Part shown: piece after piece, positions 1-63,660 of the stretch | Numbering within the stretch: position 1 is the first letter of the stretch | Layout of the letters: each line of letters opens with the position of its first letter | Assembly (NCBI GenBank): GCA_964508365.1 | Contig: CAZDTP010000019.1 | Coordinates: forward strand, 1-63,660 | Source: an uncultured archaeon | GTDB lineage: Archaea > Asgardarchaeota > Lokiarchaeia > Sigyniarchaeales > SOKP01 | Direction: 5' to 3' | Length of the DNA stretch: 63,660 nt | Translations under genes and position numbers: made by a program | Notes under the pieces: model-generated | Database searches by the model: none | The model's input: the letters and a program-made list of their open reading frames with translations, nothing else | Told to the model about the DNA's origin: nothing

Positions 1-2
1 CC

Positions 3-656
3 TTTTGGTACGATTGGGATTTCAATTATATCGACACATGGACTACTAATCCAGGCGGCTTGGTTACAATAAATTTTACTGATTACTACTTTAAAGACTC
101 AGGAGAACCAGTATGGTCTATGGATGCTTTTCCCTCTGATATAAAAAGGGCTTGGTTCGATCTAGAAGTTTTTTATAAAGGATTTTTCGGTCCAATAGGC
201 CCGATAATTTCGCTTAATAACATATCCAATCGTGAGGCAGCGCTGCAAATGGGAATCGGATTCGGAGGACTCCAATCTGGTTTTATCATACCTTCAATTG
301 ATAACATAACTTTCATAAAAGAATTGGCTTTAGCTGCTGCTAATCTGGGTGAAGTCACGATCACTGAGACAGAATTAACAATAAAAATTAGTTACGATCA
401 GGTAGGTGGATTTGAGCAGAAGACACATTTAATTTACGAGAAGCGAACGGGACTTTTATTGTGGGCTAATACATCTATAAATCCATATGTTTTAGAGATG
501 AGTATTAACGGATTTTCTCCACCCGAAACACCCTCAACACCAACAACACCCAACGAATTGATACCTGCATTCCCAATTCTGTATCTCGGAATAATGATAG
601 TAGGTGCTGTAATACTGGTAACAGCGAAGACAAGCAAGAAGTTAAAGTTTATTTAA
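3..656 (+). CDS. C-terminal part of a surface/secreted protein with Pro/Thr linker and Loki-CTERM-like membrane anchor (5'-partial)
   Basis: Frame is open from the window edge (FWYDWDFNYIDTW...). It ends PPETPSTPTTPNE-LIPAFP, then a hydrophobic helix and KTSKKLK. Confidence 0.7.
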   Translation, partial: FWYDWDFNYIDTWTTNPGGLVTINFTDYYFKDSGEPVWSMDAFPSDIKRAWFDLEVFYKGFFGPIGPIISLNNISNREAALQMGIGFGGLQSGFIIPSIDNITFIKELALAAANLGEVTITETELTIKISYDQVGGFEQKTHLIYEKRTGLLLWANTSINPYVLEMSINGFSPPETPSTPTTPNELIPAFPILYLGIMIVGAVILVTAKTSKKLKFI

Positions 657-688
657 AATTTTTATTTTTATATTTTTGGGAAGATTTT

Positions 689-1072
689 ATGAGAAAGAAA
701 GTAAAAATTACGCTTATTATCATTGTTGGAGTATCGTTACTAGCGTCTTTACTTATTTTTAATTTAAGTTTGTACAAAAAACCCGAGACTTTAGAATCCG
801 TTAATAATATATCTCTAACAGTAGACTTTAATAATGGAACAGTCAAGACAAGATTAAATTTTACTCTTGATAGTGGAAAAACTACCGCTTTAGATGCATT
901 AGATATGTGGTGTGAAATCGATTATGACGACTTTGGTTGGGGAATTATCGTAAGAGAAATTGACAAAGTAAGAGGCTTTTGGATATACAAAATTAATGGT
1001 TTAAGCCCTAGTGTTGGGGCTTCGGTATATACTTTGAAAGATGGAGATTTAATTGAATGGCAACGCGTATAA
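689..1072 (+). CDS. Membrane-anchored DUF4430 (transcobalamin C-terminal-like beta-grasp) protein
   Basis: N-terminal TM helix; TALDAL...WIYKING...VGASVYTLKDGDLIEW pattern typical of DUF4430. Confidence 0.7.
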   Translation: MRKKVKITLIIIVGVSLLASLLIFNLSLYKKPETLESVNNISLTVDFNNGTVKTRLNFTLDSGKTTALDALDMWCEIDYDDFGWGIIVREIDKVRGFWIYKINGLSPSVGASVYTLKDGDLIEWQRV

Positions 1073-1100
1073 AAATAAACACGCTTATTTCTAAACAAAA

Positions 1101-1538
1101 TCACATTGTATGCAATTCTCGCGTTTCAATTCTCTTAAGAATGGGTTCCATTTCTCTAAAGGATTTACGTATTTTGTGGAAATAGTAGCCCAACTTATAT
1201 CCTTTTTTGCAATTGGTAAATAGTATGAAATTATTATCTGCATCGCCAACTAATATAATAGTGTAACCTTTTACTCCCCTAATCACGATTTCTCTTAGTT
1301 CTCCTTGACCCAAGCCACTACTAATTTTTTCTCCCAACGAAATTAAAGTAGCAGGACTCGCACTATAAATATCTGCTACCACATCAGCAGTTTCAGAGCT
1401 AGCTATTCTTAATCCCGTTTTTGAGACAATTGCGCTTCCCTCCAAGTCTGTGGAACTTTCTAATTGTTCTAAATTGCGCATTATTTCTGCTAATAATTCA
1501 CGATCGATGTTAATTTCCGACGTTTGAATTTTTTCCAT
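1101..1538 (-). CDS. Roadblock/LC7 domain protein
   Basis: LEGSAIVSKTGLRIAS...ELREIVIRGVKGYTIIL...LGY pattern of roadblock/MglB proteins. Confidence 0.8.
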   Translation of the reverse strand: MEKIQTSEINIDRELLAEIMRNLEQLESSTDLEGSAIVSKTGLRIASSETADVVADIYSASPATLISLGEKISSGLGQGELREIVIRGVKGYTIILVGDADNNFILFTNCKKGYKLGYYFHKIRKSFREMEPILKRIETRELHTM

Positions 1539-1564
1539 TTTTTCACCTCAATTAATAATATACA

Positions 1565-3007
1565 TTAATTTAGCAAATTTAAATCTTTTTTAGATTTCAA
1601 TATAAAACTCCTTAATTCTTTTAGAGCAACTATATCCCCTTTTTCTACGGTTTTACTTTTATCTTCAATAGTTACGATCACTAAACCTTTAGTTCCAAAT
1701 GTATCCACAATTTTAGAAAACGGAGGTTCCAACTTTCGACCGATTATTTTTTTTGCTCCCTCAATACTTTGGGCTAGACCGCGACAAACGACCCCTTGGG
1801 GGTGCTCTGAATTTTGAACGAATCCTTTTTTCAATTTGTATTTATATAAAATAGGTGGTTTATGGAGAATTTTAATCAATTCAGCAGCCCCAAGTATCCT
1901 TAAAGTTGTTGGTGGAAGATCGAATCTGCTAATCAATAGTGTTGATCTTTCTTTATTAAAGAAGACCTTCTCATTTAACCATAGGTAGGCATTATAATTT
2001 TTTAATTCTCCAGTTCTCTCTAATTGAATCTTATTTTGGTTATCTTCATAATATGGAAATAAATATCCCGTTAATGTGAACATACCTATTGTTACATGAA
2101 CTTGAGTACCAAAATGGGTAACATGTTTAAATAGTTTATTCTGATTCACTCGAACTTCGACTAAATCGCCTAACTCGAACGAATTCTTATTATCTGTAGC
2201 ATAACAACCACGGTATACTTTTTTAATATCTAATCCCTTTAAATTAATTCCAACCCTATCTCCTGCTTTAGCAGATCCAACTTCCTGATGAAAAGTTTGA
2301 ATAGACTTCACCCTACCTGATGTGTTAACTGGTATAACATCTAAATTCTGATTAATATCCAATTTCCCTTTTAATATTGTCCCCGTTATTATCGCTCCTC
2401 GTCCCTTTATTGAAAAATGATGATCTATTGGGATTATTACGCTACCTTCATAGTCCCTGTTAATGTTTAATCTCTTGATTTTCTCTAAAATCCCTAATTT
2501 TAAATCCTCAAATCCACTCTGTTCTTTAGCTGAAACTGTATAAATGGGTATTTCTGAGCCATAAGAAGTAGATTTAAAAAAATCTCTTATTTTTTCAACT
2601 TCACTATCAATATCTCCCTTGAATAGATCAGCTTTATTTAGTATAACGATAACATCTTTTATGTTGAGTGAATCAATCATTATAAGATGTTCTCCAGTTT
2701 GAATCTGAGGTCCCTTATTGATGTCAATTACTATTAAAGCACAATCTATTATTTCTACTGAAGCTGCGGATATTTTAATTAGATCGGCGTGTCCTGGTCC
2801 ATCAACTAAAGTTATTAAATAATCGTCTAGAATGAAACTGGTAAATCCCAGGTCTATAGTAATTCCCCTCTCTTTACTCTGTGGATGTGCATCAATTCCT
2901 GCAGTTGAAATTATTTCACTTAGCACAGAAGCGATCGCAGTTTTACCACTATCTATGTGCCCAAATAAACCTAAATGAATAGGCACTTTCTTCTCAATTT
3001 CTAACAT
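1565..3007 (-). CDS. selB: Selenocysteine-specific translation elongation factor SelB/eEFSec-like
   Basis: GHIDSGKT, RGITIDLGF, DGPGH and NKAD GTPase motifs; IPIDHHFSIKGRGAIITGT domain II; tRNA-Sec and SepSecS lie nearby. Confidence 0.93.
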   Translation of the reverse strand: MLEIEKKVPIHLGLFGHIDSGKTAIASVLSEIISTAGIDAHPQSKERGITIDLGFTSFILDDYLITLVDGPGHADLIKISAASVEIIDCALIVIDINKGPQIQTGEHLIMIDSLNIKDVIVILNKADLFKGDIDSEVEKIRDFFKSTSYGSEIPIYTVSAKEQSGFEDLKLGILEKIKRLNINRDYEGSVIIPIDHHFSIKGRGAIITGTILKGKLDINQNLDVIPVNTSGRVKSIQTFHQEVGSAKAGDRVGINLKGLDIKKVYRGCYATDNKNSFELGDLVEVRVNQNKLFKHVTHFGTQVHVTIGMFTLTGYLFPYYEDNQNKIQLERTGELKNYNAYLWLNEKVFFNKERSTLLISRFDLPPTTLRILGAAELIKILHKPPILYKYKLKKGFVQNSEHPQGVVCRGLAQSIEGAKKIIGRKLEPPFSKIVDTFGTKGLVIVTIEDKSKTVEKGDIVALKELRSFILKSKKDLNLLN

Positions 3008-3081
3008 CTGAACAACAAGTCAAAACCAAATAATTCTATAATGTGATTTATTAGTTATTTAAAGTTAATATTTTTTAATAT

Positions 3082-3117
3082 AAAAAATACTTAAAGATAA
3101 ATCGTAATTTTAAAGCT
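3082..3117 (+). repeat. Intergenic ~36-bp imperfect direct repeat, copy 1 (copy 2 at 4771-4807)
   Basis: aaaaaatacttaaagataaat-cgtaattttaaagct vs aaaaaatactaaaagataaatccgtacttttaaagct (3 differences). Confidence 0.65.
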
Positions 3118-3474
3118 TTTTACATAAGAACTCTTATGGAATCATTTATGAAAGAGAAACACATTAACTTATTGTATAGGTTTGCAAATTATAACGATTG
3201 GGTATTGCTTTTAGACGAATAATACTACTTAAACATCGATTTAGCTTCTCTTGGAGGTTCTACAACTTTTAGTAGATAAAATTTTTTATGTTTTTTTAAA
3301 TAATATATACATTCTTGATAAGAAAAGTTTACAAAATATGCCAAGAAATCTTTACAAAATGTTAAAAATTATGGGAAAACATTATTTGTTAATTGTTCTA
3401 AAGGTGGACCAATTCATTTAAAAATCACATAGGTTTATTTCTTACTATAAGATAGCAATAAATAAACAGAACCC

Positions 3475-3888
3475 ATGCGAAAAAGTGTATTTAATAATCA
3501 AAATAATGGTGGCTCTAAAAGACTCATAGAGAGAAAAAAGTTAATTGGTTTAATTATAATATTAGTCGTTGTTATTTCTATTCTGGCAATTCCTCTAATT
3601 CTTGTCGCTTCTGATATATTTAAAACCTTTTTTTATAGTAGGTATCACCCTTGCGAAACGCTTCCAGATATAGAAACAGCACAACAAATTATAGATGATC
3701 ATCAGGATGTTATTGATGCTATTGAAAATATTCATCCTGATTGTATTGATGTATACTTGGAAGAGAGGTGTGAAGGGAAGGGGGAATTAGTTATATATTA
3801 TTGCACAATCGATCAACAAATAGAAATATTGGAAATAATTGGTAATGGTACTTTTTTTGGAGTGCCTTTCAGAATGGTTAATACCTAA
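3475..3888 (+). CDS. Hypothetical membrane-anchored protein
   Basis: 137-aa ORF with one N-terminal hydrophobic helix and an acidic Cys-containing soluble domain. Confidence 0.7.
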   Translation: MRKSVFNNQNNGGSKRLIERKKLIGLIIILVVVISILAIPLILVASDIFKTFFYSRYHPCETLPDIETAQQIIDDHQDVIDAIENIHPDCIDVYLEERCEGKGELVIYYCTIDQQIEILEIIGNGTFFGVPFRMVNT

Positions 3889-3951
3889 AGTTTTATGTAA
3901 GTATCAATACATTAAATTATTGAATATGAGCTAAAAAAAAATAAAAAACCG

Positions 3952-4689
3952 ATGAATCCCAATTTAATTTCCAAAATTAAATACTTTCTTTTATTTCCAA
4001 TCACCCTAATATCTGTACTTTTAGTGATATTAATAAATCTATATCAAAATTTAATAGAATTAGGTTATCCAATTGAAGACGATCAACATGAGTTTGATAT
4101 AGTATTTGTTTTGCTTAATCCAAATTTCATTCTAATTCTCATAATTGTAGTATCGTCATCCTTGATATTTATCGTCTCTATTGCCGCTGTTCTTTCTCTA
4201 AATGACTACAAATATTACTGTAAAAAAAGAAGGGCTCAAATTTACCAAAACCACAATTTATCGTTTGATGAGATTTTTGAAAGTGAAATTCGTAAGAAAA
4301 TAATAGATACAATTCTTAAAGAACCAGGAATTCATCATAACGATCTCCTTAGAAAATGCAAAATACATAGGGGGCAATTGCAATGGCATTTATCTGTGTT
4401 AATTCAATTCAATATTATAAGAAAGGAAAAATTAGGACAATATTCAATATTTTATCCAATTGATTATGAAGATCAAAACATAGATTCCAAAAAGTCTCTT
4501 CTTGGGTCAAAACAGAGTAGAAAAATCTTGGATTTGATTGAATCTCAACCAGGGATTTATTCAAGTAAAATTGCCCATCGACTAAATTTGAAGAGAAACT
4601 CAGTAAAATACCATATTGACAAACTTTTGACAAATCATTTGATATTTGTGAAAACAGAAGGTCGCAGGAAATACTTATTTCCAACATAA
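3952..4689 (+). CDS. Membrane-anchored double winged-helix transcriptional regulator
   Basis: Two N-terminal TM segments; two wHTH units (EPGIHHNDL...QLQWHLSVL; QPGIYSSKIA...SVKYHIDKL). Confidence 0.75.
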   Translation: MNPNLISKIKYFLLFPITLISVLLVILINLYQNLIELGYPIEDDQHEFDIVFVLLNPNFILILIIVVSSSLIFIVSIAAVLSLNDYKYYCKKRRAQIYQNHNLSFDEIFESEIRKKIIDTILKEPGIHHNDLLRKCKIHRGQLQWHLSVLIQFNIIRKEKLGQYSIFYPIDYEDQNIDSKKSLLGSKQSRKILDLIESQPGIYSSKIAHRLNLKRNSVKYHIDKLLTNHLIFVKTEGRRKYLFPT

Positions 4690-4770
4690 GATGTTTATTT
4701 GAACTAAATTCATGAAACTGAGATTTTTCATCTATATCTTTTTTTTTTATAAATTTATCTTTTTTAATAA

Positions 4771-4807
4771 AAAAAATACTAAAAGATAAATCCGTACTTT
4801 TAAAGCT
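4771..4807 (+). repeat. Intergenic imperfect direct repeat, copy 2 (copy 1 at 3082-3117)
   Basis: See copy 1. Confidence 0.65.
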
Positions 4808-4896
4808 GGTATAGATTTTAATTATTGGACTCCAATAAAATTTAATTACAAATGTAATATCTTTTTATTATATCTTATTTTAATACTTTCCGAAAA

Positions 4897-5784
4897 GTGA
4901 GAAGGTTTATGGCAAAATATTGCGTCTATTGCGGGAATCCTCTAAAAAGTGAGGATAAATTTTGTATTATCTGTGGGAAACCAGTGTTAGCTGGGGTTAA
5001 AAAATCAGAAAAAACTGAAGTTGAGAAAGCTAAAGAATTAATTAAGGAAAAGAAAACACCCAAGGAAGAAATCGTAGAAGAAAGTTTTGAAGAGGATGAG
5101 GACGAAGATTTATCTGAAAAACCGGATAAGAAAACGAAAAAGAAAAAGGATAAAAAAGATGAGGAGGTTCAGGTTGAGAAACCTCTCCCGTTTGAAGTAA
5201 AAGAACAGATGGTATTAAACATTGAATACAATGATATTAAATTAAATAAAGAAATCTTAATTGATAAACTAAAGGAAATTCAAAAAGAAATAAAAGATCC
5301 CAGATACGATGTAGATGAAGAATATAATAAATCGATTAACATAAAAGTTACAGCGATAAAAACTTTAATATCAGAGCTAAAACAGAAAGAAAGCGAATTA
5401 GATGCAAAGATGGATAAACCCTTCATAGTTCAGAGAATTCAAGACGATATAGATAAGAAAATTTATCAATTGAAAAACCTCTCAAAGGAATTTAAACTCC
5501 ATAAAGTTGACAAAGAATCGTTTGAAAAATTACGAGAAAAATATAAAGAAGAAAAAGCGAATCTCGATTCTGAGAGGAAGGATTTAGTAGTAGGTATGAA
5601 ACTTTGGATTAAAGAACTAAAAATCGAAAAAGTTGAAATTCATGCCGAAAAAAATCTTAACAAAGGAAGATTTTCAGCAAAAGAAATTTCTGAAGAAGCT
5701 TATGAAGCAAAAAACAAGGAATTTGAGATAAAAGTTAAAAAGATCGATCTTAAGATCAAGACTTTAGAAGATCTTACGAAGTAA
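4897..5784 (+). CDS. Zinc-ribbon protein with CdvA-like coiled-coil C-terminus (start possibly ATG 4909)
   Basis: CVYCG...KFCIICG at the N-terminus; charged linker; heptad-rich C-terminus with two helix-turn units (HKVDKESF, KEISEEAY). Confidence 0.6.
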   Translation: MRRFMAKYCVYCGNPLKSEDKFCIICGKPVLAGVKKSEKTEVEKAKELIKEKKTPKEEIVEESFEEDEDEDLSEKPDKKTKKKKDKKDEEVQVEKPLPFEVKEQMVLNIEYNDIKLNKEILIDKLKEIQKEIKDPRYDVDEEYNKSINIKVTAIKTLISELKQKESELDAKMDKPFIVQRIQDDIDKKIYQLKNLSKEFKLHKVDKESFEKLREKYKEEKANLDSERKDLVVGMKLWIKELKIEKVEIHAEKNLNKGRFSAKEISEEAYEAKNKEFEIKVKKIDLKIKTLEDLTK

Positions 5785-5976
5785 TCTAAACCTAAATTTT
5801 TAATTTATTTCTAATATTATTGCAACTGATAATTATGAGAAAAAAGCTAATAAGTTTTATAATTTTTATAATTGCCTTATCACTATTAACAATAGGGCTT
5901 GTGGGTGGTGAGTATCTTATTATTAATTCTCTTTACAATCAGATGAATATCATTCCCTGATTTGTTACAAAAAAAG

Positions 5977-6327
5977 TTAATCCCAGCGCTTTCCCTTACT
6001 TGATGCAACGGAATTCTCTAAAAATCCTTTCTTTTGGTATACTTTTTCTTGGGATTTTCTATACTTATTAGCGTCTTTATAATGTAATTTACAAAGATAA
6101 ATTTTGTGTTGTTTATTCTCTATGTATTTTAATTCCGCTTTCTCTACGTACGACTTCCATTTATTTTCCGAGAGCGATCTTATTGCAATTTCTTTACACC
6201 CTTTGATAGAACAGTTTTTAGCTTTGCTTGCAGTAGCGCTTAGGTCACCTTTTTCTCTAAGTTCTTTAGGTAGCTTCACTTTTAACCACTTTCTAAATAT
6301 TTTATTACGAACAAATATTATAATCAT
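5977..6327 (-). CDS. Conserved archaeal hypothetical small zinc-binding protein (true start probably an internal GTG)
   Basis: CSIKGC...RS...IYLCKLHYK pattern. Confidence 0.65.
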   Translation of the reverse strand: MIIIFVRNKIFRKWLKVKLPKELREKGDLSATASKAKNCSIKGCKEIAIRSLSENKWKSYVEKAELKYIENKQHKIYLCKLHYKDANKYRKSQEKVYQKKGFLENSVASSKGKRWD

Positions 6328-6363
6328 AATATATTTACCATCTTAAATTTTTTCCTAAAACAA

Positions 6364-7068
6364 ATGGATTCTTTAATTTTCAACGAAACTCTCATCAAGA
6401 GTAAACTTTTCAGTTGCGATTCACCTTCACGTATTTCACTAAATGACGATTTTTTTACAAGGTCGGCAGTGCTTTTTTCAATAATTCCTTACGAAAACAA
6501 ACCTTACGACTTAATTCTCATTCATCGTTCGAACTTGGGAACAAGGCATAGGGGTGAAATGTCATTTCCTGGAGGAAAATTTGAAAAAAATAAGGATAAA
6601 ACATTAAAGGATACCGCACTACGAGAAACTGGAGAAGAAATTGGAGTATCTAAGGAAGATATAAAAATTATTGGGTGTCTTGATGACTTCCCAACTATGA
6701 CCAAGTATATTATTACTCCTTTTGTGGCGGTTATTGATAAAAATCAACAGCTAATAAGGGAAGAAAGAGAAGTCCAAAGAATATTGAAAATTCCTATAGA
6801 CTTTTTCACTAGTAAAACTCAATTTCGAGAACAAGCTATTGATGTTGATGGTAATAAATTTCCAGTTTTTTATTTTAATTACTTTGATAAAGACAATGAT
6901 CAAAAATATACTGTATGGGGAGCAACTGCCTATATGATCGTGACTTTTATTGAAACCATATACGGTTTTTCGCTATCGAGCTTAGGACTTAAACGATTTA
7001 AGCTAGAAAAGATCAAAGATTTGAAAGAGTACATAAAATACAGGGACAGGATAACTAAAAAGTTTTAA
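6364..7068 (+). CDS. Nudix hydrolase, CoA pyrophosphatase-like (paralog 1)
   Basis: RHRGEMSFPGGK...TALRETGEEIG Nudix box; VWGATA motif. Confidence 0.9.
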   Translation: MDSLIFNETLIKSKLFSCDSPSRISLNDDFFTRSAVLFSIIPYENKPYDLILIHRSNLGTRHRGEMSFPGGKFEKNKDKTLKDTALRETGEEIGVSKEDIKIIGCLDDFPTMTKYIITPFVAVIDKNQQLIREEREVQRILKIPIDFFTSKTQFREQAIDVDGNKFPVFYFNYFDKDNDQKYTVWGATAYMIVTFIETIYGFSLSSLGLKRFKLEKIKDLKEYIKYRDRITKKF

Positions 7069-7101
7069 TTAATTAGCCAAATATGTGAAGAGAGTTTAAC
7101 G

Positions 7102-7770
7102 ATGGATTTTATTTTTAACGAAAAACTAATCAGAACGAAATTGAAAGATTTTGATTCTCTTGATCGCCTTGTTCTTTCTCACAATAATTTTATTAATTCC
7201 GCCGTCGTATTTCTAATTATTCCCTACAACGATAAACCATACGATTTAGTTTTAATTCGAAGAACTAAAAGCACTACTGATAAACACTCTGGTGAGATGT
7301 CGTTTCCTGGAGGAAAATTCGATCAAGCATTAGACACCTCTTATTTAGATACAGCCCTACGAGAACTAGACGAAGAACTTGGAGTCCCCCGAACCAAGGT
7401 TAGTATTTTAGGTAGCATTGACGACCACCTTACACCTAAAGGTTTTATTATAACTGCCTTTGTTGCTTTTATTAGTCAGGACACAAAAATGGTAAAACAG
7501 GATAGCGAAGTAAAGGAAATAGTTAAAATCCCTATAACATTTTTTGCGGATAAAAAGAAATTCAGGGAAAGAACATATAAACTCAAAGACGACCTAATTG
7601 GTGTCGGTAAATATAACTATTTCTCTTCAGATAGTAAAAAATATGTCATATTTGGAGCGACTTCTCATATAATTGTAAATTTTATAGATACCGTCTATAA
7701 TCTGGGTCTAATGACGCCTGGTTGTCGTCGAATTAATTGCGAGGATATTAAAGACAGAATAATACCCTAG
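7102..7770 (+). CDS. Nudix hydrolase, CoA pyrophosphatase-like (paralog 2)
   Basis: KHSGEMSFPGGK...TALRELDEELG; IFGATS motif. Confidence 0.9.
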   Translation: MDFIFNEKLIRTKLKDFDSLDRLVLSHNNFINSAVVFLIIPYNDKPYDLVLIRRTKSTTDKHSGEMSFPGGKFDQALDTSYLDTALRELDEELGVPRTKVSILGSIDDHLTPKGFIITAFVAFISQDTKMVKQDSEVKEIVKIPITFFADKKKFRERTYKLKDDLIGVGKYNYFSSDSKKYVIFGATSHIIVNFIDTVYNLGLMTPGCRRINCEDIKDRIIP

Positions 7771-8043
7771 TAATTGAAATATTGTTATTAAAAACTTCAT
7801 GGTATCATGTTTTAGTAAGGTAGAACGCCTATTTACAAGTTTGGGGTTTGAAAGATTTCAATATGAGGTAATTCAACTTTTTAAAAGCTAATTGATCTAT
7901 TTTTTTCTACTGTAACTACTTTTTTATTTTTTCACTAATCTAAATTTAAAGAGCTTTTAATCAACAAAAATCAGATAATTAAATAATAATCGAAAAATTC
8001 AATTAAAATAACTAATAATATACTTTAAAGAAAATTTTTTTAT

Positions 8044-8194
8044 GGCCCCCGGCGGTCGGGGTGGTCCCAGACGCTGGGCTTCAAAACCTTTATAACAGCT
8101 ATAAATGAAGAAACCCAGTTATCCTGCGGAGGGATAGGGGTTCGATACGGACAAAGGCTTCCTTTTTCCAAGAAAATCCCCCTGGGGGCCGCCA
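8044..8194 (+). tRNA. selC: tRNA-Sec (anticodon UCA) with two introns: 8085-8112 (37/38, 28 nt) and ~8147-8176 (T-loop 59/60, 30 nt)
   Basis: 9-bp acceptor GGCCCCCGG/CTGGGGGCC; long D-stem GTCGGGG/CCCAGAC; anticodon arm CTGGG-CTTCAAA-CCCAG; long variable arm; 4-bp T-stem GGGG/CCCC; ends GCCA; mature length 93 nt; 24 nt upstream of SepSecS. Confidence 0.92.
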
Positions 8195-8218
8195 TATTTG
8201 CATTTTAAGTAAAAATCC

Positions 8219-9595
8219 GTGATAATAGTGGTTGATTTTAGTAAAATTATTGATTATTTCAAGAGTACATCTATTCCTCAAAATATGTTGAACAGAGGCC
8301 AATTAGTCTTCAACAATTTTTTGAAACCTATACAAAACTTGTTTGAACAAAAAAATGTCCCTCAAAAACCTTGGAGCGAAAGTCAAATCGAATATTTACT
8401 CCAAACTCTTTCTAATATGGACACTGATAAAGATGATAAAGCGTCTCGTGTAGGAGAGCGTGAAGCTCGAATCGCATCGAGTTTACACTTGAAAACTTCG
8501 GCAGGATTCTGTCATGGTGTAGGGCGAAGTGGTTTCTTAACAGCCCCACAACCTAAAGCTCCTGGTGGATCGATAATGTACGAGCTTAGTAATTATTTAG
8601 CTCTTAATTTTCTAAAAAAATTTGGTTTACCAAATGTTAAGAAGGCTATAGTAGTCCCACTGTGTACGGGTATGTCTTTATCGTTATGCTTAGGAGCTCT
8701 CCGTCCAGATTGGAATAATGACAAACTGCTCAACAAGAGAACTGTTATTGTGCCGCAGATTGATCATAACGCACTTATCAAAGCGTTTAGTCTAATTGGT
8801 GCTAAAATGAAAATTGTAAAGGGCAAAAAGTTTGGAGATGCTGTGAGAATCCCAATTGAGGATATTAAAACCAGTTTAGACGACGATTGCTTTGCGGTGT
8901 TATCGTTGACGAGTTTTTTCCCTCCTCGAGAACACGATAATATAAAAGAGATTAGTAAATTTGCCAAAAAACATGATTTAGTTCATATTGTCATCAATGC
9001 TTATGGCGTACAGAGCCCTGAGTGGATGAACTTAATCCGAGTTGGTCTTGATGCAGGCCGAATAGACGCAATTATTCAATCAACAGATAAGAATTTCTTG
9101 ACACCTATAGGTGGTGCTGTTATAGCATCTCCATCCGAAGAGGTTATAACCAAAATAAGCCAAGCATACGCCGGCCGCGCCTCAGCGACCCCAATTGTGA
9201 ACTTTCTGATTTCAATGTTATCTTTAGGCATCGAGGGTTATCAGCAATTATTAGATGAACAACAAAAAAATCGAAAGCTATTAGAAGAAAAATTAAAGAT
9301 TGTTGCTGAAAAAAATAAGGAAAAAATATTTGAAGTTTTTAATCCTGTAGCTGTTGCCATGTCTTTAAATAATTTAAAAAAAGAGCAACTATATGCGCTT
9401 GGTGGTGCTCTCTATAACTTAAGGGTTACCGGACCGCGAGTATATAACCCCGAGGAAAAGATATTTGGTACTTGTTGTGCAGAATTTACTACGCCATATA
9501 TAGTTTTAAACTCAGCAATAGGAATTAACTCTAACGATATCATTTCAGCTGTAGAGAGATTCGAAAAAGCTTATGATCAAATAACTTCCAGTTGA
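8219..9595 (+). CDS. spcS: O-phosphoseryl-tRNA(Sec) selenium transferase (SepSecS)
   Basis: VGEREARI, HGVGRSG...PQPKAPG and the PLP-lysine motif QSTDKNFLTPIGG. Confidence 0.95.
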   Translation: MIIVVDFSKIIDYFKSTSIPQNMLNRGQLVFNNFLKPIQNLFEQKNVPQKPWSESQIEYLLQTLSNMDTDKDDKASRVGEREARIASSLHLKTSAGFCHGVGRSGFLTAPQPKAPGGSIMYELSNYLALNFLKKFGLPNVKKAIVVPLCTGMSLSLCLGALRPDWNNDKLLNKRTVIVPQIDHNALIKAFSLIGAKMKIVKGKKFGDAVRIPIEDIKTSLDDDCFAVLSLTSFFPPREHDNIKEISKFAKKHDLVHIVINAYGVQSPEWMNLIRVGLDAGRIDAIIQSTDKNFLTPIGGAVIASPSEEVITKISQAYAGRASATPIVNFLISMLSLGIEGYQQLLDEQQKNRKLLEEKLKIVAEKNKEKIFEVFNPVAVAMSLNNLKKEQLYALGGALYNLRVTGPRVYNPEEKIFGTCCAEFTTPYIVLNSAIGINSNDIISAVERFEKAYDQITSS

Positions 9596-9694
9596 TTTTC
9601 TCGCCTTAACCTTAATTTTTATTCTAACATAAATAAAAATAAATAAAAATTAATAGAACTATATTATAATAAATATCAAGGGTTTGAATATAAT

Positions 9695-10375
9695 TTGGAA
9701 AATATACTTCTAAATCAGTTTAATTCCGTTATAACCTCTCAGTGGCCTTTTACGCAAATTGAGGAGAGCTACGATAATTTGACACAACGAGAACTCTTTG
9801 AACTAGCGTATCACACTTGTAATTCTGTAAAAATGAGAGGTATTCTAATAAAACTAGCCCCTTCTGAGAATAAAGGCGGTTCTCAAGCGGTGCTCTATTC
9901 TAATACCAAGAAATTTATAAATATCGAAGCTCTTGAGAATACCTTAAGAATTACAAAATATTTCCCCAAAGGAAGCACTGGAGATAAATTGAATACCGAA
10001 ATACACCCAAAACTAAAAACAAGAAAAGTTAAATTCGCTTCTATGGATGGTGTGATGAAAACTTATCTCCTTAAAACAATACTAGTAGAACGAAAACTGG
10101 ACGAGTGTTCAAATTTCGTAGTTTTAAAAGATATTAATCGTAAAGTCTATTTCGCTATCGGTGATGCACGGGAGAGTGCTGCTGTCGTACCAATTTTCAT
10201 GGAAGCAGAAGGAGCAAGTTTGGTTCAGTTAGCTCTAAATAAATGGATGAGCACCGTTCAAACATTCGATCAAGAAAAACCATTTCCTGATAACTCTATT
10301 GCAGGATTGCTCAAAAATCTAATGCAAATCAAAAAATGGGTTCTCAATTTAGTCTCCACGAACTTAGATAAATAA
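9695..10375 (+). CDS. Hypothetical protein
   Basis: 226-aa ORF with TTG start; no recognisable motif. Confidence 0.7.
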   Translation: MENILLNQFNSVITSQWPFTQIEESYDNLTQRELFELAYHTCNSVKMRGILIKLAPSENKGGSQAVLYSNTKKFINIEALENTLRITKYFPKGSTGDKLNTEIHPKLKTRKVKFASMDGVMKTYLLKTILVERKLDECSNFVVLKDINRKVYFAIGDARESAAVVPIFMEAEGASLVQLALNKWMSTVQTFDQEKPFPDNSIAGLLKNLMQIKKWVLNLVSTNLDK

Positions 10376-10472
10376 TTTTTTAAATCTTCCTTCTGAAGTT
10401 TTTTACATTACTATTTATAATTTAAGATAAATATATTATTAGTAATCTCAAAAGTGAATTTGTGATTTAACT

Positions 10473-11360
10473 ATGGTTATCATCAACACAGAAGGAAAGT
10501 TTAATGAAAATACATATCTTATCGATGCTGAACTATATAAACTTAAAGGTAGTCTCGCAATCTATGTAATAGAAAATAATGGTATGCGTGTAATGGTAGA
10601 TTCTCCCTCTGAATTAGGGGTTCGAAAATTCATTAAAAAACTCAAACAACAAGGACTTTATCCGATTCATAAGATACTCTTAACTCATTCTCATTTTGAC
10701 CATGTTCAAGGCGTAGAAAAGTTAAAAAAATTGATGCCAGAATTTAATCCTGAAGTTCTAGCTTCAGAGAAAGCTATAGATAATTTAAAGAATCCAGATA
10801 AGATGAATAAGGTTTTTGGCTACAATGTACCAATTATTGAGAATGTAACCCCACTAAAAGAAGGAGATATTATAGATATTAATGGATTGAAGTTAGAAAC
10901 TCTAAACTTTTTCGGTCATACCCAAGATTGCATAGCATTTTTAGACAATAAAAATAAAAATATCTTCGTAGGAGATGCGATAATTGATAGATTTGATCTT
11001 GATACTTTTATCCCAGAATTTGCCCCTCCCGACTTTATTGAATCCGAACTTTTAAAAACCTTCGAAAAGTTAAGAAATTTGAAAACTAAAATTAATTCGA
11101 TAAGTTTACCTCACTTTGGAGTATGGAAAGACGAACATTTCGAGGAGACTCTAGACATAATGGAGAACTATCACTTTGAAACTAAAAATTCAATTATAAA
11201 ATGGTATAATGAAAATCCCTCTTTAAAATATATAACCCTAAAATACCATGAAAAATTTACTCCAAATTCTAAAATCCATACTAAAGAAAATATTCACGGA
11301 TTGGAGCTATTAATTGAATGGCAAATAATACAATTGAAAATGAGTGGTTATATAACATAA
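10473..11360 (+). CDS. MBL-fold metallo-hydrolase
   Basis: THSHFDH, GHT, FVGD and PHFG motifs. Confidence 0.92.
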   Translation: MVIINTEGKFNENTYLIDAELYKLKGSLAIYVIENNGMRVMVDSPSELGVRKFIKKLKQQGLYPIHKILLTHSHFDHVQGVEKLKKLMPEFNPEVLASEKAIDNLKNPDKMNKVFGYNVPIIENVTPLKEGDIIDINGLKLETLNFFGHTQDCIAFLDNKNKNIFVGDAIIDRFDLDTFIPEFAPPDFIESELLKTFEKLRNLKTKINSISLPHFGVWKDEHFEETLDIMENYHFETKNSIIKWYNENPSLKYITLKYHEKFTPNSKIHTKENIHGLELLIEWQIIQLKMSGYIT

Positions 11361-11404
11361 ATAAGTTTACCTCACTTTGGAGTATGGAAAGACGAACATT
11401 TCGA
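11100..11404 (+). repeat. Exact 44-bp direct repeat (11100-11143 and 11361-11404), the second copy followed by 48 bp of diverged allele sequence
   Basis: ataagtttacctcactttggagtatggaaagacgaacatttcga occurs inside the MBL gene and again immediately after its stop codon, in the same frame. Confidence 0.9.
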
Positions 11405-11583
11405 TTTAATTGTAAATAAAATGGAAGATGTTCATTTTAAGACTAAAAATTCTTAAGCAAATATATTAGGTAATGTTTCTCAATTTTTCTTCGAACCTTT
11501 ACGATTGAGAGAATTTTCGATAAAAATTTAATTACTAATGATTACTTAATAAATAAAATCCTAATGAAACCAATTGTTGGCTA

Positions 11584-14532
11584 ATGCTGAACTCAGAATT
11601 AATTGCTGAAAAATTAATCTTTTGTTCAGATTTGTTACTTTTAAAAACTCGAGAGAAGAGATATTCTCTCATAGAAAATAACCCCAAAATGGCAAAAGAT
11701 GTAAAGGAGGATCTTATTCTTTCTAATCTTTACGCTCTTCGAATGAATGTTGATGTTGCATTTAAAGGAGAAATGTTTAAACGGTTATATTCTGAAATAA
11801 TAGAAGGGTTCTCTATAAACCAATGTAAGAATCTAATTATTGGGTTAATAGATGAATTAGAACGATCTGCAGACGCTCTGTTAAATGTATTTTCATGTGA
11901 ATCACTTAAAAAACCCCTAATATCGCTTGAACCCATTAGTAATTATATAAACAGAATTTTAACAGGAGAACATTTAATTAATCTAGATGAAAACAGTCAA
12001 ATGGCAAATGGAAGTCTTAACTTCTTTAAAAAAATTAAATCCACCATCAACAAGGATACTGTGCTCTCTCGTGCTTTGGATGACCTTATTCTTGAATATG
12101 AAACAGGAACTTTTTTTCCGAGATATTTCAAACCCGGAAAAATAGAGGCTTACATGGGCTATAATTTTAACCCATATTTCATTTCTCAATTAGAATATCG
12201 ATTAGAACATATCGAAAATGTTAAAATCCTTTTAGTTAACCTCTTACAATTAACTCCAGAATATTATTTCCTAGAGAATAAGTTGACAGACTTAATTCAT
12301 AAGAGTTTAATTGAGTTATTTGAATTTGAAGATCCTCTTTTAGCTTCTGAGGTATCAGTATTAACCATTCATTTTATGACTGTTTTATCTGCAATTCTTT
12401 TTAATAATATGAAAACTGATGAAAAACTTGAACTTCTTCGAACAAGGTATACTTTTACTCTCACTATAGAAGATTTAAAGAATATTTGTGATAACCTCGA
12501 GGAATTTATAAATTTAACCCCTAATTATCGATCCTCAAATGAGAGAAGAACTGATTCAAGCATATCTAAACTCAAGTTATCACCTCCACTTTCATACTTA
12601 TGGAATATGGCAAAAATCTTATCGATTTTTAATATACACTCCCTTCTCATTCCAATATACAAATTCATTAATATTGAAGCTGAAGAAAAATTTCCGAAAA
12701 TTATTGCTCAGGATAATGTCGCTACAGCATTGCGAGATTTAGGTAAATACCAGGAAGCTATAGATGCCTATCAACAAACAGAAGACTTTTATCAAGAAAC
12801 AGAAGAGTATTATCATTTATTTTTAGTAAGAAAAAACATTGCGTTCTGTTATTTCCGTTTGGGAAATGTTCAGAAATCAGAAGAGATCTTCTCAAAACTC
12901 GAGGAAGATATTTCCGTGTATTCTAAAGAAGAGTTAATAAGCGTCTATATTAATTTTGCAGCAAGATATCGTCTTCTCAATCAATTTGATAAAGAAGAAT
13001 TTTTTATTAATAAAGTTTTCAAAATCATTAAACAAGACCATCCCCATTATTACGATATTCAGGCTAGATCTAATGAACTAGAAAAGCATATTGATTTTAA
13101 AACTGGTAAACTCGATTTTATGGCTCTTAAAAAGCTAGAAAGGGATAGAGATAAAAGTAACTACTTACGTATCGCTTATACCTTTTTGAATAGTAATCTT
13201 CTCGATTTATGTGAAATTTACCTTGAAAGAGCTTTTGAATCAGTCCAGAAAAATGAGGAATATTGGAAGGTAAAAAGTAATGTTAACATACTAACCGAAA
13301 GATGGGATGATTTAAAACAAACAAGTATGGAAGCACTCAAAATAAGTCCAGACGATCCTTTAGCGAATTTATATCTTTGTGTGCACTTCATACATAAAAA
13401 AGATATAGATAACACGGTAAAACAACTATTAAAGCTTTCTAAGGAAACACATATAAATGGTACTCCTGATCTTTTAGCTGGAGTATCAATTATAAGGGCA
13501 TTTCACTTTATAATCCGTGCATTTTCAAAAGAGGAATTTAAATCTTTTATTGATATACTTCTAACAAAAACAGATGATTCTAATTCTAAAGTTAAGAATT
13601 TACTTTTACTTTTTGGAGATATATTGACAAATATTAGCAACAAAGAACTCTCGGGGTATATCTTTAAAAAATTGGTGAATATTCTTCCCCAAAAGGATGG
13701 TAATTTGCTATATGGATCATGGTGTATCCAGTTTAATGATTTTAAAAATGCAGAACATTTCTACTTGGAAGCTCTTAAAATTACTCCAAGTGATCCTTTA
13801 ACTCTTGAATTAAATGCTCGTGTAAAATTTATTCTAAACGAATTTGGAAAGGGATTAAGCTACCTGGACAGAGCAGCCAAATTTGCTGATCAGTACGAGA
13901 AAAAGCGTATAGAGGAACTTAAGGAATATTATACCTTAATTCGAGATTCAAAACTCAGATATGAAAATATCCCATTTAAAGATTCGAAAGCAATCTTCAA
14001 AACTGTTGAATTCCAATTAAAAACGCTGGAACCTGCAGAAGATTTAGATTTCGGAAATATTTTAACTGAGGTATCGAAAGGATTGGAGACTATTCTGGCT
14101 AATACTATTGGAAGAGATATATATAAGTACATCGAAGCAGAATACATCCCAATTTCTATGGAATTAAGGCAGGGTAACGGAAAAGATATAAAAGGTCTAC
14201 ACATTTTAATGCAAAATTTTTTCGATGATCCACAGAATCACCATCCTACAATGGGAAATTGGAATTATATAATCGAAGGAATATTAAATGGATTGGATCC
14301 GAAAAATCCTATTATGAAGGCAATTTATGAATATGTGAAAAGATCAAATTATTTCGATCAATCTAAGTTAAAATTGATTTTTAAGATCGAAGGGATTTTT
14401 AGGAAGGATAGAAATTTAGGTACTCATAAGAGACTATACAATAAAAAAGAAGTTGAAAATATTATTAAAACGCTAATTCCCTTAATCAATGAACTAATAG
14501 AATACTTGAGTGATACTTGGAAAAACGGGTGA
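11584..14532 (+). CDS. Large TPR-repeat protein with a C-terminal HEPN-like domain
   Basis: TPR helices (NVATALRDLGKYQEAIDAY; NIAFCYFRLGNVQKSEEIF; AEHFYLEALKITPSDP); C-terminal EVSKGLE helix and R943-N-L-G-T-H948. Confidence 0.7.
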   Translation: MLNSELIAEKLIFCSDLLLLKTREKRYSLIENNPKMAKDVKEDLILSNLYALRMNVDVAFKGEMFKRLYSEIIEGFSINQCKNLIIGLIDELERSADALLNVFSCESLKKPLISLEPISNYINRILTGEHLINLDENSQMANGSLNFFKKIKSTINKDTVLSRALDDLILEYETGTFFPRYFKPGKIEAYMGYNFNPYFISQLEYRLEHIENVKILLVNLLQLTPEYYFLENKLTDLIHKSLIELFEFEDPLLASEVSVLTIHFMTVLSAILFNNMKTDEKLELLRTRYTFTLTIEDLKNICDNLEEFINLTPNYRSSNERRTDSSISKLKLSPPLSYLWNMAKILSIFNIHSLLIPIYKFINIEAEEKFPKIIAQDNVATALRDLGKYQEAIDAYQQTEDFYQETEEYYHLFLVRKNIAFCYFRLGNVQKSEEIFSKLEEDISVYSKEELISVYINFAARYRLLNQFDKEEFFINKVFKIIKQDHPHYYDIQARSNELEKHIDFKTGKLDFMALKKLERDRDKSNYLRIAYTFLNSNLLDLCEIYLERAFESVQKNEEYWKVKSNVNILTERWDDLKQTSMEALKISPDDPLANLYLCVHFIHKKDIDNTVKQLLKLSKETHINGTPDLLAGVSIIRAFHFIIRAFSKEEFKSFIDILLTKTDDSNSKVKNLLLLFGDILTNISNKELSGYIFKKLVNILPQKDGNLLYGSWCIQFNDFKNAEHFYLEALKITPSDPLTLELNARVKFILNEFGKGLSYLDRAAKFADQYEKKRIEELKEYYTLIRDSKLRYENIPFKDSKAIFKTVEFQLKTLEPAEDLDFGNILTEVSKGLETILANTIGRDIYKYIEAEYIPISMELRQGNGKDIKGLHILMQNFFDDPQNHHPTMGNWNYIIEGILNGLDPKNPIMKAIYEYVKRSNYFDQSKLKLIFKIEGIFRKDRNLGTHKRLYNKKEVENIIKTLIPLINELIEYLSDTWKNG

Positions 14533-14568
14533 ATAAATAGATTTTTAATTTTTTGGAAACTACTTTGT

Positions 14569-15483
14569 CTAGTATTTTGTCTTAATGATTTTTTTTCCCA
14601 ATTCTGTAAGACGGTACTTAAAGTGCTTATGATGGTTAGAATAATAGGGATTTATTTCTTTTTTCCGAGACAAAATCCCTCTCGTAAACAACCCTTTTAA
14701 ACTTTTATTTAGAAGGTTTTTGTTTATGGATGTCAGTTTTTTCAAATCTGTTAGAAATAACGAGTTTCTCTCTTGAAACAAATGTAAAATTTCTTTTTGA
14801 TTTTTTCCTAAATATATAGAAATAGCGTTCTTATTTAGTTCCCGGATATTTTTCACAGTGGAAGCTTTAAGGGAATTTAATATGGGAGCAAATTTCGGTT
14901 CCCGTTCTTTTTCGATAAGAGCGTGAACTCCTGCATCAGTTATAGAATAATAATATTGGGATGCATATAGATTTCTAGTATTACAATTTAACCGTTTTTG
15001 TCGAGAAACTAATCCACGGTTATATAGTGTTCTTAAACTTCCATTTAAGCTTGTTTTCCCCTTTTTAACGATACTAAGTAAACCTGTAAGAAACATACCT
15101 CCATTTTTTCTTAACAAGAATAAAATTTGAAATTGAGTAACCCCCAATCTACTTTTGTAGTATTTTTCGAGACCATTTACCATCTTTTTTCTTATAGATT
15201 CGTCCAACCAAAAAGATTTCGATATTTCTGACTGTCTTTTTTTAAATTCGGGGGTATTTCTTTGCTTAATGAAAGCTACCTTCTTATTTTCACACTTAAA
15301 GCGATTACAATTTGCTTCTGATCTGTTTCTCGTAGGTATCTTGTATTTCGTCATGAATCTCTGAACTTCAGAAACAGAAGCTCCTGTTACCCTAGCAATG
15401 TCATACATTGAATAAGCAGGATCACACTCCCAATACCAATGCTTAACGCTTTCAACTGTAAGTGAAGTATATTTGTATGTCAT
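14569..15483 (-). CDS. DNA-binding protein: N-terminal HTH, NUMOD3-like segment and two MarR-like winged helices
   Basis: SMYDIARVTGASVSEVQRFM; SLRTLYNRGLVSR...YYSITDAG; LKGLFTRGILSR...YRLTELG. Confidence 0.65.
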   Translation of the reverse strand: MTYKYTSLTVESVKHWYWECDPAYSMYDIARVTGASVSEVQRFMTKYKIPTRNRSEANCNRFKCENKKVAFIKQRNTPEFKKRQSEISKSFWLDESIRKKMVNGLEKYYKSRLGVTQFQILFLLRKNGGMFLTGLLSIVKKGKTSLNGSLRTLYNRGLVSRQKRLNCNTRNLYASQYYYSITDAGVHALIEKEREPKFAPILNSLKASTVKNIRELNKNAISIYLGKNQKEILHLFQERNSLFLTDLKKLTSINKNLLNKSLKGLFTRGILSRKKEINPYYSNHHKHFKYRLTELGKKIIKTKY

Positions 15484-15590
15484 GATAGCAAAAATATTTG
15501 CATTTAATCATTTTAAAACTAGAGTATTTAAAAGAAAAATAAATCGAGTCCAAGTATTTGTTGGAAACTACCAATAAATCAAATAGTATT

Positions 15591-15974
15591 TTATTCTATT
15601 CTTGATTTTGTATTCGAGTTTAAAAAGACCAATACTTCCCTGCTTAAATTATGGGCGTAGTTAAAAACGGGGGCAAAGCTCTCGTTAGTATTATAATCTA
15701 ACGATTTTATAAAACGATCTAATTTGGGAAAAATCTTATCGTAAGAGAGTGAACCGTATATACAACTCCCAAGCGTATCAAAAAATTCTTTTCCTGTATG
15801 AAATGTATTAAAAACAATCGACGAGCCTGTTGAACGATAGATCTTCACTAACTCCGTAAGAATTTTTCCCATGTACAACATGTAAAGCGAAAACTGTAGG
15901 TCACTTTTCTTATTTTTCATGTTCTTAACCTTTAATAAATTAAATATATCAAATACTATTTGCAATTCATTCAT
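15591..15974 (-). CDS. Hypothetical protein (overlaps the upstream ORF by 8 nt)
   Basis: 127-aa ORF; ATGAATGA overlap with the 352-aa gene. Confidence 0.6.
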   Translation of the reverse strand: MNELQIVFDIFNLLKVKNMKNKKSDLQFSLYMLYMGKILTELVKIYRSTGSSIVFNTFHTGKEFFDTLGSCIYGSLSYDKIFPKLDRFIKSLDYNTNESFAPVFNYAHNLSREVLVFLNSNTKSRIE

Positions 15975-17025
15975 TTAGAACAAACTTCGCTTGAGAAAGG
16001 GATGAAATAAAATCATGAATGTTATTCTCATCACCTGTTCCTGTAAAGAGCGTTATATTTCGAAAGCGAAATTCGTCGTGTAATAGATCGCTATAATACG
16101 GCTCTAATTTACTCCTAAAGAGGAAGAATGGGTCTCCGTAGGCTTCAACAATCTGCTCTTTGGTGAAAAATAAGTTTCGTTCTATAAATATGTTTTGTTT
16201 TTCTAAACGTTCCCAGTGACTTTTTCTCAGATTATAATGAGCTTTGTATCGTTCCCAAGGCACTGATGCAAACGCTTTGTCGGCATCATTTATCAAGACG
16301 GCGCCGTTTAGATGCCAATAATTCTTTGCAGATCCATAATGATCGGTAGCTCTGAGTAGGTTGAGAAATATTATTGGAATAAGCATTTTTTGTATATGTG
16401 GTTTACACCTTGAAAGATCAATCCAAATTTTCTGTTTTATTCTCCATAAAGCGATCCACTCAGGGATTTTTGACCCGATTCTTAAAGTTTGTTCTAACGC
16501 GTTATCGTTCTCGAATAAATCTTGAGCGTCTTTAATATTGTTTAAAAGACTGTTGGCGAATTCTTCACCGTATCTATGCTCTTGAAGAAAAGTTCGCATT
16601 AATTCCAAAAATCCTATAATGGAGGTAGGAAATCCCTTTTCCATGCAATTTTGATAAATTATTCCCATAATAACCCGCAATTCAGGATGAAAATTTAAAA
16701 CTGCATTAAAACATCTATTAAAAACGTCATATAATCTATCCCCTAACTCAAGGTAGTAGGGAACGTTAAATTCCGAAGAACCGTAAGTAAACTTTTCGGT
16801 GAATATTTCATGGCACTCAACATCTGGATTTAAGTTAATATAGATAGCGTTAAAAGGGGGTAAACGCTCCTCCATTTGTGCTAATAAATTTACCATTAAA
16901 TCCAATCGATCTTTGCTGTTTTCTGACTCTATAAGCACATTTTTAAGAATTTTGTGACTTGTCACCGGTTCATAAGGCCTTCCGCAAAGTTTCCATACTG
17001 ATCCCACACTAAATGTAATTTCCAT
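15967..17025 (-). CDS. Degenerate HerA/VirB4-like P-loop ATPase homologue
   Basis: The KNVLIESENSKDR segment sits where Walker A is expected; IWIDLS strand; AVLINDADKAF sits at the Walker B position. Confidence 0.4.
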   Translation of the reverse strand: MEITFSVGSVWKLCGRPYEPVTSHKILKNVLIESENSKDRLDLMVNLLAQMEERLPPFNAIYINLNPDVECHEIFTEKFTYGSSEFNVPYYLELGDRLYDVFNRCFNAVLNFHPELRVIMGIIYQNCMEKGFPTSIIGFLELMRTFLQEHRYGEEFANSLLNNIKDAQDLFENDNALEQTLRIGSKIPEWIALWRIKQKIWIDLSRCKPHIQKMLIPIIFLNLLRATDHYGSAKNYWHLNGAVLINDADKAFASVPWERYKAHYNLRKSHWERLEKQNIFIERNLFFTKEQIVEAYGDPFFLFRSKLEPYYSDLLHDEFRFRNITLFTGTGDENNIHDFISSLSQAKFVLNE

Positions 17026-17261
17026 TTTGATTTCTCACAATATCTTTCTTTCTTTATAGTTAATAACTAAACCTATTTAAAGAAAAAATTGAGATTAGTT
17101 AAAAAATTCAGTGATGGTAAGGTCATTGGATCACAATTTGTTTCCAATATCTTGAAATCTATAATTTTCCATTCGAAATAAAAGAGCCAACCTTAATTTT
17201 TTTCTTTAAAAGGCTTTTTGTTAAGGAAAGATTTATTAGGAGCTTTCCCATTAATTTAATT

Positions 17262-17642
17262 ATGCTATTAACCAAATTAATAGGGAGAAACGCTCCCATA
17301 AAGATAGAACAATCCACTCTAAATAAATTTTTCCCAAAATTACTCAAACCTAAAGAACATAGCTTGATAAGAAGATTAAAGCAGATTAACAGTCCCTCAG
17401 TCAATGAAAGGTATATTTTAAGAATGAAACATGATGGTACGATTTATATTAAAGAAGAATATTGCCTTGATTGCGGGAGGCGCATAATCAAGAGTGGATA
17501 TAATCGTAGAATAGCGATTTTAGCTGACGGGCTTGGAAAGCACGAGTTTCGCATTCACAGGAAGCGTTACCCTTTTTGCGGAAAAATCAAACCTGATGTT
17601 TTGAAGTACACATTGAAAAATATCGCTCTATTGAGGACTTGA
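17262..17642 (+). pseudogene. Truncated transposase N-terminus (zinc-ribbon part only)
   Basis: CLDCG..IIKSGYNRR..IL.DGLGK....HRKRYPFCG resembles IS N-terminal zinc ribbons; second CxxC is degenerate; no DDE domain. Confidence 0.55.
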
Positions 17643-19693
17643 GAGAAATATCGAAAGAAGAAGTTGATCAAATAGTTACCATGCAAACAGCTCACGCGAG
17701 CGTGCTCGAATACTACTACCAATTCAACCTAGCCTCCAAACAAGAAGAGCAACTACAAGAACTTGCCTATATCACAGCAGTAACAGCAATTAGCACGGCA
17801 ATTTCAATGGGAGTAAGTTTCGGAATTGGAAAGGTAGTTGGTTTGGCAAATAAGTACTTAGGTAGTCTTGTGAACTTACCCGATCTTTCGGGTATTACCG
17901 GGATTCAATCCGTTTCTAAAGTACAGCAATTTCTTCACGGATTTTCTACTTACCTCATGCAAGCGAGCGTAAGCTTAAGTGGATTTTCAATCGCCATAGC
18001 CTGCATCAAGGAGATTTCGCAAGAAATTTTCATAGATCCTTTAGTTGAAACCTTAGTTTCTAACCTTGTCCGAGAGATGGGATACGACGCTACGATTCAA
18101 ATGATCGCAAGCACTTTAGCAGAATCCATCCGCGAAGAGTTCTCGGGACAAATTACTAGCATGTTTAAGGGAAGCCAATCAGATTTTACATTTCAAAATT
18201 ATATTAAGAACCGAATAACTTATGAACATCAGTATCCAACTGGTCAAGAATTAGTCCAATACTTTAATAAGTACAAAGAAGCGTTAATAACTTCTCGAAA
18301 TATGAAATTTAGTTCGACTCCTAAACGATATTTTCATGATTTTTTAGGAGTATATGGAACGCCCTTGAAATTATTTATATTAGCAAGTAAAACTCTAAAT
18401 TTAGAGCGCTTATCGAATTTTCTAAAAGGAACGGGACTGGTTGCTGCTTACGCTGGTTTAACGATCCTAAGTCTCACAATCCAACAATTTTCTCCTTTTG
18501 GATCAATAGGGCTTGGGGTAATTACTATTGGAATGACAAAAATTAACCCAAGAAATGAAAAAGATATCAAAAGAGAAAAGCTAGAAGATTTACTGGAGGA
18601 TTTTTTTAAAGAATTTCCTGAAGATTTATCAAAATACCCAAGCAGAGAACTCATCGAAAGCAAGTTTAAAATAAAAATTTCTTATAAATTTCTTGAAGAT
18701 TTTCTTAAGAAAAAAAATAATTTTGAATTACAAAAAAATATTTATAAGTATTTTTGGGGGGCCGGTAAAACAGAAATTAGAGTTCAGTTAGCTGAAATTC
18801 TTAACGAGCAACTCAAAAATTATCCAAACAATATTGAAAATATTGACAGTGTAAGAACAATTGCTAAAAAACTCTATCTGGAAAAGAAAACATCTGGTGG
18901 CACAAGAGATAATATCAAGAATTGGATTGGCGAATTTTTGAAGATTAAATACGGTCCTAAATTAGCTATGAAAATATATAATGAAATATGGGCATCGAGA
19001 AGCAATATCGTCAACCAGTTGAAGTACAATGATCTAGCACTTTATATAGAAAGTAAGGGTGGAAGACTTATCACTACTGAGGAGGAATTCAATAAAATGA
19101 GCGCACCTCCTACACACCGTATTGTAAAAATCGAACACGATGCAGAAGATGGTCAAATTCATACTTTTTACAGCCGTGTTAATAATTTTTTCTATGCTGA
19201 TCAGTGGTGTTCTCAATGCATTCAATATAAGGTTGAAACAGCGGTTCGAAAGTTTATGGAAGAAATTTTTGGTGTTCCGTTTCCAAAAACAACTCTTAAG
19301 AATGCTTATGGTATTTCTAAAGCTTTAGGGGGATCCTTAGAGTTTGATGGATACAACGCAAAGGTTGTAGTAATGGGTATCTCTTTCACTATCGCTTTTG
19401 AATACGATGGGTTACAACATGATAAATTCATTAAACACTTTCATAAAACAATAGCTGAGTTTAGGTTGCGACAGTCAAGAGATGCTACAAAAGATATGAG
19501 GGCAAAAGATGAAGGAACAATCATAATTCGAATTAAAGAGTCAAAAGGATTTGATAGATATGGATTGAATAAAATCCCTGCTGAAATTGTTAAGCAATTT
19601 GAAGCTGCAACGGGTATAAAACTTAATATAAGAGGAAAATTAACATATGACATTCAATCCGGAAAAGTAAATAGGTACTTAGGTAAATATTAA
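17639..19693 (+). CDS. 5'-truncated protein with hydrophobic helical region and C-terminal PD-(D/E)xK (Vsr/DUF559-like) nuclease; candidate orphan polymorphic toxin
   Basis: Frame is open upstream of the TTG back to a stop at 17594. C-terminus reads WCSQC...ETAVRKFMEEIFG..FPK...LEFDGYN...IAFEYDGLQH...RD..K...GTIIIRI. Confidence 0.6.
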   Translation: MREISKEEVDQIVTMQTAHASVLEYYYQFNLASKQEEQLQELAYITAVTAISTAISMGVSFGIGKVVGLANKYLGSLVNLPDLSGITGIQSVSKVQQFLHGFSTYLMQASVSLSGFSIAIACIKEISQEIFIDPLVETLVSNLVREMGYDATIQMIASTLAESIREEFSGQITSMFKGSQSDFTFQNYIKNRITYEHQYPTGQELVQYFNKYKEALITSRNMKFSSTPKRYFHDFLGVYGTPLKLFILASKTLNLERLSNFLKGTGLVAAYAGLTILSLTIQQFSPFGSIGLGVITIGMTKINPRNEKDIKREKLEDLLEDFFKEFPEDLSKYPSRELIESKFKIKISYKFLEDFLKKKNNFELQKNIYKYFWGAGKTEIRVQLAEILNEQLKNYPNNIENIDSVRTIAKKLYLEKKTSGGTRDNIKNWIGEFLKIKYGPKLAMKIYNEIWASRSNIVNQLKYNDLALYIESKGGRLITTEEEFNKMSAPPTHRIVKIEHDAEDGQIHTFYSRVNNFFYADQWCSQCIQYKVETAVRKFMEEIFGVPFPKTTLKNAYGISKALGGSLEFDGYNAKVVVMGISFTIAFEYDGLQHDKFIKHFHKTIAEFRLRQSRDATKDMRAKDEGTIIIRIKESKGFDRYGLNKIPAEIVKQFEAATGIKLNIRGKLTYDIQSGKVNRYLGKY

Positions 19694-19702
19694 ATACTAA
19701 AA

Positions 19703-20224
19703 TTGTTTCTAATTTATCACATGAGAGAAGAACGGTTTGATTTAAGAGCACATAGCATAGGAGATAAGATTTCAACGGTAATTAGACAGATAGAGAGCGG
19801 TGAAATTAAGCCCGGCGATGTTGTCTTTTGTCAAAAAGCTTGCGAGGATGTAGTTTTTTTAGAAAAACCTGCAGAATCCGATCTTCTGGAATATCACAAA
19901 GCACAACGAGATGGTGAAAAATTTCCTCCTTTTCCAGGCGATGTAAAATATCGAACTTTCAGTGGTCAAATTTGTAGCGTTCCAATAGGATGTATAACCG
20001 TAATTGAAAAAGGCAATAAGTTCGTGGAGTATGAGGTAAAGGGCCGTGGATCTGATTCAAAAAACCGTGCTGATATTCTTGAATATTACGCAAGAGCTAT
20101 AGGGTTTAGAGTGGAAAGGATTAAAGTTAAGAAAGGAATTAAATTAACATTTTTTGGCGACAATCAAATAGATTTAGATCTTTTTTTAGTTCAGTGTTGC
20201 CAAAATGATCTAATGCTTTGGTAG
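19703..20224 (+). CDS. Hypothetical protein directly downstream of the nuclease ORF (candidate immunity protein); likely start ATG 19721
   Basis: Begins 9 nt after the nuclease stop on the same strand; no motif recognised. Confidence 0.6.
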   Translation: MFLIYHMREERFDLRAHSIGDKISTVIRQIESGEIKPGDVVFCQKACEDVVFLEKPAESDLLEYHKAQRDGEKFPPFPGDVKYRTFSGQICSVPIGCITVIEKGNKFVEYEVKGRGSDSKNRADILEYYARAIGFRVERIKVKKGIKLTFFGDNQIDLDLFLVQCCQNDLMLW

Positions 20225-20310
20225 AATTAGGTTCAGGTATATATTAAAATCAAGCGATGATATACTTGATAAATAGCAGCTATTTAACATTTAAAATAAT
20301 TTATTGAGTT

Positions 20311-20320
20311 AAAAAAAAAA
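20311..20320 (-). terminator. T10 tract just downstream of tRNA-Ile (archaeal oligo-T terminator)
   Basis: Ten A on the + strand, 2 nt after the discriminator base. Confidence 0.55.
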
Positions 20321-20321
20321 G

Positions 20322-20472
20322 TGGGCCTTCGGGGATTTGAACCCCGGCTCTCAGGCGTCTACTGACACAGTCAATTATTACTTTATTTGTCTGACTGCGG
20401 GTCACTTATAAGACCTGCGCTTGTTGGCCAAGCTTACTCTAAATGCTGTTAACCAAACTAAGCAAAAGGCCC
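20322..20472 (-). tRNA. tRNA-Ile (anticodon UAU) with two introns: 20423-20449 (D-loop 21/22, 27 nt) and 49 nt in the anticodon loop (20358-20406 if 37/38; 20357-20405 if 38/39)
   Basis: Acceptor GGGCCTT/AAGGCCC + A73; T-arm CGGGG-TTCAAAT-CCCCG; short variable loop; anticodon arm CAGGT-CT-TAT-A..GCCTG; D-loop intron has a BHB with helix TGGT/GCCA; mature length 75 nt. U9 is atypical. Confidence 0.8.
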
Positions 20473-20709
20473 GAAATCATAATTGAGCATATTTCCTCAT
20501 CCAAATACATAATTCGGAAATAATTAACAATTATAAATTAAAATCCTTTTACTTCAATTATAAAATCTAAAAGCATAAAAACATAAAAATTTTTTTATTG
20601 GTGTAATCTGTTATATTAATAATTAAAATCATAAAAAAAAAACTTTCAAAAAATTCGTTAAAACGAAATAGGTGCATATAATCATTTTACGAGAAAACCA
20701 AATGGGTGC

Positions 20710-21120
20710 ATGAACATGGCAGAAATGCTAACCGATTTATTAAATTCAATTTACACAAGGATAGCTCAACTTGGTCAAGCAATACAAGGATTGAAAACGT
20801 CTTTAGATGGGCTTAACCAGAACATTGAGCAGAAAATCTCCAATTTAAACGAAAAACTAAAGGAATTCTCGGTTGAAATAGATACTACTAAAGGCAAGCA
20901 TATTGAAGTCTTAAGAGAAATTGGAGAGGGTACAAAACGAGAGTTGGTAAAGATTCAGGAAGGATTAGGATTAGATGCGCTTGCAACATTAATATCAAAT
21001 CTGGAAGAGTTTGAAAAATTATCAGGAGAAGTACTTAACCAAGATACCGTTAATTTATTACTTTCCGAAGCAATTAGTTCAGTAAAAAACATGAAAAAAG
21101 TAAACCAATCTAAAATATAA
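20710..21120 (+). CDS. Small coiled-coil protein 1
   Basis: 136 aa, continuous heptad pattern, no Cys/Trp. Confidence 0.75.
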   Translation: MNMAEMLTDLLNSIYTRIAQLGQAIQGLKTSLDGLNQNIEQKISNLNEKLKEFSVEIDTTKGKHIEVLREIGEGTKRELVKIQEGLGLDALATLISNLEEFEKLSGEVLNQDTVNLLLSEAISSVKNMKKVNQSKI

Positions 21121-21158
21121 TATAATAAATGAGTAAAATTTAAAGAGTTGATAATTTT

Positions 21159-21581
21159 ATGGCCGAAAAATTGTTAGACAACTTGATTATTAAAATTAAT
21201 CAAATTACAACATCGCTTGACGGAACTATTTCCCAGATCACCCAAATGAGTACTGCGATTCAAAATATGTCACAGCGATTCTCTGAGGAAACGATTTCTG
21301 TTAATGAAAACATCAGATTAATAGTAGAAGTTCTAAAACAATTTCGTATGAAGTCAAGTGAGAGCATACAAGAAATTTCAGATGATTTTAATGCGAAAAT
21401 AAAAGAACTGTACGAAAAAAAATCTATTGAACTTATAACTGAGGAGGAAAAGAAAGCTATTGAAATGATAAAGCAAGCTTCTAAAGCCGTCTCTAATAAT
21501 CTCTATTATGCTCAATTATTAAATGTTATTCAGTCCATAAGAGAAGAAACTAATAGAATCATCAGTTGTAAAGACCAGTAA
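21159..21581 (+). CDS. Small coiled-coil protein 2
   Basis: 140 aa, all-helical heptad pattern. Confidence 0.75.
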   Translation: MAEKLLDNLIIKINQITTSLDGTISQITQMSTAIQNMSQRFSEETISVNENIRLIVEVLKQFRMKSSESIQEISDDFNAKIKELYEKKSIELITEEEKKAIEMIKQASKAVSNNLYYAQLLNVIQSIREETNRIISCKDQ

Positions 21582-21648
21582 AAAGCTTAATTTTTATGAT
21601 TTCGCTTGATTTATATTATTATTAATTAATTTATAGAGTAGAATAATT

Positions 21649-22551
21649 ATGCCGGTGGGTAGTTTTGTGGTATTACTTCCTTTAGATGCTGATTACAAGA
21701 TATTAGGTTATTATAATAAGGAAGGAAAATCTGAATTTGAAATTACAAACGATTTGTTTCTCAGACTTAATTTAGATCATTCAAAGGATGAATTTAACTT
21801 ATTGAAACTAAAGGAACATATATTATTTTCATATGTATACAATTTCAAAGGAAAGCTAGCACGAAAAGCTTCTGGAGTCATCATTGGATTATTACTTAAT
21901 GAAAATGACAAACCAGAAAAGTTCCGTTCTGCTTTAAAAGAAGGAGCTGAGGCTATTGAAGTTTTAGGATTAGAAGTTTTAACGATGAATCCTGAAGAAT
22001 TTGAGCCGTTATTGAAAGATATTTACTTAGAGCATTTAGAGCCGTTAGTTGATATCCTCAAGCCCGAAGCTTTAAAAGCTAGCATCATCGCAATAACAAA
22101 ATTGATGTTAAGCGGGGGAAAACAAGAAAGAAGAATAACTCAAGATTTATTGAAAAAAGTAGAAGAAGAAGAACACATCAAAATCACAGAAAATTTTAAT
22201 AGTGCAAATAACGCTTTAAAGACTTTAGAATACGAGAAAGCATCGAAACTATTTAAGAGGGCTGCTGAGATTGCTGAAGAATTATATCTTATCGATATTG
22301 CAGAATCGTTAAGAGAAAAAGCTAATTTTTCTGGAGATGTTCCAAGTATGGCAAAAGCAAGAGATAAATTAGTTCAAGACGCAAGAAATTTCCTAAGAGG
22401 AGAAGATTTTCATTCCGCTTATAAATCTTACAAGAAGGCTAGCGAACTTTCTAAAAAACTCGTCGATTTTATTAAAGAAGAAGAATACCGATTAAAATCG
22501 AAAGCGCTTGAAGAATTCTATAAAGTTGATGAAAAATATAAGAAAAAATAA
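21649..22551 (+). CDS. Protein with longin/uDENN-like N-terminal alpha/beta domain and TPR-like helical C-terminus
   Basis: Beta-hairpin start, LFLRL helix and GVIIGLLL strand followed by a long helix; C-terminal YEKASKLFKRAAEIA and FHSAYKSYKKASELS repeats. Confidence 0.5.
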   Translation: MPVGSFVVLLPLDADYKILGYYNKEGKSEFEITNDLFLRLNLDHSKDEFNLLKLKEHILFSYVYNFKGKLARKASGVIIGLLLNENDKPEKFRSALKEGAEAIEVLGLEVLTMNPEEFEPLLKDIYLEHLEPLVDILKPEALKASIIAITKLMLSGGKQERRITQDLLKKVEEEEHIKITENFNSANNALKTLEYEKASKLFKRAAEIAEELYLIDIAESLREKANFSGDVPSMAKARDKLVQDARNFLRGEDFHSAYKSYKKASELSKKLVDFIKEEEYRLKSKALEEFYKVDEKYKKK

Positions 22552-22621
22552 TTATACTCATAAAACAAATATATTTATTTTAAAACGATTTTTAAACACT
22601 TTTTAATAAAGTTTCAACAAG

Positions 22622-23431
22622 ATGGAAAAATTAGATAACCAAATTATCGGTTTGATTACTGATTTTGGGGCTAGGGGGCAGCACTATGTAGCAAGCATGA
22701 AGGGGATTATACTAAACATTAATCCTAAAGCGAGTATTATTGATATCGCTCATAACATAACTCCTTTCTCAATCATAGAAGCTGCTTATATTATCAAATC
22801 TACCTATTCACTATACCCTAAAAATACCATCTTTATAATTGTAGTAGACCCTGGAGTAGGTAGTAGCCGAGAGATTATAATAATAAGAACTAAATCAGGC
22901 TATTTTTTTATTGGTCCAAATAATGGAATTTTTACAAATGTATTTGGCTCTAGTGAAATTTCGAAATGTATCCATATTAAAAACGAACAATATTTTAATA
23001 CCCCCGTCTCAAAAACATTTCACGGTAGAGATATTATGGCTCCTATTGGAGCTTATTTATCCAAAGGTGTTGACATTGATAAGTTCGGTTCAAAATTCCC
23101 TATTACCAAACTAATTAACTTCCCGATTGAGCTTAAAAAAATTTCAGATAATGAGATTAGATGTACAATCCAATATATCGATGAATTTGGCAATTTAATT
23201 ACAAACATTAAAGGAAATTCCATCATTTTTAAGGAAGATACAGAAATGGCAATAAGAACAGGAGAACAAAAAATAAGGGGAAATTTTGTAAAATTTTTCG
23301 AAGAAGTTTTTGTTAATTCCCTATTATTTAATGTAGGATCGAGCGGATTCCTAGAAATCTCGAAAAATCAGGGCAATGCAGCAAGAGATTTAAGGCTAAA
23401 GGTTGGAGATATTATAACAGTTGAACTATAG
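22622..23431 (+). CDS. SAM hydrolase/chlorinase-fluorinase family protein (DUF62)
   Basis: IGLITDFG, IIDIAHNI, VVDPGVGSSR, TFHGRDIMAP, DEFGNLITN, GSSGFLEIS. Confidence 0.93.
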   Translation: MEKLDNQIIGLITDFGARGQHYVASMKGIILNINPKASIIDIAHNITPFSIIEAAYIIKSTYSLYPKNTIFIIVVDPGVGSSREIIIIRTKSGYFFIGPNNGIFTNVFGSSEISKCIHIKNEQYFNTPVSKTFHGRDIMAPIGAYLSKGVDIDKFGSKFPITKLINFPIELKKISDNEIRCTIQYIDEFGNLITNIKGNSIIFKEDTEMAIRTGEQKIRGNFVKFFEEVFVNSLLFNVGSSGFLEISKNQGNAARDLRLKVGDIITVEL

Positions 23432-23442
23432 GAGGTAAAAGA

Positions 23443-24594
23443 ATGGATGAAGAAGTAATAGCTTGCATTTCTGATGAGAACATAAAATTTTTACATTCGG
23501 GACAAATAGAAAAGTATATCTTTCCTATGCATAGAGGGGAAGCTCATAAAAAAGGAATATGTCACCTTATAATTCGCTTATTTGTAATCACTGTAACTCC
23601 TAATAACCAAATTTATTATCTAGTTCAAAAACGTGGTAAAATGAAAAAAAGCTTCCCTGAATACTATACAGACTCTGCTTCGGGGCATGTTTTATATAAA
23701 AAAAATCTAAATTTATATGATATACAGAAGGAAGCAAAAAGAGAATTAGCGGAAGAATTTGGCATACTCCCAAAACACCTTGAAAAATTAATATTTTACG
23801 ATTTAATTTCAGAGGAAGATAAGGGGACAACTGAAATTGCTTATGTTTTCTTAGGATTAGTTAATCACGATGTAGAATTAAAACCTAATCCAAATGAATT
23901 AGAAGTTGGTTGTAGTCGTTTTTATACGAAATCTGAATTATCAGTAATATTAAAGAACGAAAATTCAGTAGATTATTCTAAAGATATATGGAATAAACTA
24001 TTTTTAGTGGACTTAGATGAAATTTTTGGGCTTAATCCTAGCAATAATAAGAATATTTCTTCAAAAAAAGATGTAGCTTTATTTCTTGGGAGATTTCAAC
24101 CATTACATCATGGTCATATTTACATGCTTACTAAGATATTAAGATTATATAAAAAAATTAAAATTGGAGTAGGAAGCTCTCAATTTTCTAAAACAAAAAT
24201 CAATCCTTTTACCTATGAGGAGAGGGTCAATTTTATATCATCTGCGTTAAACAAGAGAGGTATAACCTCAGAAAGGTTTAGTATATATCCTATTCCCGAT
24301 ATTTTCAATGCACGTAAGTGGGTAAATCATGTTACTTCTATTGTTGGAAGTTTTGATACTATTTTTTCTAATAGCGATTGGGTTCGCCAACTTTTTCAGA
24401 ATGAGGGATATACCGTAGGCGAAAAAATAGAAATTTTTAAGAAAAAATATAACGCATCAAATGTTAGAAAATTAATTTACAAGGATAACAGGAACTGGAC
24501 GACTTTAGTCCCAAAAGAGGTTGTAAATTTAATAAAAGATTACGAAGGAATTGAACGTATCAGAAATTTATTTAATAAAGTGGATTCAGCTTGA
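23443..24594 (+). CDS. nadM: Fusion: N-terminal Nudix (IDI-like) domain + C-terminal NMN adenylyltransferase
   Basis: LVQKR...SASGHV...AKRELAEEFGI, then FLGRFQPLHHGH, GVGSSQ, NPFTYEER and YNASNVR. Confidence 0.85.
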   Translation: MDEEVIACISDENIKFLHSGQIEKYIFPMHRGEAHKKGICHLIIRLFVITVTPNNQIYYLVQKRGKMKKSFPEYYTDSASGHVLYKKNLNLYDIQKEAKRELAEEFGILPKHLEKLIFYDLISEEDKGTTEIAYVFLGLVNHDVELKPNPNELEVGCSRFYTKSELSVILKNENSVDYSKDIWNKLFLVDLDEIFGLNPSNNKNISSKKDVALFLGRFQPLHHGHIYMLTKILRLYKKIKIGVGSSQFSKTKINPFTYEERVNFISSALNKRGITSERFSIYPIPDIFNARKWVNHVTSIVGSFDTIFSNSDWVRQLFQNEGYTVGEKIEIFKKKYNASNVRKLIYKDNRNWTTLVPKEVVNLIKDYEGIERIRNLFNKVDSA

Positions 24595-25661
24595 ATAACA
24601 AGAATTATTTAGAGATCGACGGTTCTCTGGGAGAAGGAGGCGGAGCTATATTACGTCTTAGCGCAGCTTATTCTGTTTTATTTAAAAAACCTATAACAAT
24701 CAAAAATATCCGTGCTAATCGACCAAATCCTGGGTTAAGGCTACAACATCTTCTCGGATTAAAAACATTGTCAGATCTATCAAATAGTACATTAAGCAAT
24801 TGCAATGTTGGAACTGAAGAAATTACTTTTATTCCTAACATTAAAAATGAAGTAAAGAGTAACATCAGTTTAAATATTAATACGGCAGCGAGTATTGGCC
24901 TTTTATTACAGCCCATTCAAATTGCAAGTTTAGGGTTTAAAAAACCCGAAAAAATTAAGATAAAAATTAGAGGTGGTGGCACGTTTGGCAAATGGGCGCC
25001 TAGTTTAAATTATCTAAAAACAGTTACCTCTAAAATTTTTGAAGCATCAGGATTAAAAATCAAGATCGATATCCTTAAACATGGTTTCTATCCAAAAGGA
25101 GGAGCACAAGTGAATTGTTGTATTTATCCCCCCCAAAAAACCTTAAATCCGATAAATTTAACAGAATTAGGTAATGTAGAAAGAATTCTTGGCGATATAA
25201 TTATAACAAATCAATTAAGGAGGAATAGAGACAACATTGGAATAAGAATTAGAGAAACTATTCAACAGAGGTTAAAAAGAGACTTAAAGGTTGAAACAGA
25301 CATTAAAATCACATGGATAGATTCATTAAGTCCTGGCGTAGGAGTGTCCTTGTGGGCTCAATCAGACACAGGGGCGATAATTTCATCAGGTACGATTTTA
25401 GGAGATAAAAAAACCTCATCCGAGAAGCTAGGTAACATAACAGCTCAAAAAATAATCTCTTACATACAAAATGAAATTCCTATAGATAATTATCTTAGCG
25501 ATCAATTAATCCCGTTAATGGGTTACATAGAAGAAAAATCGTGTATAAAAGTATCAGAAATAACTAATCATACAAGAACGAATTTAGAATTATCTAAACG
25601 ATTTACTAAAAAAGATTATAAAATTGTAAAATCTAAAAACTTCTATAAAATTCATCTTTAA
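24591..25661 (+). CDS. rtcA: RNA 3'-terminal phosphate cyclase
   Basis: IDGSLGEGGGAILR, RANRPNPGLRLQH, HGFYPKGG, DNYLSDQL and NHTRTN (catalytic His). Confidence 0.95.
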   Translation: MNNKNYLEIDGSLGEGGGAILRLSAAYSVLFKKPITIKNIRANRPNPGLRLQHLLGLKTLSDLSNSTLSNCNVGTEEITFIPNIKNEVKSNISLNINTAASIGLLLQPIQIASLGFKKPEKIKIKIRGGGTFGKWAPSLNYLKTVTSKIFEASGLKIKIDILKHGFYPKGGAQVNCCIYPPQKTLNPINLTELGNVERILGDIIITNQLRRNRDNIGIRIRETIQQRLKRDLKVETDIKITWIDSLSPGVGVSLWAQSDTGAIISSGTILGDKKTSSEKLGNITAQKIISYIQNEIPIDNYLSDQLIPLMGYIEEKSCIKVSEITNHTRTNLELSKRFTKKDYKIVKSKNFYKIHL

Positions 25662-25823
25662 AAGTAACTTTATACGAAATGAATAGAATTATATTTTCGA
25701 ATCGAAAAGTGTTCGAATTTAATTTAAAAATACCTTTAAATTCAAAAAAACCCTACAGTAAAGAAATTTTTAAAGGATGATAATTATATGATTAGTATAA
25801 AAATTTAGAAGTGCTAAAAAACC

Positions 25824-26723
25824 ATGGCTCGCTGTCCTAGATGCGGTAACGAGAATCGAATGGATTCGTTCGTATGTGCTTTTTGTGGTAAACGATTAAG
25901 AATTGAAAGGATAGAAAACTTTTCTATTTTTAAGCGTATCGAAGAGGATTTCACTTCTCCGGCTCGCTGGTATGTTACAATACTGTGGTTATTTACTAAA
26001 CCAAATAGAGCTTTTTGGAACATTAACCACAAAAGGAAAGACGCACCAGGTATGAAAATTCTATTATTCAATGCGTTGTTGTATGGTTTAATGGGTTTAG
26101 CTTTATTTTCACATATTAATATCACTTCAATACCACTCTTTACACTTGGGAGGTTTTTTATTGATTTGGCGGCTTTCATAGCGTTTTTTGCATTTGGATT
26201 TTTGTTTTATTTCATTTTTGCTTTAATTCTTATTTGGATTTTTTCCAGAGGAGCAAATATTGCCGTAGATTTTTCAGAACGATTAGATGCTCGTTTTGGA
26301 GATAAGGAAGATGAATCTGAGAAATACAGTGAGACCGAAATGAGCGTTTTTAGCATTTATAAAGGAGGAACAGTACATCAACAACAAGCCTCAAAATTCA
26401 ATATGATGCTAACAGCGTTTGCCCCCTATTTATTGATAAACGCAATTGAAATTCTGATAATTCTGATAGGATTACCTACTATCAATATACCAAGCATACC
26501 TTCTTTTGAAACTTTAAATGCTCCGTTGTTTGCTTCACCAGTTTGGACTGTCCTACACCTAATTGAAGCGTTAACAATTGCTATTTGGGTTCCCATTCTA
26601 ATTTCTCTTTCTATTAGAGAATTATCTAACTCATCCACCTTCCGAGTGTTAATATCATCAGTAATAATAGGGATAATTGTAGCCATACTCTTTTATTTCT
26701 TACGACCTACTTTTATTTTTTAG
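25824..26723 (+). CDS. Zinc-ribbon + Yip1-like multi-pass membrane protein
   Basis: CPRCG..CAFCG at the N-terminus; LFTKPNRAFW amphipathic segment typical of Yip1, then ~5 TM helices. Confidence 0.65.
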   Translation: MARCPRCGNENRMDSFVCAFCGKRLRIERIENFSIFKRIEEDFTSPARWYVTILWLFTKPNRAFWNINHKRKDAPGMKILLFNALLYGLMGLALFSHINITSIPLFTLGRFFIDLAAFIAFFAFGFLFYFIFALILIWIFSRGANIAVDFSERLDARFGDKEDESEKYSETEMSVFSIYKGGTVHQQQASKFNMMLTAFAPYLLINAIEILIILIGLPTINIPSIPSFETLNAPLFASPVWTVLHLIEALTIAIWVPILISLSIRELSNSSTFRVLISSVIIGIIVAILFYFLRPTFIF

Positions 26724-26744
26724 TACAAAAATAATAGGACCCGG

Positions 26745-27374
26745 ATGATGAAAAATCACAGAAAAATTGATATAGAGATAAAATCTAAATTAGAATCTGA
26801 AATATACGCTGTAATTAAAACAATATTAAGTTTAGCTCAAAAATACCAAAGTGGTATTTTAAAAGATAATTTCTTTCAGAAATCAATTAAAAATGCTAGC
26901 AACGATTTACTTACAATTAATATCTCATTAAGTAAATATAATTTTATACTTTCAGAAATGTTGAAGAGCATGAATTATGCAGACGAATACTATCGAGCAA
27001 TTAATATCATTAATAAAATATCCCCACTTGAATTTCCTGCTGAAATATACTCGAAATCAGTGAGTTCCTCATTTCTCGAAATCCCTAAAATCACTTCTGA
27101 AATAACTTCTTCGTTTATTACACTTATGGATGCATTAAAATTGAACGCTTTTCACGACGAAGACCTAATCCTCGGTCTTTTCGCTAACTTGAAAAATCAT
27201 TTTGACAAGTTTCCTGGTTTGGAATTAAGTAAAATAAAGCTTCAAAAAATCTATCAAGAATATGAGCATAACCATCGAAGAATTAACACAAATAAAAACA
27301 ATAGAGATTTAATCGCAGACGAATTATACGCATTGTTTAATGATTTCAAAAGTAAGTTGAATCTGGAGCTTTAA
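26745..27374 (+). CDS. vps28: ESCRT-I subunit Vps28 homologue
   Basis: SEIYAVIKT..L...Y (Vps28 N-terminal motif) and FITLMDALKLN (C-terminal four-helix bundle motif); ~210 aa. Confidence 0.85.
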   Translation: MMKNHRKIDIEIKSKLESEIYAVIKTILSLAQKYQSGILKDNFFQKSIKNASNDLLTINISLSKYNFILSEMLKSMNYADEYYRAINIINKISPLEFPAEIYSKSVSSSFLEIPKITSEITSSFITLMDALKLNAFHDEDLILGLFANLKNHFDKFPGLELSKIKLQKIYQEYEHNHRRINTNKNNRDLIADELYALFNDFKSKLNLEL

Positions 27375-27467
27375 TAAAAATGATAAAATTAATTAACTTT
27401 TCATGCCTTAAAAGTATAGAAACTAAAGTTTCGAATTTAAGTAATTGATACAATAAAGGTAATCTAC

Positions 27468-27743
27468 TTGCCAAAACCAGGTTTAAGATCGAAAGCTCAG
27501 CTACGAAAAAAATTGAAAACTCCGGGTAACTTTAATGTTACTCATTATTGGAGAAAAAAACCTAGTAAGGCGGAGTGTGCTATCTGCAAAAAACCACTTC
27601 AAGCCGTACCAAGATTAAGGCCCTCCAAAATGACAAAAACAAATCGCGTTTCAAGAAGGGCAAATCGACCCGAAAGCGGAAGGTATTGTGCGAATTGTTT
27701 ACAAACTCTTCTCAAAGAAGCAGTTTGGCAACCTTCAGAATGA
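27468..27743 (+). CDS. rpl34e: 50S ribosomal protein L34e
   Basis: KTPG....HY.RKKP..AECAICKKPL..VPR...RPE.G..CANC. Confidence 0.95.
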   Translation: MPKPGLRSKAQLRKKLKTPGNFNVTHYWRKKPSKAECAICKKPLQAVPRLRPSKMTKTNRVSRRANRPESGRYCANCLQTLLKEAVWQPSE

Positions 27744-27828
27744 ATCACTCTGGAAATTTCATTAATATTAAATATTTTCTAGTTATTATTTCATATATTA
27801 GCTTCAGTCAGTTTTATGATTAAGAAAA

Positions 27829-28389
27829 ATGATAATTGCTATATCTGGTCTTCATGGAACAGGGAAATCTACAATTGCCAAATTGTTAGCAGAAAACCTT
27901 GGAATACTCTATTATTCAACGGGCCAGGCGTTTCGGGATTTAGCAGAAGAAAATGGTATGACATTGGAGGAATATACAAACTATGTTGAGAAGAATCCAG
28001 AGATCGACAAAAGTTTGGATAAAAAAGTAGTCGATATGGCAAAAAAGGGTAGTATTATTATCGATAGTCAATTAAGTGGACATTTGTTAAAATCCATTGC
28101 GGATTACAAGATACACTTAACTTGCCCATTGAGAATTCGTGTAAAAAGAATGGCAGCCAGAGATCAGAGCTCCTTCGATGCAAAATTAAAGGAAACGAGT
28201 TTAAGGGAAGAATCTGAGCTAAAGCGTTTTAATGAACTTTATAACATTGATTTAAGTGATAACGACTTTATTCTAAATTTCTTCGATTTAATTATTGACA
28301 CAGAAAGTTTGTCAATTGAAGAAGTGCTGCAAATAATCCTTAAAGAGTTAGAAAAAATAAAACAAAACGATTTCATACAAAAATCATAA
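27829..28389 (+). CDS. cmk: Cytidylate kinase (archaeal type)
   Basis: IAISGLHGTGKST, GQAFRDLA; conserved position between L34e and L14e. Confidence 0.93.
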   Translation: MIIAISGLHGTGKSTIAKLLAENLGILYYSTGQAFRDLAEENGMTLEEYTNYVEKNPEIDKSLDKKVVDMAKKGSIIIDSQLSGHLLKSIADYKIHLTCPLRIRVKRMAARDQSSFDAKLKETSLREESELKRFNELYNIDLSDNDFILNFFDLIIDTESLSIEEVLQIILKELEKIKQNDFIQKS

Positions 28390-28500
28390 AAAATTTATTA
28401 TTACAATTATTCTAAAATTTAAAAAAATAGAATATCTTTTCTGATAACTAAAAAATTCAGAGAAGATAAAGCTAATAAAATTAATTTGGTGACAAATTAA

Positions 28501-28773
28501 ATGAGTGTATATGACATAGGACGCGTTTGCGTTAAAACAACTGGAAGGGAAGCTGGAAAATATTGTGTTGTAGTTGATATTGTCGATAAAAATTATATTT
28601 TAATTGATGGATTGAATGTTAGAAGACGACGAGCTAATTACAAGCATCTCGAACCCATTTCCGAAACGATCGATATTAAAAAAGGAGCCTCGCATACCAA
28701 TGTAGAGGAAGCTATTAAAAAGGCTAAACTCGAGAAGAAATTAAAGGAAACGGTTTCCATTCCTAATAAATAA
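28501..28773 (+). CDS. rpl14e: 50S ribosomal protein L14e
   Basis: IGRVCVKTTGREAGKYCVVVD...VRRRRAN.KHLEP. Confidence 0.95.
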   Translation: MSVYDIGRVCVKTTGREAGKYCVVVDIVDKNYILIDGLNVRRRRANYKHLEPISETIDIKKGASHTNVEEAIKKAKLEKKLKETVSIPNK

Positions 28774-28848
28774 TTTTAATTTATTAAAGAGATTAAAAAT
28801 CGTAGTATAAATGAACGTCGCTAAAAAGCGTCGTTATCTTTTTTTTTT

Positions 28849-28948
28849 GCAGATATAGCCAAGCGGTACGGCGCTGGCTTGGAGTGGTAACCTTAACCAG
28901 AAAGCCAGTGTGTGAAAACACTCGAGGGTTCGAGTCCCTCTGTCTGCG
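28849..28948 (+). tRNA. tRNA-Ser (GGA) with an 18-nt intron at 37/38 (28885-28902)
   Basis: Acceptor GCAGATA/TGTCTGC + G73; anticodon arm CTGGC-TTGGAG|A-GCCAG; BHB helix TTGG/CCAG; long variable arm; GAGGG-TTCGAGT-CCCTC. Confidence 0.92.
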
Positions 28949-28975
28949 TTTTAATTTTATTCAATTGGAGGCTAG

Positions 28976-29650
28976 TTAAACGTCCGGAAACTCCAATGCT
29001 TTAGCTTTACTTCCACCCATCATTTGTTCCATTCCTCCTTGTGCTTGGGTTTGTAGTTTCAATAATCTCTGAATAAGGGTATTAATTCCAAAACTGCAGA
29101 GGAAATACCACGCAGTAAAGTTTATCCATCCTGCATTCACTCCAATAGATCTAATCCCTCCATATACAAGAGCAGTCCAATCTGGAGTTCCACTCGTCCA
29201 ACCAGCCATCATGCTTCCAATAAGTGGTACGTCGTTAGCGTTCATTGGTGATAACGCAACTGGATTGGCTTCTCCGAACAGACCTCTTACTAAAGAAAAT
29301 ATAACTATCATGGGAACGAAAGTAATGCACGATGGTAACATACGCTTTAATGCCATTTTTTGTTGCGATTGTTTGATCATACTATCTAACCGTTCCCAAC
29401 GCTTTCTCATTTTCCTGTATTTTTCTGGGTCCGTCTCAGCAATTTCTATAATTTTGGCTTTCTCCTCGTCGTGCGCTTTCTTAATGACTTGTTTTCTATT
29501 TATCTCGCCAGTGTCAACTAACCATCTCGTTAATCCAGTACTAATAAGAGCCGTTGTTGTAGCCATTAAGATAATGAAAATCATGGACCCTGGCGGGTAG
29601 CTTATCCAATCTAGAAAAGCATTTGATTCTTGAAATAATAACAGAAGCAT
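28976..29650 (-). CDS. EMC3/TMCO1 family (DUF106) membrane protein insertase
   Basis: TM helix, coiled coil, MLPSCITFVPMI, NFTAWYFLCS; downstream of secY. Confidence 0.85.
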   Translation of the reverse strand: MLLLLFQESNAFLDWISYPPGSMIFIILMATTTALISTGLTRWLVDTGEINRKQVIKKAHDEEKAKIIEIAETDPEKYRKMRKRWERLDSMIKQSQQKMALKRMLPSCITFVPMIVIFSLVRGLFGEANPVALSPMNANDVPLIGSMMAGWTSGTPDWTALVYGGIRSIGVNAGWINFTAWYFLCSFGINTLIQRLLKLQTQAQGGMEQMMGGSKAKALEFPDV

Positions 29651-30170
29651 AGTTATATTGAAGAAATTTTAATAATATATTAAAGTTTTTAGCAGAAAAA
29701 CAAAAAATATTTAGTAGTAAAAAATGAAAAACCCCCACTTTTAAAGGATTAATTATATAGTTAATACGTAATCTAACAGCTTGAGCTTATCCCAAGTAAT
29801 ACTTTATAATTATTACAAATACTTACCTCAATATACGTACCCGCTGATTTTCCAGCACCTGCATCCCCAGGAGATCTAATATAAATATTATAAATGCCAT
29901 CTGTACAGAGATTCTTTTATAAGTATAATCTATTTTCATTTTAGTTTTACACTTAGGACAAACTATATATTAGGGATATTCTATTGTAATTTTCAATCAG
30001 CTCTCATTCTCATCTTATAAATTTGGGGGTCAAATATTATAGGGATTTGCTCGATAATTGCTATTTTGTTAGTAAGATATATAATTCTATAGTTTTTTTC
30101 AATAAAAAGAATGGATAATTCCTGCCCTCTTTAAATTAAATAAAAATTTGGAGGATTTTAGTTATTTCCG

Positions 30171-31622
30171 TTAATCCATACCCAAGAACGACCGCATGCC
30201 CGGATACTGCATGGCTGCCATTTCTTTGGCTAGAGATTCAGAATATTGGTGGATGATGCCTATAGCTATCAAAAGCCCCGTACCTGAAGTCAGTGCACCT
30301 AGAGAATCGGCGAAGAAACTCATTACTGCAATTATTATTCCGTTTAATATTACTAATGTTGGGATGTATCTCTTCAAGATTCTCTCAATAATTTTGTCCG
30401 AACTTCGAAACCCAGGAATTTGCATTCCAGAATCTATTATTTGCTGAGCTATATCGCGTGGGGCGAGTCCTGAGACATCGACCCAAACACGGCCGAGGAT
30501 CACACAGAGGAATATAAAGAACAGAAGATATATAATAGCTCTTAATGGATCGGCTATTAACTGATCCAAACCTTGAGGTGGGGAGAGGAAATAAAGCAAA
30601 CCATAATTTGGAACCAAGTAGTTACCTGTCGCTCCGCCAGCTGGTACATCGTCGAACCTGCCGATTAGATCTATCAGAAAATCGAAATCTCCTCCTCTAA
30701 GAGCTGAATCTGGTCCAGCAATCATCTGTCCAAAGAATAGGAAATTAGCGTACAATGCGTTAACTAAAATGACGGGAATATTTGAGACATAGAGTAATTT
30801 CATCGGATACTTTCCTTTAAAACCTCGATATCCCTTGTACGCCAAGGGAATTTCGACCCGGGTGGACTCGAACCATATAACAATAAGAAAAATAATTAGT
30901 GTTGTAATACCTCCAAAAAGAGATGGTAGTCTATTGCTTCTGAATATAAATTCTGCAATATTGTATTCTGGATCTGCTAATGCTTGGAAAAATCCTACTA
31001 TAACACCTCTAGCGACACCATCATCAGCTCCGATAAAGCTAAATAAATTCCAAAAGATTTGACCCGCAACACCCGCAGCGATAAACAAAGAGACTCCGCT
31101 GCCAATCCCCCATCCTTTTTGGAGTAATTCATCAAGTAAGATGATAACCATTCCAGCAAGAAACAACTGTAAAAATACAAGTGTTCCGTTGGTAATAGTT
31201 AGAGGTCCAAAAGCTCCTCCAATAATATAAGCAACTATATTGAATATTGTTAGAAACATCGCGAACACTTTTTGAGAACCGCTAAACATCGATCTATCGT
31301 AAGGATCACTCATATCAACTTTAATAATTTTGGAACCAAGCAATAGCTGCATAATTAATCCAGCTGTTACTATTGGACCAATTCCTAATTCTGTAAGCGT
31401 TCCTCGCTGGCTTGCCAATATAACTCTTAACCAATAATAATAGTCTGTCGTTTCTGAAATATTTACTCCGAAGAGAGGAATGTTTGACATAATCAGATAA
31501 ATTACTAGAGCCAGTACAGTCCACAATAATTTTTCTTTGAAACTTACTTCTCTTTGCGGCGCTTTAAGCTCAGGCATTACCCGTACGAATGGAGTAAAGA
31601 ATTTTAGGAATTTTCCGGTCAT
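30171..31622 (-). CDS. secY: Preprotein translocase SecY/Sec61alpha
   Basis: KEKLLWT, RGTLTELGIGPIVTAGLIMQLL, YPMKLLYVSNIP, IPGFR, GTGLLI. Confidence 0.98.
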   Translation of the reverse strand: MTGKFLKFFTPFVRVMPELKAPQREVSFKEKLLWTVLALVIYLIMSNIPLFGVNISETTDYYYWLRVILASQRGTLTELGIGPIVTAGLIMQLLLGSKIIKVDMSDPYDRSMFSGSQKVFAMFLTIFNIVAYIIGGAFGPLTITNGTLVFLQLFLAGMVIILLDELLQKGWGIGSGVSLFIAAGVAGQIFWNLFSFIGADDGVARGVIVGFFQALADPEYNIAEFIFRSNRLPSLFGGITTLIIFLIVIWFESTRVEIPLAYKGYRGFKGKYPMKLLYVSNIPVILVNALYANFLFFGQMIAGPDSALRGGDFDFLIDLIGRFDDVPAGGATGNYLVPNYGLLYFLSPPQGLDQLIADPLRAIIYLLFFIFLCVILGRVWVDVSGLAPRDIAQQIIDSGMQIPGFRSSDKIIERILKRYIPTLVILNGIIIAVMSFFADSLGALTSGTGLLIAIGIIHQYSESLAKEMAAMQYPGMRSFLGMD

Positions 31623-31885
31623 GGATCATCAGTTTAAAACTTTAACGAGTATTCTCTTTTTAAGTAAAATTAAATTATCTTGAATGAGAAATGTAATTAA
31701 ACAAAAAATTGAATTTTAAAAAAACTTTTTGATTTGCGAAGGTATTCACTTGAATAACTGATTTCTTAGAAAATAGATAGCGTTCAAATAAATAGAAAAT
31801 AGAAAAAAATAATAGAAAAAAATATTTTAGTTCCTTACAAAATTAATTTTAACTCAATTTCTTTTTGTGCCTTAGTTTTTTAGAA

Positions 31886-32185
31886 TTAGAATAGGGATCC
31901 GATACCCGTCGGTTCCTCTTCCTCTTCTTCCGGTTCTTCTTTCTTTTCTTTCTTTTGTGCTCCCATCGCGGATTGTGCGGAAGCTACGGGAACGGCCATT
32001 ACAGGAGCCGCTGTAGCAGAACTGATAATCGTCTCAATGTCAGCTTCTTTAAGCCCAGCTACAACTTTTGTAAGTTGGGCTTTATCAACATCTACATTTG
32101 CAGCTTTTAATATTTTTTCAATGTTGACTTCGGTGATATCTTTTTGTGCTTTATGCAAAATTAAGGCAGCATATATTGTTTCCAT
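31886..32185 (-). CDS. rpl12p: Ribosomal stalk protein P1 (aL12)
   Basis: IYAALILH, Ala-rich hinge, acidic tail EEEE.TGIGSLF. Confidence 0.95.
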   Translation of the reverse strand: METIYAALILHKAQKDITEVNIEKILKAANVDVDKAQLTKVVAGLKEADIETIISSATAAPVMAVPVASAQSAMGAQKKEKKEEPEEEEEEPTGIGSLF

Positions 32186-32262
32186 TTTTTTAACCTCTTT
32201 TTTATTTTATCCAATTAATTTTAAAATTTGTATTAGTTTATTTTATCAAAAAATCTATTTAA

Positions 32263-33231
32263 TTATCCAAATAATCCTCCAATACCGACTTCTTCATCTT
32301 CCTCATCTTCGGATTCATCTACTTTACTTTCTTTTTTATCTTTCGTTTCAGGAACTGGTAGATCCCCACCAAGAATCATAGCATTTATAGCATTAGCATT
32401 TAAGACAGCTTTTCGAATGTATTCATCCCGCAAATCCTGAAAATATACGGGTAATTCGAATAGTAATCCAAGAGCACCTCGATGTGCTTTTTGAATCATT
32501 GGTTTTATCGTTTCTTTGTCTAAAATGCCTAGTTCTAAAGCTAAATTCTGAGCAGAGAAATATGCTGAAATTAAGTCCTTTTGGAACTGTTCCATGTCCA
32601 TATATAGTATTTCTTCTGGAATAATTTCGCCATCGCTCCAAGCGTAATGAATTCTTATAAGAGATTCAATTGGATTTACACCCAACTTTTTTAAAACGGC
32701 TGCTTGTTTTACATCAACAAAAGCCCCTGCTTGATGCGTTTGGGTATCTTCTCTAATCCAAATGGTATCATTTTGAATTCTCGTTGGAAGCCGTAGCGTC
32801 ATGTTTAATTCGCTAATAACTTGTCCAGTAGGTAAACCTGTGTCGCCAGCTCTCACCCAAATATCAACGGGTGTAATTTCATTAGGTTTAGCAGGAACCA
32901 TCCATTCGCTTTGATTAAAAATCTTTTTTAATTCAAATATATTCAGATCTGTGAAACATAATGCGGCTTGTCCGGGAATTCTCTTAGCAAATTCATCTAA
33001 ATTTTCTACTTTAGATTCTTGTTTATATTTATCTATCGCTCTAAGTTGAAGGCTCTTTTTTGACATCCTTATGATTGCTTTTCCTCTTAAAATTTTACGC
33101 ATTTCTTGAATTTGCCTATCGTTAAGTTTTGCTACCTCTATTACAGCGATATTACCATAGTCTCTAAACAAACCCACTAAATGCTCAATTTCATCCATCT
33201 TCCATTGAGGTATATCATGTTTTCCTATCAC
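32263..33231 (-). CDS. rplP0: Ribosomal protein uL10 (P0)
   Basis: IPQWK, QEMRKILRG, GDTGLPTG, acidic tail GIGGLFG. Confidence 0.96.
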   Translation of the reverse strand: MIGKHDIPQWKMDEIEHLVGLFRDYGNIAVIEVAKLNDRQIQEMRKILRGKAIIRMSKKSLQLRAIDKYKQESKVENLDEFAKRIPGQAALCFTDLNIFELKKIFNQSEWMVPAKPNEITPVDIWVRAGDTGLPTGQVISELNMTLRLPTRIQNDTIWIREDTQTHQAGAFVDVKQAAVLKKLGVNPIESLIRIHYAWSDGEIIPEEILYMDMEQFQKDLISAYFSAQNLALELGILDKETIKPMIQKAHRGALGLLFELPVYFQDLRDEYIRKAVLNANAINAMILGGDLPVPETKDKKESKVDESEDEEDEEVGIGGLFG

Positions 33232-33235
33232 TATT

Positions 33236-33964
33236 TCACACCTCTATACTCTTTAAAAATTGTTCGTCAATCTTAATTGGATGTCCCATGGTTGTTTTCA
33301 AAAACATAGATTTGATATTGTTATATCTATGGGGCATTTGATCAGCGATATAATCCACTAAAGCTTTTAAATTTTCGAAGACTCTATCTCGCTCCATTGA
33401 TTTTTTCCCTATTTTAACTTGGATAAGAAGCTGTTTTTTCAGTTGAATTCTGATTATTTTTAAGTATCGTTCTATCGCAATTTTTAGATCCTCTGGACTT
33501 GAAATAATACCATAACCACTTGGAAATGGTTTTGGCATTTTCCCTAATGGTCCAAGAAATCTAGCCAAATAACGCGCTACACTTGGCATCATTTTATCTT
33601 CGACTATAAAGAAATCGTATTTCTTCACGAATTTCTTCTTTACTTTTTTCTCCTCGTTATTCAATTGAACTAATCCATCGTTATCAATTGTTTCAAGTCC
33701 TAAGTTTCGTGCTTCTAATAGAATTTCATCTGATGCTATTACGCATACATTTGGAATATCTCTTGTTATAATATTATTAGGTAGTAATATTTCCTTGTCT
33801 ATCCTCTGTTTAGGATCGTTTAAATTAAGGTCTTTCAGATTTATAATACAATCAATTGATTCGTCAAATTTCCTAACCTTATCTTTAAATCCTTCCTTTT
33901 TTATAACAGAGTATTCGATAGCTGCACTAATCGATTTTTTTAACAATTTATCATCGACTTTCAT
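33236..33964 (-). CDS. rpl1: Ribosomal protein uL1
   Basis: KFDESIDCIINLK, LGPLGKMPKP, KTTMG. Confidence 0.96.
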   Translation of the reverse strand: MKVDDKLLKKSISAAIEYSVIKKEGFKDKVRKFDESIDCIINLKDLNLNDPKQRIDKEILLPNNIITRDIPNVCVIASDEILLEARNLGLETIDNDGLVQLNNEEKKVKKKFVKKYDFFIVEDKMMPSVARYLARFLGPLGKMPKPFPSGYGIISSPEDLKIAIERYLKIIRIQLKKQLLIQVKIGKKSMERDRVFENLKALVDYIADQMPHRYNNIKSMFLKTTMGHPIKIDEQFLKSIEV

Positions 33965-33967
33965 ATT

Positions 33968-34483
33968 TTACATCTCCCCCTGGATTTTATCGTCATATTC
34001 TCCGGTATCAATTCTTTTTTGTATATCTCTTGGATCCTTGCCCTCAACTGTTGCACCAATAGAAAGAGCTGTTCCTAACACTGTTTTTACAGCGTTTTTA
34101 AAAGTTTTAGCTAAGAAGATTTCCTTTTTAGCATTTGCAACATTAACCACCTGTTCAAGAGTTAAATCGCCAGATTTCTTCTCAGAGCTATTTATGCTTC
34201 CTTTTTCTACTCCCAATTCCTTCAAAAGGAGTGAAGCTGTGCTTGGGGTTTCTACGAAAATCTCAAATTGCTTGGTTTCAGGATCGCACTCAATTCTTAC
34301 TGGTACTGTCAAACCCTTAAAAAGCATGGTCTTTTCGTTGACTGCATCTACCACGTCTTTGATATTTATGCCTGTGGGTCCAACGGCAGGCCCTATAGGG
34401 GGACCACCACTAGCAGCGCCGCCTGTAATTAATGCGCGAACGATAATGCGTGTTTTTTCCTTCTCTTTACTCAATTTATTCAC
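33968..34483 (-). CDS. rpl11: Ribosomal protein uL11
   Basis: GGAASGGPPIGPAVGP.G.N, PSTASLL, GTALSIG. Confidence 0.97.
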   Translation of the reverse strand: MNKLSKEKEKTRIIVRALITGGAASGGPPIGPAVGPTGINIKDVVDAVNEKTMLFKGLTVPVRIECDPETKQFEIFVETPSTASLLLKELGVEKGSINSSEKKSGDLTLEQVVNVANAKKEIFLAKTFKNAVKTVLGTALSIGATVEGKDPRDIQKRIDTGEYDDKIQGEM

Positions 34484-34798
34484 TCTTTTTGTAAATCGAT
34501 TATATTAAGCCTACATTTTAAAACGCAGAACAACTAACATAACTTTAGACTAAACTTTCCAATATCTTTAAATATATCGGAGCCGTAATCTATTACGTCC
34601 TAAGTTTTGAGAAATATAGACTTAACTTAGTACGAATGAAAAAGAATAATAGTTAAAAAATTTTACTGAGATTTTATAATTGCTGCTGATCTTAATTTAT
34701 TTATTTTATTAATGATATCATTATTTGAGAAACAAAAAGAACGATTTCAGAGCTAAATCTATTCAAATTTAAGAACTTTTAAAGGGTAAGGTTGTAAG

Positions 34799-35647
34799 AT
34801 GATAATTTGGATTCTAAATAGCGATTCGGGAGTAAAATTATTGTATAAATCCTTTTTGAAAACGGATGCTGATGAGGATATTGTATCTGGATTTCTAACA
34901 GCATTTCATCATTTTTCTATTGAGGAATTCCATCAATCATTAGATTCTATAGAAATGGGTGGATTAAAATGGATTTACATATTAAAACCAGAATTTAAAT
35001 TGTTATTCGTTGTTGCAGATGTAAAAGAAGTGAAAACTGAGATTTTAAAGGGTAGGCTTAATGTGATAAAAGAAGCGTTTCTAAAAGAATTCGAAAAAGT
35101 TTGGATTAAAAAAAAACATAGTTGGGATGGAAATATGAATGTTTATATGCCATTCCTTAAAGTCATTGAAGATTATTACAGCCAGTGGGAGGAAGTAGAA
35201 TCATTAAACCAAGTCGCAGATTTTTTTGATATTTTAGGGGTATTTCAACAGATTTTTATCATGTTAAGAAATATTTTAGAGAAGAAAATGTACAATAAGT
35301 CAAAGCAAGTAGTCTTAGATCAAATGCAAAAAGTTTACAACAATTTTAGAAATAAAGAAGTGTACAAATCACAACCAGAATTGGAAAATATTACTTTTTC
35401 TAAAGAAGCTTGGTTTAACTTTATTGATATTAACTTATTAAAGTGCGAAAAAGAAGTAATCACGAAATATTTGAAGTCGATTCTTTACGAAACAGTTTCA
35501 ATCTTAAAAGAAGTAAAGGGTAAAAATTTGTGTTTAAAATACTTTAACGAAGAAAGAGTGTACTCTTATATTTATAATAACATGGAACTCTTAAAGGATT
35601 TAAATTTAGACATGTTTTTTCTAGAATTATTTTTATTTATCAAGTAA
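34799..35647 (+). CDS. Longin/roadblock-like N-terminal domain protein with helical C-terminus
   Basis: IWILNSDSGVKLLY...IVSGFLTAF..F......LDSIEMG pattern typical of Asgard longin-like domains. Confidence 0.6.
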   Translation: MIIWILNSDSGVKLLYKSFLKTDADEDIVSGFLTAFHHFSIEEFHQSLDSIEMGGLKWIYILKPEFKLLFVVADVKEVKTEILKGRLNVIKEAFLKEFEKVWIKKKHSWDGNMNVYMPFLKVIEDYYSQWEEVESLNQVADFFDILGVFQQIFIMLRNILEKKMYNKSKQVVLDQMQKVYNNFRNKEVYKSQPELENITFSKEAWFNFIDINLLKCEKEVITKYLKSILYETVSILKEVKGKNLCLKYFNEERVYSYIYNNMELLKDLNLDMFFLELFLFIK

Positions 35648-35658
35648 AATACGCCTTT

Positions 35659-35862
35659 TCAGAACCTACAACAAAGACGTCTACCGTAATCGAGATTATG
35701 TTTTAGATATTCATCAGATAATATTTTCATAACTTCTTCATAATTCAATTCTGTCTTATAAACCTTATTTACTCTATCAGGAATATCCTCAATTTCTACT
35801 CCTGGAGTTGATACTAATCTAAAGATCTCATTCTTAACTTCTTTCGATATTTCTTCTGTCAT
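35659..35862 (-). CDS. Small hypothetical protein
   Basis: 67-aa ATG ORF ending GRRLCCRF. Confidence 0.6.
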   Translation of the reverse strand: MTEEISKEVKNEIFRLVSTPGVEIEDIPDRVNKVYKTELNYEEVMKILSDEYLKHNLDYGRRLCCRF

Positions 35863-35985
35863 ATAATTATTATTAAGTATATTAAATGAAAAATATTATC
35901 GTTAATTTTAAAAAAAACACACACATTTTATAAAGATTTAATAATGCTAATCTCCTAAAACTTCTATAAAATATTAGAAAACAAA

Positions 35986-36663
35986 TTAATCCCGTTCTAA
36001 AATAACTTCGTGCGTAATCGTACCTATTTTTTCAATAGAAGCTTCTAATATATCTCCTGGTTGTATCGGACCTATTCCACTTGGAGTACCTGTAGCGATT
36101 ATATCTCCTCTTTTTAATGTTACATATTTAGACAAATATTCTAGTATTTGAGGGATTTTAAATAACATATGCTTAGTATTCGAGAATTGTCTTGTCGCTC
36201 CGTTAACTTTTAATTGAATTGATAAGTTATGGGGGTCGGAAATTTCACTACACGGAAGGATTCTCGGTCCTATCGGACCAAACGAATCGAAATTTTTGCT
36301 TCTATACCATGGTAAATTTATATTTCTATCGCTTTTTTGCATACTTCTCGCAGTTAAATCAAGAAAAATTGTGTATCCTTGGATATAATCGAACGCTACT
36401 TCCGCTGAAACATTTTTGCATGTTTGAAAGATAATGAATGCGAGTTCGACTTCGTGATCGACTCTATTATACTTCTCACTTTCATATAGAATTTTCGGGT
36501 AAATTATTGGTTCGTTGTCAGTTATAAGCGTATTTAAAGTCTTGACAAAAAAAACAGGTTCTGTAGGAACAGGTGCGTTTGTTTCTTTTATGTGATCTAA
36601 ATAATTTCGCCCTAAACATACTATTTTTGTTGGATTAATCGTAGTTTTTCCAATTTTTATCAT
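35986..36663 (-). CDS. Fumarylacetoacetate hydrolase family protein (paralog 1)
   Basis: KIVCLGRNY.DH, DHEVELA, DLTAR, SKNFD, GDIIATGTPSG. Confidence 0.93.
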   Translation of the reverse strand: MIKIGKTTINPTKIVCLGRNYLDHIKETNAPVPTEPVFFVKTLNTLITDNEPIIYPKILYESEKYNRVDHEVELAFIIFQTCKNVSAEVAFDYIQGYTIFLDLTARSMQKSDRNINLPWYRSKNFDSFGPIGPRILPCSEISDPHNLSIQLKVNGATRQFSNTKHMLFKIPQILEYLSKYVTLKRGDIIATGTPSGIGPIQPGDILEASIEKIGTITHEVILERD

Positions 36664-37344
36664 TTAACTCACCACCTCTTCTAAAACAACTTTATTTGAT
36701 AGGGTTCCAATTTTTTCGATCGATGCTTCTATTAAGTCTCCAGGTTTAATTGGTCCAATTCCTGAGGGTGTTCCTGTTGCAACTATATCTCCAGGTTCCA
36801 TAGTGAAAAATTTTGATATATTTTCAAAAAGTTGAGGAATTTTAAACAATAAGTGTTTCGTGTTTGATGATTGTTTAACAACTCCGTTTACTCTTAACTC
36901 GATTTTAAGATTATGAGGGTCGCTAATTTCTGAATGACTTACGATAGTAGGACCAATTGGACCAAATGTATCAAACGCTTTTGAACGAAACCACGGCAAT
37001 CTTGACGCTATATCTTTAACTTGTATCTTTCTAGCGGTAATATCATTAAATATAGTATAACCTAAAATATGATCGTACGCTTTGTTAGCTTTTACATACT
37101 TGCACTTGTCTTTTATAATAAAAGCTAGTTCTACTTCGTAATCAACCCGGTTATACTTACGATTGTTAAATATCCATTGTGGATAAATAATTGGTGCACC
37201 GTTTGGGATTAGACAGTTTAAAGTTTTTGGAAAAAGAACTGGTTCTTTTGGTACTTCTAACTTAGTTTCTTCTATGTGATCCATATAGTTAGTGCCAATA
37301 CAGATGATTTTTGAAGGATTAATCTCCAATTCTCCTATTTTCAT
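36664..37344 (-). CDS. Fumarylacetoacetate hydrolase family protein (paralog 2); start reassigned to ATG 37344
   Basis: KIICIGTNY.DH, DYEVELA, NDITAR, SKAFD, GDIVATGTPSG. Confidence 0.93.
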   Translation of the reverse strand: MKIGELEINPSKIICIGTNYMDHIEETKLEVPKEPVLFPKTLNCLIPNGAPIIYPQWIFNNRKYNRVDYEVELAFIIKDKCKYVKANKAYDHILGYTIFNDITARKIQVKDIASRLPWFRSKAFDTFGPIGPTIVSHSEISDPHNLKIELRVNGVVKQSSNTKHLLFKIPQLFENISKFFTMEPGDIVATGTPSGIGPIKPGDLIEASIEKIGTLSNKVVLEEVVS

Positions 37345-37481
37345 CCTATAACATAGCACCTATTAAATATTTCCAGTTTATCAAACAAAAATATTAGTTA
37401 TATCATTTATTAGAATAGATTGATTATGAATATTAAAGTTAGGATTGAAATATAAATTATGGTTTTATAGAAGGATATATC

Positions 37482-38039
37482 ATGTCAGAAGAAAAACATA
37501 TTGAATTCAAAAATAAGATGACTATTAGAATAGCATTAACTGCGATTTTAATTGCTGTTGGAGTCGTTTTGAGTTATTTAAATCCATTTGCTTACTTTAC
37601 AATTGCTGGAACTAAAATAAATCCCTTCGCTCATCTAATTAATGTCTTGAGTGGGGTTTTGTTAGGATTATTATTCTCTATAGTTACTGCTCTTGGTATT
37701 GCTATCATTCGTTATGCAACTGCAATCGGTTCTATTCACGCTTTTCATGGTGGTATTTCAGGTGCTCTAGTTGTAGGTATTACTTCATACATTTTACAAA
37801 AAAAAATTCCAAAATATGTAGAATATGCAGCTTTTGTAGAACCATTAGGGACAGTATTCTTAGGGGGTACTATCGCTGAAATTGTTGTTCCTATCTATGG
37901 AATATTCTCGATGGAAGGGGTACTTGTATATTGGAGTTTATTCTTCATACCATCCATTGTAGGTTGCATACTTGGTTTTATAATTTTAAAAATCCTTAAA
38001 GATTCTGGATATTCATGGGAAAATTTTACAAATAAATAA
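37482..38039 (+). CDS. thiW: ECF transporter S-component, ThiW-like
   Basis: ALTAILIAVGVVLS, PFAHLINVLSGVLLG, EPLGTVFLG. Confidence 0.75.
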   Translation: MSEEKHIEFKNKMTIRIALTAILIAVGVVLSYLNPFAYFTIAGTKINPFAHLINVLSGVLLGLLFSIVTALGIAIIRYATAIGSIHAFHGGISGALVVGITSYILQKKIPKYVEYAAFVEPLGTVFLGGTIAEIVVPIYGIFSMEGVLVYWSLFFIPSIVGCILGFIILKILKDSGYSWENFTNK

Positions 38040-38063
38040 GCTTTTTACTTTTTCTTAATAAAA

Positions 38064-38642
38064 ATGGAAGAATTAGACTTTAAAAATTACGTTGGACACA
38101 GAACATTATTATATGGAGAAGTAAATTCAGGAAAAACTTATTATACTGCTAAATTTGTCCAATATCTCTTAGAAATTAAAATAGTTAACCCTAAAAATAT
38201 AAGTATCTTGGATTTTGCTCCAAAATTAGCTTATTTTAAAAATTTAAAGATCGGTGGAAGAATACAAGATTATTATGAAAATAGCATAAAATGTAATAAT
38301 ATAAATTTTAAAGGAGAAATCATTCCCCCCCGTCTAAAAGCTAATAATAAGAAAGAAATGTATAACAATATTTGTCATAATTTTAATAAAATATATGAAA
38401 TTATAGAAATTTATAACAATAGCCCAACTCCAGTGTTAATCATCAATGATATCTCATTATACTTGCACTTAGGAAGTAATAAATACTTAATTGACACGAT
38501 AAATAAATCAAATACTTTTTTTGGAAATTCTTATTATGGATCATCTATTAGTAGTAAATTCTCGAGACTAATAAGCATCAAAGAAAAGAGAAAAGTTGAA
38601 TCTCTTATAAAAAATGTAGAAAACTCTTTTACAACAACTTAA
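38064..38642 (+). CDS. Uncharacterised P-loop NTPase
   Basis: LLYGEVNSGKT Walker A; LIIND Walker B-like. Confidence 0.7.
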   Translation: MEELDFKNYVGHRTLLYGEVNSGKTYYTAKFVQYLLEIKIVNPKNISILDFAPKLAYFKNLKIGGRIQDYYENSIKCNNINFKGEIIPPRLKANNKKEMYNNICHNFNKIYEIIEIYNNSPTPVLIINDISLYLHLGSNKYLIDTINKSNTFFGNSYYGSSISSKFSRLISIKEKRKVESLIKNVENSFTTT

Positions 38643-38785
38643 TCCGTTTTTCTTTTTCGATTTGATTATTTTACTTTTAAATTATAATTGTAAACGATAA
38701 TAATCACTTCAAATATTTACAATCAATTATCGAATTAGTTTATGAAATTACTAATTTAATAATAATTAAATGAGAAATTTTAAAG

Positions 38786-39637
38786 GTGGATAATAGAATG
38801 TTTAGTTTGAAAGGAAAAACAGCTTTCATTACGGGAGCAAGTCGAGGAATAGGGAAAGCGATAGCTTTGAGATTAGCTGAAGATGGTGCAAATATTGCCG
38901 TAGTAGCTAAAACTAAAGACCCCCATCCGAAACTACCTGGAACTGTGTACTCTGCCGTCGAAGAAATTGAATCTGTTGGTGGAAAAGGTCTTCCTTGCAT
39001 TGCTGATATAAGATTTGAAGAACAAGTTCAGTCAGCTGTGGATACAACGATTAAAGAATTTGGTGGGATAGATATCTTAATTAACGATGCAAGTGCGATA
39101 AATCTGACTCCAACTCTAAAAACTCCTATGAAACGGTTTGATCTGATGTTCTCTGTTAATGTTCGTGGAACATTTTTATGCTCAAAGTTATGTATTCCTT
39201 TTTTAAAGAAATCTGATAATCCTCACATATTAAATCTCTCACCTCCCTTAAACATGGACTCAAAATGGTTTGCTCATCATGTAGCCTATACAATGTCAAA
39301 ATATAGTATGAGCATGTGTGTTCTTGGTATGGCTGAAGAATTCAAAAAAGATGGAATTGCTATTAACGCTTTATGGCCAAGAACTGCAATTGCTACTGCT
39401 GCGGTAAAAAACCTATTAGGGGGGGAAACAGCGTTTAAACATTCGAGAAAACCTGAAATTGTAGCTGATGCGGCGTATATTATTTTAACAAGACCTAGCA
39501 GAGATTATACGGGTAATTTTTTCATCGACGATGAAGTGTTAATTGAAAATGGAGTAATTGATCTTGGAAAATATTCTGTTGTGCCTAATGCTCGACTCAC
39601 ACCAGATTTCTTTCTTTATGGTGGGGGTCAAACTTAG
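38786..39637 (+). CDS. Short-chain dehydrogenase (HSDL2-like)
   Basis: TGASRGIG, PHPKLPGT, YTMSK, NALWPRT.IATAA. Confidence 0.92.
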   Translation: MDNRMFSLKGKTAFITGASRGIGKAIALRLAEDGANIAVVAKTKDPHPKLPGTVYSAVEEIESVGGKGLPCIADIRFEEQVQSAVDTTIKEFGGIDILINDASAINLTPTLKTPMKRFDLMFSVNVRGTFLCSKLCIPFLKKSDNPHILNLSPPLNMDSKWFAHHVAYTMSKYSMSMCVLGMAEEFKKDGIAINALWPRTAIATAAVKNLLGGETAFKHSRKPEIVADAAYIILTRPSRDYTGNFFIDDEVLIENGVIDLGKYSVVPNARLTPDFFLYGGGQT

Positions 39638-39807
39638 TTTTTTTTAATTCAGATTATTTTACTATAGATTCATTATTCTTTAGTTCAAATGAGAGAGATA
39701 ATACATCATTCTGGCTAGTGAATTTTGGTAAATATTATTTAAGAAAGTTATTTAATACATTCATATTCTTAAAAATTAAAAAAAATAATAAACACTTAAA
39801 ATATGAG

Positions 39808-40470
39808 ATGATTAAATTGAAAACAAAAGTGCGTGTAATCCTGTTTGGACCTCCAGGAAGTGGAAAAGGCACATTCTCTTCTCAAATAAAGAAAGTTTTA
39901 CCAGATATACCACATATTAGCACAGGGGATATCTTTCGAGAAAATTTAAAAAACGAAACACCCCTCGGTTTAAAGGCTAAAGAATATATGGATAAAGGTG
40001 AATTAGTTCCGGATGAGGTGACTATTAATATGGTTGGTAATAGACTAGTTAGAGAAGATGTGAAAGAACACGGATTCATTTTAGACGGTTTTCCGCGAAC
40101 TCTAAATCAAACTGAAGCTTTAACCCAGATAACGGAAATAGATTTATTTCTTCTATTAGATGTAAGTCGCGAGATCATAACAAAAAGAATTTTAGGAAGA
40201 TACTCATGTAAAGAGTGTGGTGAAATCTTTAATAAGTATACTCTTCCACCAAAAACAGAAGGTATATGTGATAAGTGTGGCACTGAAATAAAATTTGAAC
40301 AAAGAAGCGATGACAATGAAGAGACTTTAAAAAATCGGTTAGATGCTTACGAGAAGAACGCAAAACCAATAATAAAATACTACAAAAAGAAAAAATTATT
40401 AAGAAAAGTGAACGCTGAAAATACTTTAGCATTAACCGAGAATGATATTAAAAAGATATTAGAAGTGTAA
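39808..40470 (+). CDS. adk: Adenylate kinase (bacterial type, zinc LID); start reassigned to ATG 39808
   Basis: GPPGSGKGT, HISTGDIFR, GFILDGFPR, CKEC...CDKC, QRSDD. Confidence 0.95.
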   Translation: MIKLKTKVRVILFGPPGSGKGTFSSQIKKVLPDIPHISTGDIFRENLKNETPLGLKAKEYMDKGELVPDEVTINMVGNRLVREDVKEHGFILDGFPRTLNQTEALTQITEIDLFLLLDVSREIITKRILGRYSCKECGEIFNKYTLPPKTEGICDKCGTEIKFEQRSDDNEETLKNRLDAYEKNAKPIIKYYKKKKLLRKVNAENTLALTENDIKKILEV

Positions 40471-40505
40471 ATTTATTTTTTCTTTAAATTTTTTATAGGG
40501 TAATA

Positions 40506-41255
40506 ATGAAATATAAAATCTGTATTGCAATTCCAATTAGATCTGAAGGTTTAAATGCAAATAAACAAATTATAGAAACTGCGTTAGACTATAACCCTGA
40601 TCTAATTGAATTTAGATTCGATTATATAAACGATGCTAAATTTATTACTTATTCTTTTTTAAAAGAAATAATGAGTAATATCCCTCCTAAAATTCCAAAA
40701 ATTTTTACTTTTAGAAGAAGACAAGAGGGAGGTCAATATGATTTAAGTATAAATGAAAGGTTAAAAGTTTTAAGACAGTTAATTGAAGTAAAGCCAGACT
40801 ACATTGATATTGAAATTAATTCAGAACCCGAAATCTTAAGTAATCTTATTAATTTGGCTTACGATAACTATGTTAAATTAATCTTCTCTTATCACGAATT
40901 TGAAAAATCTATTGCTTACGAAGAAATAGCTGAAAAACTAATTAATTTTGAAGAAAAGTTAAAGCGTGAACTATTTATTGATTTATATAAAATAAATGAA
41001 ATTATCTTCAAAATTATATTAACAGCTCAAGTTTTTGATGACAATGTAAAAGTTTTAAATATATGCAAAAAACTTTCTCGTCAAGATAAGAAGTTTGTAT
41101 GTTTTGCTATGGGGGAAGTGGGGATATTGTCTCGAATACTATGCGTTAAATTTGGATCTTTATGGACATATGGCTCTCTGGAAGAAAAAACTGCTCCTGG
41201 CCAAATCAAAATTGAAAAAATTAGAGAAATACATCAATTATTGTTTGAAAATTGA
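40506..41255 (+). CDS. aroD: Type I 3-dehydroquinate dehydratase
   Basis: IEFRFD, TFRRRQEGG, IFSYH, FAMGEVG..SR, TAPGQ. Confidence 0.92.
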   Translation: MKYKICIAIPIRSEGLNANKQIIETALDYNPDLIEFRFDYINDAKFITYSFLKEIMSNIPPKIPKIFTFRRRQEGGQYDLSINERLKVLRQLIEVKPDYIDIEINSEPEILSNLINLAYDNYVKLIFSYHEFEKSIAYEEIAEKLINFEEKLKRELFIDLYKINEIIFKIILTAQVFDDNVKVLNICKKLSRQDKKFVCFAMGEVGILSRILCVKFGSLWTYGSLEEKTAPGQIKIEKIREIHQLLFEN

Positions 41256-41268
41256 TGAAATCTATGAT

Positions 41269-41445
41269 TTATTCAGCTTTGTCAAACACTAATCCGCAAT
41301 TGCCGCATTTAATTCTCTTTTTATAAACCGGAGCTCCCTGCATTGAGTAATAGAGCACCTGGGTTTTATCAGGTTCCTCATGCAACTTTCTTGGGTTTTC
41401 TTCCCCACAATTAGAACATTTAAATCGTTTCGTTTCTGTCATCAT
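41269..41445 (-). CDS. 58-aa zinc-ribbon protein (below the ORF-track cutoff)
   Basis: MMTETKRFKCSNCGEENPRKLHEEPDKTQVLYYSMQGAPVYKKRIKCGNCGLVFDKAE*; two CxxCG motifs. Confidence 0.75.
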   Translation of the reverse strand: MMTETKRFKCSNCGEENPRKLHEEPDKTQVLYYSMQGAPVYKKRIKCGNCGLVFDKAE

Positions 41446-41584
41446 TAAGTATATCTCGGTTATAGTTTGAACAAATAATAGTTTCTCTAAATATAAATTT
41501 AGGTTTTACCACAAATTTACATTATGTCATCTTTACAAATAGAAGTTAAAATGTAAATAGACTCATTGTTAAAAATATATTAAA

Positions 41585-41911
41585 TTAATTATCTGTACTT
41601 CCTAGAATTTGCGTTAATTTTTTCCGATACTCTTCAAAAGCTTTCCTACCCCCCTCACTAAGCTTAAGTAAGGTGTTAGTTTTCTTATTTTTAATACTCT
41701 TTTCAACAATGACGTAACCAGCACTTTCAAGTTTGCTAAGATGAGACGATAAATTTCCATCAGTTAATCCCGTCTGTCCTTTAATCCAAACGAAATCAGC
41801 GTTTTCAATAACATATAAAAGAGAAATGATCATCAAACGAGCTGGTTCGTGAATAAGTTTGTTAATCTCTGTAAGGATTTGTATCTTTCCTTCAGATTCG
41901 TCTGATTTCAT
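41585..41911 (-). CDS. Winged-helix transcriptional regulator (ArsR/MarR-like)
   Basis: IHEPARL.I.S.L...TDGNLSSHLSKLE.AGYV. Confidence 0.9.
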   Translation of the reverse strand: MKSDESEGKIQILTEINKLIHEPARLMIISLLYVIENADFVWIKGQTGLTDGNLSSHLSKLESAGYVIVEKSIKNKKTNTLLKLSEGGRKAFEEYRKKLTQILGSTDN

Positions 41912-41936
41912 TTTCTTTTTAGCGATTGGATATCAC

Positions 41937-42572
41937 CTACTTTTGCGATGATGAGTATTTACGGAGGAACTGAACGAAATAAACTAAACCAATAGAAATG
42001 ATAGCAATCCCTACCGAACCTTGACTCAAAAACAAGTCTAAAGGAGAACCTACCAAAGGATATAATAGTTCTGAGTTGAAAAAACCTAATCCGAAGAAAA
42101 TAGCATATACGTATAATCTATGAAATTCTAAAAAATAAGCTAAGATACTTAGAGGAACTGTTATTAATAGTAATCCAATAACTAGTGGTTCGGTTAAACC
42201 TCCTATATTTAACGCTTTGAAAAATCCACTTATGTTTATAAATAGTAGCAAAAAAGCTAAGATTACGTTAAAAATTAAAAATGCTAATAGTCTTTTCTTC
42301 AGTTTTTTTCTTTTGGCACCAAATTTAACAAAACCCATACGAGGTATCGTAATAAATTTCTTGCTTAAAATTAAGAATAGTACTGCTATTGTATTCCAGC
42401 ATAATACGATTATCATGCTACCTATCTCTGCAGGTAAACCAAAAACATCTACAAAAGGGGCAATTGCCAATCCTAAAAATAACCAACCAAGAAAAATATC
42501 CCAAATACCATCCTGAAACGCAGATCTCCAAGCTCTCTTTTCCAATTCCCTTAAGTCAATTTGTTCATTCAC
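41937..42572 (-). CDS. Multi-pass membrane protein, paralog 1 of a tandem triplet
   Basis: LEKRAWRSAFQDGIWDIFLG...PRMGFVKFG...LAYFLEFHRLYVYA. Confidence 0.85.
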   Translation of the reverse strand: MNEQIDLRELEKRAWRSAFQDGIWDIFLGWLFLGLAIAPFVDVFGLPAEIGSMIIVLCWNTIAVLFLILSKKFITIPRMGFVKFGAKRKKLKKRLLAFLIFNVILAFLLLFINISGFFKALNIGGLTEPLVIGLLLITVPLSILAYFLEFHRLYVYAIFFGLGFFNSELLYPLVGSPLDLFLSQGSVGIAIISIGLVYFVQFLRKYSSSQK

Positions 42573-43220
42573 CTAATTTACACCCTCTTCTCCCTTTAGT
42601 GAATATCTTTTAAGAAACTTAATAAAAATGATTAGTCCTGTGATTGTAATAAGTAATCCTACCCCTCCAAACGGTATAATTTCATGATATGGTGCCCCAA
42701 AAATTGGCAGTAATAGTTCACTAATAAATAAACCTAAACCTCCTAATAAAGCGTATAAACACAAACGCTTTAATTGTAGGAAATATGCTAATACGCTAAA
42801 AGGCACTGTAATAAATAGTAGTCCTATTAATAACATAACCAAGAATTCTGGTAACTGCAATTGAAACATACCCAATAATGTGAATATAAATGTTATGAAA
42901 GTAAGAGCAACCATCAAACCCATAAATAGTGCTAAAAATTTATTTCGCTTTTTTCGTATTTGCCCAAATTTAACAAAACCCATCCTAGGCCGAGTAATGT
43001 ATTTCTTACCAAGAAAAAAAATGAGCATCGCTCCAATATCCCAACTGAAAACAGTTACTAAAACATTCACAGTCTCTGGTAGTCCAAAAAATCCCCCCAA
43101 CCAAGAAAAACCTATCCCTGCGATTATCAAACCAAAATAGATGTCCCATAAGCCATCTTGAAAAGTAGATTTCCACGCTTTTTTTTCCATTTCCTTTATA
43201 TCAATGGGTTCTTCAGTCAT
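42573..43220 (-). CDS. Multi-pass membrane protein, paralog 2
   Basis: MEKKAWKSTFQDGLWDIYFG...PRMGFVKFG...LAYFLQLKRLCLYA. Confidence 0.85.
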   Translation of the reverse strand: MTEEPIDIKEMEKKAWKSTFQDGLWDIYFGLIIAGIGFSWLGGFFGLPETVNVLVTVFSWDIGAMLIFFLGKKYITRPRMGFVKFGQIRKKRNKFLALFMGLMVALTFITFIFTLLGMFQLQLPEFLVMLLIGLLFITVPFSVLAYFLQLKRLCLYALLGGLGLFISELLLPIFGAPYHEIIPFGGVGLLITITGLIIFIKFLKRYSLKGEEGVN

Positions 43221-43848
43221 CCGTATTTATCTCCTCTTGTGGTAATTGAAATTTCTTGATAAATCTAATTAGATAAACAATACCTACAAGTATTAAAATC
43301 CCTCCTAATAAAAAGTATGAGAATAAAAAGTTAAAAGGGATTGGTATGATAAGGGATGAAATATCTGCTAAAAAGAATGTGCACCCGAATACAACTGCAT
43401 AAACATACAAGCGATTAAACTGTATAAAGTAAGCCACAAAACATAATGGAATAGTTAAAAATAAGAGACCTTCTAGCAAGTAAGGGAGAGAAAAACTTCC
43501 TTCAGGGTTAAACAGGTTGAAAAGATAAAGGATTAATAAGATCACCATATTAACGGACAAAATAACAATCGTTTTGATTTTTCTAACTTTTCGATTTCGA
43601 CCAAATTTGACAGTTCCAATTCGCGGTTTAATAAGATATTTCTTGCTCAAAATAAAAAAAGCGAAACCTAATGCTATCATAATTGGTCCTAACAATACAT
43701 TTAAAGGATCGGGTAAAAAATCTTGAAGGGCAATACTAGGTCCAAAGCTTGCAAGTAAAATTCCAAAGTAAATATCGAAGATTCCATCATCAAAGGTAGT
43801 TGTCCATGCTTTTTTTTCTAGTTTTTCAAGTTCATTTTCATTATTTAT
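43213..43848 (-). CDS. Multi-pass membrane protein, paralog 3; N-terminus extended to an ATA start
   Basis: Upstream of the called TTG the frame reads INNENELEKLEKKAWTTTFDDGIFDIYFG, homologous to paralogs 1 and 2. In-frame TAA precedes GGTGAT-ATA-AAC-ATA; ATA 43848 gives 211 aa, as in paralog 1. Confidence 0.8.
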   Translation of the reverse strand: MNNENELEKLEKKAWTTTFDDGIFDIYFGILLASFGPSIALQDFLPDPLNVLLGPIMIALGFAFFILSKKYLIKPRIGTVKFGRNRKVRKIKTIVILSVNMVILLILYLFNLFNPEGSFSLPYLLEGLLFLTIPLCFVAYFIQFNRLYVYAVVFGCTFFLADISSLIIPIPFNFLFSYFLLGGILILVGIVYLIRFIKKFQLPQEEINTDD

Positions 43849-43988
43849 GTTTATATCACCTTACATCTTAATAGTGTAGTATTACATAATTACAATACAC
43901 TTTACCTCATAATTTCATTTATTTGTTTTTATTTTTTAATTGATAATAAAAAAGATAGAAAAAAAGGAGCACTTGAATACTCCAATTA

Positions 43989-45668
43989 TTATTCTATTTT
44001 ATTTAATTTTTTCATGCCAAAAATTAGTAAAGGAATGCTTGTTGCTAAATTATAAAGGAAGATTACTCCGTGTATAACAAGTACCCTTAAAACCAAAGAA
44101 TCTATGTCAATGAAAATTAGCGCCATAATAGGTATGAAAATTAAGGGCTGTAAGAGAATCATAGAAATCATAGAGTTACTTTTCATGTTTGAATCTTTTT
44201 CTCCATAAGCAGGGGAAATACATTCAATTCCCATAGCTTGACACATCACCAACTCTGAAAATATCAAAAATTCTCCAAAGAATATAACAGTGTTAACGAT
44301 ATCGAGGTTTGCAAATATACTGAATATGATCGAAATGGAAGCGGCAATAAAAATGTTTAAAATAAACATAGATAATAAGTAAGAATATACTAAACCTTTT
44401 ATTCCTCTTGGGGATCTTTTATAGACCCAAATTAAATCTTTCGAATCTACGAAACCAAGATGTCCAAGCATCATACTTCCGATACCTCCTCCAATTGCGA
44501 TTAATAGGGTATTTGCAAACACTATACCAAAAACATCATCTGCCATTCCTCCTATAAACCATGACATAAATCCTAGAAGTCCGACTACATAAACAATTCT
44601 AGCATAATTAGCCTTCTTTCGTAAAAATCTTTTTAACTGCATAACAGTTAAGCCTGCCCATTTACGGTTTATTGCTTTCCTAACAATCTTATAGAATATA
44701 TTTTCGTGTTCTACAACCGTAATGCTACTTTTTTCGATGCCCCCTTCTAAAATATAAAAAGATTCAGCTTTTTTATAGGAAATGTACAAAACTGTTAATG
44801 GGATGGCTATTACTAATAGAAGACTAACCCATATATTTAAAATAAAAGCGTTAAGTAAAATCGGGTCTATGCTGTATAAAATAATGTTTGAAAACCATAG
44901 CGAGGGATAAAAAGCTAACCAATTCTTTAATTCTGGATTTGCCATCAGTTCGTTGAGGAAGAATAATACCCCATACATTATGACTATCATTACAATCGTG
45001 AAAATCCATATCAACGCTTTTCCTAAATCCTTTGCTTTTTCGCTTTTGGATATTTTATGTTCAATCCAACTTGCTATTATTGATCCAACCAAGTTTGCAA
45101 AATATACAAGTCCAAAAACACTTCCATATATTACGATGAATTGAACGATTGTTAATTCTATAAGCGGATTTACCATACCAACTACTATAGGAGCCAAGAT
45201 TAATATTACCATTGAATATAACGGCGCTTTCCCTAAAAATTCTCCAAGAAAAATATCATTTGCTTTCACCGGAGTCGCTAATAATGTTTCTTTAAATCCA
45301 ACTTCCATTTCTCTGTATACATTATTTAAGGGATACATCACCAAGATTAAAAAGAATGTCATCATGAAAGTCTCAATGAGTATTGCAACAACAGGCTTAA
45401 AAATAGTTGAATACTGAGCTGCTAAAGTCGGAATAAACATGTCAAATATGAAAGGAGCGATTAAAAACGCCCATAAGAACAACAATGCATACATTAAGAT
45501 AAAGACTGATTTTCGATGATTTCGAAAACTGCTTGTTCTTACCCTAATCTCGTTCTTCGCTATTACTCTCCATAAACTCTTTTTTTTATATTGCAGTTCA
45601 AGTATCCTGTTCTGAACACTTATGCTTTCAGATGATTCAAACTTCTTTTCAGTGGTTAATAAAGTCAT
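43989..45668 (-). CDS. ABC-2 type exporter permease (duplicated two-half type)
   Basis: ~12 TM helices in two halves; ETLLATPVKANDIFLGEF; adjacent to an ABC ATPase. Confidence 0.85.
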   Translation of the reverse strand: MTLLTTEKKFESSESISVQNRILELQYKKKSLWRVIAKNEIRVRTSSFRNHRKSVFILMYALLFLWAFLIAPFIFDMFIPTLAAQYSTIFKPVVAILIETFMMTFFLILVMYPLNNVYREMEVGFKETLLATPVKANDIFLGEFLGKAPLYSMVILILAPIVVGMVNPLIELTIVQFIVIYGSVFGLVYFANLVGSIIASWIEHKISKSEKAKDLGKALIWIFTIVMIVIMYGVLFFLNELMANPELKNWLAFYPSLWFSNIILYSIDPILLNAFILNIWVSLLLVIAIPLTVLYISYKKAESFYILEGGIEKSSITVVEHENIFYKIVRKAINRKWAGLTVMQLKRFLRKKANYARIVYVVGLLGFMSWFIGGMADDVFGIVFANTLLIAIGGGIGSMMLGHLGFVDSKDLIWVYKRSPRGIKGLVYSYLLSMFILNIFIAASISIIFSIFANLDIVNTVIFFGEFLIFSELVMCQAMGIECISPAYGEKDSNMKSNSMISMILLQPLIFIPIMALIFIDIDSLVLRVLVIHGVIFLYNLATSIPLLIFGMKKLNKIE

Positions 45669-45675
45669 TTAAAAT

Positions 45676-46515
45676 CTACCTCAAATTTTTGTTTTTTTTC
45701 TTAGTTTTTTTCTGCTTTTTGTTATTAACGGTGTTGTTATTAGAGTTTTCTTCTCTCCACGCTAATAAATCATCAATGTGAGAGGCTCCAGTAATCTTTA
45801 GGTACGCTTCTTCTAAATCCTTAGCGCCAACAGACTCAATAATATCTTTTGGAGTGCCTTCTATTTTTAGCTCACCATTAACGATAATACCGATAATATC
45901 GCATAATTCTTCTGCGGAATCAAGAAGGTGAGTACAAATAAAAACGGTTTTATCCGCTTTTTTGGCTAATTGGGAAATAAGATTCTTCACCAATCTTGCA
46001 GTTGCAGGATCTAAATTTGATGTAGGCTCGTCTAAGAATATAATTTCAGGATCTTGGATTAACGCTGCACACAAACAAACTTTTTGTTTCATCCCCCTAG
46101 AATAACTTTCTAAGAGATCGTTTTCTCTACCTTCTAAATCAAAAAGCTCCAGTAACTCATTAATACGGGCGGAAATTATATCTTTGGGTAAGTAATACAA
46201 TTCTCCGATAAATTCTAAGAATTCTTTTGCAGTGAGCTTGGAATATAGACCAGGAGATTCGGGTAAAAATCCGCATATTCTTCTGATATCTTCGTTCTGA
46301 GTAACTAAATCATAACCACCAACAGAAGCGTTACCAGAAGTTTTTGAAATAATTGCGTTAAGCATTCTAACTGTCGTGGTTTTACCTGCTCCATTTGGAC
46401 CGAGTAATCCATAAGTTTTACCAAAAGGGATTTTTAAATTAAGTTTACTAACTGCACGGACACTACCGAAATTTTTTGTCAGTTCGTTCGCAACTATCGC
46501 ATAACTTTCAGTCAT
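45676..46515 (-). CDS. ABC transporter ATP-binding protein
   Basis: GPNGAGKTT, YSRGMKQK, IFLDEPT, ICTH. Confidence 0.95.
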   Translation of the reverse strand: MTESYAIVANELTKNFGSVRAVSKLNLKIPFGKTYGLLGPNGAGKTTTVRMLNAIISKTSGNASVGGYDLVTQNEDIRRICGFLPESPGLYSKLTAKEFLEFIGELYYLPKDIISARINELLELFDLEGRENDLLESYSRGMKQKVCLCAALIQDPEIIFLDEPTSNLDPATARLVKNLISQLAKKADKTVFICTHLLDSAEELCDIIGIIVNGELKIEGTPKDIIESVGAKDLEEAYLKITGASHIDDLLAWREENSNNNTVNNKKQKKTKKKNKNLR

Positions 46516-46587
46516 TTTTTTTTTATCAACTCTTTTTTTTATTTTATTTTAATTTTTAATTTTTTCATTTATTATGAGCTTTAACTC

Positions 46588-46797
46588 TTAAATATCCATT
46601 ATTTTATCCTTCATTCCTCTTTCTATTCTAAACCTAACTAAAAAAGAGATATTCATTGTTAAAGAAATTCCTGTGAACATGCCTTCAAGAAAATCAATTA
46701 TGGGATATTGGTTATCAAATCTCCCTAAAATAAGGGCTATTAAAAGTGAAAACATTCCTATTATAAACAAGTTCTCTTTCTTCTTCTTAAAATGCAT
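46588..46797 (-). CDS. Small two-TM membrane protein
   Basis: 69-aa ATG ORF with two hydrophobic helices, in the same run as the ABC genes. Confidence 0.6.
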   Translation of the reverse strand: MHFKKKKENLFIIGMFSLLIALILGRFDNQYPIIDFLEGMFTGISLTMNISFLVRFRIERGMKDKIMDI

Positions 46798-46802
46798 TTT
46801 TT

Positions 46803-47051
46803 TTAATCCTCCATTTGATTTACTAACTCTTCTTCTTTCACTTTTGCTTCCTGTCTTTTAAGAGCAATAATCGGAACCCAAATGGCTGGCCAGCTGGAAA
46901 ATATTATAAAAAAAGGAACCCCAGAATCATCAGAGCTTGAGTTGTTGCTCCTAAATCCACCAAATAGAACGAAAACATAGATCAAGGTTATAGAAACCGC
47001 AACTATTACCATTCCTATGATCATTTTTTGGTATTTATCCAAAATTTTCAT
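46803..47051 (-). CDS. Small two-TM membrane protein
   Basis: 82-aa ATG ORF with two hydrophobic helices. Confidence 0.6.
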   Translation of the reverse strand: MKILDKYQKMIIGMVIVAVSITLIYVFVLFGGFRSNNSSSDDSGVPFFIIFSSWPAIWVPIIALKRQEAKVKEEELVNQMED

Positions 47052-47463
47052 CTCTTTTTTTTATTCAAACCTAAATTGAACTTATTAATTATTTAATTTA
47101 TGAATTGACGCTTTTTTCTCTTACTCTGCTCTACTTTATCTCACAGAGTATACAATTAAAGATAGACTACATTAATATTTAAACTTTATGCAACAGAGTT
47201 CCGTTAAGTTCCCTTTTCTCTTTAATGACTACACTTTACTATACAAAGCTCAATCTTTACTGCCAAAAAATAACAAAAACTTAGATTTTATTTATTTTCA
47301 AAAATCTGGTAAATCTTATTATATATAATCAGATAAAAATTCTACTGATCTTGGATAAAACAAAAATAATATAAATATTAGCTGAATTTAAGATTTAAGT
47401 TTAAGAGATATATTAAATATCTGTTAAATTATGATATTTTTCCAGCGTTCAATTTGCTTAAAA

Positions 47464-47883
47464 TTACCAAAATGCCTTTTCCATTTTTTTTATTGGATCA
47501 TCTAAAGAATCTTCAATTTCTTTATCAAAGTTAGAAAAGACGGACACATCGTTATCCCAATTATCTATAGTTTCTTTAGAATACGCTGTAAAGAATTTGT
47601 CCATTACAGCTTGTAATTCTTGAAGGACTTTTTTTGGTTTAATTTTTTTATCTGAATTTGCAATAAAGATAAAATGAGACCTTTTTAGTATTGTGAAGCG
47701 CATTTCACCCAATTCAAAATTAGACAATCCCTCTTGGGCGATTTCTTCAGCAAACGAATTTAGTGCAGTCAATAGGGCTCCAAAAAGTTGTTCATCTAAT
47801 GTTTCCTCATAAACCCTACTAAAAACAACTATTCCTCCTTCCGAAATTACCCACATATCTCGTATAATTTTATTCGAAACCAA
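47464..47883 (-). CDS. Stand-alone longin/roadblock-like domain protein
   Basis: MWVISEGGIVVFSR...QLFGALLTALNSFAEEI....LSNFEL...FIFIA. Confidence 0.7.
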   Translation of the reverse strand: MVSNKIIRDMWVISEGGIVVFSRVYEETLDEQLFGALLTALNSFAEEIAQEGLSNFELGEMRFTILKRSHFIFIANSDKKIKPKKVLQELQAVMDKFFTAYSKETIDNWDNDVSVFSNFDKEIEDSLDDPIKKMEKAFW

Positions 47884-48114
47884 AACGCAACACTTTAAGA
47901 TGTACGATTTATTCTAAAACCGACTAGAATAATTATCTTATATCAGTTAATAAGTTTTTTTATAATTTTAATGTAACATTAATTTTTAAAAGAGTTATAG
48001 CTGTTTTAAACGCGTAAATAATAGAAATCTATAGCATCCAACTTTCAACATCAATTTTAATGTAAATAAATTATACTCTAAAGATTTTTAAAAGAAAATT
48101 ATAATATATTTGTT

Positions 48115-48864
48115 ATGACATACACACCATTTAGTAATAATATTTTACTAATATTCTTCTATTACATTGGTCTTATTTTTTTCAGTATTGTAATGACAAT
48201 ATTGATGATAAAGAAGTGGAGAGAGAGAAAAGTTAATCCCCCGCTCTATCTTTCAATCGTATTTATATTACTTACGGTTGCTTTAATAGCTCTTACTGTT
48301 GGTTTAGGTGAAGCGGTATTCTCTGGCTTTTTTAAGGAAATATACAGAATCTCTCTGCCTTTTGCCTATAGTATGATAATAATAGCAGATATTTTTCTTT
48401 TTGTCTTTGCGGAGGTAATTACTGGTAAAGGAAAAAAAGCGCTAGTGCCACTAATAATATCTGGAGTCGTAATTATTGTCGTTTTATTCCTTCCTTGGAA
48501 CTGGTGGGGGGTTCCCCCTGTAGATTATGTAGGACAATTAAATATTCGACTCTATACAACGCTTTCTGTCATTCTCTATTCCTACATAGTTTATATCTTC
48601 ATTGCCGGATTTTGTAGAAAAGCAAGGAAACAAACAGATGATGCTAAAGCAAAAGCTGGTTTATCGCTTTTGTTTTTGTCCATGATTTCTATGATAGCCT
48701 TCTTTCTTATGTTTGTATTTGATACTTTACTTATTACTCTTGCTGATCATCCGGGATATTCTGAATTTGTTTATATTGCGTGGATCTTCGCTGTTTTATT
48801 CTTTATTTTTTCCTATCTATCGTTGGTTATGCCAAAATGGCTGGTAGACAGGATTGTAAAATAA
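48115..48864 (+). CDS. Seven-TM membrane protein of unknown function
   Basis: About seven hydrophobic helices in 249 aa, with basic cytoplasmic loops. Confidence 0.75.
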   Translation: MTYTPFSNNILLIFFYYIGLIFFSIVMTILMIKKWRERKVNPPLYLSIVFILLTVALIALTVGLGEAVFSGFFKEIYRISLPFAYSMIIIADIFLFVFAEVITGKGKKALVPLIISGVVIIVVLFLPWNWWGVPPVDYVGQLNIRLYTTLSVILYSYIVYIFIAGFCRKARKQTDDAKAKAGLSLLFLSMISMIAFFLMFVFDTLLITLADHPGYSEFVYIAWIFAVLFFIFSYLSLVMPKWLVDRIVK

Positions 48865-48897
48865 CTGAACATTAAACAACTTTTTTTTTCTTATTAT

Positions 48898-49425
48898 TTA
48901 AAGCAGTTTAGTTCTCGCAAGAATTTCCTTAACAATTCTTTCGATCGATTTATGAGTAGTATCAATTATAATGTCTGCTGCAGAATTGTAATAAGGTCTT
49001 CTAAAAAGCAAATTTTTTTCTATTTCTTTACATGGGTCTTCTTTATCTATAATAGGTCTATTTTCTTTCCCATCTTTTATAGCCCTACGATAAATTTCTT
49101 CGGACGAGGCAGTTAATAAAACTATTTGGCATGTCTGCTTTAAAATTTCAATATTTTCATAATTTAAAACAACTCCCCCACCGCAAGATATAATCGATCT
49201 TTTTAATTGAGCTGCTTTTTTACACGCCTCAAGCTCGTATTTTCTGAATAAAGCTTCGCCGTCTTCAGAAAATATTTTTGGGATTGATTTACCTGCCATC
49301 TTCACGATTAAGAGATCGGTTTCTATAAAAGTATAATTCTTTCCTAAATGTTCCTTCAATGCTTTACCAACAACAGATTTACCTGTGGCCATGAACCCGA
49401 TTAAAGCAGTAGAATCTTTAGGCAT
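48898..49425 (-). CDS. aroK: Shikimate kinase (bacterial AroK type)
   Basis: IGFMATGKS, IFSEDGEALFR, ISCGGG, RP, R.PYY. Confidence 0.92.
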   Translation of the reverse strand: MPKDSTALIGFMATGKSVVGKALKEHLGKNYTFIETDLLIVKMAGKSIPKIFSEDGEALFRKYELEACKKAAQLKRSIISCGGGVVLNYENIEILKQTCQIVLLTASSEEIYRRAIKDGKENRPIIDKEDPCKEIEKNLLFRRPYYNSAADIIIDTTHKSIERIVKEILARTKLL

Positions 49426-49486
49426 CTATCCAAACACTATTCTATTTATATTAACTTCATTTATAAGAAAAAAAGATCCAGACCCG

Positions 49487-50041
49487 TTATTTCATTGAAA
49501 AACCGTGCGTTTCCAACACATGATTCTCTAATCCGATATAATTTCCGTTTATATAGGCAAAACAATTAATTTTTTCAGGATCTAATTTATTATTTGTGAT
49601 AAATTTCTCATCAGAATGAGTTGCTACTACTTCACCAAAGTAACAAACATGTGACCCAAACTCAATTCTCTTTATGACTTTGCATTCCATGTTCCATGGA
49701 AACTCTTTAACCATCGGAACTTTAACCACTTCTCCTTGTTCTTTGGTTAGGTTCAATTCATTCCATTTATTCACATCTCTTCCCGACCTCGTCCCACAAT
49801 AATCCATTTCTTTCAATTGGTCTTTAGTAGGGTAATTAATAACAAACTCTCCGTGTTTTTCGATTAATCCATAGGAATGTCTCCTCGGTTGCATTGATAT
49901 TGCGATGATTGGAGGTTGTAAGCATACTTTACCTACATAAGCGAGAGTGATTAAGTTCGCTTCTTCACCAATTCCTACAGATATAACTGCTGCGGGCATT
50001 GGGAAGGTTGTTATTCCAGTGTTAAGAGGAATCTTTTTCAT
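49487..50041 (-). CDS. Flavin reductase-like protein
   Basis: FPMP..VIS, GEFVINYP, CGTRSGRDVNK, NMECKV, GSH..Y.GEV. Confidence 0.9.
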   Translation of the reverse strand: MKKIPLNTGITTFPMPAAVISVGIGEEANLITLAYVGKVCLQPPIIAISMQPRRHSYGLIEKHGEFVINYPTKDQLKEMDYCGTRSGRDVNKWNELNLTKEQGEVVKVPMVKEFPWNMECKVIKRIEFGSHVCYFGEVVATHSDEKFITNNKLDPEKINCFAYINGNYIGLENHVLETHGFSMK

Positions 50042-50149
50042 TTTTTAAATCCATCCTTTTGTAGTATTCTTCAGTTGGCTAATTAATTATATATTAATTT
50101 TATTCTTAAACTTATTAATAGTTTTAAATTTAATAATTATTGTAAACTT

Positions 50150-51019
50150 ATGCTGAATAATCCGTATATAGGAGCATGTACTAATATTCTGTGTGTAATT
50201 GGGCATCCAATCAAGCATAGTATGAGTCCAATAATGCATAATGCGGCACTTAATGAGCTGTCCTTAGATTACGTTTATTTAGCTTTTGATATACCCCCTA
50301 ATGATCTGAAGAATGCAATATTAGAATTTAAAAAAAGAAATATCATAGGTATAAATGTCACGATTCCTCATAAAGAAGCAATAATCCATTATTTAGACGA
50401 ACTTGATCCTCTTTCAGAACAAATTGGAGCAGTTAATACCATTAAAAATGAAGGGGGTGTGCTTTTAGGAAGAAATACAGACGCACTTGGAGCTAGACAA
50501 GCTTTAACGGATGCTGGATTCAAAATTGAAGGAAAAAAAGTATTAATATTGGGCGCAGGTGGGGCTGCTAGAGCGATTAGTTTTGCTTTGTCCGAAAAAA
50601 TCGACGAAATACTTATATGTAATAGAACGGAAGAGAGAGCAATTAAATTAGCTAAAGAATTACAAGATAAGACAAAAATAAAAGCGACAGGTAAGGACAT
50701 GAGTGAAAAGACTTTAAGAAGTTTAACATATTCTGTTGATATACTTATAAACACAACTCCGATTGGAATGTATCCCAAGATTGATATATCACCAATATCT
50801 AAAGATTTACTCAATGAAAACTTATTTATTTTTGATATCATATACAATCCTCTCCAAACTCGATTACTAAAGGATGCGAAAGAAACTGGTTCTAAAATCC
50901 TAAACGGATTAGATATGTTCATTAATCAAGGAGCTTTAGCATTTGAGTGGTGGACAGGCAAAAAACCGAATGTTAAATTAATGAAAGAAAAAGTTATTGA
51001 ACAATTAGGTAATAAATGA
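50150..51019 (+). CDS. aroE: Shikimate dehydrogenase
   Basis: GHPIKHSMSP.MHN, NVTIPHK, GAVNT, NTD, GAGGAARA, INTTPIGM, DIIYNP. Confidence 0.96.
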   Translation: MLNNPYIGACTNILCVIGHPIKHSMSPIMHNAALNELSLDYVYLAFDIPPNDLKNAILEFKKRNIIGINVTIPHKEAIIHYLDELDPLSEQIGAVNTIKNEGGVLLGRNTDALGARQALTDAGFKIEGKKVLILGAGGAARAISFALSEKIDEILICNRTEERAIKLAKELQDKTKIKATGKDMSEKTLRSLTYSVDILINTTPIGMYPKIDISPISKDLLNENLFIFDIIYNPLQTRLLKDAKETGSKILNGLDMFINQGALAFEWWTGKKPNVKLMKEKVIEQLGNK

Positions 51020-51921
51020 TGAAGCAAAAAAAAATCACAATTATAGGTGGTTCTGGTGGTATGGGTAAGGTTTTTGGAAGATACTTTAAACGCCATGGTT
51101 TTGATGTAACAATAAACGCTCGTAATAAAGAAAGATTAAAGGATGTGGCGACTGAAATGGGTGTAAATTATGAATCCTCCCTTGAAAGGAGCGTAAAACA
51201 CGCCGATATTGTAATGGTATCTATTCCAATTAACTCAGCTCCAGAAATAATTAAAAGAATTGGGCCCTATTTGAAAGAAAATGCCTTAATCTTTGATATC
51301 ACATCTCTAAAGAAAGCAGTATGCGAAGCCTTCAAAGATTTAAAAAATATGTATCCTGTAAATTGCATTTCTTTACATCCCATGTTTGGTCCTGGAATTA
51401 AGGACATGAAAAATTATGTTATATTAGCACTAAAAATAGGAGGAACTGACAAATACGACATAATCGTAAATAATCTCTTGGATATGTTTAGATCAGATGG
51501 ATTAATCGTAACGGAAACCTCACCAGATATTCACGATAAAAAGGTAGCCCTTACCTTGGGCGTACCGCATATGTTGAACATTCTTTTTTTAAATCTTCTT
51601 AATAATGCAAATGAACCACTGAACGAATTAACCAAATATACTGGAACAACTTTCTTACTTCAAAAAGTATTTGCTGAGAGTATTATTCAGAGAGAAATGG
51701 AAATGTTTGGTGAGATTCAGATGGAAAATCAACAATTTCTTATAATTTTAGAAATGTTTGAAAAATTAGTAAACAAATATAGGAAAATAATCGAAAATAA
51801 AGATATAAAAGGCTTTAACGAGATTTTTTTGCAAGGATTAGATTATTCCAAGGAAGATAATCATTTTGAGAATTCTTATACGTATTTTTATGAATTTATG
51901 AAGATTTTAAAAGAAAAATAG
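51016..51921 (+). CDS. tyrA: Prephenate/arogenate dehydrogenase
   Basis: IIGGSGGMG, DITSLK, SLHPMFGP, HDKKVA..LGVPH. Confidence 0.9.
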   Translation: MMKQKKITIIGGSGGMGKVFGRYFKRHGFDVTINARNKERLKDVATEMGVNYESSLERSVKHADIVMVSIPINSAPEIIKRIGPYLKENALIFDITSLKKAVCEAFKDLKNMYPVNCISLHPMFGPGIKDMKNYVILALKIGGTDKYDIIVNNLLDMFRSDGLIVTETSPDIHDKKVALTLGVPHMLNILFLNLLNNANEPLNELTKYTGTTFLLQKVFAESIIQREMEMFGEIQMENQQFLIILEMFEKLVNKYRKIIENKDIKGFNEIFLQGLDYSKEDNHFENSYTYFYEFMKILKEK

Positions 51922-51937
51922 AAAAAATAGGTATATT

Positions 51938-52333
51938 TTAGCTAATTTTAGTTCCACAGAATGCGCAAAATTTCAATCCTTCTCTCTCGCCAATTTTCAC
52001 ACCACAATTAGGACAGAATTTCAACTTAGCAGCAACTTGAACATTGGTTTCTACATAGTTTTCTGCTTCTTGGTATTTATTAATCTGCGATGGTTTTGAA
52101 TTAAGAACGTATTCATTTTGTATATTAGAGATAGGTTGGCAAATCGATTTACAGTGAACACAACGATTTGGCTCTTTTTCGTAGTAGATTGCGAGATAAA
52201 TAAGTACACCAATACCTGCAGTAAAAATACTTAAAATGATTATTAAACAAATATTTATATCCTCTCTTACTGTGAGAACATTCATATTACAATTCGGACA
52301 ATAATTAGATGCCATACATTTTAGCTCTTTCAA
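51938..52333 (-). CDS. LITAF-like zinc-ribbon membrane protein with a second C-terminal zinc ribbon (paralog 1)
   Basis: CPNC...hydrophobic hairpin (IFTAGIG)...CVHC; then CPNCG...CAFCG. Confidence 0.7.
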   Translation of the reverse strand: MKELKCMASNYCPNCNMNVLTVREDINICLIIILSIFTAGIGVLIYLAIYYEKEPNRCVHCKSICQPISNIQNEYVLNSKPSQINKYQEAENYVETNVQVAAKLKFCPNCGVKIGEREGLKFCAFCGTKIS

Positions 52334-52745
52334 TTAATATAGTATAAAAATCTGAATACTTTATTAAAACATAAATTTGATAAATTATAAACAATCTGGA
52401 GTCCAGTTTTTAGACGATTGTTTTGGGACAAAAATATTTCAAAAATAAAATTAGTGGAGTTAAAAATAACCTAGTTGAAAAATAAATAAAGGAATCTTGT
52501 ATTGAGGGTTCAACAACGGAAAATTTAACATCCTTTCAAGTTTATACCACAGGAAATTTTGGTGTACTTAATATCTTGGTAGATAAGATATGGGTAAACA
52601 ACAATAGAATTTATTTTAGGGTAAGAGAAATTATAACAAGCAAATATAATCACTTAAAAAAGGAAAAACATCCCAATATTTATTCTATTCATCAAAATGA
52701 TGTATTTAGTATAAGATGCAGATTATACCTCTAAAAATCTAATGA

Positions 52746-53132
52746 CTAAACTTTTGATCCACAATGAGGACAAAACTTTGCGCGTTCATTTAGTAGTGGC
52801 TCACCACAAAATGAACAGTGTTTATATATTGAAGTTTCGTCAGCTCTAACTTTTATATCAGCTTGAATATCGCTATGCGGTTTTTTTTGATTTTCAGCTT
52901 GAAAATAGGTTGACGATTGAATAATCGTGTCCGATTTCAACGATATTTGTGTGTGACAGTGAATACAACGACTCTCAGGTTTATTATAATATATAATTAA
53001 ATAAATGATTAAACCAATTCCAGCAGTAAAAATCAATAAAATTATTATAAGTGGCCAATTTAACGCCTCTCTTACTAATAACACGTTTTGCGTGCAAAAA
53101 GGGCAATATCCTACACGATTTCTTGTTGACAT
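52746..53132 (-). CDS. LITAF-like zinc-ribbon membrane protein (paralog 2)
   Basis: CPFC...IFTAGIG...CIHC; then CSFCG...CPHCG. Confidence 0.7.
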   Translation of the reverse strand: MSTRNRVGYCPFCTQNVLLVREALNWPLIIILLIFTAGIGLIIYLIIYYNKPESRCIHCHTQISLKSDTIIQSSTYFQAENQKKPHSDIQADIKVRADETSIYKHCSFCGEPLLNERAKFCPHCGSKV

Positions 53133-53385
53133 GAATTATCTTAAATAGTTCTTCAGTTTCAAAATTTTTAAAGATATATTATGATAATGTAAAAAATATC
53201 CACTTTAAAATTTTTACCGTTGATATCTTAAAATTCCAAGAATTTGCAAACAGTAAAATTTTAGTAAAATAATTTGATAAAACTTCTTAATTACCTAAAA
53301 CTTAGATTTGTTAAGCTCCATATATATAATGCAAAATAGACCTAAAATTACAATTAATTTTTATAGATTCAAACAATAGAAATAC

Positions 53386-54015
53386 ATGATAAAAACTATG
53401 CACCAATCATTATTTATTGTTCTCGACGGAATAGATGGCTCAGGTACATCAACACATAGCAAATTACTAGCGGGATTTTTATCCTTAAAAGGTTTAAAAA
53501 CTTATTTAACCCAAGAACCCTCAAGTAGCGAAATTGGGAAGTTGTTAAGAACTTATTTAAAAGATGAAAGAATTCCTGCATCTACTGATGCTCTACTATT
53601 TGCTGCTGATAGAGTTCTTCATTATAAAAACGAAATTAAAAAAAAATTAGAAGTTGGTTATATAGTAATATCGGATAGGTATATAGAGTCCTCGATTGCT
53701 TACCAATCTAGTCAATCTGAAAATATAAGTATTGAATGGGTGAAAAACTTAAATAAATTTGCAGGCAAACCCGATCTAACAATTATTCTAGATATCGATC
53801 CTAAATTTTCATTAGCCAGGAAACATCAAAAGGCTTTGGACAAATTCGAAGACACTTCATTGTTAGAAAAGGTAAGACAAGTGTATCTAAATCGTGCTAA
53901 AAATGAGGGATATTTTGTAATTAATACAAATGATATAATCGAATTAGTTCAAGCAAAGATCCAAGAAGTTGTTATAGAAAAATTAAATCAAAGAGGAATT
54001 CAAACTAAAAATTAA
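53386..54015 (+). CDS. tmk: Thymidylate kinase
   Basis: DGIDGSGTST, QEP, LLFAADR, VISDRY..SS.AYQ, PDL.I.LD. Confidence 0.93.
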   Translation: MIKTMHQSLFIVLDGIDGSGTSTHSKLLAGFLSLKGLKTYLTQEPSSSEIGKLLRTYLKDERIPASTDALLFAADRVLHYKNEIKKKLEVGYIVISDRYIESSIAYQSSQSENISIEWVKNLNKFAGKPDLTIILDIDPKFSLARKHQKALDKFEDTSLLEKVRQVYLNRAKNEGYFVINTNDIIELVQAKIQEVVIEKLNQRGIQTKN

Positions 54016-54040
54016 TTCATCTAAAACGAGGGAAAATATA

Positions 54041-55330
54041 ATATCTCGAAACCAAACATTAAATAAAACTTATTTTAACCAGGATAGGCTGTCAAAATTT
54101 GTTAACACTTTTAGTTTTCCACGATTAGCAGGTACTGATGGTGAAAAAAAAGCGGTTAAGTTAGCCTATGACACATTCAATGAGATAGGTTTTAAAAAAG
54201 ATCAAATAGAGAAAAAGACTTTTGATTTTTCAGATTTTTATTCTACAACCTTAATGAAATTGTTTATGATGTTAAACTTGATATTTAATTTAATCCTGTT
54301 ATTATTCTCATATATTCATGTTTCGTTAATAATGCTTTTAATAATTTTTATGGCTATAGTTGTTTATTTAATAATTAGAGGTTTAAAGCACCCGGAAATC
54401 CCCGGTTTTTGGGGTGAATATTTTGGTGAAACTATTTCTTCTACCAATGTGTTTACTAAAATTCCTGCTAAAAAGATACCCGACAAGGATGCTGGAAATA
54501 TAGTAATTTCAGCGCACCTCGATTCTAAATCGCAATCAATAAATACTTTTTGGAGAGTTGTTTTGTATAAAATTTGGTTGTATAGCGGAATAATATTAGG
54601 AGGAGTTTATATTTTTTATTTAATCAATTTTTTTGGAAATTTGAATATTTCCTTTAATATTACTATCTATGGAGCTTGGATATCAATAATATTAATCTCA
54701 TTTACAAACATTTGCTTACTTTTCCTTAACACACATAATAAATCTCCTGGAGCTTTAGATAACGCATCTGGAATGGCAATAGTATTCGAATTAAGTGCTT
54801 TCTTCATTATACATCCTTTAGATAATTTCAACATTTGGTTTTGCCAGTTTTCAGCGGAAGAATTAGGAACAATGGGTTCACGCGTGTTTGTAAATGAATA
54901 TGAAAAACAGTTCGTTAAAGGAAGAGTATTTCAAATCAATTTTGATATGGTTTCTTGTGAATGCCATAAAAAAAATAGGATTGAATACTTTAAATCTTAC
55001 GGAGTAGGTATACACAGATTGATTGCCCCACTTTTAAGTAGATACATTTTGTTGGCAGCAAAAAGAGTAAATTTAGAAGTGAAAGGGCTTCATTTAAGCA
55101 CTGGGGCACATTCAGACACAGTTCCTTTTCGGATAAGGAAATACGATGCAATTGATATTACTACTGGAGCAGCATCCTTATATACTCATACAGTCAAAGA
55201 TACTCCTGAGAAAGTAGATCCTAAAATTTTACTTGACACATGCAATTTGTTTCGAGAGACAATAAAATTGATTGATAATGATTATAGCATTTTATGTGAT
55301 AATCAAGAACTTAAATGTGATATTGAATGA
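54041..55330 (+). CDS. M28 family metallopeptidase with inserted TM helices; N-terminus extended to a probable ATA start
   Basis: ISAHLDS, GALDNASG, SAEELG, NFDM, HSD and HT motifs. Upstream of ATG 54254 the frame encodes FSFPRLAGTDGEKKA (typical M28 N-terminus) with no ATG/GTG/TTG. Confidence 0.8.
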   Translation: MSRNQTLNKTYFNQDRLSKFVNTFSFPRLAGTDGEKKAVKLAYDTFNEIGFKKDQIEKKTFDFSDFYSTTLMKLFMMLNLIFNLILLLFSYIHVSLIMLLIIFMAIVVYLIIRGLKHPEIPGFWGEYFGETISSTNVFTKIPAKKIPDKDAGNIVISAHLDSKSQSINTFWRVVLYKIWLYSGIILGGVYIFYLINFFGNLNISFNITIYGAWISIILISFTNICLLFLNTHNKSPGALDNASGMAIVFELSAFFIIHPLDNFNIWFCQFSAEELGTMGSRVFVNEYEKQFVKGRVFQINFDMVSCECHKKNRIEYFKSYGVGIHRLIAPLLSRYILLAAKRVNLEVKGLHLSTGAHSDTVPFRIRKYDAIDITTGAASLYTHTVKDTPEKVDPKILLDTCNLFRETIKLIDNDYSILCDNQELKCDIE

Positions 55331-56586
55331 GTTATACACTAGCAGAAAAAATATTAAAAACACATTCTAATGTGGATGAAATTTCGCCCGGACAATTTGT
55401 TGAGGCAGTTATTGATTTAATAATGGTACACGAACAATTAGGTGGAAGAATTCACTTAGAATATAAAAAACTTGGATTAGATACTGTGTGGGATCCAAAT
55501 AAAATATTTTTCATTTTGGATCATTGGGTTCCTGCTCCAACAATTTCGGCAGCTCAAATGCACCAAGATTGTAGAAAATTTGCTGAGGAATATGGTTTTA
55601 TTCATAATATGGGAATGGATAAAGGAATATGTCATCAAGTATTACCAGAAATGGGTTTTGCAAGACCGGGTATGTTAATTGTTGGTTCTGATAGCCATAC
55701 AACCACCTATGGAACTTTTAACTGTCTTTCAACAGGGATAGGTGCAACCGATGTTTCTGTGGTTTTTGCTACTGGTAAATTATGGTTCAAAGTTCCTGAA
55801 TCGATCAAGATAAATTTACATGGACACTTTGAAAAAGGAACAATGGCTAAAGATTTTATATTGTCACTGATCGGAGATATTTCAACTAAAGGAGCGATTT
55901 ATAAATCTCTGGAATTTCATGGAGATGGTGTTAAAAATCTAACAATAGATTCTAGAATGACAATCACTAATATGGTTGTAGAAGCGGGAGCTAAATTCGG
56001 AATTTTTCTCCCTGACGATAGATTAAAAGAATGGCTAGCAAAAAGAACAAGTAAGCAATATAGAAATGTTGTTCCGGACGAAACAGCAGAATACCAACGA
56101 GAATTAATTTACGATTTATCAGAAATTACTCCAACAGTTGCAAAACCCTCCAACCCAGGAAATATAGCTAAGGTTGAAGAAGTAGAAGGAACTGAAATAA
56201 ACCAAGCTTTCTTAGGTGGTTGTACTAATGGTAGAATGGAAGATTTAAGAATAGCGGCTAAAATTTTAGAGGGAAAAAAAATTCATCCTAAAGTTCGAAT
56301 GATAGTAACTCCCGCCTCAAAGGAAATTTACTTACAAGCCTTAAAAGAGGGATTATTAGAAATTTTTTTACGCGCTAATGCAATAGTTACTAATTCGACT
56401 TGTGGCGCGTGTATTGGGGGACATTTAGGGGTTTTAGGCCCTAATGAAGTATGTATTAGCAGCACAAATCGTAATTTTAAAGGTAGAATGGGGGATCCAA
56501 CTTCAGAAGTATATTTGGCATCACCAGCTACAGTTACCGCATCAGCGATAAAAGGAAGTATAAGAGATCCACGGGGGTTGATCTAA
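55327..56586 (+). CDS. leuC: 3-isopropylmalate dehydratase/homoaconitase large subunit
   Basis: DHWVP, GICHQV, GSDSHT, GGCTNGR, CGACIG, STNRNFKGRMG. Confidence 0.93.
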   Translation: MSYTLAEKILKTHSNVDEISPGQFVEAVIDLIMVHEQLGGRIHLEYKKLGLDTVWDPNKIFFILDHWVPAPTISAAQMHQDCRKFAEEYGFIHNMGMDKGICHQVLPEMGFARPGMLIVGSDSHTTTYGTFNCLSTGIGATDVSVVFATGKLWFKVPESIKINLHGHFEKGTMAKDFILSLIGDISTKGAIYKSLEFHGDGVKNLTIDSRMTITNMVVEAGAKFGIFLPDDRLKEWLAKRTSKQYRNVVPDETAEYQRELIYDLSEITPTVAKPSNPGNIAKVEEVEGTEINQAFLGGCTNGRMEDLRIAAKILEGKKIHPKVRMIVTPASKEIYLQALKEGLLEIFLRANAIVTNSTCGACIGGHLGVLGPNEVCISSTNRNFKGRMGDPTSEVYLASPATVTASAIKGSIRDPRGLI

Positions 56587-56588
56587 TT

Positions 56589-57080
56589 ATGGATATAATA
56601 AAGGGGTATGCGTATATTCTGGAAGATGACATTAGCACTGATGATATCGTCCCAAGTCATACTCTAACGATGAGAGATTCTAATGATATGGTTAAACACA
56701 CATTAGAATTCATAGACCCGTATTTTTCTAAAAATGTTGACAAAGGAAATATCATTATCGCTGGAGAAAACTTTGGAACGGGTAGTTCTCGTGAAGAAGC
56801 TGTTCATGTCTTTAAGCTTTTAGGTATCAAGGCTGTTGTTGCTAGATCTTTTGCTAGAATATATTTTAGAAATCTTATGAATAACGGTATACCGGCTATT
56901 AGTTTGAAATGGGACTTAAACCAGTTTGTTAAAGAAGATGTAATAGAAATTTCATTATTAAAAGGGATTATTATTAACAAAACAAAAAATATTACACTTA
57001 ACTTTGAAAAGATTCCAAAATTTTTAATGAATATATTGGAGAGCGATGGTGTAATTAACCAACTAAAAAAAATCCTTTAA
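56589..57080 (+). CDS. leuD: 3-isopropylmalate dehydratase/homoaconitase small subunit
   Basis: DDISTD.I.P, AGENFGTGSSRE.A, SFARIYFRN..N.G. Confidence 0.92.
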   Translation: MDIIKGYAYILEDDISTDDIVPSHTLTMRDSNDMVKHTLEFIDPYFSKNVDKGNIIIAGENFGTGSSREEAVHVFKLLGIKAVVARSFARIYFRNLMNNGIPAISLKWDLNQFVKEDVIEISLLKGIIINKTKNITLNFEKIPKFLMNILESDGVINQLKKIL

Positions 57081-57186
57081 AATCTTTCCTTAAATACTCT
57101 ATGTGAATCGTATTACTGATTTTAGAATATTTATTACATCAACAATACACAAATTCTTATCAGAAAATTTAGATCAAAAAAGATGT

Positions 57187-57450
57187 TTACCCTTTTTCAT
57201 ATATTATTCCTGTACCGCCTGATGGATAATGAAATTCAATGGCATCAGCTTCACAAACTTGATAACACGCAGCACATTCTAAACATCTCTCTTTATAATC
57301 TTCTGAAATAGAAATTGTAATGTCGTTCTTACGCCATAAATTAGCTACACAAACCAGAATGCATTGCCCGCATCTATTACATTTATTTTGATCAATAAAT
57401 ATAAAATCCTTTGTACCAGGTATGTGTTTTGTTAAACCATTGGATTTCAT
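57187..57450 (-). CDS. Ferredoxin (FixX-like, 2x[4Fe-4S])
   Basis: CNRCGQC...C and CLECAAC...C; ATGA overlap with the upstream oxidoreductase. Confidence 0.9.
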   Translation of the reverse strand: MKSNGLTKHIPGTKDFIFIDQNKCNRCGQCILVCVANLWRKNDITISISEDYKERCLECAACYQVCEADAIEFHYPSGGTGIIYEKG

Positions 57451-58853
57451 GTATTATCCCTCCTTGGTTTTTTTTTCTTAGGAACTAAATCCATTACCTT
57501 AGGAATTACAGCCATTAATTTCTGAGGATCCATCATTTTATCAAGATCTTCCTCAAAAATTTTTGCTACAAGTGGAAAGACATATTTCATAATGAAGGGT
57601 AGAGCTTTAGGCATGTATGATTTAATTTGGGATGCTATCTGTCGAACTCGCTTTGCATGTGGTTGAGACCAATCATATATTCCTCCCATTACCTCCATAA
57701 ACATTGGAACAAACCAAGACATCGTTTCTTGTGGACTGAAAGGGAGTGCTTTCCATAAATTATATAATTCTTCTCCAGTTTCGAATTCCTCACCAATACT
57801 TGTATTTTTCCAGACTTTGTCATATTTTGAGAGAAAGTTTTTTGAAAAATCTTCAGAGGTGATTGCTTCTGCTGCTACTTCTGCTGCAGCTTTCCCAGTT
57901 ACCATAGCAGGGTATATTCCTTCAGCTTCAAGTGGACAAGGAAATCCTCCTGCATCCCCTATTAAGATAATTCCATCAGTGTGCGTATTATATGGATATT
58001 TTAACCACGGAAGGAGGTGAGATTGAAGTTCTCTTGGTTTGGCATTCAATATTCTTAATAATCGTTGATAATATTTTAGGTTTATTACGCGATTTAGATA
58101 ATATAATGGATTCTTATCCCATTTATTTAACCAATTACCAAGACCTTGATGAAATCCATCATGAAAGAATACTTGATAAGAAGCTGGAAAAATTGCAGAC
58201 CACCATACTGCCAGAGTTTCATCTCCCATGATATCATCAATTTTTTCAGGACTTGCTTGAAAATCATATTGAGGTACTACTGTAATTTGATCTTGTGCCC
58301 ATTTAGTTCTTAATCCACTTTGTTTTGCAACCATCGAAACTGCTCCATCAGCTCCAATAACGATAGGTGCTTGATATTTATTATTATGCTCATCAATTAC
58401 ACCACAAACCTTGCCATCCTTTTTCAAGAGATCAATAATTAAAGTTGATGTTTTTAATTCAGCACCAGCATCGATAGCAAACTCTGCAACCCAAGGATCA
58501 AATTCACTTCGGTAACAATTCATTGTAATCCAACTTTTTGCTGGTTCATATGAAACTGACTCGGTGGGACGAGCCATTACATAACCAGCAACAACACCCT
58601 CCTGATTGATGAAATAATTTCGAGCAGCAGAACCTGCTCTCATAGAAGGACATTTTTCTGGTGTTAGTTCCTTCATCATACTTGGAAAATCCTTCCACAT
58701 CCTAGGACCTAAACCACATCCTGATGAATTTTTTTCACCTGGTTTTCGCCCACGTTCAAAAAAAATTGTTTTTAAACCCAAATCAGCTGCGATTTTTGCT
58801 GACATTGAACCTCCAGGACCAGCACCAACAATTATTATATCATAAGTGTTCAT
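57447..58853 (-). CDS. Geranylgeranyl-reductase/FixC-family FAD oxidoreductase
   Basis: IIVGAGPGG, YRSEFD, IGADG, LIGDAGG...EGI..AM..G. Confidence 0.88.
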   Translation of the reverse strand: MNTYDIIIVGAGPGGSMSAKIAADLGLKTIFFERGRKPGEKNSSGCGLGPRMWKDFPSMMKELTPEKCPSMRAGSAARNYFINQEGVVAGYVMARPTESVSYEPAKSWITMNCYRSEFDPWVAEFAIDAGAELKTSTLIIDLLKKDGKVCGVIDEHNNKYQAPIVIGADGAVSMVAKQSGLRTKWAQDQITVVPQYDFQASPEKIDDIMGDETLAVWWSAIFPASYQVFFHDGFHQGLGNWLNKWDKNPLYYLNRVINLKYYQRLLRILNAKPRELQSHLLPWLKYPYNTHTDGIILIGDAGGFPCPLEAEGIYPAMVTGKAAAEVAAEAITSEDFSKNFLSKYDKVWKNTSIGEEFETGEELYNLWKALPFSPQETMSWFVPMFMEVMGGIYDWSQPHAKRVRQIASQIKSYMPKALPFIMKYVFPLVAKIFEEDLDKMMDPQKLMAVIPKVMDLVPKKKKPRRDNT

Positions 58854-59062
58854 AAGTTCACACGAATTAATTAAATTTCGTTTTCAAAAAGATATATTAT
58901 AATATATCTTTATTTTAATCTCTATTTAAAATTCACTATATTCGAACAATCAAAACATCTCTGAGGAGGATTTAACAAACGAAAAGAAGCTGTTAAATCA
59001 AAAAAAAGAATCGAAAAATTAATTCGCAATTGTTAATAATCCAGAATAATTTCAAGGAACCG

Positions 59063-59599
59063 TTATTTTGATAAATTTTCTATTTCTTTTTGAATAGTTT
59101 CAATTCTTTCTTTAGCCTTGGTAAGTATCTGAGTCTTTCCATATTTGGAAAACCACTTTTCAAATCTCTGTTCTATCGAAACATCCTTTGTACCAGCTAT
59201 ATGTTTATCAGCAAGACAGATGATCTTTTCCTCAAGAGTTAATGGCATATAATCTCTTTCTGGTAGCCCTACTTGTTTGGCATCTTCTTTATCTAACCCT
59301 CCTAACATATGAGTTTCACATATTCTCGAGAGACGCTTTGAAAACCCTCTTTCTTTTAGAATCTTAGCTCCAATTATACCGTGTTTGAAACCATGAGTTT
59401 TAGATCTGCCAATATCGTGTAAAATCCCTCCAATTTCAATTAAGTCTTTATCAACGTCTCTCTCATCCATTTTTTCTGCTAATTCTAATGCTTTTTCCGC
59501 AACCTTTAAAGAATGACGCCTTACATGATAAGGAACTTTCAATGTTTTTAATAAATCAAAAGCAAAATCGCTATTAGGTAGAGTTTCTTCACTTACCAT
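59063..59599 (-). CDS. HD-domain protein (archaeal TIGR00295-like)
   Basis: HSLKV, LHDIGRS.TH...H...GA, ETH..GG, EEKII..AD. Confidence 0.88.
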   Translation of the reverse strand: MVSEETLPNSDFAFDLLKTLKVPYHVRRHSLKVAEKALELAEKMDERDVDKDLIEIGGILHDIGRSKTHGFKHGIIGAKILKERGFSKRLSRICETHMLGGLDKEDAKQVGLPERDYMPLTLEEKIICLADKHIAGTKDVSIEQRFEKWFSKYGKTQILTKAKERIETIQKEIENLSK

Positions 59600-59747
59600 T
59601 AATCTTTAAGAATTAATTATTTACTTTAAGGTTTAGTTAATACATTAAAAACATCACAGAAGATTTATATAGAATCAAATCAGAAATATTATTTAGACAA
59701 AAATTTTTACATCATTAAAAAATTTTTATAATGATTTAAGGGTAAAA

Positions 59748-62738
59748 ATGATGAAAATCCATAAAGTGATAACTATTTCTTTACTAGTAAGTGTTTTTTT
59801 TATTCTATGCATTAATGTGAATTATAGTAATAACCCACAGAATTCAATTAAAGATACTCAATTACAAAATGAAAATATAAATCATACAGAACCATTAAAT
59901 TCCAAAGAACTAAATTTTGATTTACCAAAATCATCCTCTTCATTAAATTCAAAAAATGCCTATGCTATCGTCGTAGGTATATCAGATTATCCCGGAACCA
60001 GCTCGGATTTATCATATTGTGATGATGACGCTCTAGACATTTATTCGATGTTGATTAATGATTTCAATTTTAAATCTGAAAACGTGTATTACTTTCAAGA
60101 TTCAAGTGCGTCAAAAGCAGCCATAAGCAATGCATTTGACCAAATTGCCTCTATCATTAGCGGTGATGACATATTTTTCTTTTATTACTCTGGACATGGT
60201 GGCGCTAGAACTTCAAGTTCTGGAATTCAGAGTTACTCGATAGATTCACCTCATCCGTATTCAAATTACTATGATCACATGTGGAATATTTATCGATCAG
60301 GTGCTGTTTATATGAGGGTACATTTTGATCATTTTGACCTTGAATATGATTATGATTATGTTTATCTTGGAGACACTGATTTAGCTTCTGGATGGTATTA
60401 TGAGGGTTATACAGGATATAGTACCGGGTTTTGGTCAGGATGGATTCCCCTTTTAAGTGATAATAGACTTTATGTAAGAATGGTTACTGATTACTCAATT
60501 ACGGAATGGGGATTTAGCATCGATTACTACGAAGCTGAGACGCCTGATGGAACCCACTTCTTATGTTCTTATGATTCTATTCCCAGTACACCAAGTAATT
60601 ATTATACGGATGCTTTACTCGATTCAAAACTAGATCAATTAAATTGTTCTGAGAAATATGTGGTGTTAGATGCTTGTAATACAGGTGGAATGATACCTGA
60701 AGTACAGGAAATTGGGAGGTATATTATGACCGCTTGTCGAGATGATGAATTTAGTTTAGAATCCACATCATTGCAGCATGGTGTTTTTACGAATTTTTTC
60801 CTCAAATCTTTTGAATCAGCAACTGACTCTAACGCAGATGGGGTAATTTCTATGGAAGAGAGTTATTCATACACCTCGTCTAATACGATTAGTTATTCTG
60901 GAGGTGTCGGTTATACTCATCATCCTCAACAATATGATGGAATAAGTGGAGAATCAGTTCTTTTTACTACCTTCGGGGCTTTAACATTAACCCCCTTAGG
61001 AAACTCATTATCTTATTCTTTTCATATGTATGGAACAGGATTAATTGAAGAATTAAATATCCTAGTCTGTAATGTTTCACAGACTACTACTTTCCTCATT
61101 GAAGATTTAACAGAGAATCCTGCTTCAAATACAGGTTTTGGGTATTATTCAGATACAATACAATTGAATGGTGTTGCAGGGATCTCTGGATATGGTATTT
61201 TTGCTCGGATTAATGGCAATGAAGTTATACTGTTAAACAATACTGTATCAGACGATACTGATTCAGATTCGCTTGATGATGTTTTGGAAATAATGTTCGG
61301 CCTTAATGCTTCCAATCCAGATAGCGATTCAGATGGATTAGATGATTATGTTGAGTTCTATAGTGCAACAGATCCCCTTTCTAATGATACTGATAATGAT
61401 GGATTATTGGATGGGGAGGAAGTATTAATTTATTTTACAAATGCAACAAACGCAGATACTGACAATGATTTATTATCTGACGGAAATGAAGTGCTAATTT
61501 TCTCTACTAACCCATTGAACCCAGATACAGAAGGTGATGGCATGGATGATTATTATGAAGTGTCATATAATTTAGATCCGTTATTTAATGATGCGAGTTT
61601 AGATCCTGATAATGATGGTTTAATCAATTTAATTGAATGTCAATGTGGAACTAATCCACACCTTTCAGATAGTGACGGAGATTCTATGACAGATTACTAT
61701 GAATATAATTGCAATTTAAACCCATTACTTGACGATGCAAATTTAGATTATGATAATGACGGATTAAGTAATTTACTAGAATTTCACTTAAATTCCTTAG
61801 CAAACGATACAGATTCTGACGATGATTTAATGCCCGATCTTTGGGAGTATAATAACGGATTAGATTTAGCTTTTAATGATGCGAGTTTAGATGCCGATAA
61901 CGATGGATTGAACAATTTTAACGAACTTCAAACTCAAACAAACCCTAACAATCCAGATACAGATGCTGATGGCTTATTTGATGGATTAGAAATTTCTGTC
62001 TATTTTACAGACCCTTTAAATCCAGATACAGATGGAGATGGATATTCTGATGGAATTGAGGTTCAATGGGGAGCTGATCCATTAGATCCAAAAATATCGT
62101 TAAATACAATCGTCTTTAACATTGCAGGTATTGTAATCCTTGCGAGTTTAAGTGGTTTTGTTGTTCGTACTACTCTTACTAATAAGAAACAAAAAGCTAT
62201 AACCAAAACCAAAAAAGATAAATTGAAAATCGTTAAGAAGCCAAAAGTTTATAACGTTGTAAAAGTAGAAAAGAAATTCAAGCCAAAACCAAAACCTTCC
62301 CCTTATCCCAAGAGTTCATATGCTCAAAGTTATAGTCGACCTAGCTATACTCAGACTAGACCAAGATACGGATCAACCAATGTTGAATTTAAAAAAATTA
62401 TAGATTTAATTCAATATGGATTACCTCCACCAAAATCTATATATTCAGCAGAAGGTAAAAAAGCTCAAAACATTGCTAATATTGCTTTTAGATACATTGA
62501 CCAAGGCAGATTTACAGATGGATTTAATAACATGATGAGTGCTTTAATTATGGGAGTACCTGAACCAATGAATAGCCGTATTAAACTGATTATGTTAAAA
62601 TCATTGGGACAATTTTCAAGAGATTCACAGCCAATAACTACAATACAAAAATCCAGCAATACTAAGAAATGCAGTTGGTGCGGAAAAGAAAATAAAATAA
62701 ATAATAAGTTTTGTTTAAATTGTGGGAGGGGTTTTTGA
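59748..62738 (+). CDS. Membrane-anchored caspase-family (C14) protease with CUB-like insert, Ca-binding DxDxDG repeats, TM helix and C-terminal zinc ribbon
   Basis: AIVVGISDY, YYSGH150G and VLDAC310; SPHPY...FDLE..YDYV....TDYS....GF insert; repeats; TM IVFNIAGIVILASLSGFVV; CSWCG..CLNCG. Confidence 0.8.
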   Translation: MMKIHKVITISLLVSVFFILCINVNYSNNPQNSIKDTQLQNENINHTEPLNSKELNFDLPKSSSSLNSKNAYAIVVGISDYPGTSSDLSYCDDDALDIYSMLINDFNFKSENVYYFQDSSASKAAISNAFDQIASIISGDDIFFFYYSGHGGARTSSSGIQSYSIDSPHPYSNYYDHMWNIYRSGAVYMRVHFDHFDLEYDYDYVYLGDTDLASGWYYEGYTGYSTGFWSGWIPLLSDNRLYVRMVTDYSITEWGFSIDYYEAETPDGTHFLCSYDSIPSTPSNYYTDALLDSKLDQLNCSEKYVVLDACNTGGMIPEVQEIGRYIMTACRDDEFSLESTSLQHGVFTNFFLKSFESATDSNADGVISMEESYSYTSSNTISYSGGVGYTHHPQQYDGISGESVLFTTFGALTLTPLGNSLSYSFHMYGTGLIEELNILVCNVSQTTTFLIEDLTENPASNTGFGYYSDTIQLNGVAGISGYGIFARINGNEVILLNNTVSDDTDSDSLDDVLEIMFGLNASNPDSDSDGLDDYVEFYSATDPLSNDTDNDGLLDGEEVLIYFTNATNADTDNDLLSDGNEVLIFSTNPLNPDTEGDGMDDYYEVSYNLDPLFNDASLDPDNDGLINLIECQCGTNPHLSDSDGDSMTDYYEYNCNLNPLLDDANLDYDNDGLSNLLEFHLNSLANDTDSDDDLMPDLWEYNNGLDLAFNDASLDADNDGLNNFNELQTQTNPNNPDTDADGLFDGLEISVYFTDPLNPDTDGDGYSDGIEVQWGADPLDPKISLNTIVFNIAGIVILASLSGFVVRTTLTNKKQKAITKTKKDKLKIVKKPKVYNVVKVEKKFKPKPKPSPYPKSSYAQSYSRPSYTQTRPRYGSTNVEFKKIIDLIQYGLPPPKSIYSAEGKKAQNIANIAFRYIDQGRFTDGFNNMMSALIMGVPEPMNSRIKLIMLKSLGQFSRDSQPITTIQKSSNTKKCSWCGKENKINNKFCLNCGRGF
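61251..62095 (+). repeat. Thrombospondin type-3-like Ca-binding peptide repeats (DxDxDGLxDxxE...NPLxxD), roughly a dozen units
   Basis: DTDSDSLDD, DSDSDGLDD, DTDNDGLLD, DTDNDLLSD, DTEGDGMDD, DPDNDGL, DSDGDSMTD, DYDNDGL, DSDDDLMPD, DADNDGL, DTDADGLFD, DTDGDGYSD. Confidence 0.85.
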
Positions 62739-63584
62739 ATGACAATTTCAAGCGAAATTAAGGAACAGGTGAAGTACGATTCTTATCGCAACATATTAGA
62801 ATTTAAAGATTTCACCGAAATATACTTTCCACACATTTGTATAATCTGTAGAAACCACACTGATAAACATATCGTAAAAAATTTATATGGGTTATATGAG
62901 TCTAATAAAGACTACAAGAAGGATTTTACATTTTCCTTACCTGTATGTGATTCCTGTAGAAATAATATTGAAATGAAAACTGGACTTTCAAGTAAGAGTG
63001 GTAAATTGCTTCTAATGTCAATTATTCTTGGCTCGATAATAGCCATTCTTTTATTTTTAACCCTCAATTCAATTTTGTTAAGTATAAGTATATTAGCCAT
63101 TTTTATAACATTGCCAGCTCGAAACTATATGATTAAAACGAAACCAAAAATAAATTTCGATAATCATTTAAAGATTCAGATTAAATTTAAGAATCCTGAT
63201 GTTGTTGAATTCGAATTTTCTGACAAAGAATATGCAAAATCTTTAGAAGAAATAAATTTATCACAGATAAAACTTAAACAGGAACAAGAAGCTAAAATAA
63301 AACAGGAACAAGAAGCTAAATTAAAACAGGAACAAGAAGCTAAAATAAAACAAGAACTAGAGAATAGAAAAATCCCACAACAAATACCAGAAATCACCGA
63401 ACCACAGCAAATTGAGGAAAATATAGAAAATGAAAAAAGCCCAGTAGAAATAACCATAACCGAACCTGTAAGCGGGGAAAATAATAACAAAGAACAAAGA
63501 AAAACTTGTTCAAAATGCAAAATGGAAGTTAAATCTGAATGGGTATTTTGCGATAATTGTGGTGCTCCTTTGAATAAAAATTAA
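62739..63584 (+). CDS. Zinc-binding two-TM protein with KQEQEAKI repeats and C-terminal zinc ribbon
   Basis: CIIC...CDSC, two TM helices, tandem repeats, CSKC...CDNCG; starts 1 nt after the caspase-like gene. Confidence 0.75.
   Translation: MTISSEIKEQVKYDSYRNILEFKDFTEIYFPHICIICRNHTDKHIVKNLYGLYESNKDYKKDFTFSLPVCDSCRNNIEMKTGLSSKSGKLLLMSIILGSIIAILLFLTLNSILLSISILAIFITLPARNYMIKTKPKINFDNHLKIQIKFKNPDVVEFEFSDKEYAKSLEEINLSQIKLKQEQEAKIKQEQEAKLKQEQEAKIKQELENRKIPQQIPEITEPQQIEENIENEKSPVEITITEPVSGENNNKEQRKTCSKCKMEVKSEWVFCDNCGAPLNKN
63276..63356 (+). repeat. 24-bp in-frame tandem repeat x3.4 (aaacaggaacaagaagctaaa[a/t]ta)
   Basis: Units at 63276, 63300 and 63324 plus a partial unit; encodes KQEQEAK(I/L). 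Confidence 0.92.
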
Positions 63585-63658
63585 TAAACTTCTTCATATG
63601 GTCCACTGATAAAACCTCCTATTAAACCTCCAATAACAGCGCCTAGAATAGCGCTTAG
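63581..63658 (-). CDS. 3' end of a membrane protein gene continuing beyond the window
   Basis: Reads LSAILGAVIGGLIGGFISGPYEEVY* (GxxxG-rich TM helix). Confidence 0.6.
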   Translation of the reverse strand, partial: LSAILGAVIGGLIGGFISGPYEEVY

Positions 63659-63660
63659 GA

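Follow-up and report, generated by a model that had tools for sequence, protein, structure and literature searches.

How can a selenocysteine tRNA be made from a gene that is interrupted twice, once in the anticodon loop and once within the T-loop? The question is raised by a locus in the 63,660-nt stretch of DNA analyzed here (hereafter the window), which belongs to a metagenome-assembled genome from salt-marsh sediment comprising 149 contigs and estimated to be 100% complete. As set out below, this locus very probably represents the one working tRNA-Sec(UCA) gene of its host, a Promethearchaeota (Lokiarchaeia) archaeon, from whose transcript both introns would be excised, and we infer splicing at the two sites from comparative and structural evidence. 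The coordinates of the gene, its exons and introns, and two nearby genes of the selenocysteine (Sec) machinery are listed in Table 1.

Table 1. Predicted features of the tRNA-Sec locus and nearby Sec genes in the window
Feature	Position	Strand	Description
tRNA-Sec(UCA) gene	8044-8194	+	Three exons, two introns; mature form 93 nt
Exon 1	8044-8084	+	Colinear with intronless orthologues
Intron 1	8085-8112	+	28 nt; canonical site 37/38; strict bulge-helix-bulge motif
Exon 2	8113-8146	+	A38 to T-loop position 59
Intron 2	8147-8176	+	30 nt; T-loop site 59/60; relaxed bulge-helix-bulge motif
Exon 3	8177-8194	+	U60 to encoded CCA
SepSecS (O-phosphoseryl-tRNA(Sec) selenium transferase)	8219-9595	+	Pfam PF05889, 1.2e-113; TIGR03531, 476.8 bits, above cut-off
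Archaeal SelB/EFsec (aSelB)	1565-3007	-	TIGR00475, 237 bits; Pfam aSelB_III; PDB 4AC9, 1.8e-86, full length

The main features of the gene can be read from its predicted cloverleaf. Exon 1 runs from the 5′ acceptor strand through the D stem, closed by a UGGU loop, into the 5′ half of the anticodon stem and on to loop positions C32 to A37. In exon 2, A38 is followed by the 3′ half of that stem, the variable arm, the GGGG of the 5′ T stem, and T-loop positions 54 to 59 (UUCGAU), while exon 3 supplies U60, the CCCC of the 3′ T stem, the 3′ acceptor strand, the discriminator G73 (8191), and a genomic CCA (8192-8194). The acceptor stem spans 9 bp (8044-8052 with 8182-8190, including one G.U) and the T stem 4 bp (GGGG/CCCC), and all 13 of these pairs form in the window sequence, corresponding to a 9/4 fold. 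After a 2-nt linker, the 7-bp D stem is paired at six of its seven positions, with a G.A at the fourth pair; this pair is mismatched, as G.A or A.A, throughout the window's clade. The anticodon stem comprises 6 bp and closes a 7-nt loop, CUUCAAA, once intron 1 is removed, with the UCA anticodon at 8081-8083, and the variable arm is long (6-bp stem and 5-nt loop). An unconstrained minimum free energy (MFE) fold of the entire 151-mer (-62.3 kcal/mol, z = -2.5) recovered the acceptor, D, anticodon, variable, and T stems, along with the first bulge-helix-bulge motif and the hairpin of intron 2. When both inserts were spliced out in silico, ARAGORN called the resulting 93-mer as tRNA-SeC(tca) of 93 nt, and when the T-loop insert alone was removed and the threshold lowered, it called a tRNA-SeC with a 28-nt intron. 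A covariance model built from 17 intronless orthologues only (R1) produced a single match in the 63.7-kb window, which ran end to end from 8044 to 8194 (83.5 bits, E of about 3e-17) and placed two large insertions directly after A37 and directly after U59. The 9/4-fold tRNA-Sec that a sequence-only reading of the window had described was thus recovered by the cloverleaf, by ARAGORN on the spliced form, and by R1. The sequence upstream of the gene is uniformly AT-rich and includes a TATA-like TAATATA about 25 nt upstream, for which we make no promoter claim.

Both inserts can be folded into bulge-helix-bulge motifs. At the 37/38 site, the central helix is formed by CUUC (C32 to C35, 8079-8082) and GAAG (8107-8110), with the anticodon stem flanking it, and both bulges are 3 nt long (AA↓A at 8083-8085 and AA↓A at 8111-8113; arrows mark predicted splice sites). 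The inner hairpin (8089-8094 with 8100-8105) is weak and AT-rich, and it is not retained in every member of the clade. The strict motif itself is found in all 10 distinct clade members, with CUUC/GAAG paired at four of four positions and bulges of the form AA↓N and NN↓A; 20 of the 28 intron 1 columns vary within the clade, and GAAG and the A that follows are invariant. At the T-loop site, U54U55C56 (8141-8143) pairs with GAA (8172-8174) beside a G57.A8171 mismatch, the bulges are AU↓A (8145-8147) and AA↓U (8175-8177), the T stem serves as the outer helix, and the inner hairpin reaches 9 bp (8149-8157 with 8161-8169). Removal of this insert restores the T-loop UUCGAUU within GGGG-TTCGATT-CCCC. 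These motifs, a textbook one for the 28-nt insert and a relaxed one with TTC/GAA plus a G.A for the 30-nt insert, agree with those first read from the sequence. Relaxed bulge-helix-bulge motifs, however, arise by chance at many boundaries (preprint 10.64898/2026.10.13.758758), and intron 2 is called here because the gene is colinear with intronless orthologues and not because of its relaxed motif.

These orthologues were gathered in two ways. A BLAST search with the 151-mer against 60 relatives recovered orthologues from 32 of the 36 further members of the genus, and a SepSecS-based scan of public genomes added tRNA-Sec orthologues in many more Promethearchaeota (formerly Lokiarchaeota) metagenome-assembled genomes. 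The Lokiarchaeia-type host that had been suggested from the sequence was borne out, with orthologues in related Promethearchaeota (Lokiarchaeia) genomes. In nearly all of them, the tRNA-Sec gene lies a few tens of bases 5′ of SepSecS, an arrangement found in about 60 related genomes. The comparison set comprised 56 distinct gene sequences and 36 distinct mature sequences. Among the 56, no insert is present in 17, a D-arm insert only in 6, a T-loop insert only in 1, both D-arm and T-loop inserts in 22, and the 37/38 plus T-loop combination of the window in 10, leaving 46 without the 37/38 intron. Where the window gene is split, uninterrupted genes have CUUCAA↓ACCCAG and GGUUCGAU↓UCCCC (arrows mark the two sites) and are therefore colinear with the spliced window gene. 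Splicing yields exactly 93 nt in 56 of 56 distinct sequences, and GCCA is encoded in 36 of 36 distinct mature sequences. The orthologue D stems are 7 bp long, as in most archaeal tRNA-Sec.

Covariation across the 36 mature sequences supports the same fold. Compensatory changes occur in all five stems, for instance C-G to U-A at acceptor pair 6, G-C to C-G or to A-U in the T stem, and G-C to A-U in the anticodon stem; they are also found at pairs 8 and 9 of the acceptor stem and at pairs 2 and 3 of the T stem. Of 1152 cells, just 7 lack a pair, six of these at the fourth D-stem position. When the 17 intronless sequences are taken by themselves, pairing is intact in 99.8% of cells and 7 pairs have changed on both sides. 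None of 500 shuffles reached the observed level of covariation, and a slid control came nowhere close. Within the window's own clade, covariation is weak because the exons are nearly invariant, so that the fold is backed by the wider orthologue set.

The genome also encodes the Sec machinery. The SepSecS gene begins about 30 nt downstream of the tRNA-Sec, and comparison with orthologues indicates that its start is probably the GTG at 8228. The EFsec gene lies about 5 kb upstream on the opposite strand. Other parts of the genome contain a PSTK-like gene, which at 154 bits falls short of the curated cut-off, and a selD gene that includes one in-frame TGA. RtcB is present (559 bits), as are two paralogues of the tRNA splicing endonuclease EndA, each of about 200 aa. 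One is alpha-like, with chain B of 3P1Z (the Aeropyrum pernix heterotetramer) as its best PDB match (1.4e-33), and carries a stretch aligned to the K44 region of that chain, which we take to be the crenarchaea-specific loop tied to a broad substrate range; the other has diverged and lacks the His at the aligned catalytic position. Crenarchaeal EndA of this two-paralogue type cuts relaxed motifs at noncanonical sites.

Given this gene set, a pathway can be proposed. A precursor of at least 151 nt would be transcribed and would fold as a 9/4 cloverleaf with two bulge-helix-bulge motifs. EndA, here presumably of the two-paralogue, crenarchaeal (alpha-beta)2 type, would cut between 8084 and 8085, 8112 and 8113, 8146 and 8147, and 8176 and 8177, and RtcB would ligate the three exons into a 93-nt tRNA already carrying CCA. 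This tRNA would be aminoacylated with serine, and PSTK would then phosphorylate it; SepSecS, encoded by the adjacent gene, would convert it to Sec-tRNA, and aSelB/EFsec would deliver it to UGA codons. For the tRNA-Sec itself, expression, cleavage, ligation, and aminoacylation are all inferred steps.

The sequence-only reading had also proposed that Sec decoding depends on two splicing events, and had raised the case of another, intronless tRNA-Sec as the expressed copy. A second tRNA-Sec was not found in this genome, in which the Rfam tRNA-Sec model RF01852 peaked at 29.5 bits, on ordinary tRNAs; likewise, a genome-wide search for other copies of the exons, by fuzzy exon matching and short BLAST, returned only the 8044-8194 locus. 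With a sole tRNA-Sec copy and with the Sec machinery and a TGA-containing selD in place, Sec decoding does appear to depend on the two splicing events. Splicing of one or both introns might also act as a regulated, rate-limiting step that tunes the supply of Sec-tRNA, the possible control point of the sequence-only reading. The gene being single copy, every Sec-tRNA would pass through two splicing events, and the relaxed T-loop motif might be cut more slowly. Interruption is, however, the rule in this genome and is not specific to Sec. ARAGORN detected only 29 tRNAs genome-wide, 17 of them with an intron, and Rfam only 27, many of about 100 nt, compared to the approximately 45 tRNAs typical of an archaeon; many tRNA genes are therefore probably too interrupted for detection. 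A tRNA-Ile(UAU) in the same window (20322-20472, minus strand) is a case in point, since ARAGORN misses the intact region in a whole-window scan and calls tRNA-Ile(tat) after deletions of 27 nt and 49 nt. Since interruption seems to affect the majority of tRNA genes in this genome, a double one is not special to Sec here. In addition, the number of introns at the locus ranges from zero to two among close relatives that share the Sec machinery, which makes the introns look dispensable and rapidly gained and lost. We consequently consider a regulatory role unsupported and improbable and retain the simpler reading of a functional gene whose introns are removed.

A scan of an even draw of 151 Asgard genomes with R1 gave matches in 57. 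Among these matches, three types could be told apart by length. Intronless genes gave matches of 91-92 nt in 21 genomes of family f12 and of 93 nt in 12 genomes of the window's family (f1). One-intron genes gave matches of 117-125 nt in four genomes of f1 and of 122-124 nt in three genomes of family f21, and two-intron genes gave matches of 151-157 nt in seven genomes of f1. The f21 intron occupies the same T-loop site in the one genome that was aligned (L145). In L136, which belongs to another genus of the window's family, the sole intron is a 24-nt insert at 37/38, with a CUUC/GAAG helix and bulges AA↓G and AA↓A. Altogether, the locus shows six configurations in the window's family, built from four sites (14/15 and 15/16 in the D arm, 37/38 in the anticodon loop, and 59/60 in the T-loop).

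Turnover was then followed on an unrooted gene tree of the SepSecS protein (66 rows, quick IQ-TREE run). On this tree, a single change accounts for the 37/38 intron, which sets apart one well-supported clade (9 rows, SH-aLRT 99). For the D-arm insert, no fewer than 13 changes are required, and for the T-loop insert no fewer than 10. Configurations differ even where the SepSecS proteins are nearly identical, for example in L084/L085, L068/L098, and L097/L105/L088. The nearest relatives of the window's clade carry D-arm plus T-loop inserts or a D-arm insert only, so that loss of the D-arm intron and gain of the 37/38 intron may have occurred in this clade, a direction that the unrooted tree does not fix. 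Relocation of the sister clade's D-arm intron to 37/38 was considered as a source and set aside, as no similarity between the two was evident by eye. A search for copies of the window introns in the genome returned nothing beyond 16-nt AT-rich stretches. In the D-arm intron itself (15/16, in tRNA-Sec numbering), the 4-bp central helix is GUCG/CGAU in 25 of the 28 distinct sequences and covaries to GUUG/CAAU in one more, so that 26 of 28 are fully paired; the remaining two inserts are an unrelated intron, shifted by one base, with the helix GGUU/AACC. The locus thereby displays exon-intron covariation (GUCG/CGAU versus GUUG/CAAU). As a single-copy and easily recognized orthologous locus with zero, one, or two introns in closely related species, it offers a clean setting in which to date the arrival and loss of introns. 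Were it both a hot spot of recent intron turnover and a place where splicing gates the Sec-tRNA supply, it would constitute a natural allelic series for intron arrival and recoding regulation, although we think it unlikely that the two ideas hold jointly.

Standard tools were blind to the gene, as the sequence-only reading had anticipated for tRNA finders. ARAGORN detected no tRNA anywhere in the whole genomic window, and RF01852, the gathering score of which is 47 bits, gave no match at the genomic locus even at E values up to 10. The sole Rfam match in the window was an ordinary tRNA at 28849-28948. In a permissive Rfam scan of 7950-8290, only noise was obtained, namely SNORD37 (15.8 bits, opposite strand) and HgcG (7.8 bits). 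The five intronless orthologues that were scanned scored 61-64 bits on RF01852, above its gathering score, and the model fails at the window locus because the two inserts break it. Sec-utilizing Lokiarchaeia can accordingly be mis-scored as lacking tRNA-Sec. Since both ARAGORN and Rfam/Infernal are blind at this locus, surveys of the Sec trait in Asgard archaea need intron-aware or synteny-aware searches, for example directly upstream of SepSecS.

This silence of the standard finders, together with the G.A mismatch in the D stem, could be taken to indicate a decaying pseudogene, i.e., a former tRNA-Sec in which the insertions are no longer removed. The pattern of variation argues otherwise, as the exons are almost invariant whereas the intron interiors drift: within the window's clade, 6 of 93 exon columns vary against 31 of 58 intron columns (Fisher p of about 9e-11, which is indicative only given that the sequences are kin), and only 2 of 34 columns vary in exon 2. 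Moreover, the inserts sit at exact bulge-helix-bulge geometry with their GAAG and GAA strands conserved, the genome has kept the Sec machinery and a TGA-containing selD with no alternative tRNA-Sec, and the two-intron layout persists in 10 distinct species-level genomes. Decay of the gene is therefore highly improbable, and a functional gene remains the preferred reading.

A related alternative accepts a functional gene and limits splicing to the 37/38 intron, the T-loop insert being retained in the mature tRNA as an expansion. The central helix at this site indeed includes a G.A and is absent from the MFE fold of the 151-mer; in the window's clade, it reads UUCG/AGAA, i.e., three pairs plus the G.A. 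Among all 33 distinct T-loop introns, however, 11 have a perfect 4-bp helix at this site (UUCG with CGAA or UGAA), while 22 have three of the four pairs, and the bulge-helix-bulge geometry holds in 33 of 33, the inner hairpin being retained through compensatory changes. Within the window's clade, the invariant positions of intron 2 include those on which the motif depends, namely GG.A, AAG, the CC-AAGAA segment, and the final base. Excision of the insert leaves one and the same T-loop, UUCGAUU, in 36 of 36 distinct mature sequences, and in close relatives the insert is entirely missing. In addition, a 30-nt insert at 59/60 would disrupt the elbow formed by the T-loop and D-loop, and the genome encodes the two-paralogue type of EndA known to cut relaxed motifs. 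Retention of the T-loop insert is thus very unlikely, in favor of excision of both introns.

An assembly or binning artefact is more improbable still: the genome was assembled from a metagenome into many contigs, and related strains with other configurations occur in the same samples, but assemblies produced by different studies contain the two-intron gene, with introns that have diverged in sequence, and independent contigs span the locus, including a separate metagenome contig (run X7) that covers 8038-8333. The search of sequencing runs returned 23 DNA runs, mostly from salt-marsh and sediment metagenomes, and one metatranscriptome, in which a single 35-nt piece with 5 mismatches mapped to the window at 8225-8259, outside the tRNA. 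A 649-nt apparent joint at 8146 in a DNA run, together with the loose ends at 8146, was attributed to co-occurring relatives that lack the T-loop intron and rejected as spliced RNA.

Several features of the gene have precedents. In the Lokiarchaeota tRNA-Sec described by Mariotti et al. in 2016 (PMC4989117), a 31-nt intron splits the T-loop, the D stem comprises 7 bp and the D loop 4 nt, and EFsec lies about 5-6 kb from tRNAsec, on the same contig but the opposite strand. Later accounts present it as unique among archaeal tRNA-Sec in having an intron (Santesmasses et al. 2017, PMC5330540; 2022 review, PMC9499178). The window gene shares with it the 9/4 fold, the UCA anticodon, G73, the 7-bp D stem, the 4-nt D loop, the long variable arm, an intron of about 30 nt at the same T-loop position, and the linkage of EFsec to tRNAsec. 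It differs by its second intron at 37/38, unreported there, by a T-loop intron of 30 rather than 31 nt, and by SepSecS lying directly downstream, whereas it is on a separate contig in the 2016 case. CCA is also encoded in the window gene, in contrast to the statement of the 2022 review that archaeal tRNA-Sec genes do not encode it (PMC9499178).

Multiple introns have likewise been reported in other Asgard lineages. In Atabeyarchaeia and Freyarchaeia, 92-95% of tRNA genes contain introns (Valentin-Alvarado et al. 2024, PMC11291895). According to Supplementary Data 4 of that study, tRNA-SeC is interrupted three times in each of the two Atabeyarchaeia genomes and once in Freyarchaeia. These tRNA-SeC entries come from Secmarker only, with no intron positions and no discussion in the text. 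An October 2026 preprint further described repeated gains of tRNA introns in Asgard archaea, hidden D-arm introns, and two EndA paralogues (10.64898/2026.10.13.758758). The window gene resembles these multi-intron Asgard tRNAs in its several short introns at canonical and noncanonical sites, in the blindness of tRNAscan-type tools, and in the presence of two EndA. Compared to the Atabeyarchaeia genes, its host is a member of the Lokiarchaeia, and the intron positions, motifs, and presence/absence series are resolved here. No paper describing the 37/38 plus 59/60 form or a polymorphic tRNA-Sec series was found among open-access papers and bioRxiv preprints.

Outside the Asgard archaea, the relaxed motifs of Thermoproteales are handled by a heterotetrameric EndA. 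We know of no selenocysteine use in Thermoproteales, a lineage unrelated to the window's host, and their tRNAs are said, in work attributed to Sugahara et al. in 2008 and Marck and Grosjean in 2003, to carry up to three bulge-helix-bulge introns each, including at T-loop site 59/60. Among eukaryotes, the tRNA-Sec of Daphnia pulex carries an intron in the anticodon loop (PMC5330540) and is, like the window gene, interrupted one base 3′ of the anticodon (37/38). It differs in relying on the Sen complex and a ruler mechanism, and in having a single intron, a different fold of the 9/4 type with a 6-bp D stem, and no T-loop intron. Set beside these systems, the novelty of the window gene is limited, as the T-loop intron has been known since 2016 and interrupted, multi-intron Asgard tRNA-SeC genes have also been reported, and the understanding of Sec decoding and of archaeal intron removal is unchanged. 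What is new is the combination of 37/38 and T-loop introns, confined to one clade, and the fast turnover of introns at this locus. As an annotation the gene is correct and useful, and the locus makes a tidy model for the study of such turnover.

Three genes of the Sec pathway, encoding tRNA-Sec, SepSecS and the Sec-specific elongation factor aSelB/EFsec, lie within an 8-kb stretch of the window. Only about 25 to 34 nt separate the 3′ end of the tRNA-Sec gene from the start of the SepSecS gene, and this arrangement is kept in about 60 related genomes. On its upstream side, the tRNA-Sec gene is adjoined by a tandem pair of NUDIX-domain genes. The selD gene for selenophosphate synthetase, located elsewhere in the same genome (contig C6, positions 91537-92388, minus strand), contains a single in-frame TGA, and its product is probably itself a selenoprotein.

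Window features
Feature	Position	Strand
aSelB/EFsec	1565-3007	-
NUDIX-domain gene	6364-7068	+
NUDIX-domain gene	7102-7770	+
tRNA-Sec	8044-8194	+
SepSecS	8219-9595	+
tRNA-Ile(tat), two interruptions	about 20322-20472	-
tRNA-Ser(gga), short intron	28849-28948	+

The occupancy of intron sites in tRNA-Sec varies among relatives. In sequencing runs X1 and X3, which come from the same salt-marsh metagenomes, contigs run on directly past window position 8146 into UCCCCUCGAGGGCCGCCA or UCCGCUCGAGGGCCGCCA; relatives free of the T-loop intron therefore share samples with the window organism. Outside the genus, the tRNA-Sec gene of genome G191, from a different genus of the same family, carries a 24-nt intron at 37/38 as its sole intron and has none in the T loop (locus L136, positions 1501-1617, minus strand), so that at least two lineages within the family have the 37/38 site filled. 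A third site, on the 5′ side of the D stem at about 15/16, is occupied by introns of 29 to 34 nt in orthologous loci L027-L030, L044, L046, L047, L062-L068, L071 and others. The 4-bp helix of this intron covaries, from GUCG/CGAU to GUUG/CAAU in L071. Loci L089 and L110 bear an unrelated 32-nt intron, positioned 1 base off the D-stem site, with the helix GGUU/AACC. In another genome, the MAG G180, two contigs have identical one-intron tRNA-Sec copies at their ends (C33:11-133 and C165:59-181), which probably reflects an assembly break or a duplication at the locus.

The window also holds a second tRNA gene with two interruptions. When intact, no tRNA was called there by ARAGORN in a whole-window scan; deletion of stretches of 27 and 49 nt yielded a tRNA-Ile(tat) call on the minus strand. 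The only tRNA of the window detected by Rfam (47.9 bits, 100 nt) corresponds to a tRNA-Ser(gga) with a short intron according to ARAGORN in intron mode.

Finally, each of the 36 distinct mature tRNA-Sec sequences from the window and orthologues L018-L110 has a gene-encoded 3′ end of discriminator G followed by CCA (window 8191-8194). According to a 2022 review, CCA is not encoded by archaeal tRNA-Sec genes (PMC9499178).
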